Below, in pieces: positions 1 through 64,000 of a DNA stretch of 64,000 nt. How positions within the stretch are numbered: the first letter of the stretch is position 1; each line of letters opens with the position of its first letter. The notes beneath the pieces are model-generated. The model saw nothing but the letters and a program-made list of their open reading frames with translations, was not told the origin of the DNA and made no database searches. Source of the stretch: Tetramitus jugosus (Eukaryota > Protista > Heterolobosea); the NCBI GenBank assembly GCA_937625935.1, contig OW569352.1, forward strand, positions 1 to 64,000, in the 5' to 3' direction. Both the position numbers and the translations under genes were made by a program.

Positions 1-862
1 CAAACCCAAACCCAAACCCAAAACCCAAAACCAAACCCCAAACCCAAACCCAAAACCCAAACCCAAACCCAAACCCAAACCCAAAACCCAAACCAACCCA
101 ACCCCAAACCCAAACCCAAACCCAAACCCAAACCCAAACCCAAACCCAAACCCCAAACCCAAACCCAAACCCAAACCCAAACCCAAACCCAAACCCAAAC
201 CCAAACCCAAACCCAAACCCAAACCCAAACCCAAACCCAAACCCAAACCCAAACCCAAACCCAAACCCAAACCCAAACCCAAACCCAAACCCAAACCCAA
301 ACCCAAACCCAAACCCAAACCCAAACCCAAACCCAAACCCAAACCCAAACCCAAACCCAAACCCAAACCCAAACCCAAACCCAAACCCAAACCCAAACCC
401 AAACCCAAACCCAAACCCAAACCCAAACCCAAACCCAAACCCAAACCCAAACCCAAACCCAAACCCAAACCCAAACCCAAACCCAAACCCAAACCCAAAC
501 CCAAACCCAAACCCAAACCCAAACCCAAACCCAAACCCAAACCCAAACCCAAACCCAAACCCAAACCCAAACCCAAACCCAAACCCAAACCCAAACCCAA
601 ACCCAAACCCAAACCCAAACCCAAACCCAAACCCAAACCCAAACCCAAACCCAAACCCAAACCCAAACCCAAACCCAAACCCAAACCCAAACCCAAACCC
701 AAACCCAAACCCAAACCCAAACCCAAACCCAAACCCAAACCCAAACCCAAACCCAAACCCAAACCCAAACCCAAACCCAAACCCAAACCCAAACCCAAAC
801 CCAAACCCAAACCCAAACCCAAACCCAAACCCAAACCCAAACCCAAACCCAAACCCAAACCC
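1..862 (+). repeat. Telomere, (CCCAAA)n = (TTTGGG)n on the G-strand
   Basis: Near-perfect 6-bp tandem array at the contig start, C-rich strand 5'. Length variants occur only in the first ~150 bp. Confidence 0.97.
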
Positions 863-939
863 ATGTAAATAACTTCAGAACCAATAGATAACGAACAGAT
901 ATGATAATTTTGACGTAGAAATGCTCTGAGTCCTGAACA

Positions 940-1175
940 GTCAAAAAGAAAAAAGGTTGGGTAAGGGTTTATACACTGGTTGGAGGAGAAGTCAACCCTA
1001 AATGTACTTTTGACATAATTAGTTCGCGATTCAACAGAGATTCAATTGAAGATTCATTGAATGACTACAGAGTCCCCTACGACCTATTCTGTAGATATAC
1101 AATCAAAAAGTAAAAAAGGGTGGGATTTGGGTTTATATGCTGGTTGGAGGTCGATGCAACCGAAATCTGCTTTTC
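940..1175 (+). repeat. Degenerate subtelomeric repeat, two units ~162 bp apart with a GG-rich telomere-like core
   Basis: gtcaaaaagaaaaaaggttgggtaagggtttatacactggttggagg (~940) aligns with atcaaaaagtaaaaaaagggtgggatttgggtttatatgctggttggagg (~1102). Related cores occur at ~2521, ~2693, 3218 and inverted at ~1595-1625. Confidence 0.6.
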
Positions 1176-1710
1176 AACAGAAGCACTTGCACTTTAGTAC
1201 AGATAGATCAGAAAGACATCAAATCAAACTACTTAAAAATCAGGTTGCGGCGTATCTATAAATCGTAATTAGTAGTCACAGATCATGATCAAGACAAAAT
1301 ATAGTTAACTATTGACTGCCATTGTATTTCAGGTTGAACTCCTTCACAAGTCTTCTGTTATATTCATGTTGCTGTATTGTATTCCTTCTGAATTCGTTGT
1401 AATCACTTCGCTCATTGGTCGAAATTCTTTGCTGGATCCAAAAAGCTCCACTGACAAATGACCTGAGATGAAATACAGGAAATCATTTCACGGTCCTGGA
1501 CCGTGAACCTCCCTGTTCGTTGAACCTCAATATCTCCGATCTGATAATAGACTCCAAAATCCATTCAACCCTTGTCCTATATGTCTTCTTTTTACTCCCT
1601 CAACCTATAAGCCACAACTCAACCGAACTAAATTTTGTTTTTACACTAAACTGTAAATTTCAACGCTCTGATACCAAATACAGCTAAATTCTCGGGTTTT
1701 CCTTAACAAC

Positions 1711-1956
1711 AAGACAGACCCAAACCCATCAAAAACCCAACGCAAAAGGAAGTTTTTGACGGAAAAGGAGTCCGTTGAAGCCGAATGGGCTAAACGTTAC
1801 AAAACTCCTGCACAGTCCATTGACTGGGAGAGCCAAAGTGACAATACAACTCCTGCATCTAAAAGAGTGAGAGATGCAGGAAGATGTGTCCTTGATAGGC
1901 CTACCAAACATGTCAAACGTCGTAAACTCGACAGTATGGACTACAAGTGGTATTGA
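1711..1956 (+). pseudogene. Small basic ORF with NLS-like KRRK, copy A (no upstream ATG)
   Basis: Reads ..DPNPSKTQRKRKFLTEKESVEAEWAKR..SKRVRD..KRRKLDSMDYKWY*, homologous to 4009-4311. In-frame stop at 1669-1671 and no ATG before the conserved part. Confidence 0.55.
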
Positions 1957-1977
1957 CCGGAGTTGTGGAGAACCGGA

Positions 1978-2244
1978 ATCGTACGGGGTATGATCCGGAG
2001 ATCCTGAAATTGCCCTACGGGCAATTTCACAACACACGTGTCCCTCAACAAGTTTGTGCAGGGCAGTTGACCTGCACTTTACTATAAAATAAAAAAATCT
2101 GTGTGCACTGTGCATTGTTTAGGCACCGCACCGGAATTGCGCCCAGCCCGAATATTGTTTGCGCAATACTGCACACTATTATAACAACAACAACATCTCA
2201 CTCACCACTCCAGCACCCCATAGTTAGTGTTTGAACCCAAACCC
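1978..2244 (+). ncRNA. Structured 3' RNA of the element, copy A
   Basis: Hairpins at 1978-1994, 2005-2029, 2056-2077 and 2101-2176, with compensatory changes relative to copy B. Confidence 0.65.
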
Positions 2245-2259
2245 AAACCCAAACCCAAA
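2234..2259 (+). repeat. Interstitial telomeric repeats at an element junction
   Basis: aa(cccaaa)x4. Confidence 0.9.
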
Positions 2260-3217
2260 TTTACTTTCTTCTCAAAAATCTAAAATTTCATCCAAATTCC
2301 AAACATAATCGATCTATCATCTGAAAAATGGTCCATCAATATCTATCCAAGTTAAAATCACTCGATTCTTTCCTACTTGCATCTCTTGATCCTCATTCCT
2401 TAGTCTTTGTCGAAAACCAATAGTTTCATCAAATGCTCAACGTCTGAAAGGACTAGAGGCAATCAAGTGAGTCAACACATGTGTTATGAGCAATTATTTC
2501 TATCACACTGAAGTTATGAAGGGTGGGTCTGGGTATTCAACTCTGCACTCAAGGAATTCTGAACAATAGAAATATAATTCTCTCATGAGCTCATCTCCCT
2601 CCTAAATAGTATTTTCTGCAACCTTTCTCAGTCAATTACGTCCATAGATATACTTTCTTATTCAACAAGAGTAACTACACTTGATATATGAGGCGTTGGA
2701 TCTGGGACTTCAGCTCTGCATTCATATGACAAACTAAAACGTTTAGATCTCATTCTGTCAGTAAAAACTGTCAAAAAGTCCTTCTCCAGAATGAAACATC
2801 GCATTCATAATCATCAGTTCTCATAAATCGGTTGACTTCTCCATTTCAAAAGAATTTCAAGTCATTCCAAAGTTAAAGCACTGAAACCCAACTCATTCTG
2901 CCAAAAATCAACAAAAAGTTATAGAAATTAGAGAATGAACGCTCCAAATGCACACCAGGTCAGTCCAAAATCTGAAACAACTGTTCTCTAATCTGACAGT
3001 CCAGTCAATCATATACTTCTAAAAATCACTGTCAGAAACAATCTGTTGCAGTTTTAACCATTTTGCAGAGAAAAATTGTTCAATACAGTAGAGATAGATC
3101 GTCTCCTCAAGACGATACTTCTCAAATTTCGGTAAAAATACTGCCACACTGTTCCGTACTGTCAGCTGAAGCCGCCAGTACTCTCAAAACTCAAAAATAA
3201 AAATCGGAATAATTGTC

Positions 3218-3273
3218 GGGTTGGGTATGGGTTTACCAAAACGCGGATGTAACACCAAACCCAAACCCAACCC
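3218..3273. repeat. Inverted repeat of telomere-like arms (16 of 17 bp paired)
   Basis: gggttgggtatgggttt (3218-3234) versus aaacccaaacccaaccc (3257-3273). Confidence 0.75.
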
Positions 3274-3892
3274 CTGGATCTGCACATCCAATTGGAAAAA
3301 TACTACGTGAACTATGCAGTTCCATTATGGCGCTTTTGCTTCAATGTTTACCAGAAACCATTGAACAAGTACATGTACTCCATGTACAAATCAGCGTCTT
3401 CCTTTGCAGCAAGGAAAGGTTTTATCACGGGTGAGTTGGTGAGATACGCTCGCCTTGTTGATCATTTCAAACAATTTGATTCAATGCGAACATTGTTTGC
3501 CTCTCGGCTAAGAAGAAGAGGATATGACCACCACTTCGTACAACGAATGTTCACAAAGAACAATTACTTTGCACTCGTTGAACGATACTGCAAACCTATT
3601 GACTGGCAAGCTAGAGTGAACAAGTACCAACAAAAGTTGGACTTGCAACACAAACCAAACATTCCACCAATTTGGAAAGTGTTACACTCTGGCAGTGGCA
3701 TCAATTATCGACAATTGATCAATGCCATTTCTCTCTTCAATGAGATTGATTTGCCAAAGGAATTGGTCATTTGCAAATGTCATACTTCCCAACATCAGAG
3801 AAGTGCTGCACACATGCAAAACCAAATTCAACACTTGGGTGCAACAATGTGATCCAATGCCAAACGAAGATAAAAAGAAGCTAGGAAACTAA
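3274..3892 (+). pseudogene. C-terminal fragment of a Penelope-like reverse transcriptase
   Basis: LDLHI..VYQKPLNKYMY..KGFITGELVRYARL..FASRLRRRGY is the characteristic PLE motif-7/thumb signature. A probable frameshift near 3787 leads into PNIREVL..KKLGN*. No GIY-YIG or HNH domain follows. Confidence 0.8.
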
Positions 3893-4008
3893 TGGACGTT
3901 GTTGTTGGTAATCACAAACGTCGTTGGTAGCGTACTTCATTTGCTGCACAACGACTGATCCGATCATTTTCGGAAAGGGGAAGTGGTTATTCAACAATTC
4001 GACGGCAG

Positions 4009-4311
4009 TTGCAGTTGCGACTTCGCAAAACATCACGCGGGTGCGTGATGCTGACGAAGTCAGCAACGCGCCCGATCCCAAACCCACCCAAGACCCAGAA
4101 CAAGAGGTACTTGAGTGAAAAGGAGGCTGTCGAAGCCGCAATGGCTAAAAGACAGAAAGCAACTCCTTCACAGTCCACATGGGACTCCTGCAATGTGAAT
4201 ACAACTGTTGTATCTAAGAGAGTGAGAGATACAACAGGTTGCACATTAATGCAGAGTGCACCCCGCATCAAGAAACGCAAACTTGACAGCATGGACTACA
4301 AGTGGTACTGA
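4009..4311 (+). CDS. Small basic ORF with NLS-like KKRK, copy B (first ATG at 4048)
   Basis: Protein-level conservation with copy A and an identical C-terminal KLDSMDYKWY*. Confidence 0.5.
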   Translation: MQLRLRKTSRGCVMLTKSATRPIPNPPKTQNKRYLSEKEAVEAAMAKRQKATPSQSTWDSCNVNTTVVSKRVRDTTGCTLMQSAPRIKKRKLDSMDYKWY

Positions 4312-4334
4312 ACCACGAGGAATGTAGTGGATAA

Positions 4335-4644
4335 CCGTACGGGGTACGGCTCCAACTGCAATGACAATTCGCCAACGGCCAATTGAAATGGTCCTACGGA
4401 CCATTTAATTGGCCCAATGGGCAATTGCAACCTTCCGAGGTTCAAAACTTTTGTGCAGGGCAGTTGACCTGCACTTTTAGTATAAATAATAATGTTGTGG
4501 TGTAGAGTGCTCATGTTTAGGCACCGCACTAGATTTGCGTCCAGCCCGAATACCTGTGTTGCACGTAAATATATCACAACTAACAACAACAACATCTCAC
4601 TCACCACTCTCAAGCCCCATAGTGGAGTGTTTGAACCCAAACCC
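4335..4644 (+). ncRNA. Structured 3' RNA of the element, copy B
   Basis: Hairpins at 4335-4349, 4386-4406, 4453-4474 and 4494-4580, then a CA-rich linker and terminal aacccaaaccc. Confidence 0.65.
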
Positions 4645-4669
4645 TACCCTGGCAAGATGATGAATCTGG

Positions 4670-5199
4670 GTGGAAGAACCAACGGAAAATATTTCAGATA
4701 ATATCGAGGAAATAAACAACAGGCTGCAGAGAGGACGCGGAGCTTGTGTGATGGTTGAGGGTACACCACAGTACAGACGAGTCAATCGCATGGGAAGGAT
4801 TTTACCAATGCCTGACCTCGTTCCTGGAACATTCGTCGCAACAAGTTCCACCTTTGAAGAAAGACTTCAAGCTTTGGAAAGTCTATCCACCCTCGGAATT
4901 GCACCGAACACTTCGAAAATAAGAGAATATGCCGAACGGAACTATCTGATGTTCTGGGAGGACATGTGTCTGGATAAGAACTTCAAGGCCTATCAATCAG
5001 AGCCATTTCCGATCAAGAAGGTAACTTTTCTCATGTTCCTGTTCTCTATGAGGGTGGAGCCGAGATACAGCTACAAGACCGTGAGGGATACATTTGCTAA
5101 TAGCCTGAGCAATCACCTTAGGGACACCAACAGGGGAATCCAAAGGGTGACTATGGTCTGGATATTTCAAATTTTCTCAGAGCTCTGTTGAGAAAATAG
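4670..5199 (+). pseudogene. N-terminal (core-binding/SAM-like) fragment of a tyrosine recombinase, DIRS/Crypton-like
   Basis: GIAPNTSKIREYAERNYLMF..PFPIKKVTFLMFL..YSYKTVR matches the pattern of eukaryotic YR N-termini. Frameshift near 5135 and no catalytic domain. Confidence 0.5.
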
Positions 5200-5758
5200 A
5201 AGCATATTCTGCCACTCACTTAGTTGAGAGATACTACGAGGAAAATATGAAAACATTATTATAAAGTCTGAAAAAGAAAAAAACAAGGTTGCTAGAGACA
5301 CAACTAACCTATCCTACGGCAACTTTAAACTAATGTGTAACAACCTGAAGAGAAAACGAGAAGTCCAAATTCAGAGAGCAGAAGAAAAATACAGCAAGGA
5401 AAAGGAAAGGTTCAAGGCAAAGTTCGCTCATAGTGAATTCTTCCGAAGGGATCAAGTCAAGCTTGCCGCGAGCTCTGCTAGTCAAATCGTCGATTGATGT
5501 TGAATAATCTATGTTGTTCTTCAAGAACGATAAGTCGTTGTTGTTGATGCTGAGTGCAACTTGATTTTCTAGATCCTCATCGTCCGATGAATGACATGAT
5601 CAACAATTTAAATGTTGTCTTTTGGATATCCAAAACATAGACCTCATGTGATACGAACTCTGATATAAACACACAATCCGGGTGATTTTTCCACAATTCA
5701 GATTCCTATTCAAGTAGTTCTCCTTGATGAATCCATCCGTTGGCAACAGATCGTTCAG

Positions 5759-6431
5759 TCATGAATCCTTTTGCGACAATACACTGAATCTTTGTAAACG
5801 AACTGTGAGTTCTCTCCTGCACAAGCAAATGATAGCACGAAAGAGTGAAATACATTCGGGTCTCGAATGTGTACAAATGTAATTGTACTCAGCAGGTAAT
5901 TCTGACAGACACAAGTTTGCGCTATTTAAAGCAACATTTCGTCGGATATTAACCATAGTTGTTCAGGGAACATGACTTTTTGACGAACAGTATCTCTCTA
6001 GATACTTCAATGACGGTATAAATCAGAAAAGACTTGATAGAACTCACTGCTTCACTTGGGACGGTTCGGTTGAGACTGTCCAAGTAGAGAATAAATATGT
6101 CTTTGATATCCAAGTTACACACAGCTAGCAGTACCCAGTGATGTTGGAGACAAAAAGGAAAAAGAATTAATCTTCTCTCAAAGATTTTATCTCCTTTTCT
6201 GATTCTTTCTGCGCATCGGGCTAGGTCGTATGTCATTAGTTTCGTTTCTTGTGCTGTTAGGACCATTGTCCGCTGGCGATCTACATTCCTCCCAAGATAC
6301 AATAATCTACAGTCTATGATCTGGTCATTTAATTCTGTTCCCTCTTCCAGTGCTTGACTATCCTTCTCGTAGAATGATATACTGTACGCTTCAAAAAGGG
6401 GTTTATCAGAAGTTTCTTCCACTACTATCAC
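5759..6431 (-). pseudogene. Ulp1/SENP-like C48 cysteine protease relic
   Basis: LILFPFCLQHHWVLLAV..ILYLDSL supplies the His and Asp motifs. The frame breaks before an intact QxxxxDCG. Confidence 0.65.
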
Positions 6432-8635
6432 CTTATGATGAGGTGTTGTTGAAGGTGTTTTGGCATCTCGTTTCCTCTTCTTTGGAGTGGTAGGGTCCGG
6501 TGTACATTTTTTTGGTGTTTCGTTCGATGATGAACCTTCATGAATGTGTATGTTTGCTCTTGGGGTTTGAGAGTCTTGATTCTGAGAACTGAGACTATTG
6601 TTACGTAAAAAATCTTCTAGACGACCACTTTGTCTTGATGATTGCCCAGTGTGCTTAGACTGTGTTCATTGAGAAAAACTGCAACTTCATGAGTGTCGGT
6701 GTGTTCAAACTACATTTCTAGTAATGAATTTATGTTTAAAGCAGTTACATAATTAACTCTAAAAGTTAGTTTGGATTTCAATTTTTGTTCTCAGGACACG
6801 GAAAAAGGACAAAGTTGCGGTCCCACCAATTATTCGAATTACCTCTGTCTATTTAAGAATTTCAATTCAAGATAAGAGAGAAAGTGCTGAGAAAAATTGT
6901 GAGATGGATGCTGCTAGACTAAACGCGAATTCAGTAGGACAATGTTCATTGACAACAAATTCAGGAGCATGTTCTCTAGCTGCAGTATGAGCTACTTGTG
7001 CAGTGTCTGCTTTCGAAAACAGGATTCATCAGAGGTTCAACTTTGAACTTATCATTGAGTATTCTTGATTTCAGGAGGGAATTCGAATTAAAGATGCCTT
7101 CTTCCTTCCATCAGAAACATCTCCAAGAGCATCGTTGTTACACCCAAAGCTCTATTACTTCTGGGTGATGGAGCGCAAATTTCTTTGGTATTTCTCCGGT
7201 ATTTCTCGTAAATCTGTTATTTACAAGATTTAATGGAATTGTTGTAGTAGTTAGTATCGTAAGAATCGGTGCAGTATTGAAGAATATTATCGAAACAAAC
7301 AATCAAGTGAGGCTCAAAGGAGATTCGAATTGAAAGAATCTGCGGATCCTCTTCAACTCATCAAAAGAATGATGGTATGTCTGTCTGATCTGAGATTCTT
7401 TTGGAGGAGTTGGTATTCATTCAGGTCAATATTTGGTTCAAACACTCACCCCAAATGTCACATAGCACTCTATCTTGTCTACATTCGATTATAAACCATA
7501 ATTTTTTCCGCCCCTGGTGAAAATTGTTTTGATGACAACCAACCACATTTTGAAAAATTTTTACACACAACAAACGAATACAGACAAGACTCCAACGTTC
7601 ACGTAAATCAACATAGTATTGTCTTCTCGGTCAGGCACACTTCCTATACTGGTTTCGCCTTCATCAAAAGAAGGAGGTCGTTGAAGAAGAAGTGCTCTGG
7701 AAGTTATGTAATTCAGCTTTGGACACCCTCCCTAGTGGTATGGGTCAGTATCAATGTTACTGGAACAATTACTATGGAGGGGACAAATTGAATCTGGATA
7801 CCGTGAAGAGAGCCTATGGTACAAAAGGTACCGCTAGATCAAACAGAACGATCTCATTATTCAAGGAGAGTACCATGAACCTTATGCTCATGAAGGCCTC
7901 AAGTTATTCAGTTGTTTGCTCTCAGAGGGCAAGAGGAGAACAGATTTGGCTGTGTGTCGTGGAAGGATAATGGTTCCCAGCCAACGAATTTTTACTCCTG
8001 GGTCATACAAAATGAACATGGTGAATCAGAAACCTAATCATCGCAATGCTTCTTGGAGGCGCTGTTGTTTTTTATGCTTTGTTGAAGATGGTGTTCATAA
8101 ACAGTTGGGTCTATTACATTTATGTATGTGCAAAAACAGATAGAGAGTTGCAGGCATCCTATACCAAGACTTTCTTTGTCCGAATTATCTGAGGATTATG
8201 CAAAATTCAAAAGGAATGAGGTCAAATTACGTGAGGAGAAGAGGAAAAGAAAGAACAGAGAGAGAATGAGAGTGAAAAGAAGCCAGGAACAGCTTCAGAT
8301 TCTGCGGTCTCTCCTTGGTTGACCCCGAAAACTGGTTTCCTTTTTCGTTTGAATGATTGTGGGTCAAACACAATTTCTTCGAAATCTCCGCTCAAAAATT
8401 TCTCAAAAACCGAAATCACGCATATCATTATATCATTGTGATAAAATCCAATCTCCATCTGCACCCAAGCACAGCTTCCACTGTGTTTCTAGAAAAATTC
8501 GGAGTAATTATTAGCACCAGAAAGTATCTACGTTTGAATTCGAAAGTCAAATGTGAGATTGATGTGACAGAGAGTAACTGTGGTGATTTTGGTTAACACT
8601 TGTGGCAAAAACAAACACAACATAATTTCACAACA

Positions 8636-11600
8636 ATGAAAGAGAGTCAATGGTCGTTTTATCGAACAATTCAACTGTGGTACAATCGATGCACATTCGC
8701 AATAGTGAATCCCCTGTTTGACATTGCAAAGAAGCGTGCTGTCACAATGGAAGATGTTAATTTGAATTTATATCCTGATGGCTCATTCATTCAATATGAT
8801 ATGAAATCAGTGAGCAGACAGATGGAAGATAACTATTGGAAATCTGGAGGCTCTTTGATGAAAGCATTTGGTACAATCAGTCTGCAATACTATGCAATGA
8901 TTGTGGTGAGACTAATGATTAATGTGATGCAAATAGCAACACCTGTGATGCTCAGTAGATTAGTACGAGTATATGAAGAGAATGACAATCCAGATCTATG
9001 GACCAGCTTGTGGTACTGTGGACTGTGTCTGGTATTGAAACTGGCAACATCATCTTTGAACAGTCTGTTCTGGGTCAAAATGCTTGCTATCACAAAGAGT
9101 ATTGAATCTGGAATCAACTCAACGATCTATAACAAAGTATTGAGACTCAGCTCAAAATCAAGAGGTGAGAAGAGTGCTGGAGAAATTCTTAATTTATTAT
9201 CAGATTCAGATAGAATTGTACAAACGTTGTATGACTTCCAGAACGTGTGGTCATCAGTGTTCAACATTACATCATTGATGTATTTGTTGTATGGATATAT
9301 CGGTAAGGCTGTATTTGCTGGAGTAGTGATGGTATTCCTATTGAGTGTGCCCAACTATTACATGGTGAAAAGATCTGTGACAATCTCCGATCAGCTAACA
9401 GATATGAGAGATGCTAGATCAAAGGTCGTCACAGATATGTTATCATCCATCCGTGTCATCAAGATGTTCGTGTGGGAACGATTGTATTCTGACAAGTTGT
9501 CACAATTGAAGAAGAAGGAAGATGAAGTGAACTACAGCGCTGAGGTTATATCTGGAGTTCAAGGGTTCATGTGGAGTTGTGTGCCATTCCTTTCTGGTGC
9601 CTCTTGTTTGATCTGGTATGCTGTTATCTCTGGACAACAATTGAGTAACTCTTTGATATTTGCTGTGCTGGAAATGGTTAATTCATTGAATGTAGATTTC
9701 CAGTGTTTACCTAGCTCTATCCATACAATCGTGGAATCAAGACTAGTTATCAAGAGATTAAGATCATTCTTGGACATGGAAGAAATAGAAATTGTACCAA
9801 GAATTCCAATGGATTCAGTGGACATCAAGTTCTCAAATGCATCCTTTGGATGGACCAGTGACAAGAAATTCTTGAATGACATTGATCTGGAGATTAAGAA
9901 GGGACAGTTTGTCGCAATTGTTGGTGGTGTTGGATCAGGTAAAAGTTCCATGTTGTCTGCAATACTGGGAGAAATACAACGATTGGATGGTTCAATCAGT
10001 GTGAACCAAAATAGAAAGGTAGCTTATGTTGAACAGTCTCCATTCATTAGAAGTCTCTCTCTGAAGAATAATATTTTATTTGGTTCCAAATTTGACAAAA
10101 CCAGATACCAACAAGTACTGTCAGTGACTACTCTGGATGAAGATTTGCCACAATTAGTTAATGGTGATAATACAATGATTGGAGAGAAGGGAGTAAATCT
10201 GAGTGGTGGCCAAAAGCTTCGTTGTAGCTTAGCAAGAGGATTGTACTCCAACTCAGATATATACTTGCTTGATGATCCATTAGCTGCAGTGGATTACAAG
10301 GTGGGAGAACATATATTTGATCATGCTATCTGTGGATATCTATCTGGTAAGACTCGAGTACTTGTGACAAATCAAGTTCAGTACTTGAAGAAGGCAGATG
10401 CAATTATTGTGATGAAGAATGGATCCATACAGGAAAAAGGCACCTACGAAGAGCTCGTCAACAAAAGTGATTCTGAATTCAAGACTCTCATGGATCTAAC
10501 TACTACTAATATCACTCACAGATCGTCTGCGACACAAGAACAACGAGAAGACGATGACGCTGTTCCAGATGTAGAGAGCGAACCTGATGAAGAGGGATCA
10601 GATGAATCAGATGATGACACAGATGTGTACAAAGAAGATGCCAATACCTTCAAGAAGATCAGCATACTGGTACAGTACGTTACCTCATTTAGCTGGATAT
10701 GGTTCATTGCATTCGTTGCCATCTCTATGGCCAAGACTGGATTCATGCTACTATCTGACTACTTCGTAGCATCATGGAGCTCTGATTCTGCACTGGTGAA
10801 CCATTCTACTCTGTTCTACTGTGGATTCTATTTAATATTTGGATTATCACATTTGCTGTGCTCTCTGTTGAATAGTTTACTTGGAGTTCATATTAGTTTG
10901 AAGGCTGCAGAGCAATTGCATTCAAAACTGTTGAATAGAATTTTGTCTGCCACTACTACATTCTTCGATGTGACACCATGTGGAAGACTGATGAGAGCAT
11001 TTGGAAAGGATGTACTCACACTGGATTCAGAGATACCATGGAAGATCAGTTCCTTGTTTAACTCAATTGGAGTTACAGGTCTCAGTCTGGGAGCAGTTCT
11101 GTTGTATGCTGGACCATCATTTCTCATCTATGCATCACCACTGCTATATATTGTATGGGTGTTACAGAACAAGTACAGATCTGCAGCTGTAGATAACATA
11201 CAGTCAGAGATCAGCTCCAATTGCTACTCCTACTTCTCAGAGACTCTGAATGGATGTGTCACAATTCGTGCATATTCTGAACAGGAACAATTCAAGAGAG
11301 AGAACATTCAGAACATTCAGAATGATGCAGATATTAATATTGTGTCACAAGTGACTAGTGCTTGGTTCAGTATTAGGATGGGTTGTATTCGGTCGTTGAT
11401 GCTATGTGTTGGATGTATTATGATTAGTCAATCATCAACAACAGCTGTGACAGCAGTATTGGTAATTCGAAATTTACTATGTTTCACCGATGAGATACAG
11501 TGGCTATTGGAGGTGCTATCTTATCTGGATCCAAACGCTCGATGCTTACAGAGAATGAAAAGACTCAGTGAACAGAGTCCAGTGGAACACTATCAGAGAG

Positions 11601-12373
11601 AAGTAGTGTCACAATCAACAGAAACCAGAGGACATATAGTGTTTGAGAACGTCACAATGAACTATGTGAACGATACTGAACCTGCTCTGAATGGTATCAG
11701 TCTAGAGATTAAGCCTGGAGAGAAGATTGGAGTTGCTGGAAGAACTGGATCAGGCAAGAGTTCTCTATTCGCTGTACTATTGAGACTATATGAACTATCA
11801 TCTGGTAGAATACGAATTGATGGTCAAGATATAAGTAAGATGTCACTGGAACAATTGAGAAGGATGGTAGCAATCATTCCACAAGATCCAATTCTATTGA
11901 GTGGAAGTACACTAAGACAGAATCTGGATCCATACAATGAACACTCAGATGAAGCTATCTGGCAAGCTCTAGAGAAGGTCTGTATGAAGGAGAGAGTGAC
12001 ACTGGCAGATGACAAGCTGTCACTATTGATTGCAGAGAATGGAAGAAACTTTTCACAGGGAGAGAGACAATTGCTATGCATGGCAAGAACACTACTGTTG
12101 ATGATGAAGTCACAAAATCCAATACGTGTGTTACTCATGGATGAAGTATCTGCTAGTGTTGATCTAAAGACTGATTCCATCATTAAGCAAACTGTGAAGA
12201 AGTACTTTGTGGAATGCACTGTCCTATCTATCGCTCATCGATTGGATCACTTGATCAAATTCTCTGATCGTATGTTGGTGTTGGCAGCTGGTAGAGTAGG
12301 TGCATTTGATGATGTAGATAAGATATTGCATTCCTCTTCTGAACAGACTGAGCAGATCCCACTTCTGGAATAA
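8636..12373 (+). CDS. ABC transporter, ABCC/MRP family (TMD-NBD-TMD-NBD)
   Basis: Walker A GGVGSGKS and GRTGSGKS, signatures LSGGQK and FSQGERQ, YLLDDPLAAVD, FFDVTPCGR. First ATG at 8636. Confidence 0.95.
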   Translation: MKESQWSFYRTIQLWYNRCTFAIVNPLFDIAKKRAVTMEDVNLNLYPDGSFIQYDMKSVSRQMEDNYWKSGGSLMKAFGTISLQYYAMIVVRLMINVMQIATPVMLSRLVRVYEENDNPDLWTSLWYCGLCLVLKLATSSLNSLFWVKMLAITKSIESGINSTIYNKVLRLSSKSRGEKSAGEILNLLSDSDRIVQTLYDFQNVWSSVFNITSLMYLLYGYIGKAVFAGVVMVFLLSVPNYYMVKRSVTISDQLTDMRDARSKVVTDMLSSIRVIKMFVWERLYSDKLSQLKKKEDEVNYSAEVISGVQGFMWSCVPFLSGASCLIWYAVISGQQLSNSLIFAVLEMVNSLNVDFQCLPSSIHTIVESRLVIKRLRSFLDMEEIEIVPRIPMDSVDIKFSNASFGWTSDKKFLNDIDLEIKKGQFVAIVGGVGSGKSSMLSAILGEIQRLDGSISVNQNRKVAYVEQSPFIRSLSLKNNILFGSKFDKTRYQQVLSVTTLDEDLPQLVNGDNTMIGEKGVNLSGGQKLRCSLARGLYSNSDIYLLDDPLAAVDYKVGEHIFDHAICGYLSGKTRVLVTNQVQYLKKADAIIVMKNGSIQEKGTYEELVNKSDSEFKTLMDLTTTNITHRSSATQEQREDDDAVPDVESEPDEEGSDESDDDTDVYKEDANTFKKISILVQYVTSFSWIWFIAFVAISMAKTGFMLLSDYFVASWSSDSALVNHSTLFYCGFYLIFGLSHLLCSLLNSLLGVHISLKAAEQLHSKLLNRILSATTTFFDVTPCGRLMRAFGKDVLTLDSEIPWKISSLFNSIGVTGLSLGAVLLYAGPSFLIYASPLLYIVWVLQNKYRSAAVDNIQSEISSNCYSYFSETLNGCVTIRAYSEQEQFKRENIQNIQNDADINIVSQVTSAWFSIRMGCIRSLMLCVGCIMISQSSTTAVTAVLVIRNLLCFTDEIQWLLEVLSYLDPNARCLQRMKRLSEQSPVEHYQREVVSQSTETRGHIVFENVTMNYVNDTEPALNGISLEIKPGEKIGVAGRTGSGKSSLFAVLLRLYELSSGRIRIDGQDISKMSLEQLRRMVAIIPQDPILLSGSTLRQNLDPYNEHSDEAIWQALEKVCMKERVTLADDKLSLLIAENGRNFSQGERQLLCMARTLLLMMKSQNPIRVLLMDEVSASVDLKTDSIIKQTVKKYFVECTVLSIAHRLDHLIKFSDRMLVLAAGRVGAFDDVDKILHSSSEQTEQIPLLE

Positions 12374-13039
12374 TAAACGTTCACTATAAGCAGTGGACTC
12401 TGTAGATTCAATAGTGTTTTCAATGCAATTCAGAGAATCAATAGCAATAACAATCCAACAAGTGTACCGCCTGCAATAGCTCCATCCATGTATAGGTTGT
12501 TAGCCCATGCTTCAGAGTCATCTTCTCCACTTCAAATCTCTTTCAATTGATTGATCGTTTCACAGAACGAACATTTGATTATGCTGATATTACTACAATA
12601 GTTGCAAATACTCTCTTTGATTCAACTGCAGCTTGTACATCAGCAACTGCATTATCCAAAAAGATTAATTTTCTATCCTCAACAATATATCCAAGAGCTC
12701 TTCGGTTGCCCTCTAGTATACTCTAGAGTTAGTATCTGTGTGTACAGTATACAATACTCACATTCTGTTGAAGAATGATACCTTTGGTCCCTTCACATTG
12801 TGGAAAGGAGTATCTCCCTCAGTAACCTTACACCTCTCATCAGTCAAACTCATCAAGGACTTCAAATGTTCAAGTGCTCAATCGTTTCATAAGAGGAAGA
12901 ATGTGGCTACATTGGGTAAGGATGATTTACAAAACGCTGGGAAACTCCCAATGTTATGTTATTATGTGTTACTGAATTAGGACTGACAGTTCACTTTGTA
13001 GATTTTTTAACTCTGTAGGATTGACAGACCAAATTGATC

Positions 13040-14749
13040 AATGCACAGACTTTAATTGTCCAATGATGCCGGATTGATGTACGAGTAGTTGTGGCTAAAC
13101 TCCGAAAACGCTTAGCTACGTTTTCTTCAAATATTGTTACTCCTCTGTGTTATTATCTCCAATTCCATTGTTATTTCTTCAAACGAGGCCTTTAGGTTGT
13201 ATCTGAATCCCAACACAGTTTGTTTCCACGATCATTTGAGGAATAGCCATACAAGTACAGAATGTTCGGATGGCGTAAACTCTGAAGGATTGAAACTTTT
13301 TTGAATGATTCATCATCAGATACTTTCATCTTCTTCACAGCTACAAAGTTGCTCTTTCACTCTCCTTTGAAAACTACACCGAATGCTCCTACTGAAATAC
13401 GACTGAGTAGTTAGTTTAGTATCTGCCGTATCAATGTAAAAATCCCCTTTTCAATTGAAGAATCATCAATTTCATTCATTTCTTCCAATAAACATGCCCA
13501 CAGGTCTGACTTCATTTGCTCTTCCCTTCTTTCTTTCCCACACTATTAATACCAATGAATAAACTAGCGATGCTTGGTTCGGAATCTACGTTACTCATAC
13601 TGACCCACGTTGAAGAGTTACCTTCAAAATCTCAACAACCTAGTTTTCCATCGTTGGTCAAAGCAAGCAGATAAACATCATCCACAACAACTTGAGACAC
13701 TGTTTTCCCATTCAAAATACCAAGATCAACTAAGCCCCAAGAATAAATCTGACCATTCCTCGTCAAAACTGTTACATGTTCATTCCCCGCTGGAATATGA
13801 GTAGTAACCCTTCAAAATGAGTCCCATTCATAACTACAGCAACGGGATGTTTTCTGATTCTTTGTGGCTTCTTTCAAAGCACCAGTCATCCCAACATTCA
13901 CAGGAAATGGTTTGGTGACCACTGACCCATCTCCAACTTCTCCTTTGTTATTCGTACCCACGATAAAGTGTTCCCATCTTCAGTCAAAGCAACATATCGT
14001 ACTGTTCTGTATTGCCACCAAGCATCCCTTGCTCTGATACTTGTAATATTCTTACCACTTAATGTACCGTTCATACCAATTGCCGATACAAGGTTGGATT
14101 TACCTTCTTTTCTTCCATTTCCTAATTGACCATCTTCATTCCTGCCCCATGATTAGCCCTTTCCTTTGCTTGTCAATATCATCGTATGAACTTCACCGGC
14201 CACAACTATAGTAATCGAATCGATCAATGCACTACCTATCTCAAGTAGAGTAGGATGGTAGAGAATATCATCCATACGACCGTCGAGTTGGTATTCATTA
14301 TTGCTACCCCAACCATACAACAGGCCATCACTCGTCAAAGCTAGAGTATGATTTCCTCCAGTTGCGATACACACAACCACCTTTCCTCTTGATTTCTGCC
14401 CCCCAAAGACTGCCACCTGAGTAATCACTGTGTCTTTCAATGCATCGTCCATATCAACCAACACACGAGTATTTTTTACTTGTGGATGAAAAATCGTCAA
14501 TCGCCAGTTGACCGTAACCATTTTCACCAGGCATACAACTTTGAATCATTTGTCAACATCAACATGTGATAGTGACCAGATGCTAATTGCACAACAGATA
14601 CAGGATAATTTCTCTAAGGCAACATTCGACTTATCGACTGCCCCAGTTGACCAACATCATTGTCACCCCAAGTGAAAACAGTGTTTAATTCTTGAGAAAG
14701 TGCTGCTGAATGTAGTATGCCTGCAGTGATCAGTGTTTATTGATTTCAT
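13040..14749 (-). pseudogene. Degraded RCC1-repeat / tyrosine-kinase-like (receptor-type) kinase gene
   Basis: RCC1 repeats (AGILHSAAL..TWGDNDVGQLG; GGNHTLALTSDGLLYGWGSN) followed by kinase remnants (GAFGVVFKGE*..VAVKKM; LRHPNILYLYG), with many stops and frameshifts. Confidence 0.75.
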
Positions 14750-14838
14750 GGTTAACATTTTTTTCTCCTTGAATGTCCTAAACCTTGGTGATTTCTTGGT
14801 TCTAGATCATCAGGACATCTCTATTGTACAGTACCAAG

Positions 14839-15198
14839 TTATTCCTCCCTTCTAATTCTTTCCAAATTCTTGTTAATAACTCTCTCTAATTCTCTCTGTG
14901 TATCTTCATTCTCGTCCGGATACACCTCTCTGACAACTTGGTAGACTAACTGATGAACTTCTGGAAGGGACTCCAAGTTGACACCCGTACCCAGGACTCT
15001 CTCAATGACGAATGGTTCCCTGGCAGAGAGTTTGGGATCAGCTATATCAATATCCACGATCCTATCCTTGATACGAGACGAGGGATTGGCAGCACAACTT
15101 GGGATGATGGAAGAAAAGTACCGGTGCTCATTGGTTCGAGAAATCCTCCTGAAGTGGGATGACGGACCCTTAGTAATTATTGGAAATAATCTCTTCAT
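14839..15198 (-). CDS. Hypothetical protein with a possible mitochondrial presequence
   Basis: 119-aa ATG-initiated ORF with an Arg/Ser-rich, largely acid-free N-terminus. Confidence 0.5.
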   Translation of the reverse strand: MKRLFPIITKGPSSHFRRISRTNEHRYFSSIIPSCAANPSSRIKDRIVDIDIADPKLSAREPFVIERVLGTGVNLESLPEVHQLVYQVVREVYPDENEDTQRELERVINKNLERIRREE

Positions 15199-15337
15199 AA
15201 TAATAATTTTGTTAGCTTGTTATGAATTGTGATGTGGTTGGTTTTTACCTGACCGTGAAACACGCTCGTTCCTATTTTATAAGCGAGTGGATACAACCAA
15301 AGAAATTTTAGCTTTTTTCAAGTGAAAAAATAGAACG

Positions 15338-17044
15338 TCACACTAAAGATTCCAACTTCTTGTTGATCTGGATGATAATCTCGCTGTTGTTTGTGTACGC
15401 TCCAGTCCTCAAGAGTTGATCTCGTTCTTTGAGCAATCGTTGATACTCCTTCCTAGCCACTGGAGAAGGATCTACGTATTTGTGCACATGTTCATGTTTG
15501 TGCAACTTTTCTGGTGTGGTTTGAGTTGAACTACTCGGGGAAGGTGAAGACGCTGGTATGGTACCCCTCCTTTGCAAATTTGGTTGCTCCAGTGGAAGTT
15601 TAGTGTCTTTCTCTTCTTCTTTTCGTATCAAATCTGTTAACTGGTTCTTCAACTCTCGAATCTCCTCTAGTTCCTTCTTCTCTTGGACAGTAGAGTCCTT
15701 TCCCATGGAGAATGGTTGTGTTAAGTGTACATATGGGTATATTGAAGGAGCTGAGTAATTTGCTGGTATGATACTCCCCCAAGTAGGTGGAACAAGAACT
15801 GGTGAGGGTAACGTTGGAGGACCTTTCAGAATCACACTCTTAAGATCAGTTAAGTTCCTCCTCTCCTCCTTCATTATTTTATCTACATCAACTAAGTGGC
15901 TCCGCTTAATCTCGTTTAATTCATGTAGTAACCTCTTCCACTGTGCTTTGTAGTTCTTTTTCGAGCGAATACACTGATCTAACCTGTTCTGTAGATTATC
16001 CTTCTCAATAATCAACTTGGAAATCTCACCCTTCATGAGAGAACTATCAGATGAGTTAATCTTCAAGCAAGTATCGTGATGTTCTTTCGACAATTGTTGA
16101 TATTGTGACTCCATGTCACGTAATCTTCGAAACAGACCCTCGTTATCTTTCTCAAGTTCTAAGTTCTTCTTTTGTTTGATCTCCAAATGATGGAGCGCCT
16201 CGTTTTTGTTCATAGCTATTGTGTGATTCATCTCTTCTAACTTGCGTTCGTATGATGCCTCAATCTCTTCTTTTCGCCTTCTTAACTCGGACTCCACTAT
16301 CAATAATTTTTCTTCTTTTGTTTTAATGTTCAACAGGGTGTCCGCTATCTTTTGCTCCATTTCCAACAGGTTATGTTGTTGTTTTTCGAGTACTTGTTTC
16401 CTCTTCTCCTCTCTCGACTGCACCTCCTCCCTGAGAGCCTCCAAATGTTGTTTTTCTTTCACCTTCAGTGAATTGATAAACTTTCTCTTCTCTTGTTTCT
16501 TCCAGAGCTCCAACTCCCATGCAGCTTTGTACTCAGGAGTGTTTCGAATTAATTCTGCTGAAATCATGTATTGTTCCTCGAGCGTCAAATCTCCAATAGC
16601 GTCAATATCTATCTCTCCATCCACCTCTATCTCCAGATCATCGTCAACTAATTCATCCAGATCTAGGTCGCCTTCGATCACGTTTGAAACTTCACTTTTG
16701 CTCTTTGGAGCTCCGTCAGAGACCGGAGAAGCAATTGTCTTTCTCTCACGCTCTGGACTATCGCCCTGGGATTCTTCCTCATCTACCTGTATCAACTTCT
16801 CTTTAGTATCTCCACTATCAGATAGGACAATAGTTTCATCATCTCGTTGAGAGATCTTTGGAGTCTCCGTTTTTGGTAGAGTTTTTAGAATTGTTGTTGT
16901 TCTCCTCGGTGCTGCTCCATCTACTCTGTTCTTCTGTTGTTTCTGCTCTCTTACCTTAGGCATTCCTCCAGATTTTCCTTCATTCTCCTTGCTCTGTTGC
17001 TGTTGACTCCTTGATTGTGCTCTCCTTGCTGTGTGAAGTTGCAT
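15338..17044 (-). CDS. CEP120: CEP120-like centriolar coiled-coil protein
   Basis: AAWELELWKKQEKRKF..LKVKEKQHLEALREE and C-terminal RLLKERDQLLRTGAYT..II..INKK resemble the CEP120 C-terminal half. Likely ATG at 17044. Confidence 0.7.
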   Translation of the reverse strand: MQLHTARRAQSRSQQQQSKENEGKSGGMPKVREQKQQKNRVDGAAPRRTTTILKTLPKTETPKISQRDDETIVLSDSGDTKEKLIQVDEEESQGDSPERERKTIASPVSDGAPKSKSEVSNVIEGDLDLDELVDDDLEIEVDGEIDIDAIGDLTLEEQYMISAELIRNTPEYKAAWELELWKKQEKRKFINSLKVKEKQHLEALREEVQSREEKRKQVLEKQQHNLLEMEQKIADTLLNIKTKEEKLLIVESELRRRKEEIEASYERKLEEMNHTIAMNKNEALHHLEIKQKKNLELEKDNEGLFRRLRDMESQYQQLSKEHHDTCLKINSSDSSLMKGEISKLIIEKDNLQNRLDQCIRSKKNYKAQWKRLLHELNEIKRSHLVDVDKIMKEERRNLTDLKSVILKGPPTLPSPVLVPPTWGSIIPANYSAPSIYPYVHLTQPFSMGKDSTVQEKKELEEIRELKNQLTDLIRKEEEKDTKLPLEQPNLQRRGTIPASSPSPSSSTQTTPEKLHKHEHVHKYVDPSPVARKEYQRLLKERDQLLRTGAYTNNSEIIIQINKKLESLV

Positions 17045-17197
17045 TTTCCTCTTTTTTCTGTAAATTTCCCAGTTATCTGTGTTCCGACTGTGATGTGAGA
17101 CGAGTGCGAGAAGACTCGGAACTTCACCAGGAAAAACAACACCAACACACAAACAATATTCAAATCAACCCAACTGCGCAGTACACAGACAAAAAAA

Positions 17198-18259
17198 ATG
17201 ACTGCAACAACAGCAAGTCTCGAATGCAAGAAAAGAATATTGTACAGCACGCTCGCTCTCATCACCTTGTTGCTTGTACTCTTCAACCATCACTCACTCA
17301 TTCGGATGGTGTCTGCCCAACAACAACAGCAACAGCAACAACAACCGACAAGTGCGCCAACAACCACAACTCATAATCAACATCAATCATCATTCACACC
17401 AACACCTTCTCCTCCTCAACAACAACAACAACAACTACCACCCATTATGATTGACCGTGGTGAAGATGATAGCAAGTACCATGTGCTGATCAGAGACAAC
17501 ATGGATATGAGCACGAGAGATGACTATGACCCATCTAGGATCATTCCCATGACAATCAATGATCAATTGTTCACTTGCTTCATTCCATCCCCTGCTGCGA
17601 CTGCTGCTTCCATGGGTATGAACACCATGTCGTCGCAGGATGACAACAACAGTAACAACAACAACAACAACAATTCACAACACCATCAACAACAAGATAA
17701 CAAGACTCATCATTTATTGAATCAAATGATTATGGATTTGAACAAGAAATGCATGTATCGGATGGGTGGTTGGTGGATCTATGAACTGTGCATCAATCGT
17801 CACATGCGTCAATACCATCAAGAAATGAGCAACGGAGAAATCACAATGGACTACATTCTCGGAAATTCAACAGAAACTGAAAAACCAATGCAGAGCTACA
17901 CGGTTCACATGTCTTCATCCGATCCAGAAGACTCCTATCTCAGCTTACAATACAAGGATGGAACCAAGTGTGATTTGAACAATGGCGAATCCAGAACAAC
18001 AGAAGTTAGACTGTACTGTGCCTCTGATAAGAAGAGACAACAGTTTTTGTTGGGCGGGGGAACAGGATTCAGCAAAATGACATACTTTTTGGGAGATATC
18101 GAGGAACCTGTCAGTTGTTCCTATCTCGCAAAGGTATACTTGAATACTTTGTGTGACATACCGGGATTTGCCAAGAAAGAGGACAACATAAGTAAGATTC
18201 AATGTGTTCCATACTCTGTGGCACAATCATTTATCACACAAAATAAGGTCGTCATGTAA
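17198..18259 (+). CDS. OS9: OS-9/Yos9-like ERAD lectin (MRH/PRKCSH domain)
   Basis: Signal/anchor segment, CMYRMGGWWIYELC..RQYH, GTKCDL..RTTEVRLYC, EEPVSCSY. Confidence 0.85.
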   Translation: MTATTASLECKKRILYSTLALITLLLVLFNHHSLIRMVSAQQQQQQQQQPTSAPTTTTHNQHQSSFTPTPSPPQQQQQQLPPIMIDRGEDDSKYHVLIRDNMDMSTRDDYDPSRIIPMTINDQLFTCFIPSPAATAASMGMNTMSSQDDNNSNNNNNNNSQHHQQQDNKTHHLLNQMIMDLNKKCMYRMGGWWIYELCINRHMRQYHQEMSNGEITMDYILGNSTETEKPMQSYTVHMSSSDPEDSYLSLQYKDGTKCDLNNGESRTTEVRLYCASDKKRQQFLLGGGTGFSKMTYFLGDIEEPVSCSYLAKVYLNTLCDIPGFAKKEDNISKIQCVPYSVAQSFITQNKVVM

Positions 18260-18825
18260 TAATAATAATAACAACAATATGTACACAATAAGATTATGCC
18301 GCCTTCGTTCAAAGAAAATTGTGCAAGGTAAACCAAGAACAGTTTTCGTCGCAGAAATAGACCAAGAGCTTTTCCGACACGGTTGGCGCTAAAAGAGTGC
18401 TAATTTTCCCTGGCAAAAAGGGAGCCCCCACAAAAAAACGCAACAACCAACCTACTATAACCACCGCACACTTCTATCACTACACCACAAGCACACCATC
18501 AATCACATTCGTACAACAGACAGGCATAACAGATTTTGATTGTAATATTAATCGATAACACAATCATCAGTTCTTCCTCAATTTTTTCTTGGTTGTTTGC
18601 TAAAGCTACTTGACTTTTGAAAGCTAAATCACATCATCATATTACACTCTTTCCCTCCATTGTCATCATCCACACCTATTACCCTTGCTTTTTTTGAGTG
18701 CTACTATTCCCCCTCATTCTATGAGTAACATCATCAATCATCAACACCCACAATAACAATACCCAATCACCCACACACTTTCTCACCCTAAAAACAAATT
18801 CAACAACAACAACAACAAACAAAAA

Positions 18826-20846
18826 ATGAAGTATGAAAATGAACAAGACGTACGATGCTTACCCCTAAAAAAGCAAATCATCTATGCTTTGAAAAGACAA
18901 TCTCCACTGATACAACACTCCTCTCCCTCCTCTACTCCATATCACTCTCCGTTAAACCATGACAACGTTGTTGAGTGTGCTCAGATACCACATTCTCTGA
19001 GTGACACTGACTACGTTGCCCTATCATCACCACCCATCTATCCCAACTATAAACAACAATCTAGCAGCACGAATAACAACAATACTACTGTCACTACCAA
19101 CAATATATCAACTAGTCACCTCTCATCATCCACTCCCACATTCTCTGATCAATCATTATCGCCACCAATAGCCTTTCCAATGCCTGTTGGTTGTCAACCC
19201 TTCCTCTCTCACTCATCAACTGATCAAAATGGATACATGTGTAGTAACAATAATACAAATGGCATGTGTTCTAATATCACAAACCCATTGATAAACAGGT
19301 CAACACCAGTAGTGATTGACAACTCAAATGGTTTTGTCTCTCCTCCAGCGAACACCTGCATACCTCCTCCTCCTCTTCCAACAATAGCTACACCACCTAC
19401 AATCAACAAAGACTGCCAATATATCAAACATGAAGAAGCACACCGACCTCATCACACATCCATGAACGATCTGGAGGATGATGATACGAGTATGTCAGGT
19501 ACGTCTTCATCACATCACTGCTCAGATATAAAAGCTCCAATATCCTTCCATTCACCAGCAACCCCATTGATGAGTGAACCTATTCCCATTTCTAATATCA
19601 AGGTTTTTTCCTCGCATCATATTAACAATGATGATGACGATATTGAGATGGGAGATGTGAGTGATAAGGATCAATCCACACCACATAATGCACAGGAGAT
19701 TGCACTTCCAACCAATGACTCCACTGTACAAATTCAGTTGACAAATAAGGATACTATCACCAACAGTAATCATAGCACAGACAACACCATCAACAACAAC
19801 AATAACATTACACCTGATCAAGAAACAAATCACCATCTCGAAGCATCATTCATGAAGGACGATGGAGATGACGAGGACGAAGACTCTACAACAAGTCGGA
19901 GCTCAGAAATCAGTAACGACATGAATCACATTAACGATTCAGTGGAAAAGGTTCGAAAAGTGAGACAACGGAGAAGGTCCGTACCTGAAAAAACAAAAAC
20001 ATCAAATGCTATTAGAAAGAATAGACGAACAAAAGTTCGTCGGTCAGTATCCCACAATAATGAAAATGAATCAGAGAATGACTCGGACTCCTCTGAAGAG
20101 TCTGATGTTGTGGATTCAGACGAAGAGAGCTCAGACGATGATGACGACGAAGATGGAAAGGTGTATTGCATTTGCAAAAAGCCTCATCAAGGTCTATTCA
20201 TGATTTCATGCGACAATTGCTCCGAGTGGTTCCATGGAAAATGTGTGTCCGTCACTGCTAGTGAGGCGAAGAGAATTCAGCAGTACATATGTCCATCATG
20301 TCGTAGAAAAACGGGCAAGGAAGTTGTCTACAAATCAGATCCTAAGAAGAAAGTTGTGCAATCTCGAACAAAACTTTCGAACAGCAATCACATAACTCCA
20401 GAGAAATCTCAACAGAAAAAGAGAGATTCATCCACCAAAAAGAGAAAAGCAGAAGACGATGGTATGTATGTAACTCACTTGCGTTGATCATTGTCAGATC
20501 AACAGTTCGATGATTGTATGATGTGGCTGAAGATTTAACATTGTTTGTTGTTGATCTACTTGAATGGGATATTATTATTCGAAACACAGATGACGACAAC
20601 TCACCAGAAATTGCCGAGAATGATTCAGCTTACTCCAAGCGGAGACGCCGGTATCATCGCACACACAACGTTTCCTCCTTTGAATTGCCAGACTCAACAG
20701 ACAAGCAGCAGGCTGACACCAGCAAAGAATTGAGTGTACAGCAGAATGAACTCATGCTCCATCTTTCTACTGTTCAGTACAAGGAAGATTTGGCTAAATC
20801 CATGTGCAATCTCTCAGTCTCTCCACCCATCAACAGTGAACAGTAA
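18826..20846 (+). CDS. PHD-finger protein, join(18826..20461,20590..20846)
   Basis: [31 protein letters not shown] gtatgt..cag intron at 20462-20589 joins the two ORFs in frame. Confidence 0.85.
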
Positions 20847-21130
20847 ACCTACATCAATTTTGGCCATTCTCTCAGAATTTTGTTTCCATCGGGAATTTCG
20901 GTATTTTTTTTCCTTGTGCTGTTCAACAATCCGACTCGGAAAATTTACGCATTCAGTCAATTCCAAAAACATGTTGGAGAAATCCTACATTACTCCCTCG
21001 TCAACCAGAACAAGGGGGGTCTCATCCTCTATTTTTTCCTCTTGATTATGATGATACATCAGAGCAACCCAAATCCAAAAACTCATCAAAAACAACACAA
21101 TCAATCTTTCAACTCGTGTACATTTAAGCC

Positions 21131-22738
21131 ATGTCCTACAATTATGACTACTCCAACACTATGACCGTATGTCATCATTCTCTTTCAATTTTTTTCGATG
21201 CAACTCTTTTCCAGTATTTTTTGTCAAAAATCATTGCACGCACATGAGTGAGCTAACTGACATGAACTTTTTTCACCATTGATCACACAATTGCTTCACT
21301 CTAGGACGAATTTGGTCACCCAATCCCTGACAACCAAAACTCTTTGACCGTTGGTCCAAACGGTCCAATTCTCCTTCAAGACTACCACTTGATCAACAAG
21401 CTTGCTCACTTTGATAGAGAGCGTATTCCAGAGCGTGTTGTCCATGCTAAGGGTGCTGGTGCTCATGGTTACTTTGAAGTGACTCATGACGTCACTCGTT
21501 ACACAAAGGCTGCCTTCTTGAACAAGGTTGGAAAGAGAACACCAGTCTTTACAAGATTCTCCACAGTCGGTGGAGAGAAGGGTAGTGCTGATACTGCAAG
21601 AGATCCACGTGGTTTCGCAGTCAAGTTTTACACTGAAGAAGGAAATTATGACATGGTTGGAAACAACACTCCTGTCTTCTTTGTGAGAGACACCATCAAA
21701 TTCCCTGATTTCATCCACACTCAAAAGAGAAACCCACAGAGCAACTTGGGTGATGCAGATGCCTTCTGGGACTTTTTGTCCTTGTCACCAGAATCTGTCC
21801 ATCAAGTCAGTATTCTCTTCTCCGACAGAGGAACACCATACAGTTATAGACACATGCACGGCTTTGGCAGTCACACTTACAAGTATGTGAACAAGCAAGG
21901 TCAAGCAGTCTGGGTCAAGATGCACTTTAAGACTGAAACTGGTGTCAAGAACTTTACTGCTGAAGAGGCCACTCGTTTGGCAGGAGAGGATCCAGATCAT
22001 GCTACAAGAGACTTGTTCAATCACATTCAAAACGGAGGTGAAGCAGCATGGAAAATGTACATTCAAGTCATGACACTGGACGAAGCAAACAAGTATCGCT
22101 TCAATCCATTTGATGTGACCAAGGTTTGGTCACAAAAGGACTTCCCATTGATCCCTGTTGGTCGATTGGTTCTCAACAGAAATCCTGAGAATTACTTTGC
22201 TGAGACTGAACAATCTGCTTTCTCACCTGCAAATCTCGTTCCTGGTATTGAGGCATCCCCTGATAAGATGTTGCAAGGAAGATTGTTCTCCTACAATGAC
22301 ACCCACAGACATCGTCTTGGACCAAACTATGCTCAAATTCCAATCAATGCACCCCTGAGAAGCAAGTCGAACTGCTACTTTAGAGATGGTTTGATGGCTG
22401 TGAACGGAAACGGCGGTCGTACACCAAACTATGAGCCAAACTCTGTCGGTGGACCAAAGCAAGCCCCTCAATTGATTGAGCATCCTCAAAGGTTGGGAAG
22501 TGATGTCATGGTTCGCCAAAAGACTACTCATCCAAATGATGACTTTGTCCAGGCTGGTATGTTGTACAGAGATGCAATGAGCGAGTATGACAGATCCAGA
22601 CTCGTTCACAATATTGTTGGACACTTGAAGAATGCAAAGAAAGAAATTCAAATGAGACAAGTTCAAGTCTTCTCCAAGGTTGACAAGGATTATGGCAGAA
22701 GAATTGCTCAAGGATTGGGTCTCACTGGAAACCTCTAA
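21131..22738 (+). CDS. CAT: Monofunctional heme catalase, join(21131..21166,21305..22738)
   Basis: [41 protein letters not shown]. Phase-0 intron at 21167-21304 (gtatgt..gctaac..tag). Confidence 0.97.
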
Positions 22739-22807
22739 ATGTTGTACTTATAAACAAATGTATTTATCTCATCATTTCACAGACATCCCAATAAAGCTTT
22801 TGTTTCG

Positions 22808-22985
22808 CTGTTTTTTAAATACAACCATTTCGGTTGTTCTTTTTATTGTCTTGGGTTGGTATATGATAATAATGGTGCACCAATCTTCGCAGATGTGTTT
22901 TTTTAAATACAACCAAAGTTGGAATTGGTTTTATCTTTTTTGGTTGTTAATACAACCTTGTCGTTTTCTCACTTTATTGTCTTTT
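22808..22985 (-). mobile_element. Stack of about three extreme 3' ends of the poly(A) non-LTR family
   Basis: Repeated minus-strand AATAAA..caacc-loop-ggttgtatt(t)(A)n motif, the same terminus seen at 27098-27140. Confidence 0.6.
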
Positions 22986-23271
22986 GCTCTCTTCAGCCAT
23001 TGAAAGAAGAGCAATGGCCCTTGGTGGCCTGATTAGTTCTCAATGGCGCTCGCAGAACGTCGTTGCTGTCTCTCTCCTTCATCTCTTCACCACAACAAAA
23101 GCGAAACAGCACACGTAGATATTCATCAATGAAATTGAACAATCTCCGCGTGGACACCTCGCTGGACAAGTAGGGAGTTTTCGTTACTCGATATCGAAAC
23201 GAGATGAAAAAAAAGCAAGAATTTATGTCTTGGTGCAAAACTTCCCACAACTCAGCCAGTTCCACCGTAGA

Positions 23272-23320
23272 AGTATTGAGATAGGAGACTACTCGTGAAC
23301 CCTCAGTAATGTAAGCTTTT
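23272..23320 (+). pseudogene. 5S rRNA fragment (3' part, rearranged)
   Basis: agtattgagataggagactactcgtgaaccctcagtaatgtaagctttt is nearly identical to the 3' part of the 27566 gene. An inverted 5S piece (aactcagccag) lies just upstream. Confidence 0.8.
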
Positions 23321-24073
23321 GCTCTGAAAGCACACATCGCAATACGTCCCCTTTTGCTGTGAAACACATTTGTGTCAATGCAGCTGCATTAACCTTTTCT
23401 TTACTGGTTGACTGACAGGAACATTGAGGTTTTTTCAAAGAGAATTCTTTTGGCTTGCCATGCTGAAATTCCAATCGGGCAGATGGTCTGGTCAACCACC
23501 AACAAATCCTCTATTAGTGCTAGGTCTGTTATCTCTCCCCGATTCACTTGCTGCGGGTAAATGAGGTCTCTAACGTTAACCATTGTTGAGCATCCAATGT
23601 CGATTCATCATCAAAAAGGTTCGAGTGTATTCCGACGTATGAACCTTTCGCATATCAACACGTACAACCAATTGGGAATTAAATTGAATAAAATGAGTAA
23701 CCGAGAGAACGACAAGGGCTCAAATTTTTAAGAATGTATCACACAACGGGCCGAATACAGATTAGAGGTAGAATTTTTATGTCGAGGGCTTCCTAATCTA
23801 TCCGAATACTAAAACGATTCAAACACCAGGGGTTCTCTAAGGGTAACTCCTGAAATTTTCTACTTCCGTGTCCAATTTGAGAGGAACTGTGCGATGCTGT
23901 CTATCTAAAAGAGCAGTCCTCGCTCCAATCCTTGATCAATATGATAGCATGTCCGATACTACCCTTTATGTTTACTGGTTCATTGTTACACCGATCTCAA
24001 TCCCGGTTGACACGCATAACAGAAGGCAAGAGAAAGTCTGCAAGAAAACATTCAACCACAGCATCAAGTAACC

Positions 24074-24646
24074 ATGATAGGCACTATTCCCTCCATTGCT
24101 AAGGACATTGAAATCACGCAAATTTCAGCAGATAATCGTCGCCAACCAGTGATCGAGCCAAGGATCGCATCCACAGAGCTCCACTACTCGATTTGTTCCT
24201 CCCATGCTGAAAGTGAAGGCACAATCACTTGGTCTCGAGTTCTGAATCCAACCAAGCCAACCTCCTTCCGCAACAAGATTCAGATCTCAAGAACTGAGAT
24301 GGAGCAGTACTTCTATTGTCCACAGCGCCTGGCAGCCCAAAAGTTGGGTGTTTCTGTGTCGACACTCAAGAGAAGATTCTATCAATTGGATATTGGTCGA
24401 TGGCCTTACCAATTGACACAAGATAAAAGGAAAAGAAGTGTTTGGCATTTGGTCAATGAAGAGGAACCAAAGAGTGAGAAGGAACTTAGCCCTAACACGG
24501 TGCAAACACTTACCCGCCTCTTTTTCCATGAGTCTGCAAGAACAACACCTACTGGCCACTCAATATTCATCATCACAAAGGAGTTTCTCGCTGAATGGAG
24601 ATGGATCTCCAAACTTCAAGTTCCTCCACTATGTGCCAAAGGGTGA
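24074..24646 (+). CDS. RWP-RK domain transcription factor (possible frameshifted C-terminus to 24812)
   Basis: ISRTEMEQYFYCPQRLAAQKLGVSVSTLKRRFYQLDIGRWPY. Confidence 0.85.
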   Translation: MIGTIPSIAKDIEITQISADNRRQPVIEPRIASTELHYSICSSHAESEGTITWSRVLNPTKPTSFRNKIQISRTEMEQYFYCPQRLAAQKLGVSVSTLKRRFYQLDIGRWPYQLTQDKRKRSVWHLVNEEEPKSEKELSPNTVQTLTRLFFHESARTTPTGHSIFIITKEFLAEWRWISKLQVPPLCAKG

Positions 24647-25134
24647 AGCAATAGAACAATCTCAAAGTCAAGGCAGTTCCATTTCCTCATCTTCACCCAA
24701 AGCTGAGAAACCGGGAATTCGCAAGAGACAGAGACGATTCCTGCAACTAGATGATGGATCTGTGAAGGGGGAAGCCAACAGAAAAAGACAAAAGATTTCT
24801 TGGAGACAGTAACTTTCTCAGGCAAAGCCCCAGTTGCTCTTGTTGAATCCTGTTGATCACACTCTTCAATTCACTTGATCCTGAACATGGCATAGAGAAT
24901 TCACAACATAAATAACTTGTATATTAATTTATCAATGTTTTTCATGCGCTTCAGGAAACTATAAATTTTCCAAAAACATGGATCGTTGTTTGTACCTCAA
25001 CCAACAAGTTAAGGTTTCGCTCTGAGTTAATGGGACATATCACTCGGAACCTTTCTTGTTCCTGATGAAGAGAAAGAAGAATCATTAAAAGGGGGGAGAA
25101 TGACAAGAGTTAAAAGTTACAAGAAATACAAATA

Positions 25135-26580
25135 TCACCTCTTGGTGACAATAATCGTGTCACACAGGAGTCGCTTGTGCTGAATGACAAATAGTTTGTT
25201 TGGGATGGAGAGACTAGTAGTCACATTATACAATAGTATGTGATGACCAGTTGGAGCACAAGCTACATGGATTTCACTGTCATGGGACACATCTTTAGAA
25301 CCGAATGGTACATCCACTTCTACAACTGAACTACTCTCCTTATTGAGTTGTAGTAACGCATTTCGTTCATCAGAACTAAACCACATTAACAAAGCGTGTG
25401 AATTCGTGCCATACATGAAATGAAAGAAACGATTGAACAAATAAACTACAAACCCTTTGTACCCACAAATATAAAGTCTTCCTTCCTTTGTAGTAAACGC
25501 TGTAAAATTCACTCCACAACTGTAATTAAGCACAATTCCAATTGCCAGAGGAATCTGAGTCACGATCGATTGTATAAGGTTAGTAGCAAGTCCCAGAGCA
25601 CCATTCGAGTTCTCTCCACACCCAAAAAACTTGTTGGACAGTGTTCGAAACACAGTAAAATTGGCTCCACATCTTGCATCCACAACTTTCTCATCTGTTG
25701 GGATTCCAGTCACCACAATGGGACTCGGAACAGAGAGTGGCGAAGAAGAGTTAAATCCACATTGACCATGATTGTTTTTACCCCAGGAATACGCTGATCC
25801 GTCCTGTGCTATCACAATGGAATGCCATTGACCACAATGCGCACTCTTAATAATCTTCAATCCACATAGATCAGGATGGTCTACTGCGAGAGGATCAGTG
25901 CTCTTTCGTCTCCCCTGACCCAAAGAGCCATATGCACGATAACCGTTAGTATAAACACAATTATCGACTGTCACAAACACTGTATGATAGGCACCGAGTG
26001 CAATTGCTTCAACTTTTTGCCATCTACACTGTCCAATCTCGCAACGCCATGTATTGTGTGTTCCAGTTGATAATCCACATTCCCCATGAGTGTTGAACCC
26101 TGCCACAAACACAGACTCGTACCCTTCACTGACGAAATACGAATAGAAACTTCCACACTTTGTTTCAACAATACCACAATTGGATAACTCAGATATTAAT
26201 GTCACTTGCTCCACTGTGGAAATGTCATGAGGAAAAGCGCATGCACCATAAGAGTTATCACCGCAACAAAACACGCGGCTCATATTAGTCACAAACAGTG
26301 AATGGTTCTCACCACTAGACACATGAGCCACGTATTCACCAGATGCGAACAGTTCTTTCTCAGATCCGAATTCTTCCCCGATCGAACCATATTGCACTAC
26401 TTGGGCAAACGACCTGATAATTGTGTCATCGCCTGAAGAATCGAGTGAGAGATACTCATGATTCTCCTCGTGTTCGGAATAGTAGGAGCGATTGAATCCG
26501 GTTTGGTGATGTTGGGAGTGCCCAGCACCATAGACATTCAACCTTCTTTGAATTTTGATTTGTTTTTGGTTGTGTGACAT
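25135..26580 (-). CDS. RCC1/BLIP-II repeat protein (probable in-frame 78-nt intron at 25376-25453)
   Basis: Repeats such as SGENHSLFVT..CGDNSYG and CGQWHSIVI..SWGKNNHGQCG. Likely ATG at 26580. Confidence 0.85.
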   Translation of the reverse strand: MSHNQKQIKIQRRLNVYGAGHSQHHQTGFNRSYYSEHEENHEYLSLDSSGDDTIIRSFAQVVQYGSIGEEFGSEKELFASGEYVAHVSSGENHSLFVTNMSRVFCCGDNSYGACAFPHDISTVEQVTLISELSNCGIVETKCGSFYSYFVSEGYESVFVAGFNTHGECGLSTGTHNTWRCEIGQCRWQKVEAIALGAYHTVFVTVDNCVYTNGYRAYGSLGQGRRKSTDPLAVDHPDLCGLKIIKSAHCGQWHSIVIAQDGSAYSWGKNNHGQCGFNSSSPLSVPSPIVVTGIPTDEKVVDARCGANFTVFRTLSNKFFGCGENSNGALGLATNLIQSIVTQIPLAIGIVLNYSCGVNFTAFTTKEGRLYICGYKGFVVYLFNRFFHFMYGTNSHALLMWFSSDERNALLQLNKESSSVVEVDVPFGSKDVSHDSEIHVACAPTGHHILLYNVTTSLSIPNKLFVIQHKRLLCDTIIVTKR

Positions 26581-26749
26581 GTTCGTTTTTTGGAAAGATG
26601 GGATCTGTTTTGCCAACAATAATCTTTGCGCTTGAGTTTAAACAGGTTATCCTTGTCGACTCTTCTTGTTGTCTTTCGCTTGTTTACATTAGCCAGCGCC
26701 GAGGGTTGGCCCTGTTATCTGTACATTAATTCTCAATGATGTTCACAGA

Positions 26750-27081
26750 GAGTCATTCTGTGAGACACCTCCGTTTCACACTGTTCACATATGTTCTTGC
26801 TTTCCTTTCTGCCACTGCAGCTTTGAGTCCATTCACCACCAGGCCATTGGTGATGTCTTGAACTGCGTCTGTTTCAATTCCCATCATACCCATGAGGAAT
26901 CTACTCATCCACCTCAGTGGTCGCTTTTCAGTCTTTCCTCCCTTGAGCCTCACATTGTCGGACAAAATATCGATACAACTATCAGAGGCTACTCCCATAG
27001 CTATTAACTACTTGCTGACTGTCAAGTTTATGCCAGACATCGTCTGGCATAAACAGCCCTCGGACATCGACTAGTCAGGAG
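26750..27081 (-). mobile_element. Older 5'-truncated non-LTR retroelement copy
   Basis: ORF remnant (NVRLKGGKTEKRPLRW..VKRRCL) homologous to 27165-27515. Confidence 0.65.
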
Positions 27082-27097
27082 CACATCTGGCCGCGGA

Positions 27098-27515
27098 TTT
27101 TTTTTTTAATACAACCATTGCGGTTGCTCACTTTATTATCAATACATTTTCATCAGCCGGAGCGTCATTGCTGTTGTTTCGCTTTTGTTGTTGTGAAGAG
27201 GTGAAGGAGAGTCGTGAGACATCTCCGTTTCACCCCATTCACATAGGTTTTAGCTTTCTTACCGGCTTCTGCTGTTTTGATCCCAATCGCTACCAGTCCG
27301 TTGGTGACATCTTCGATGGCATTTGTTTCTATGCCCATCATACCTTTCAGAAATTCTCTGCTCGACCATCGCAAAGGACGCTTTTCCATCTTGCCGTCCT
27401 TCAGTCTCACATTATCGAACCATATGTCGATACAGCTGTTGGCTGACACGCCCATTCTGATCAGCTCCTTACTGACTGTCAAGGCTAGACATCTTGCATA
27501 CACAGCCCTTGGACA
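27098..27515 (-). mobile_element. 5'-truncated non-LTR retrotransposon with poly(A) tail and 16-bp TSD
   Basis: TSD cacatctggccgcgga at 27082-27097 and 27516-27531. T-run at 27098-27107, AATAAA, 3' hairpin, and an ORF C-terminus ending at 27165. Confidence 0.85.
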
Positions 27516-27565
27516 CACATCTGGCCGCGGAAAACGCGGAGATTGTCCCAATTCCATTGCTGAAT

Positions 27566-27685
27566 GTCTACGTTCATACAATGGTGGAACCACCTCTTCC
27601 CATTTCGAATAGAGAAGTTAAGCACCATCTGGCTGAGTTAGTATTGAGATAGGAGACTACTCGAGAACCCTCAGTAATGTAGGCT
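27566..27685 (+). rRNA. 5S rRNA
   Basis: GTCTACGTTCATAC..AGAAGTTAAGC..GTTAGTA..GGAGAC..TGTAGGC followed by a TTTT terminator. Helix I GTCTACGTT/AATGTAGGC, helix II ATGGTG/CACCAT, about 120 nt. Confidence 0.93.
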
Positions 27686-27769
27686 TTTACTGTACTGATA
27701 ATGTATTTATCCTGTCATTCCCCATCCATTCCATAAAGAGCTATCGAACTGGACTCGCAATAACCAATC

Positions 27770-27950
27770 ACCTTGTGTGAATGCCAGCTAAATTAGTGAA
27801 GGCATTGTCTGAAATATTCTCACAACCACCCATAGAGAGTTTGTGAATGCCAGACAAGTATGGAAATGCATCATCCGTGATTTGTTTGCAACCTGCGATG
27901 TGGAGTGAATGTATTCCAGCCAAATGAGAAAATGAATGACCAAATATTGA
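27770..27950 (-). pseudogene. Leucine-rich-repeat gene fragment
   Basis: SFSHLAGIHSLHIAGCKQITDDAFPYLSGIHKLSMGGCENISDNAFTNLAGIHT, a 22-aa cysteine-containing LRR period. Confidence 0.7.
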
Positions 27951-28414
27951 AAATGCTCATCCACCACATTCTGACGCATGGTCAAGCAAACGTTAAACAA
28001 TGTTCCCTTTCCTAATCGAAACCAGGGTTCAATTTCTTTCTCTTCCAAACCTCGTTCTAGTGATCTCTTCTGTCACAAAACTCAATGACTTCCTACAATA
28101 TATTCGGCCTTCATGCACTTTGCGATTGTAGTTCCAAACAAAAATGTTCCACATGCAGCTCCCTCGAGTTCCACTAAACCATAATAAAAACGAACCATTT
28201 CATCCTTGTAATCTCTTTTGTTGCATCTCAGGCCATGAGTAATAAGCAACCACTACAGCAATTTTCCTCATTCATCATTCAAGAAAAATCCCGCAAGGGG
28301 TGGTTACTGTTTTGTCCTTCGCTGTTCTTAAGCTGGTAGGCAACACAATGTTATTGAGTACCTTTTGTCTTCGTTGTAGTGAACACCGATTTCTTCACCT
28401 CCAGATGTAAGACC

Positions 28415-28588
28415 TTCAGTGACCTTCGGTTGCTCACTTTATTGTCTGTTGTTGTCATCAGCCACACCCACAATGGTCCTTGGTCACCATTCTGATTCCC
28501 CATGCAGAGCGTCATTCCTGTTGTTTTGCTTTCTTGGCGTGAATAAGTGGAGGAGGGTCGTGGTACACTCCATTTCACACATAGCAGG
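28415..28588 (-). mobile_element. Short older 3' fragment of the same non-LTR family
   Basis: ..TTLLHLFTPRKQKQQE* and tail motif cggttgctcactttatt match 27121-27215. Confidence 0.65.
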
Positions 28589-28602
28589 TGAAAACGTGGA
28601 AA

Positions 28603-28923
28603 ATTTTTTTTTCCATACAACGTTTGTTGCCACTTTATTCTATACACTACTGTGAGTCATGATTTCGCTCGGCACCGTTAGGTGACGAGCAGTGTTTCAC
28701 TCCTCTGCGCGACAGAGTTAACATATATCTTGTATAGTGCCTTGATGCACGACCTCTTGACTGAGTCAATGACCCTCCTTATCTTTTTCTCTGCTTCACT
28801 TCTCTTCTTGCCGGAGAGCTTCATTTCGTCCAGGAGCACCTCCTTGAAGTCTCCTTCTTTACCCATCAGTCCCTGCAGCGTACCTTCAGGTGTTCGCTTA
28901 ACATTTCGTGGTTGTATCTTTCC
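28603..28923 (-). mobile_element. 5'-truncated non-LTR retrotransposon with poly(A) tail and 14-bp TSD
   Basis: TSD tgaaaacgtggaaa at 28589-28602 and 28924-28937. T-run at 28604-28612, AATAAA plus gcaac/gttgt hairpin, and an ORF C-terminus (LQGLMG..VKRSC) related to the 27165 copy. Confidence 0.85.
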
Positions 28924-28960
28924 TGAAAACGTGGAAATAGCACAATTTCACTTCGGAGAT

Positions 28961-29084
28961 GTCTACGTTCATACAATGGTGGAACCTCTCACCTCTTCCC
29001 ATTTCGAATAGAGAAGTTAAGCACCATCTGGCTGAGTTAGTATTGAGATAGGAGACTACTCGAGAACCCTCAGTAATGTGGGCT
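28961..29084 (+). rRNA. 5S rRNA, variant copy (4-nt insertion; may be a pseudogene)
   Basis: Identical to the 27566 copy except a ctct insertion after ggaac and an A>G change in the terminal helix. TTTT terminator. Confidence 0.85.
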
Positions 29085-29125
29085 TTTATCATTGAAAACT
29101 AATAATTCCACATATGACATATTCT

Positions 29126-30610
29126 TTATTGGTTGAATGTAGGAATGGAGCTAATGAACAATGTGTCTTCCTCTCTCCTTACCCACTTTTTGATGCTCTC
29201 ACAAAGCAGCAACGCACTGGACTTGCTCGTGGTTAAGGAGAAGGCAGCAACCAGCTCACCAGAACCAGTGTTCATTCCAAGAATACACTCGTGTTGTGTC
29301 TTGTGGAAATAAATCTTCACATTGTTCTTGGCACACATGGAATTCATATTCTGTCTCACCAACTTGTATTCACGCACAAGTCGTTTGCTTTCAGATGGAA
29401 TGTTATAGGGAGGAACGAATGCACTGGTCGTGTACTGGGACAGAGCAGGGTTACGGTACATGAAGTGTCTGAGTGATGCCCCTTCACTCATGACACCTAA
29501 TCGACTGACTGGGAAGTCATTGGAATGAACAGCCTTCTTCAATTGAGAAAACAGGGCATCATTCTGTCTCAATTGCGTCTCAATCTGCTTTCTCGCATCT
29601 GAACACTCAAAGAACAAGTCCTGACCCATGCATATCATGACTAGACACAGGTCATTGTTTGTTGTCATGAGATCGTGAGATCTTCGATTGAGAGACAACA
29701 TGGGAGAGAATGAGGAGGACATTGAAGAAGAGAGCATCATGGACGATGATAGTGTCGACGATGGTGACGAAGACGATGCAGAAGATATGGAGCTTTCATC
29801 ATCTTCATTCGTCACCACGGGTATAAAGTTCACATAGGCATACGTGTACTGTGCCGAACTCAATGCAGGCAAGCAAACTGGGGTCCAAGTCTCCATCGAT
29901 CTCATACTCGAGCTGCTGTTGACAAAATTGGACAACAACAGCAGGTCACTCATGTGCATCGTGTACTTTTTATGACTAATCAAATGCACCAGTCGATCAC
30001 CGCTCAACAAGAGTGAAAACATGAGTTTTGGCACACGATTGCGCATCAACACATCTCCAATCATGGTTCTCGTCTGTTTTGGCATCATCAACGGCTTACT
30101 GTTGGACAAATGAAACGCTAGAGTGTGACTCATGCGATGAATCAACGAATACAGCACAGCATCCGTTCCCCCGAGCAAATTTCTCAAATCAAACGTTGCT
30201 CGTTTCTTCAATGTGCCCTGTATATTGTCAGTCAATATACAAATGATTTGATCGTACAGACAAGTCAACTGTTTGGACAATTCTTGCTCTGTTTCACTTG
30301 TTTTGCTCACTGCTACAAAGTACAGTGCACCTCTCTGCAAGTACACCATTTTCATGTCACCAGAGATGACTGTGCGCAAATTGTCATCTTCTTGTGATTT
30401 GGCCAGTGCAGCTGCAGCCATGAAGAAACTCATGATGGGATTGAGTTCATTCTCGTTGCCATATCGAGTAAAAATGGGCCTACCCGTCTCACTCAAGATA
30501 AAAAAATGTTTCTTGTGTTGTTTCCATTGATCAGTGGTAAAGTCTTCGGATGCGTGGTTGTGGTAGGATGGTGGTGGACGTACAATGTGCGTATGACTCG
30601 TGCTGTCCAT
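29126..30610 (-). CDS. MON1: Vacuolar fusion protein Mon1 (Rab7 GEF subunit)
   Basis: KHFFILSETGRPIFTRYG, FDLRNLLGGT, ETWTPVCLP. Likely ATG at 30610. Confidence 0.93.
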   Translation of the reverse strand: MDSTSHTHIVRPPPSYHNHASEDFTTDQWKQHKKHFFILSETGRPIFTRYGNENELNPIMSFFMAAAALAKSQEDDNLRTVISGDMKMVYLQRGALYFVAVSKTSETEQELSKQLTCLYDQIICILTDNIQGTLKKRATFDLRNLLGGTDAVLYSLIHRMSHTLAFHLSNSKPLMMPKQTRTMIGDVLMRNRVPKLMFSLLLSGDRLVHLISHKKYTMHMSDLLLLSNFVNSSSSMRSMETWTPVCLPALSSAQYTYAYVNFIPVVTNEDDESSISSASSSSPSSTLSSSMMLSSSMSSSFSPMLSLNRRSHDLMTTNNDLCLVMICMGQDLFFECSDARKQIETQLRQNDALFSQLKKAVHSNDFPVSRLGVMSEGASLRHFMYRNPALSQYTTSAFVPPYNIPSESKRLVREYKLVRQNMNSMCAKNNVKIYFHKTQHECILGMNTGSGELVAAFSLTTSKSSALLLCESIKKWVRREEDTLFISSIPTFNQ

Positions 30611-30736
30611 GTTGTTGTTTTTTTTGTTTGTCAGACTGTGGTTTGTAATTGTGTGCGCCAAGCTTTTTTGCAAAGTTTTCTTCCAAATAAAATCAGAACA
30701 ACAAACACACACACCCAACTCTTCTCCCGAGACCAA

Positions 30737-32056
30737 ATGCATACTCTGATAGCAGCAAATCAAGAAGAACTGATCAAGAGCATCATTCCTGGTACATCTG
30801 TTCTGCTTGGTGGTGGTGCGTCTTCTGCTGGTGAACTCTGGACAAGTGAAACTCTGGCAAAGCTGAAGCCCATTGGGTGTGAGATTCAGGTGTCCGCCAA
30901 AAAAGGAAGGAAGCTAAGAAAGGATGGCTATGCTGTGAGTGACCAAGATGTGACATGGCTGACATCTGAAGGTCAGAGGCACATTAAACAAGTTGCATGT
31001 GGCTCGTTGCACACAATCCTGTTGGAGTTCAATGGTAGATGTTGGGCACTCGGTGGTAATGGATATGGGCAGTTGGGATTGGGGCACAAATCAAAGGTAA
31101 AGTATCCAACGTTGATACGTGGTGGTATCCGAAACCAACACATTGAGTGCGTGCATGTCGGAGGATGGTTCTCTGCCTTCTTGAGTATAACAGGTCAAGT
31201 GTTCACCTGTGGTGAAATTAGTCGAATGTTTTGGAATAAGTCGACTCTGACTAAAGTGCCCAGGGCGTTCAAACCTGATGTTTCTGAGCGAAACACAACT
31301 CAATACTTACCAAAAGATGTGCCTATAAATGCGAACAACACATGTCGAATCTGCAAAATTGGTTGTGGCAATCAGTTTCTGCTCATGCAAGATGTATACA
31401 CCATGAATGTGTACCGATTGGGCAATTCTGATGTACGAAATTGTGACACAAAGGATCCATATCCCTCGCTCATGCACTACATTCACCCCGAGTCACTGGA
31501 GAGGAATCCCATTAATTTTCTATGTAAGAAAATTGATGCAGGAGGAGACTTTTCATTTCTCTTGGACTATCAAGGGAAGTTATTTGTTTCTGCAAAGATG
31601 GGAGACTACGTTCGTCAACAATATTTTTATAGCCAAAATGTGCATGTGATTGATGTCTGCTGCTCCTGGTTTCAATATATTGCTCTGGATGCCCATGGAT
31701 ATGCTCATGTGTGTGATCCTAATCGACCAGAGATAGTTCTAACTTTGCACACCTTAGGGCGGGTGAATCAAATAGGTTCCGGTCCCAGGCGCATGTACGC
31801 TCGGTCAGACAAGCGAGTGTACAAGATTCAAGAAATGTATGGGCAACACAATAAGGTCCCAACACTGTTAGAATTTGAATCAGACGTTGACCAAAATGAA
31901 AACACAATCATCAACATGACAGGTTCAAGTCAAACGACAATTATTCATCAAGCAATTACAAGGCGCTCAACACTAACGCTCAACATCAATCTGTTGCGTC
32001 TGAAGCAACTTCTGTGCGATGCTACTGTAATCTGCAACATTTACGAAGAATCTTAA
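30737..32056 (+). CDS. RCC1 repeat protein
   Basis: VACGSLHTILL..GGNGYGQLGLG, VGGWFSAFL, AGGDFSFLL. Likely ATG at 30737. Confidence 0.85.
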   Translation: MHTLIAANQEELIKSIIPGTSVLLGGGASSAGELWTSETLAKLKPIGCEIQVSAKKGRKLRKDGYAVSDQDVTWLTSEGQRHIKQVACGSLHTILLEFNGRCWALGGNGYGQLGLGHKSKVKYPTLIRGGIRNQHIECVHVGGWFSAFLSITGQVFTCGEISRMFWNKSTLTKVPRAFKPDVSERNTTQYLPKDVPINANNTCRICKIGCGNQFLLMQDVYTMNVYRLGNSDVRNCDTKDPYPSLMHYIHPESLERNPINFLCKKIDAGGDFSFLLDYQGKLFVSAKMGDYVRQQYFYSQNVHVIDVCCSWFQYIALDAHGYAHVCDPNRPEIVLTLHTLGRVNQIGSGPRRMYARSDKRVYKIQEMYGQHNKVPTLLEFESDVDQNENTIINMTGSSQTTIIHQAITRRSTLTLNINLLRLKQLLCDATVICNIYEES

Positions 32057-32118
32057 AACCGAGTGTTCGGCGCCATTTGGAATACACCACGTCTGTTGCG
32101 TTTCCTTGGCGGAAAGAT

Positions 32119-34480
32119 TCAATCCAACAAAAGAGACATATCAACAATACTCAAGTCCAAATCACCAATGGAGGAAGATGAGGTAGGTGATGTCTTTGGA
32201 TGTTTCTTCGTCAATCCATTGCTACTCATCTGCTCTATCTTAGTAGAGGGAGCTGCTTTCAAAGTCGATTTGCTCCTTGGAATTGTAGATGATGAGCTAG
32301 AAGAAATTGTGGAACGAGGAACGGGTGGTGTTTTCGACCTTGTCGGTTCTTCAGGTGACACACTCGAACCTCTCTTCATGTTGTCACGAATGAGTTCTGC
32401 GAGACGACCTGTTAGGACTTGATCAAGTTTATACATCTGAGCAAAGTTGCTTGCGAGAATATCCGGATCATCTCCTTCATGTATGCTGATTCTTCCAGTT
32501 TTCCCAGGACCCATGTTAACGTCCATAAATAGCAGTGGTTTGGATTTGTGTTTCTCTCGATCTAGCTGAAAATTAAAGGGTTTGAATTCAGTTGTTTTGG
32601 ATTTAGATATCTTCTTATCAACTTTCAGACCCTCTCTTAGGGATCTATGATAATCAAACTTCTCAGTCTCATTAACTTTTCTCATTTTTGTAATGTGCTC
32701 TTGGTAACCTCTCGGTGTTTGTTTGATATCGACCGATGAGTCAACTGAACTGGATCCAGTGTCACGCGATTGTTCCTTCTCCACAGCATCAGATATTGGT
32801 TGGGATTTCTTCTTTTCCAAAAACTTGTCGTATTTCTTCGTATGAACTCTCATCGGTTTGAAAGTGCATTCTTCTAACTCCTTCTCTTGGTGAGATCTCA
32901 CGTCGACTACTGTATACTTCTTGGGAACCTTATTCTGCTTGTAAAGAAATTCAAAATGAGATTCACTGTCTGACTTCTTCCTTCTGTCGCGAGTTTTAGA
33001 CTTAATAATCTTGGGCTGAAATGTACACTCTTTCATATCCTTTTGAATTCTTTGCATTCTCTCTATCTCCTTTCGTTTGTTTATTTCCTTTTGTCTCTGA
33101 AGTAGTTGCTCGTATCTCGGTGTGTGCGTGATTGAATTATGGTTGTCCATGGATAGATTCATAGAATTCTCGGTCCAAGCATCCATCTTGTTCTGAATCG
33201 AGGAAATCATGGATGATCCGCTGACAATATCACTGCTGGAGTTGTCCAACTGTCCAACTGTTTGAGAAACACTAAGTTCATCTACCGGTTGCGAAGTTGA
33301 TCTCCCTAATGCCAGATAAGGCTTTGATTGCTCAATCTGAATTGAATTATCGTTAATCTTTGGTTTGAATGTTAGTTCTTTGTCTCGTAGTTTCATTGCA
33401 TCCTCTCTGTTCTTCACATTATTTTCAGTTTTGCAATAAGCAAGTCGATTAATATGAAGTTGTTTGATTTCGTCCGCCAATTCGGTCAATAGCTGATTCC
33501 GCTCGTTTTCATCTGCAATTGCAGATGGGTCCATTATCACTAGTACTATCTTCTTAAATGAATCAAATTCGATTGATCCCTCCTCTTGAGGATCAACAAT
33601 CTTCCATAATTTTTCATGGATCCTTACTTCTTGTTCGGTTCTTCTCTGTACTTGTGAATCACCTGACACAAACAACCCCAGTTTTTTCATTGCTTCTCCG
33701 AACTGCTTGTAATTTATATGTCCTTTAGCTTGATTATCGACTTGTTGAAACACTAGCCCTATTAATTTATCGAGTTTCGATTTGTAGTAAGTTTTCGTTA
33801 TGGTTGAGACCTTGGGTTGCATCATCATCTTTTCGTGCTTTTCCAATTGTTCCATCACTTTTTTTCGCCTCGCTTCCATTTCCAGAGCACCACTATACAG
33901 TCTCTCGCTTACACTACCCTCTCGAGGTTTGTTTGAAGAATTTAAAATTGTAGGTTGAAATGTGAGCTCCTGTCCCAAAGATTTACCACTCTCCAAACTC
34001 ATAGATTTAGATAATTTAAACAAACGTTCATGAATAGGTTCTTCTCCTCTCTCTAACTGCTTGGAATAGGAGGATATAGAAGGAGCAAAGGTTGCCTCCT
34101 CTTTTTCCTTTCTTTGCTTCAGTTCTTCAAAAGTTTGATAGAATTCTTTTCGTTTCAGTATTTGTTCGTCGACAGTTTCATGGAATGATTGTCGGTTTGT
34201 GTCTTTGAAGTTGTATTGGGTGATTTCTGGCCTAAAAGTCAACTTGACTTGCTTTTCCTGCAGTTGGTCCCTCATTTTCTGAAGCTTTCTCTCCCTTTCT
34301 TCCAATATTGCTTTAGTTCTCAATTCTACTGGCAAATCCTGTTCCACCTTTCTCGCCTTCTCAACAAGAATATTCAGATGAGCATCAACAATCAATCAAT
34401 AGAGCAAAACTGGATAGACTTACGAATGGCGTGATTTGAGGAGTGAATGTGCATTCTAAAAGTTCATTTCGTTTCTGCAT
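32119..34480 (-). CDS. Coiled-coil protein with ExTFxP repeats and an EF-hand-like region
   Basis: Repeated E(C/L)TF(K/Q)P motifs. An upstream exon at 34480-34424 (MQKRNELLECTFTPQITPF) ends at a gtaagt donor; the acceptor is uncertain (34360-34339). Confidence 0.75.
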
Positions 34481-35535
34481 TTTCTGATTGGAAAACCCGA
34501 GTTTTCTTCTGCTGAAGACGTTACTTTTGTGAGCAAGGAATCATGGCACCATTGTACACTAATTTTGGCGGCAAAATAGATATTCTGAACTATCCTTGGC
34601 ATAAACGACAGTGTCACCACTCTAGCAATTATTTTGAAACAGTTCCATGAAGCTGCTCAGCTCTCGGTTGCCGGTCACCCTAATACGCTTAATGCTGTTG
34701 CAACTCACTTCGGGTTTGACACCAACCTTGTTGAATTTGCTCGACGAGGATTAAGACATAAATTTGCACCAGTATTTTTCAGACACCTATTACGAGTTTG
34801 GTGGTGTGCTCTTGGTGAACAATCTGTGGCTCAGCAAGAGAGTTCTCAAGGGCACAGATGAACCAATTTGGTCTCTGAAAGTTGTAATCAGCCCTCAAGA
34901 AGCCCCATAAGGGTGTCAAGAAATTCGAGGCGAGCAAGAGATTACCATCCATCTGCAGGGTCGTTTCAATCAGAGAGTAGGACCCAGCTGTCTGTCGGAA
35001 TTGTTTTCTTTTTCTATCTCAGAGTTCGATGTTCGATCTATACTCTCCATGGCCTACGAACCAATCAACATTTACTGGTCATTTTGAATTGATTCTCCAT
35101 CGACACTCATCACTCTCGGACAACCAATCGAGAATATGGTGGTGTGGTAGAGTTCAATCTCTACTCTGCCCAGTGATCAACTTGACTGGTTCAATTCACA
35201 GTAGAACCTCAAGTATATTCATAGCACAGTGATCCAAGGTTTAAAAGATCAATACTCGGGTTGAAAAACAAGATAGTCAATGAAGAGGTGCAATCGATGG
35301 AAATGATAGTTTATGATACTGGTCGATTCCCTTATCGACCAGAGAGAATAGTGACAGCAGGAAATGAACCAAGAGAACAAGATGCTAGATGCCAATGACG
35401 AATTGTTTTCATTCAAGGTGTCTGGAACCTTTGCAAAGGTCAACAACGACCAAACTAAACCAGACAATAATGGGAACTAAGCATTGAGATAAAAGTGCCT
35501 TGAGAACCACATTCTTGGATGTGGTACAATACAAC

Positions 35536-38500
35536 TTATTTTTCCTCTTTTTTATGTGATTCACTTGATGATGGCAATTCGACTACAGTTGGAAGGGTTC
35601 TGGAGCTGGCAGGTCCTGAGAAATCGTTCCAATCAGCAGGATCGACGGTTGATATGGAATCACTCTCGGTCTCAATATCTTGATGAGAAGGAATATCCTC
35701 GAAGTGAATGCTTCTATTGGGAAAGGTAAAGGATAACAGCGAACCTGTAGAGGGCGGCTCTGACCTTATTCTGTCTTGAAGTGAAGATCGTCTAAGTGGT
35801 GTGCGAGTTTCGACCTTAGGCCAATGGTTTGGGTTCCAGGAGTATCTTCTCCTTACAGCAGGAGTTTGCAACCATTGTTGGAAAGTGGCTTCGCTCAGAT
35901 TTCCCCTAGTAGCGGCCGCTAGTGTGAAGATTGATGGTGAAAGAGTGCTCCTCAAATTGGAGCGGGGAGATGGCTTAGGAGTGCTTTGTTTGATCAGATC
36001 TTCATAATCGGCTAAATCTCTCTCATATTGTATCGATGCCCTTCTAAGCTTGTGAACCCATTGTTCATGTTGATCATCTGTCCCGTTATTGCCATGCTCA
36101 ACGGACGTTGTCAATGATAGTAGATCTGGATCGCTCTTTAATCTATTAAACTCCTCGTCGGTAATCTTTCGCTGTTCGAGCTTTAAGAGTGTGTCAAACT
36201 CTTTACTTGCTCTGAAGATAGAAGGATCTGTATCTGCAATAATTCTTGCATAGTTGACTGATTCATTCATTGTGGATTCTTGAATCAGTCGGACTGCCCT
36301 CTGTTGTTCCTCAATCTCCTTCATGAGTCGATCTGAATCCTCTTGTTCAATCTGAAAAGAATTCAGAGCCGAATAGGTCACTTCAAATTTCATCATTGAA
36401 TCCAGTGCTTGTAGTAATGAAAGCTCCTCAGTTCTCAATTTTCTCAAACAAAGCTTCTGTAATGCTACATCCAACTTTTTCCACGTGGAACACTTATTTC
36501 CGACAATATTCTTTACTGCATCAAGTGCGTGGTCAACTCCTATACTGAATACATTGTAGGCGAAATCGATCTTTCTTAAATGGACAGCTTCAGCACTTCT
36601 AATCTCCTGTTGACGATGTATCTCGTATCGAAGTACTTTCAACAGTGATATCACCTTAGAGAACTTTCTCTCACTCAAATACTCATTTGTTTGATCAATC
36701 CAAAAACGTATATTTTCTTCCTGCAATAATCTTTGGATGTAGTACAGGAAGCGGTCATCTTGAGCAGAAACGTTCAAAAGGTAATAATTTTCATCCCTAG
36801 GATTCTTCTGGATTAGTCCATGAGCCTCGAATAGATCGAACAGAAAACTATCCTCAAACATTGAAGGGACGGGTACACCGTTTGTTTGCGTTCCTATCTC
36901 AATATCACGAGAGCTCTGAGAAAATAGAGGACGACTAATGTCATGCCCTCTCTGAACCAAGTAATCGCGAATCTTGTCAAATGTCGATTTGATCTCTTGT
37001 GACGCTTCGGAACAACGATCCATCCCTAACCGAGTGAGATGTTTTCTCCAGGCTAGTTGAATTTCTTCACACACATCCTTTTTCTCTTCAACAAGAGAAG
37101 ATAATCCCTCAGTATTAATGTACTCTATGTTATAGGCAGTGATCTCGTCGTTTAATTCTTCAATCTCATCTAGTAGACTCCACATGATTTTTTCCTCTAT
37201 CATTGTATTCACTTCTTCAAATTCCTCTCTCTCCTCATTATAAACGTCCATATCCTTATAGCTCGTCGATTCAAGATATAAAGAGTGTCTCAAAGCATTC
37301 TCTATCTCCTTTTCTTCAATCTTCAACTTGACCCCTTCTGCTTGAAGACCCTCGGATATCTTCCTTGGAGAAACTACATCCTTCTTAATAAACAGCAAGT
37401 TCATGAGAGGTCTGATGGAAGATCCCTGCAAGAAGATACTAACACAACATACAACAATAGTTGTTGTTACGAGTGTATTCTTCTTCTCCAGCGGAAAGTT
37501 AATTGACACGGGCATCAACAACGCCAAAACAAATGAGATACTCCTGAGACCAGAATAGGATAAAATACATTGTTCTCTCCATGAAGTAGTACTTTTGTTC
37601 ATTGCTTTTCGAATCCAGTTATAGACCAGAGATATGGAGAATGTCACAATGAATCTGAATGAAAAAACCGAAACGAGTGTCACGGCGATAAAACCCACAT
37701 CCCAAACATGAGTGTGCAATATGATAAATATTCCCATGTAGGTGAATATTAGATCCTCAGATACTGACCCCATAGTCTTTAAAGTGTACTTCAAGGCCGT
37801 ATGAGACTTTTTACAAATGTTAAACTCCACATATCGGTTCATGAAAATGGCACAAAACAAGAGGGACATGACTCCTCCACCAATGAGAGTATTGTCAACA
37901 TAGTATGAAGCGAAACAGAATACAAGTACGATGAGAGGCTCAAACATAGGTAGTTCAACTGTGAAGCGAGTGGCAATCGATCCAAGACACCCAAAAAGTA
38001 CACCTATGATAACACCTATGATAGATAAATAGCACAATTTCCCGAGAGACGAGAAGATGTAGCTTATTGTTGAATGAACTGCTTCAGGGTTCATCGAAGA
38101 TAGAATGTTGTATAGAACAATAGAAACAGAATCACAGAGCACTGATTCTCCAATGGCCAGCATGTACAACATTTCATTCATGCCCATTTCGTCAAATAGG
38201 GAGAGAACCGCAACAGGATCGACTGCACTAATCATTGATCCAAACAACATACAGTCTAGAAAACTGAATGAATATCTAAAAGCGCCGGCTTTTCCAATCC
38301 AAAATGTTGTCACACTGATTGCTATTACATTCAGTAAGGTTCCAACACAAGCATACAGTAAAATAAGGGTCAAATGCTTTGTGAAAAAACTTTTGTCAAG
38401 GAAGTATCCAGATTCCAAAATGAGTGGAGGGATAAGTAATAGCTAACAAATCGATCAACAATCAATGAAAGTATTGTTAGTAAATACCATGTGACAGTGA

Positions 38501-38786
38501 AAATTCATTACTAGATCTAACTACATACAAACACGAATTCTTCGTCAATTGACAACAAGATATTGTGCTTTTCCCAATTGGCCACATGTTGAAAAATTCG
38601 AATCACTCCTCCGATCACTACTCCAAGAAGAATGATGAGTCCACTCTCTGGAATCCATCTGGCCCAGGTATACTTTCGGAGTTCGATATTCGATAGGGCA
38701 ATCTTGAAGAGACTAGTGATCCCAACGAGAATTATTACTGTACTAAGTATTTGAGAGACGCTGAACTTTTCTATTGCACTCTCCAT
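35536..38786 (-). CDS. Na+/H+ exchanger (CPA1/NHE family), join complement(38529..38786,35536..38442)
   Basis: IPESGLIILLG, LLIPPLILESGY, FGSMISAVDPVAVL, GESVLCDSVSIVLY, YSGLR. Intron at 38443-38528. Confidence 0.92.
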
Positions 38787-38992
38787 CGCTTCCTCACGTT
38801 GTTGATCTCAAGTCTTTTTTGTTGTGAAATCTTGATGTGTTGTATTCTCGACCTGGTTGACCGTTCTGCACACATTAAGTGCTTGCTTCACTAAAAATAG
38901 GATATTTTGACAAGGAGCGGACAAACACATCCAAACAGAAACCGACAAAACACAATTCACAAACAAACGATTCGCAACACACCACCGAAACA

Positions 38993-39445
38993 ATGTCCAC
39001 TGACACAACATCTCTCATCCGACAAATCCTAGAAGATCTTGACCCTGCAACTTTTGCCGAAACTCAACAACAGGATGTTCCACTTGAGCTCGTGCCTCAA
39101 ATTCTAGAGTACATTGGCTTGGATTCTGAAATTTTTTTGACACGGTTCGAATCCACGTTTTGTTTGGACCGATGCAGTGCCAATGTATCCATTGATGATA
39201 TCACAAGATTGATTCAAGTATTTCAGAGAGAACAAGCATCCTATGATCAATTGAAAACAAAATTGCTGACCTATTCGAATGATCATGCCACCATTTCGGC
39301 TGAACTCGCTCAGAAAATCATTACGACCAACACGATTCAGTTGGCGAGTGAAGAAGTGGATGAATTGATGAATGATTTGGATCCGAATGGAACTGGTCAA
39401 GTTGATATTGATTCGTTTGTTGGACTGTTGTTGATTCATCAATAG
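38993..39445 (+). CDS. Divergent calmodulin/centrin-like EF-hand protein
   Basis: 150 aa with C-terminal EEVDELMNDLDPNGTGQVDIDSF. Confidence 0.75.
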   Translation: MSTDTTSLIRQILEDLDPATFAETQQQDVPLELVPQILEYIGLDSEIFLTRFESTFCLDRCSANVSIDDITRLIQVFQREQASYDQLKTKLLTYSNDHATISAELAQKIITTNTIQLASEEVDELMNDLDPNGTGQVDIDSFVGLLLIHQ

Positions 39446-39539
39446 TCATGAGAATATAATAGGATGGATATTCCTAATGTACATTGCCAAATTATATCAT
39501 TGATCAATATTGTGAAAATTTCTTTCTCTGTGCATGTAG

Positions 39540-40655
39540 CTAGGTAGCAAACGATACAATGACCACAGTGATTTCAAGGACTGACAATAGGACATTCAGT
39601 GCAAAGAATGTCATATTTCCATAAAATAAAAGCTTATTTGTCTGTGCACAATCTCCAATATTGATGACAAAGGAGAGAGTGGAGAGAGAGAACAATCTAG
39701 AGAAAACCCAAAATGTAACAGCGGCAATCTTGAGCAACTTTAACGCTCGTAATGATAGAGATGTCGTAAAGCCTGGGAGTTTCAGAGGCAGGTAATACAC
39801 ACGTTCTTCGTCACTATGAAAATCATTGCTCGCTAACATATTACTACCTTCGAGAAGAGCTCTATCCGAAGAGGGGGATACCTGACGATTGATGAAATAA
39901 TCTACAGCAAACCGATGAATAGTCTTACAAAGAACAAGTGTCATTTGCAGTATTCCAACACACAGTGTGGAGAGAAATAACCGAGAGAGACCACTCCTGT
40001 TGCACTGTTGCCTGTTCCATTGAACTCCCAATACTATAGACTGAAAAACCAGAATCGCTAGAATTGAGAGTAGAATTATCGAATGAATGAGCTTGGATGA
40101 GTTCCAGTATCGTATCTGGAATAAATTTGCAATTAAAAACGGTCTCTTATGCTCCACAACTGTTTCCTTCACTTGTACCTTTCCATAGAAACTCACTACA
40201 TTGATACAGAGTTAGTGATACAAGTCTCCTCACATTTAAATTCGAAGGAAGCTCGTACCTGACTTCAAACTTGATCCTGACGTAAGACTCTGATCCGAAG
40301 GAGATTCAAAATCTCTGCTCTTCAAAATACTCTTTTGAGATGCTGAACGAGGCAGAGAAGAAGAATCAAAGAAGGAATGTTGTGAATGAGTCTTTCGAAT
40401 GGTGGAATAATAACTCTCATGTTCAGACTCTTCAAGATTGTTCATTGAAGATACATGCCGGATGGGATGATGAAAGCCATTGTGAGACACGGTTGTGTTT
40501 ACACTTAACCGAGCTTTTCCAGACTTGCGGTGGAGATCAAGAGATCGCTTCAAGAAATCAACTGAAGTGAGCAGTGAAGAGTTGAAATGACCTGCTTCCA
40601 TATCAACTTCCTCCATCTTCATCATTCTGAAGTGCTTCTCTTCCTGGTCATCCAT
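39540..40655 (-). CDS. Hypothetical four-TM membrane protein, join complement(40259..40655,39540..40195)
   Basis: Two ORFs joined in frame by a gtacga..tag intron at 40196-40258. Four hydrophobic segments. Confidence 0.7.
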
Positions 40656-41088
40656 TTATGTGTATCCTTGCGAGAGAGAACAACTTCAAACCTGACCGCG
40701 GTTATTTCTATTGTTCCCGTAAATGGTTCTCAGAGACAGCTCCAACATCTTTCAATTTTCAACTTCTCCGAGCAGACCGTTGCTTGTAATGGATGCCGCG
40801 CGCTTACTGGCTTTGAGTTTTTTGGGTCAGTCGCTCCAAATTAGTTAATTTACTCCGGTCTGTCATCGGGACACATGAAAACTCCATTGTTGTGAAGTGA
40901 CAGCCGGCCGTCAAAAAGGCATGTGGTCTGTGAGGTCGGTTGTTGGTTATCACATAGCTTGCAATGGCTGTTGTGAGGTGGGTTCTTTGCTTGTTTTTTT
41001 TGTTTTCTTCAAATCAAAAACAAACAACATCAACACAAGCGATTTTCTAACACAGAACAGCCATCAATTGAGCACACACTCCACAAGT

Positions 41089-41993
41089 ATGAGCAAGAAT
41101 CAACAAACCGAACAAGGCAAAGAAGTATTCCTTCAAAGTGACAGCAACTCTATCACTCTCGACAAATTCACAAGGTAAACAAAAACTACAACAACTACAA
41201 CTGACATCTACTATTGCACATCATTGACGGTTGCGAGGCGGTTGAGTGACTGACCGGTCAAGAGGCGCTCCAACTCGTCACTTATCTCAAAATTTGATGA
41301 TACATTTATTATTCATTCATTGAAGAACAACAATGCTTACACTCTCTCTATTTTACTACTATTGCTATCTTATCATTACATCTCCATCTCTGATTTTGGA
41401 CATGTATGAACGAATGATATCACAATCATAATTACAACAACAACAATCTTCATCATCATCGATATCATTGTAAAATTAGAAAGGAAATCATTTCGCTCGT
41501 CAACACAAGGCCCATTCCGCCACCTGCTGACAACAAGACTGAGAACAAGTTGCCAGGTCTTCAATTGCCACATTGTAATTTGAGTGGACTCGATTTGAGA
41601 CATTTGCCCTTCCCAAATGTCAATTTCACTGGAAGCAACATGGAACAGACGCGATTGGATCACTGCCACATAGACAGTGGTATTTTTGAGTGTGCAAACT
41701 TGAAGGGAGCTAGTCTGAGGCACGCTGATTTGAAGAAGGCGAATTTGAAGATGGCTGATTTGAGAAATGCTGATTTGACTGGTGCTGATTTGAAGTTTGT
41801 CAGCTTGCAAGGTGCGCGACTCGACGGTTGCATCCTCAATAATGTCAATTTACAGTTTGCCAATCTTGGCGGTTGTAATTTCCGCGACGCTGTCACCGAT
41901 GGCGCCAATATGCAAAATGTTTACGGTTTGGAAGAAAAGATAGAGCGAAGCAATGGTAGTGCATCTACTCCAAGCACTCACTCTGTCCTATAA
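41089..41993 (+). CDS. Pentapeptide-repeat protein (KCTD9 C-terminal-like, no BTB), join(41089..41174,41480..41993)
   Basis: A(D/N)Lxx repeats. A gtaaac..tag intron at 41175-41479 restores FTRKEIISL..LQLPHCNLSGLDL. Confidence 0.8.
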
Positions 41994-42164
41994 ATTCAGC
42001 AGCTAGCTTTCTCGTTTTCTTTTTCAACACTCCATGTAGACCGTTCAAACGTCGTTGGACGAACCTTCCCATACGAACCCGCAAAAACATCCGCAATTCT
42101 TGGTTCGTCCAAGAGCCCCGTTCCAACAACAATAAACAGAACAACAACGACAACAATTACAACA

Positions 42165-43856
42165 ATGAGTGATATCAGCATTATGCATCGACATACGCGA
42201 GATCTCCACTCTCAGCACTCGCAACAACAACAACAACATCAGCAACAACAATCATCATCCATCAACAACAACAATAGATCATTATCCAACAACAACAGCA
42301 GCAGTGCTCAACACAGTATCACAACCAAAAAAAGAACAAAGCTCTACCTGCAATTCAAGCATGTGACTTGGGTCGGTTTCGGTATTGCACTTGTTCTCTC
42401 ATTGTACTATCGAGTATTGTCCGTTGAAGCAATGATGGTGTTTCCTGATTTGAAACGAAGATTCTTGTTCTTTGGTGTGAGAACATTGTTGTGTTTGATT
42501 GGAATATGGATGAACTATCTATCGTTTAAGCACTATTTTCAACCAACTGATTATTCAACAGAGAGTTGGTATTATGGACAAGAGTGGATCATTCGATTGT
42601 TTCTCTATTATGCTTCGGTTGTCAATTTGATTCAATATGTGGCTGATATGACTGGATATTTACCAAGGTATACTTGGTTTACAAAATTGGTGACGCAACC
42701 TTATTCTGTGTTGACAATGACAACCATCATGTTTGTCTTGATTGCATTACCGTTGATTCATGTGATTTTGCACTGGATTCTCTCTATTGATCACTTACCG
42801 ACGAGTCACAAGGTGAAAAAGCTATCGTTTCACATTTTGTTTATCATTGCAATGATGGGACTGTATCATACGACTCATCCGAGTGATCCTAATCGATTAT
42901 ATGCCAATGTGTACAATGATAAGCAATTGTTAACATTGCATCATCCTCTGTCGATTGACCAGAGCGCTGAAATCAAGGTTATCCAGTTGAGCGATATTCA
43001 TCTCGGTGGTCATATGAGTGTGAATCAGTTGCATCAAATTGCACAAATGGTAGCGCAGAAGCATGATGACGAAATGAAGAGAGATCCAAATTCAAATGTG
43101 TTCATCTTGTTTACTGGCGATTTTTATACATTTCATTCACATATGGAGATTGAAGGACTGAAAGAAGGATTGGCACCATTGCGTCGTCTCAAGGGCAAGA
43201 CGTTTGCCTGTTTAGGAAATCATGATCATGAAGTGTTGGATTATGTAATCTCGCAACTGGACGATCTCGGAATTCAACTACTGATCGACCAGAGTGTTTC
43301 TGTACCATTGAACAGTGACCATCAACAATTTGTTGAGATTGTTGGTTTCGATTTTGTTCAATCATTCAATGATCCTGGTCAACAAATTCAACAGCTCTTC
43401 CACAACAAATTGTACCGCAAGATGGATGAGGAATATGCTCAGAGACACGTAGCTAGACTTGTATTGCTCCATAATCCAGCCTATTTCCAGTACATACCGT
43501 ACAAGAATGTTCAGCACAATATTCCTACGTTTGTGTTCTCTGGTCACTTGCATTCTGGTCAGTTCTCATTGCGATCCTTTGTTGGTGAATCATGGAGAGC
43601 AAAGTTCCCTGCTACAATTGTTAGTTTAACAACTGGCTGGCCTGATCATGGCTGGTTCTGCTTCCATACAAAGAGCAAAACCACTACAAGTCCAGTTGTC
43701 ACACGAGCGACACCCTACAAGTCTGACTTGTGTGAACCAAACATGTTGCTGTATGCACACGGTGGTACAGGATTCTATGGACTTCCTCTTCGGATTGGCA
43801 CAGAGAATGAGCTGCCTTGGGTCATGAACTTGCACATACAATCACACCAACATTGA
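42165..43856 (+). CDS. Membrane-anchored calcineurin-like metallophosphoesterase (TMPPE/YkuE-like)
   Basis: N-terminal TM segments, then SDIHLG, TGDF, GNHD, LLHNP and SGHLH. Confidence 0.88.
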   Translation: MSDISIMHRHTRDLHSQHSQQQQQHQQQQSSSINNNNRSLSNNNSSSAQHSITTKKRTKLYLQFKHVTWVGFGIALVLSLYYRVLSVEAMMVFPDLKRRFLFFGVRTLLCLIGIWMNYLSFKHYFQPTDYSTESWYYGQEWIIRLFLYYASVVNLIQYVADMTGYLPRYTWFTKLVTQPYSVLTMTTIMFVLIALPLIHVILHWILSIDHLPTSHKVKKLSFHILFIIAMMGLYHTTHPSDPNRLYANVYNDKQLLTLHHPLSIDQSAEIKVIQLSDIHLGGHMSVNQLHQIAQMVAQKHDDEMKRDPNSNVFILFTGDFYTFHSHMEIEGLKEGLAPLRRLKGKTFACLGNHDHEVLDYVISQLDDLGIQLLIDQSVSVPLNSDHQQFVEIVGFDFVQSFNDPGQQIQQLFHNKLYRKMDEEYAQRHVARLVLLHNPAYFQYIPYKNVQHNIPTFVFSGHLHSGQFSLRSFVGESWRAKFPATIVSLTTGWPDHGWFCFHTKSKTTTSPVVTRATPYKSDLCEPNMLLYAHGGTGFYGLPLRIGTENELPWVMNLHIQSHQH

Positions 43857-44067
43857 AACTAATAAAAAAATTCGCGACATGTCCTGTTTTTTTGTAAATT
43901 TGATTTGACACGTTCTGCTCCGCCCAAAAGAAAGCTGTTCACGAGATTTGGGTGTCTTCTCATCTTTACGAACAACAAAGAACACACACCCGATCGATTT
44001 TTTTTCACAACGACACAGTGATCACTGTTCAGTTCACTCTCAACAACTAACCAACTGACTGACTGCC

Positions 44068-64000: not shown

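Follow-up and report, generated by a model that had tools for sequence, protein, structure and literature searches.

Our analysis of a protist chromosome end revealed that the 3.8 kb directly below the telomere form a head-to-tail stack of four pieces, two of them broken copies of a Penelope-like element (PLE) and two of them non-coding units. The end was probably extended outward, unit by unit, through terminal retrotransposition of an endonuclease (EN)-deficient PLE. This reading rests on the anatomy of the stack, on the PLE identity of its reverse transcriptase (RT) and the lack of any nuclease domain, on where the copies lie at chromosome ends and how they are oriented, on independent recent copies at further ends and on the presence of a gene for telomerase reverse transcriptase (TERT). 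Among living elements, EN-deficient PLEs are most closely related to telomerase, whose possible origin from a retroelement is usually modelled on them, and the well-resolved examples come from rotifers and fungi. The element described here is a further EN-deficient PLE of the known Athena/Coprina-like kind; chromosome-end building of this type is already known from rotifers and fungi, and the present case adds a clean example but no new principle.

The features of the window (the whole stretch of 64,000 nucleotides that was analysed) are listed in Table 1. All units of the chain lie in one and the same orientation, and their borders are short C-strand telomeric runs at 2234-2259, which ends in (CCCAAA)4, at 3255-3273 (CCAAACCCAAACCCAACCC) and at 4634-4644 (AACCCAAACCC). 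The positions previously assigned to the telomere and to the tails at 2259, 3273 and 4644 were all verified. In a scan of the 64 kb, the 11-mer AACCCAAACCC was found outside the terminal tract at the three unit borders only, always on the plus strand, and had no match in the remaining 59 kb, where 0.05 matches would be expected by chance. An end-by-end map, drawn from 16 ends and genome-wide search tables, showed a terminal (CCCAAA)n tract of 700-870 bp at 16/16 chromosome-sized contig ends inspected. These 16 ends also contained 26 interstitial telomeric runs, all in the C-strand orientation and none inverted.

Table 1. Features of the telomere-proximal part of the window
Feature	Position	Strand	Remarks
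Terminal telomere, C-strand (CCCAAA)n	1-863	+	~143 repeats (TRF)
Non-coding terminal unit, family C, 5′-truncated	864-1728	+	851 bp plus CCCAAACCC tail; outermost, presumably youngest
3′ piece of a divergent PLE subfamily, 5′-truncated	1719-2259	+	Starts from the telomere-like tract inside the element
Non-coding terminal unit, family A, full-length, 1014 bp	2260-3273	+	Fold-back hairpin at its end
PLE copy, 5′-truncated, decayed	3274-4644	+	92% identical to master positions 3660-5044
ORF2 remnant (RT motif E, thumb, C-terminal extension)	3274-4311	+	Within the decayed PLE copy
3′UTR of the decayed PLE copy	4312-4633	+	
Tail of the decayed PLE copy	4634-4644	+	
Internal telomere-like tract CCCAAACCCACCC in ORF2	4077-4089	+	Preceded by two hairpins; recurrent start of shortened copies
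Older subtelomere, outside the chain	4645-8500		Base onto which the chain would have been built
ORF in the older subtelomere	4670-5191		
Ulp1 peptidase relic in the older subtelomere	5949-6431	-	

The outermost, family C unit has 100% identical copies at the right ends of C9, C3 and C39, a longer relative of 1505 bp at the left end of C49 and at least 12 further 5′-truncated copies that keep the 3′ end. Its borders at 863 and 1728 were confirmed by loose ends in contigs assembled from other samples. The adjoining PLE piece contains a C-terminal remnant of ORF2 (1756-1956) that terminates in KLDSMDYKWY and a stop codon, a 3′UTR and the (CCCAAA)4 tail (2236-2259). Compared with the last 79 codons of the intact element described below, it is stop-free and 70-80% identical in nucleotides and 57% in amino acids, and other fragments of this divergent subfamily lie on C22 and C8. 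The first-pass annotation had placed a single unit before 2259; the position of its tail stands, but what precedes it consists of the non-coding unit at 864-1728 with its own CCCAAACCC tail and of the PLE-derived piece at 1719-2259.

The family A unit ends in a hairpin (3218-3273; -25.9 kcal/mol, z -3.0), the 3′ arm of which is the telomere-complementary tail. A genome-wide search gave 85 matches to this family, and essentially all of them lie no more than about 3 kb from a contig end, on the plus strand at left ends and on the minus strand at right ends; its 5′ start is defined, and its first bases lie directly below the telomere at about 33 ends. Neither 864-1728 nor 2260-3273 has coding capacity or shares PLE sequence apart from the telomeric tail, and the view that all units of the chain are PLE retroelements is not supported for two of the four.

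In the decayed PLE copy, the frame from 3274 reads LDLHIQLEKYY where the intact copy has ...NNVFLDLHIQLEKYY. The cut at the LDLxI motif is seen as described earlier, yet it is just the point at which this copy was truncated, other copies being cut at positions 2560, 2834, 3264 and 4470 of the intact element. Pieces that start exactly at the internal telomere-like tract are joined to telomeric repeats at the left end of C3 (665) and the right end of C10 (1853), and to the family C tail in the window (1719), which holds two homologous 3′ modules (1719-2259 and 4083-4644). A Pfam search with the window's ORF fragments gave no match.

The genome contains a single full-length copy (the master, 5.05 kb) and, as anticipated, it is terminal, at the right end of C10, and carries no GIY-YIG domain. 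Upstream of the master lies an identical 3′ piece of 574 bp, which constitutes a flanking direct repeat. ORF1 (322 aa) is basic and predicted to be helical; in a model from the single sequence (pLDDT 62), three long helices (16-197) are predicted to be followed by a basic disordered tail, and a PHROGs search with ORF1 gave no match. By sequence reading, ORF2 (1232 aa) lies in the -1 frame relative to ORF1, with an overlap of ~90 nt that includes an A-run. It carries the PLE RT motifs DKN, LPKVHK..GRPIV, D..LYTN, Q..G.PMG, RYIDD, FLD and YQKPLN, of which DK, LPKVHK..GRPIV, D..Y, Q..G..MG, R..DD, LD and K are invariant in an alignment of 40 homologues. RVT_1 was the sole Pfam match in ORF2, a weak one (E value of 1.5e-4), and a putative NLS-like KKRK motif was spotted by eye. 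A conserved C-terminal extension adds a further ~160 aa, ends in MDYKWY and is predicted by the AlphaFold model to be mostly disordered. Downstream, the 3′UTR contains a conserved TATA-like box, and the 3′ end of every copy reads ...GTTTGAA followed by 1.5 to 6.5 CCCAAA units.

The RT, hairpin spacer and small ORF, initially described as an unrecognised 3′ architecture, are one continuous ORF2 in intact copies. In the window the RT and the small ORF look separate because the copy is broken by an insertion of 1 nt near 3775, a deletion of 7 nt near 3880 and a stop codon (TAG) at 3928. We rejected the small ORF as a separate micro-protein gene, since it is the in-frame C-terminus of ORF2; a protein from another species, 43% identical, is colinear with the whole stretch as far as the last residues, MDYKWY. 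The hairpin spacer was likewise rejected as primarily an RNA element because the stretch is coding and its amino acids are conserved across species.

That the RT fragment groups with PLEs was upheld by its motifs, its homologues and its place on the tree, and the RT belongs to an endonuclease-less PLE. There were 110 homologues with the PLE-associated families PF28514/PF26215, the nearest named ones being Puccinia "reverse transcriptases". On the tree, the element forms a clade (100) with P0001 and P0002, outside the GIY-YIG-bearing clade (99) and outside the clade with Puccinia and Phenoliferia proteins, the backbone of this tree being unresolved and free of labelled Athena, Coprina, Neptune, Naiad and Chlamys references. 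The sister group (P0068, P0078) lies in animal-like contigs among LTR elements and is uninformative. With the AlphaFold model of ORF2 (pLDDT 81.6), a Foldseek search of the PDB gave TERTs as matches 1-6 and 8-11, with DRT2, R2, LINE-1 and group II RTs ranking lower, and TM-scores of just 0.3-0.45; this supports, but does not prove, that the modelled RT is closest to TERT among reverse transcriptases. The absence of an endonuclease after the RT thumb extends to the intact copy, as Pfam searches (E ≤ 1) of the N-terminal 470 aa and C-terminal 229 aa of ORF2 gave no match of any kind; the GIY-YIG loci of the genome, on C16 and C42 only, are away from any copy. The element does coexist with telomerase, as suggested earlier: TERT is encoded by a separate gene on C31.

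PLE copies lie on the plus strand at the left ends of C3, C17, C9, C35, C28 and C49 and on the minus strand at the right ends of C10, C48, C9 and C30. The claim of a terminal location and fixed orientation holds overwhelmingly, the copies being 5′-truncated and bordered by telomeric repeats, with the 5′ end telomere-ward, but not absolutely. Of two exceptions, one is a decayed copy in the interior of C50 (at 168-170 kb in a contig of 329 kb) and the other a fragment that lies inverted at the right end of C29. At least five recent copies besides the master, 99.5-100% identical to it, are found at four ends (C3, C10, C17 and C48). They start at master positions 2560, 2834, 3264 and 4470 (twice), carry tails of 1.5 to 6.5 repeats and adjoin inner flanks of four kinds; we read them as independent retrotransposition events and count them in favour of the best explanation.

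The "structured tail" proposed for the element received weak support. As single sequences, the last 140-150 nt fold no better than shuffled sequences (z -0.6 to -1.7). RNAalifold, run on five sequences of which three are near-identical, placed a few compensatory pairs in hairpins at alignment columns 39-53, 161-182 and 232-258, but its covariation term was positive. No hammerhead or other ribozyme was found by Rfam (E ≤ 1) in window positions 1-8000 or in the 10-kb master locus, and the CUGANGA-helix II-GAAA core was absent from the seven ends scanned. A few CUGANGA boxes were inspected and rejected as hammerheads; very divergent variants could escape such searches. An Rfam match to Gut-1 at 4359-4430 scored 28.6 bits against a threshold of 50 and was dismissed as chance, arising from three small tandem hairpins.

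Collectively, these data suggest the following course. Where a chromosome end is exposed, the few CCCAAA repeats that close the PLE RNA would pair with the 3′ TTTGGG overhang, which would serve as primer; the TERT-like RT would extend the overhang with the RNA as template, often halting early, and the new end would be recapped by telomerase or by the tail of the next unit. In the window, the innermost and presumably oldest event would have added the PLE copy truncated inside the RT (3274-4644), followed by the full-length 1-kb non-coding unit (2260-3273), the short PLE piece from the internal telomere-like tract (1719-2259) and, outermost, the truncated non-coding unit (864-1728) that bears the 860-bp telomere. 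Many copies of the non-coding units are 3′-intact and 5′-truncated, as the PLE copies are, and the chances that the PLE RT mobilises them in trans seem about equal either way. By analogy with Drosophila HeT-A, a promoter in the 3′UTR might drive the next element inward. A far-reaching extension, which we put forward tentatively and hold to be rather doubtful, concerns the ~1-1.5 kb non-coding units found directly below the telomere at most of the ~104 chromosome ends. These would be non-autonomous partners that the PLE RT copies onto the ends, with the telomeric fold-back tail replacing the hammerhead of other telomeric PLEs. Every subtelomere would then be built and renewed by ribozyme-free terminal retrotransposition together with telomerase, in an old association shared with the species of the 43% identical PLE.

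Several observations go against terminal retrotransposition as the source of the whole chain. Published telomeric PLEs have a hammerhead adjoining the tail, whereas the searches described above found none here, and the C50 and C29 exceptions, the single full-length copy and the lack of an RNA run with the element add to this. The truncated 851-bp tip unit, shared by four ends at 100% identity with different inner flanks, is better fitted by recombination than by four independent reverse transcriptions; end-to-end copying, by break-induced replication (BIR) or gene conversion, best accounts for it and presumably contributes. Likewise, a homogenised subtelomeric repeat would give a full-length family A unit in the same position at ~33 ends. 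These two patterns, and the fact that the units are non-coding and have only the telomeric tail in common with the PLE, are what one would see if just the two PLE pieces were retro-derived and 864-1728 and 2260-3273 were ordinary telomere-associated repeats spread by BIR or gene conversion from short telomeric tracts. We regard this as possible but not likely: many non-coding copies keep the 3′ tail while their 5′ cuts vary (pieces of 416, 298 and 211 bp; family C starts at 109, 421, 438, 489, 538, 580, 657, 745 and elsewhere), although terminal erosion and healing could also truncate them. Moreover, a defined 5′ start of TCAAC/TCGAC type follows straight after telomeric repeats, and the order in which the families are stacked varies from end to end.

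The decay of the window copies (92% identity, frameshifts and a stop), the internal and inverted copies and the lack of an RNA run would also suit an extinct PLE, with the whole chain produced by recombination between subtelomeres, by chromosome healing and by ends that fused long ago, the interstitial telomeric runs being relics and no terminal retrotransposition being recent. This is improbable in view of the intact master and its near-identical copies with varied truncations, tails and flanks, and fusions would yield inverted runs, whereas 26/26 share one orientation. Even less credible is a mis-joining of telomere-near repeats into an artificial chain by the assembly. The region is indeed built of repeat families, and its support consists of short assembled contigs, none of which spans the whole stretch; however, error-free contigs from an independent run cover 1719-2098, 2269-2553 and 4616-5234, and the window units, being 90-92% identical to their nearest relatives, are divergent enough to be effectively unique. 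In addition, the same architecture was seen at all 16 ends examined and again in a contig from a different species (L037), where a unit tail and CCAAACCCAAACCCAACCC lie directly upstream of a 5′-truncated PLE.

Terminal retrotransposition of an EN-deficient PLE would align this end with several known systems. Coprina elements, such as Coprina-1_Alen of Ascochyta lentis, are EN-deficient PLEs of fungi that have also been reported from a diatom, a clubmoss and a shrimp (PMC13159263). With Coprina and Athena, the present element shares two ORFs, DKN, an NLS-like motif (here seen by eye) and the thumb, as well as direct repeats on its flanks and telomeric repeats on either side (PMC13159263, PMC8557442). 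Like Coprina, it sits at the very chromosome ends, has a helical or coiled ORF1 (here as modelled helices), KKRK, DKN, RT1-7 and a thumb but no GIY-YIG, and its nearest named homologues are the Puccinia and Phenoliferia proteins. Unlike Coprina, it falls outside the fungal clade on the tree, in its own clade with P0001 and P0002, bears the ~160-aa extension ending in MDYKWY, has no detected hammerhead and resides in a protist with a TTTGGG telomere. The Athena elements and Terminons of bdelloid rotifers also have two ORFs with a possible frameshift between them and work beside telomerase (PMC6431247, PMC8557442). Athena likewise has a short reverse-complement telomeric stretch at its 3′ end after a terminal fold, but that fold is a hammerhead ribozyme, undetectable here. 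A giant multi-ORF organisation is absent from the present element.

The Drosophila HeT-A/TART/TAHRE elements similarly form head-to-tail terminal arrays with 3′ ends centromere-ward and variable 5′ truncation (PMC5537684), include an RT-less partner relying on another element's RT, as may be the case here, and are driven by a promoter that the next unit outward carries at its 3′ end, a role that the TATA-like box might play here. They differ in their LINE-like RT class and poly(A) tails and in a host without telomerase; the present genome retains TERT and long TTTGGG tracts. HeT-A also encodes Gag, while the companion units encode nothing. TERT, which gave the best structural matches to the RT model, is primed by the 3′ end of a chromosome and reads a C-rich RNA, as the element would; the element has no TEN/RBD domains and, in place of repeated rounds on a short template, would copy its own RNA over kilobases. 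Retrozymes and other non-autonomous PLE partners are non-coding too and have been proposed to be mobilised by PLE RTs (bioRxiv 10.64898/2026.07.22.740005), but the defining features of retrozymes, hammerhead ribozymes and circular RNAs, are not those of the units here, which have none and which end in a telomeric fold-back and are strictly terminal.

The telomere-to-telomere protist assembly displays the whole system at base resolution, with one intact master, dated daughters at several ends, a telomere-like tract within the element for landing or capping, and non-coding companions at almost all ends. In this small genome, the choice of template tail by the RT, the need for a ribozyme and the division of work among retro-addition, telomerase and end-to-end recombination are directly testable. 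Among the papers searched, the TTTGGG telomere was linked with a PLE in one review only. A search of sequencing runs for the element's words returned no RNA run among the matches; these words occur in groundwater, soil and hot-spring metagenomes.

The stack of units beneath the telomere at the left end of contig C9 is a real telomere-attached chain built around an endonuclease (EN)-deficient Penelope-like retroelement (PLE), and the first-pass annotation had recognized it correctly: the copies, with few exceptions terminal, oriented and truncated, carry no nuclease. The kind of system is known; the host lineage is new, and some of the traits are particular to it. The assembly comprises 26.35 Mb in 56 contigs, with C9 accounting for 612,711 bp, and a (CCCAAA)n tract of 700-870 bp starts all 16 chromosome-sized contig ends inspected. 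The telomere and the short C-strand telomeric runs inward of it were recovered exactly where they had been annotated. The runs do bound units, as had been proposed, but these number four rather than three, the first being composed of two (see the table). In other loci and other samples, a different sequence follows position 1728, the end of the family C unit. Outside the telomere and these three runs, the 11-mer AACCCAAACCC had no match in the 64 kb and none on the opposite strand, with 0.05 matches expected by chance.

Features of the terminal chain and its surroundings (window coordinates unless a contig is named)
Feature	Position	Remark
(CCCAAA)n telomere	1-863	
Family C non-coding unit with own tail	864-1728	5′-truncated; longer form (1505 bp) at the C49 left end
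851-bp tip unit, 100% identical copies	864-1714; C9:611088-611938(-); C3:685778-686628(-); C39:444205-445055(-)	
PLE piece of a divergent subfamily, 5′-truncated	1719-2259	begins in PLE-internal tract CCCAAACCC..., overlapping the family C tail
Family A non-coding unit, full-length	2260-3273	1014 bp
Truncated PLE copy	3274-4644	
Older subtelomere with unrelated relics	from 4645 inward	
C-strand telomeric runs	2234-2259; 3255-3273; 4634-4644	
TATA-like box	4477-4490; 2078-2092	equivalents in L021 and L037; alignment A1 columns ~190-205
173-aa ORF	4670-5191 (+)	no Pfam match
Ulp1 relic	5949-6431 (-)	Peptidase_C48, E 1.6e-7
ABC transporter, 1257 aa, intronless	8600-12373 (+)	two ABC_membrane and two ABC_tran domains

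The six-frame search of the assembly with the reverse transcriptase (RT) fragment (3274-3852), a check suggested by the annotation, found relatives almost only close to contig ends and recovered an intact copy of about 5.05 kb at the C10 right end (locus L021), here referred to as the master. Its ORF1 (322 aa) is predicted to consist of three long helices and, after them, a basic, disordered tail rich in R/S/K/P. ORF2 (1232 aa) lies in the -1 frame relative to ORF1 and overlaps it by about 90 nt (L021 6599-6692, minus strand); this overlap starts with the A-run CGAAAAAAAG, a candidate slippery site that could yield a Gag-Pol-like fusion. A 343-nt 3′UTR terminates in ...GTTTGAA(CCCAAA)n. The motifs DKN, LPKVHK..GRPIV, A-C (RYIDD), FLD and YQKPLN were invariant in a 40-sequence alignment, the 110 database homologues of ORF2 carry the PLE-associated Pfam families PF28514/PF26215, and the AlphaFold model of residues 470-1232 (pLDDT 81.6) found its best PDB matches among telomerase catalytic subunits; ORF2 is therefore a PLE RT. 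Its nearest named homologues are Puccinia and Phenoliferia proteins. In an RT tree rooted on the genome's own telomerase reverse transcriptase (TERT), the element formed one group with the homologues P0001 and P0002 (support 100), outside the GIY-YIG-bearing clade (support 99) and outside the clade with the fungal proteins. Since the backbone of this tree is unresolved and it contains no labelled Athena or Coprina references, we refer to the element as an EN-deficient PLE without assigning it to a clade. Groundwater and soil metagenomes contain about half of the element's 31-mers (L021 2500-8200), and hot-spring metagenomes about a quarter, which places the host, or close relatives with the element, in these habitats.

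The predicted lack of an endonuclease was borne out not only by the tree, as Pfam detected no nuclease domain in ORF2 and the two GIY-YIG loci of the genome both lie elsewhere. ORF2 has 383 residues after YxDD, where most EN-minus homologues have about 215-250 and EN-plus ones about 360-380, and disorder is predicted for its last ~130 residues, which are basic; on these grounds, the C-terminal extension is a real lineage feature and not a nuclease. The 3′ architecture of RT, hairpin spacer and small ORF, which had been claimed as novel, did not withstand comparison with the master, where RT thumb, "spacer" and "small ORF" constitute a single reading frame. P0001 of another species (GCA_037189345.1), 43% identical at the protein level, is colinear with ORF2 through the whole stretch and shares its final residues SMDYKWY. 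In the window copy, which shares 92% identity with the master, an extra nucleotide near 3775, the loss of 7 nt near 3880 and a TAG at 3928 interrupt the frame and together create the look of an RT stop, a spacer and a micro-ORF. We therefore rejected the separate reading; judged by these alignments, the supposedly novel architecture arose from annotating a decayed copy.

The C3 left, C17 left, C48 right and C10 right ends carry copies with 99.5-100% identity to the master. Because they differ in their start points (master positions 2560, 2834, 3264 and, twice, 4470), in tail length (1.5 to 6.5 repeats) and in inner flank (four different sequences), they bear the sequence signature of independent 3′-primed copying events and not of block duplication. 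PLE copies lie on the + strand at left ends and on the - strand at right ends, and all 26 interstitial telomeric runs at the 16 ends are C-strand oriented. Three short PLE pieces begin exactly at the element's internal telomere-like tract, two of them joined directly to telomeric repeats. In a contig of the other species (L037), a unit tail containing a G-rich stretch precedes CCAAACCCAAACCCAACCC, which in turn is followed by a 5′-truncated PLE; this is the same arrangement. The anticipated terminal location and fixed orientation thus hold for nearly all copies, with two exceptions. A decayed copy on C50 (168443-169761; L018 6444-7761), with about 165 kb of contig on either side, carries stops, has lost internal sequence between YIDD and QKPLN and terminates in AACCCAAACCC; it may have inserted at an internal break or be left over from a former chromosome end. 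At the C29 right end (L035), a fragment in reverse orientation (ORF2 aa 407-699; 83% identity to the master) lies about 1.7-2.6 kb inward of the telomere and likely reflects a subtelomeric inversion. C31 encodes a TERT with a telomerase RNA-binding domain, so the PLE system runs beside telomerase, as had been proposed.

Of the 85 matches to family A, essentially all are in the expected orientation and no more than about 3 kb from a contig end; at about 33 ends the telomere is followed immediately by the first bases of the unit. The 43 matches of family C have at least 12 different 5′ start points and nearly all the same 3′ end base. Full units start with a conserved TCAAC/TCGAC-type sequence right after telomeric repeats, and shorter pieces (416, 298 and 211 bp) correspond exactly to their 3′ portions. 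These sequence features fit non-autonomous retro-units, although erosion followed by healing would also truncate the units at their 5′ ends; the chances that the PLE RT mobilizes them are roughly even. End-to-end copying probably also operates, since the identical truncated tip unit lies directly under the telomere at four ends, namely both C9 ends, the C3 right end and the C39 right end. The inner flanks of these four units differ, and the identity points to recent break-induced replication (BIR) or gene conversion. Many units have a tail that folds back, its C-rich sequence pairing with a G-rich telomere-like stretch (for 3218-3273, -25.9 kcal/mol, z -3.0). Such fold-backs occur in at least eight tail types (many units, other ends) and in the second species (L037 104-149); the PLE's own tail lacks one.

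Published telomeric PLEs carry a hammerhead ribozyme beside the tail (PMC8557442, PMC6431247, PMC4209133), whereas Rfam (E<=1) detected none in the window (1-8000) or the master locus, and a core-motif scan of seven ends likewise gave none. Conserved blocks are present in the PLE 3′UTR; all subfamilies and the other species have a TATA-like box, TATAAATAATAA, which follows a conserved hairpin and lies about 165 nt upstream of the tail. Just upstream of the master lies an identical 574-bp copy of its own 3′ end, which resembles PLE pseudo-LTRs. This arrangement suggests a possible HeT-A-like promoter that would sit in the outward neighbour and drive the next element inward; the box together with the upstream piece may constitute either a pseudo-LTR or such a promoter.

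Just inside the chain lie the 173-aa ORF and the Ulp1 relic, and pieces related to this region occur at other subtelomeres (C9R, C17L, C48R and C52L). The ABC transporter is the first clearly intact gene further inward. The assembly probably includes the mitochondrial genome twice, as contigs C54 and C56 (L032, L034), each 49,460 bp, AT-rich, without a telomere and with the same start sequence.

Follow-up and report, generated by a model that had tools for sequence, protein, structure and literature searches.

The window analysed here, a 64,000-nt stretch of Tetramitus jugosus DNA at the left end of contig C9, carries close to its terminus two copies of a structured module of about 300 bases, each ending in a telomere-complementary tail. 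The question raised by this locus is what these modules belong to, and what such an RNA fold might do at a chromosome end. Both are the non-coding 3′ UTR downstream of ORF2 in a Penelope-like element (PLE) that lacks an endonuclease. The stop codon of this reading frame, which ends …DSMDYKWY*, lies immediately 5′ of both modules; in the intact copy of the element an uninterrupted ORF2 reaches …KRKLDSMDYKWY*, an end which is also found 5′ of both. A previous examination of the letters alone (the sequence-only reading) had placed the two copies at 1978–2244 and 4335–4644; with the ORF2 stop codons as boundaries, the limits including the tails become 1957–2259 and 4312–4644. From 5′ to 3′ each module consists of the hairpins P1, P2 and P3, an A/U spacer, a long stem (P4), a G-free C/A linker and the tail. 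The features are as follows, R1 standing for a covariance model based solely on this genome.

1–862, + strand: telomere tract (CCCAAA)n at the terminus, contig C9 having the chromosome end on its left
1714–1956, + strand: copy A, ORF2 remnant, last ~80 codons, 57% identity to residues 1154–1232 of the intact copy
1719–1727: copy A, 5′ truncation point at an internal CCCAAACCC
1954–1956, + strand: copy A, ORF2 stop codon
1957–2233, + strand: copy A, RNA module, subfamily A; MFE folds, z = −3.2; R1 match of 106 bits
1973–1998, + strand: copy A, P1; inner stem 1979–1993, loop GGG
2005–2029, + strand: copy A, P2 (MFE fold)
2056–2077, + strand: copy A, P3; loop GCAGUUGA
2084–2089, + strand: copy A, TATAAA of the A/U spacer
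2101–2176, + strand: copy A, P4; apex GGC..CGCA-7nt-UGCG..CCAGCC
2177–2210, + strand: copy A, G-free C/A linker
2234–2259, + strand: copy A, tail of ~4.5 units AACCC/AAACCC, reverse-complementary to the telomere repeat TTTGGG
3254–3275: short telomere repeats 5′ of copy B
3276–4311, + strand: copy B, decayed and 5′-truncated ORF2 remnant, residues ~885–1232, 86% identity, three in-frame stops
4309–4311, + strand: copy B, ORF2 stop codon
4312–4633, + strand: copy B, RNA module, subfamily B1; MFE folds, z = −4.4; R1 match of 158 bits
4323–4360, + strand: copy B, P1; inner stem 4335–4349, loop GGG
4365–4426, + strand: copy B, triplicated P2; alternatively one long composite stem
4453–4474, + strand: copy B, P3
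4481–4486, + strand: copy B, TATAAA of the A/U spacer
4494–4580, + strand: copy B, P4
4581–4609, + strand: copy B, C/A linker
4598–4629, + strand: copy B, possible P5
4439–4446 with 4630–4637, + strand: copy B, possible long-range helix between GGUUCAAA and UUUGAACC
4634–4644, + strand: copy B, tail AACCCAAACCC; the DNA beyond it is unique and unrelated

The autonomous element is approximately 5 kb in length and encodes an ORF1 product of 322 aa and an ORF2 product of 1232 aa containing the reverse transcriptase (RT). ORF2 possesses the motifs DKN (TDKNLG), FYLLPKVHK, GRPIVA, PMGTNCAPELAN and YIDD (RYIDD), and gives a weak Pfam match to RVT_1 (E = 1.5e-4). Its relatives (n = 38) are PLE RTs, in most of which DUF8422 and HTH_animal are listed among the precomputed families, while distant relatives additionally carry GIY-YIG; an exhaustive search returned 3595 relatives at E ≤ 1e-3. 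ORF2 has no endonuclease domain, and no GIY-YIG was found in ORF1 or ORF2 using Pfam at E ≤ 0.1; the same scan detected GIY-YIG in the endonuclease-positive relative P0025. Endonuclease-deficient telomere-associated PLEs (Athena, Coprina) were reportedly described by Gladyshev and Arkhipova in 2007. The RT type, the lack of GIY-YIG, the terminal location and the tail of the present element are those of this group; the hammerhead is absent. Its assignment to the Athena/Coprina type is a putative one, made through these shared features. The earlier proposal of a telomeric PLE with a telomere-complementary 3′ tail is borne out by the ORF2 motifs and relatives, the missing endonuclease, the insertion geometry and the tails. 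The “100-aa ORF” at 4009–4311 is the C-terminus of ORF2. A coding explanation of the module was rejected: antisense ORFs of 105–128 aa over it read the shared P3 region in different frames in subfamilies A and B, between which the indels include lengths that are not multiples of three.

The genome contains 12 copies of the module, six of them near-identical, together with 25 ORF2 fragments. Most copies, the longest among them, are situated no more than ~10 kb from contig ends bearing (CCCAAA)n or (TTTGGG)n, the few others being internal (C50:169 kb and C7:598 kb) or at unchecked distances. TTTGGG has been reported as the candidate telomere repeat in another heterolobosean, Naegleria gruberi (PMC3622300). 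The sense strand runs from the telomere inward, beside the (CCCAAA)n tract, and the elements are arranged head-to-tail, with only ~45 nt between the tail of the upstream copy and the ORF1 ATG in the case of the intact element. All 3′-intact copies terminate in GUGUUUGAACCC(AAACCC)n, the end having the form GAACCC(AAACCC)n, with a variable number (0.5 to 7) of further units; the DNA 3′ of the tail differs from locus to locus, and none of the genomic copies has a poly(A) tract. Telomere repeats are found directly 5′ of truncated copies, and short 5′-truncated units without RT-coding capacity retain the complete module. The genome carries its own, separate TERT on contig C31 (Telomerase_RBD, 137.6 bits).

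When folded separately by MFE, subfamilies A, B1 and B2 and an element from a second assembly (species 2; RT identity 47%) show the same helices built from different stem sequences, the loops being identical in the species-2 element. Folding z-scores against dinucleotide shuffles were −4.4 for B, −3.2 for A and −3.7 for species 2, and R1, built without species 2, nevertheless matches the species-2 element at 58.9 bits (E about 4e-9). In the P3–P4 domain 94.4% of the alignment cells pair, and 14 of the 36 pairs show double compensatory changes as against ~3.4 in shuffles; none of 500 shuffles equalled this value and slid controls reached at most five, it being understood that the covariation represents about four independent lineages (A, B1, B2 and species 2) and that the counting alignment was fitted to the model. 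For the P1 domain a covariance model of its own was abandoned because MAFFT misplaced the outer pairs, and the comparison of P1 and P2 was made manually on independent MFE folds. P1 contains one position with three different Watson-Crick pairs (C-G, U-A, G-C) and a U-A to A-U swap, around an invariant GGG loop and closing AC/GU. The other invariant unpaired bases are CAGUUGA in the P3 loop and GGCA…CCAGCC at the P4 apex. Some G·U pairs persist in every sequence or almost every one; the opposite strand would give A·C mismatches in their stead, which favours the + strand. Between species the P3–P4 domain shows 62–65% identity, compared with 53–59% for the adjoining 3′ end of ORF2 and 60% for the RT core DNA. 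The possible long-range helix GGUUCAAA/UUUGAACC would join the tail to the junction in subfamily B; it is weak in subfamily A, and the species-2 contig stops before its site. A pseudoknot between the P3 loop and the linker is likewise possible.

Much of this structure had been anticipated. The P1 arms (atcgtac-GGG-gtatgat at 1978–1994; ccgtac-GGG-gtacgg at 4335–4349), the identical gtgcagg..cctgcac hairpin of P3 (2056–2077 and 4453–4474) and the outer helices of P4 swapped around a conserved core (2101–2176 and 4494–4580) were all recovered, and a 28-nt linker is identical in both copies where zero matches are expected by chance. The P2 letters are likewise present, as aaattgccc-TAC-gggcaattt at 2007–2027 and aaatggtcc-TAC-ggaccattt at 4386–4406, but the “two compensatory pairs” read from them require correction. 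Copy B has three related hairpins (4365–4385, 4386–4406 and 4407–4426) and copy A only one, which corresponds in position and sequence to the third of copy B; the pairs therefore compare paralogous hairpins, although pairing was preserved after the duplication. The wider proposal, that structure is under selection, is supported by compensatory changes both within this genome and in the second species.

The species-2 element is the only close relative with a module that was found. A metagenome scan with the RT alignment yielded 80 loci with at most 34% identity by best segment (22–28% for the strongest matches), none of which was matched by R1. A word search with the C-terminal third of the protein recovered a single decayed species-2 copy lacking the module, an exhaustive search of representatives added four close fragments, each lacking the module and each belonging to the species-2 assembly, and a search with the last 100 residues returned nothing. 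A more distant relative (L029/L030; 36% identity) has a CCCAAA-type tail and ends …AAACCCAA; its UTR is short, does not fold significantly (z = −1.7) and is not matched by R1, which indicates that the fold of the module is not universal even among close kin.

Hammerheads are reported from nearly all other PLE groups, the exceptions being Naiads and most Chlamys, and, in the telomere-associated ones, lie beside telomere-complementary repeats (PMC8557442, PMC6431247). The lack of such a motif, already noted from the letters, was corroborated. Rfam searches of the window elements (860–4700) and of the intact element with its flanks at E ≤ 10 gave no hammerhead and only chance-level matches, and a regular expression for CUGANGA, stem II and GAAA found no candidates on either strand of five loci. 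The ribozyme proposed to make the RNA 3′ end in other PLEs is thus absent here. The Rfam search suggested by the sequence-only reading, run over the whole window at the gathering score, gave no hammerhead either and matched no family to the module, telomerase RNA models included; the best sub-threshold match, Gut-1 on the P2 hairpins (28.6 vs 50 bits), is taken as chance. The loose analogy with telomerase RNA drawn previously holds only in that loose sense. The whole module is copied into DNA in every insertion, so that the tail would be a primer-docking site and not a reiterated template of the kind that TERT copies from a telomerase RNA, and the genome possesses a separate TERT.

By analogy with other telomeric PLEs, the best reading of these data is that the module is probably a cis-acting RNA platform, to which the RT would be recruited and from which the tail would be offered to the G overhang. 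The RNA of the element would adopt the fixed helices P1 (GGG loop), P2, P3 (CAGUUGA loop) and P4 (GGCA…CCAGCC apex), the fold of which would be recognised by the element’s own RT. The G-free, C/A-rich linker would hold the last bases single-stranded, allowing the terminal CCCAAACCC to base-pair with the (TTTGGG)n 3′ overhang at an exposed chromosome end. This overhang would then act as primer, making an endonuclease unnecessary, and the RT would copy the RNA from the tail inward. The element would end up lying sense-strand-inward, its 3′ junction bearing telomere units in variable number, and telomerase would cap incomplete copies. RT binding, priming from the overhang and the making of the RNA 3′ end are the steps which we infer. 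In the published model for Athena, Terminon and Coprina a 3′-terminal fold stands beside reverse-complement telomere repeats that pair with the overhang (PMC6431247, PMC8557442), and it is by analogy with these that RT recruitment and overhang docking appear most plausible; furthermore, a PLE RT has been shown to begin reverse transcription inside a stem-loop that is AC-rich (PMC11167929).

Other roles need to be weighed against this one. The module could instead function chiefly as DNA, being a promoter or pseudo-LTR that drives its downstream neighbour; the TATAAA of the spacer would make transcription start inside P4 and proceed through the tail into that element. HeT-A 3′ ends, which may function as promoter for the downstream neighbour, offer a precedent. 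The spacer TATAAA is kept in all three lineages (2084–2089, 4481–4486 and L028 2918–2923), the head-to-tail arrangement and the short gap preceding the ORF1 of the intact element are suitable, and promoters have been described in the pLTRs of PLEs (PMC11167929). The one RNA-library contig found, from a soil metatranscriptome and covering 4435–4644 at a depth of about 2, also continues beyond the tail into the flanking sequence; it could stem from DNA contamination or from read-through transcription. As what follows most copies is unrelated DNA rather than a further element, and as a promoter leaves the compensatory double changes and the conserved G·U pairs of the stems unexplained, we regard this as an unlikely main function, albeit one compatible with a role as RNA, since both could hold. 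The fold might alternatively serve the mRNA (its stability, export or translation), perhaps in a transcript without poly(A), instead of reverse transcription. The 3′ UTR is structured, conserved and on the sense strand, and the genomic copies lack poly(A) tracts; this proposal is quite improbable as it accounts neither for the constant company of the C/A linker and telomere-complementary tail nor for the full module in short 5′-truncated units which cannot encode RT.

We give still less credence to the module being a new self-cleaving RNA, replacing the hammerhead and cutting read-through transcripts just after the CCCAAACCC tail so as to expose it. The presence of hammerheads in nearly all other PLE groups (PMC8557442, PMC6431247), the conserved multi-helix fold with its invariant unpaired GGG, CAGUUGA and GGCA…CCAGCC, and the possible long-range helix, which would bring the tail to the junction in subfamily B, are in its favour. 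Against these stand the failure to match any known ribozyme family, even at E up to 10, the weakness of that helix in subfamily A and the truncation of the species-2 contig before it. Moreover, a PLE RT can start internally on unprocessed RNA, and hammerhead cleavage was not needed in vitro (PMC11167929), so cleavage may be dispensable. The already disfavoured notion that the module has no function, its hairpins being palindromes spread by duplication and its likeness recent common descent, fits the six nearly identical copies, the local triplication behind the P2 hairpins of B and the good folding of both strands, but is most improbable in view of a species-2 element that keeps every helix with other stem sequences and identical loops, the excess of double changes over shuffles, the conserved G·U pairs and a UTR conserved to the level of the RT core DNA.

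The probable platform for the RT resembles the folded 3′ UTR recognised by the RT in site-specific non-LTR retrotransposons such as R2 and the telomere-specific Bombyx elements SART1/TRAS, the shape of which is kept more than its sequence, which lies just upstream of the start of reverse transcription and which is considered the part of its own RNA that the RT grips. These retrotransposons have an RT of another class, possess an endonuclease, have poly(A) or short target-derived 3′ repeats and prime at a nick instead of a natural chromosome end. With Athena and the Terminons of bdelloid rotifers, and with Coprina of fungi, diatoms and Selaginella, the element shares an RT with DKN and thumb and the lack of GIY-YIG (PMC8557442, PMC6431247, PMC13159263), as well as one or two ORFs within 4–6 kb, location at chromosome ends only, arrangement in head-to-tail chains, short telomere repeats capping the 5′ truncations and, after a structured 3′ terminus, a short reverse-complement telomere run. 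It differs in that its 3′ fold lacks a hammerhead, the CUGANGA…GAAA core occurring nowhere in the element on either strand; in having a four-helix module of ~270 nt plus ~55 nt of G-free C/A linker from the last helix to the tail; and in its telomere unit, TTTGGG. Like a telomerase RNA, the module is structured, contains a telomere-complementary stretch and belongs with an RT of the TERT-sister clade at a chromosome end. Unlike it, the stretch lies at the extreme 3′ end, where it would dock a primer and is not repeatedly copied, the RNA is also an mRNA that is copied into DNA fold and all, and the host has its own TERT and a regular telomere. Drosophila HeT-A and TART likewise form head-to-tail terminal arrays of fixed sense orientation, and their 3′ UTR may similarly serve as promoter for the downstream neighbour, but they are non-LTR elements of the jockey clade with poly(A) tails in a host without telomerase (PMC5537684), whereas in the present genome the element occurs alongside telomerase and regular repeats.

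The published model for chromosome-end targeting relies on the hammerhead beside telomere-complementary repeats; here the tail and the telomeric lifestyle persist without the hammerhead, and its place is taken by four covarying helices of another kind and by a C/A linker left single-stranded. A bolder proposal, which we hold to be decidedly unlikely, is that this PLE lineage replaced the hammerhead by an unrelated, undescribed fold; this might be a novel self-cleaving motif releasing the 3′ end CCCAAACCC, or else a scaffold in the manner of telomerase RNA, keeping the TERT-sister RT on the tail. The closest mobile relatives of telomerase are the endonuclease-less PLEs and, were the scaffold version true, the element would be a living model for the origin of the telomerase ribonucleoprotein from a retroelement. 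A defined RNA of ~330 nt and a defined RT constitute a system in which to ask if a specific RNA fold is recognised by a PLE RT, if the overhang suffices for priming on its own and if there is any need for self-cleavage. The module adds a candidate new cis-regulatory RNA family, and the element extends the telomeric PLEs to an organism with TTTGGG telomeres.

The window, which forms the left end of contig C9 in a 26.35-Mb eukaryotic genome of 56 contigs, contains two copies (A and B) of a 3′ module that share 80% column identity (alignment of 1700-2270 with 4060-4660); their 28-nt linker has two exact occurrences in all, against a chance expectation of zero. Although the sequence-only reading was right about the two copies, its module limits were not retained: the similarity starts further upstream, within coding sequence that ends in both copies with …KRKLDSMDYKWY and a stop codon, for which reason each module is considered a 3′ untranslated region (UTR). 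The features are:

Window start, 862 bases: (CCCAAA)n tract, a TTTGGG-type telomere
1957-2259, plus strand: copy A module, preceded by the stop codon at 1954-1956
4312-4644, plus strand: copy B module, preceded by the stop codon at 4309-4311
27566-27685, 28961-29084, 52917-53020, 55665-55769: 5S rRNA, tRNA, and U6 matches, listed jointly

The last group comprises two 5S rRNA genes 1.4 kb apart, a tRNA match of 104 nt that probably contains an intron, and a minus-strand U6 snRNA gene. Copy A retains only the last ~80 codons of ORF2 and copy B a decayed ORF2 remnant (residues ~885-1232) with three stops. A 100-aa "micro-ORF" at 4009-4311 was rejected as a gene of its own, because the intact copy on contig C10 reads through it in frame as the C-terminus of ORF2 (1232 aa); in the window its frame is bounded by stop codons of the decayed copy. 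A protein-coding role of the module was also rejected, since the antisense ORFs over it read different frames in A and B. The flanks of copy A (863-1713 and 2260-3253) are generic subtelomeric repeats that recur at most ends of the T. jugosus chromosomes, with an orientation relative to the telomere that never varies; three further ends (C39, C3 right, and C9 right) carry 863-1713 with 100% identity, which suggests recent exchange between ends. At 3215-3275, the 3′ end of the subtelomeric repeat directly before 5′-truncated copies of the Penelope-like element (PLE), lies a telomere-like fold-back (GGGTTGGGTATGGGTTT, a short loop, and AAACCCAAACCCAACCC), a design also seen, in other sequence, in a second species (species 2, GCA_037189345.1; L028:100-150; L111:75-125 and 2290-2335).

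The one full-length copy, on C10, measures ~5 kb in total and consists of ORF1 (322 aa), ORF2 (1232 aa), module, and tail, with ~45 nt between the tail of the upstream copy and the ORF1 ATG; all remaining copies are 5′-truncated. ORF2 gives a weak Pfam RVT_1 match and possesses the motifs TDKNLG, FYLLPKVHK, GRPIVA, PMGTNCAPELAN, and RYIDD. Most of the 38 relatives recovered by word search carry DUF8422 and HTH_animal, and more distant ones additionally a GIY-YIG endonuclease; Pfam revealed no endonuclease domain in ORF2. An exhaustive search yielded 3595 relatives, only five of them at E ≤ 1e-30. Judged from its sequence, ORF2 is a Penelope-like reverse transcriptase (RT).

Collection of the genomic copies, as the sequence-only reading had proposed, produced 13 matches by DNA search and 12 by covariance-model search, most within ~10 kb of contig ends bearing telomere repeats, and with the sense strand always running from the telomere inward. 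Two decayed copies are internal (C50:168443-169759 and C7:597945-598125, at ~169 kb and ~598 kb, far from contig ends), and the C50 copy has the beginning of a further element's 5′ end after it; both may be remnants of former chromosome ends or of fusions. Telomere repeats lie directly 5′ of several truncated copies. The telomere-complementary tail was borne out: every 3′-intact copy ends in GUGUUUGAACCC plus 0.5-7 more AAACCC units, beyond which the DNA varies among loci. Where the tail is followed by the 5′ end of another element only ~2 units intervene, and at least GAACCCAA(ACC) is therefore element-encoded. The C-strand order of sense element, CCCAAA repeats, and older chromosome is what priming by a G-rich overhang predicts. 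Three independent copies are 5′-truncated at ORF2 residue ~1154/5, where the coding sequence itself reads CCCAAACCC (window 1719-1727 and 4077-4089; C3:663; C10:610270); on C3 and C10 the telomere tract joins it without a seam. With GGGTTTGGG at its end, a cDNA stopping here would be an ideal primer for telomerase, and the site may therefore be a preferred healing point.

Four sequences were folded independently by minimum energy, namely copy A, B1 (copy B), B2 (six near-identical copies on C3, C10, C17, and C48), and the species 2 element. The layout was identical in all four:

P1 inner stem (loop GGG, closing AC/GU): A, UCGUAC/GUAUGA; B, CCGUAC/GUACGG; species 2, UGCGAAC/GUUCGCA
P1 outer extension: A, CCGGA/UCCGG; B, GGA/UCC plus 6 bp; species 2, CCG/CGG plus UGC/GCA
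P2: A, 11 bp; B, three related hairpins that can refold as one long stem; species 2, 8 bp of unrelated sequence
P3 (loop CAGUUGA): A and B, GUGCAGG/CCUGCAC; species 2, UGUGUAC/GUACACA
P4 outer helix: A, GUGUGCA/UGCACAC; B, GUUGUGGUGUA/UAUAUCACAAC; species 2, AGUGUGUGU/GCACACACU
P4 apex stem (within GGC(A)…stem-7nt-stem…CCAGCC): A and B, CGCA/UGCG; species 2, UCACA/UGUGA

An A/U-rich spacer separates P3 from P4, and 3′ of P4 follow a linker of ~55 nt, almost free of G, and the tail. Folding-energy z scores against dinucleotide shuffles were -4.4 (B), -3.2 (A), and -3.7 (species 2). The conserved GUUGAC of the P3 loop is complementary to GUCAAC in the species 2 linker (6 bp; L028:2896-2901 with 3041-3046) and, over 4 bp, to the CAAC repeats of the T. 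jugosus linker (window 4462-4468 with 4584-4595); a pseudoknot between loop and linker could bring linker and tail beside P3.

The closest ORF2 relative (P0001, 47% identity) is found on a 3-kb contig of GCA_037189345.1, its frame ending …SMDYKWY-stop; the 3′ UTR occupies L028:2781-3065, and the contig ends just before any tail. R1, a covariance model of P3 to P4 (128 positions, 36 pairs) derived from the RNAalifold consensus of T. jugosus copies only, gave a full-length match to this UTR (58.9 bits, E = 4e-9). Neither 80 distant PLE loci from metagenomes nor a relative with 36% RT identity (L029/L030) gave a match to R1. The latter, present in two public runs with ORF1 and ORF2, has a short 3′ UTR (160 nt; L029:3631-3792, L030:3265-3426) that ends …GUUGCAAACCCAA at the contig end, with a CCCAAA-type tail and without the module or a significant fold (z = -1.7).

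Covariation was counted on six intact, distinct sequences in an alignment fitted to the model, representing only about four independent lineages, with species 2 as one copy. Standard pairs occupy 94.4% of cells in this P3-P4 alignment, and 14 of the 36 pairs have changed on both sides, a count reached in none of 500 shuffles (mean 3.4); with the 3′ partner displaced by 1-3 columns, at most five such pairs remain. RNAalifold, rerun on the six sequences, predicted the same structure, and an 11-row alignment, two rows of which are truncated copies padded with flank, agreed with this covariation result. Both strands fold well; the sense (plus) strand is identified as the structured one by several G·U pairs that all or nearly all sequences retain and that the complementary strand would render as A·C mismatches. 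Between species, nucleotide identity is 62-65% in P3-P4, 60% in the RT core, and 53-59% in the adjacent 3′ end of ORF2; conservation of P3-P4 thus equals or exceeds that of the RT core and exceeds that of the adjacent coding end. The sequence-only observation thus holds, on firmer ground than before, and its proposal that the structure is under selection is supported, for the sense strand and across some four lineages.

The module could, possibly alongside an RNA role, be a DNA-level promoter for its downstream neighbor, as HeT-A 3′ ends are for theirs. A TATAAA conserved in the P3-P4 spacer of all three lineages (window 2084-2089 and 4481-4486; L028:2918-2923) and the very short 5′ leader of the intact element (~45 nt) suggest that it may be an additional promoter of this kind, a role that leaves the covariation unexplained. 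A run search returned one RNA library, a soil metatranscriptome, with 12% of sampled words, and three further runs from the source organism, of unrecorded type. The soil contig (depth ~2) spans 4435-4644 with B2-type differences and runs 30 nt beyond the tail into B2-type flank; it establishes the presence of a near-identical element in soil, short of proof of transcription.

Rfam, also named by the sequence-only reading, contains no family matching the module at the gathering score. At E ≤ 10, ribozymes of the hammerhead, HDV-like, twister, and other classes were all missing from the window elements (860-4700) and from the intact element in full; Gut-1 gave the best sub-threshold match, a chance-level one to the P2 hairpins. 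A hammerhead core closed by stem II, sought directly on both strands of five loci, was not found either. The lack of a hammerhead, already noted from the sequence alone, is of interest: other PLE groups, EN+ and EN- (with and without endonuclease), are nearly all reported to have one, the exceptions being Naiads and most Chlamys (PMC8557442). In telomere-associated PLEs the hammerhead is the characteristic 3′-terminal fold, immediately 5′ of reverse-complement telomere repeats (PMC6431247; PMC4209133). Two further readings at the RNA level are improbable: an unsupported new self-cleaving motif, and a role in mRNA stability or translation, which would explain neither the fixed linkage of the fold with linker and tail nor the retention of the complete module in short truncated units. 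That the hairpins are neutral palindromes is very improbable indeed, being disfavored by the species 2 comparison.

A function in RT recognition and overhang priming is plausible and is the most probable reading. The fold would be the handle by which the RT recognizes its own RNA, the G-free linker would hold the RNA end single-stranded, and the CCCAAACCC tail would pair with the TTTGGG overhang, which would then prime cDNA synthesis with no need of an endonuclease. Athena, Terminon, and Coprina share this published overhang model, although they possess a hammerhead where the T. jugosus element has a different fold (PMC6431247, PMC8557442). With a vertebrate PLE RT, reverse transcription begins inside an AC-rich stem-loop, internal initiation on unprocessed RNA is possible, and hammerhead cleavage is dispensable in vitro (PMC11167929); these findings render the C/A linker and the ribozyme absence less puzzling.

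The suggested likeness to a telomerase RNA is a loose one. A telomerase RNA in the strict sense was rejected, as copying into DNA runs through the module and T. jugosus possesses a genuine TERT gene of its own (Telomerase_RBD, 137.6 bits; C31:284128-284511, L124, inside a 1074-aa open frame). Because of this gene, the regular telomere repeats are attributed to telomerase and the element is regarded as an add-on. It adds a new member to the known group of PLEs that lack an endonuclease and attach to telomeres, and its 3′ module is a new variant, absent from Rfam and hammerhead-free, of the PLE terminal fold.
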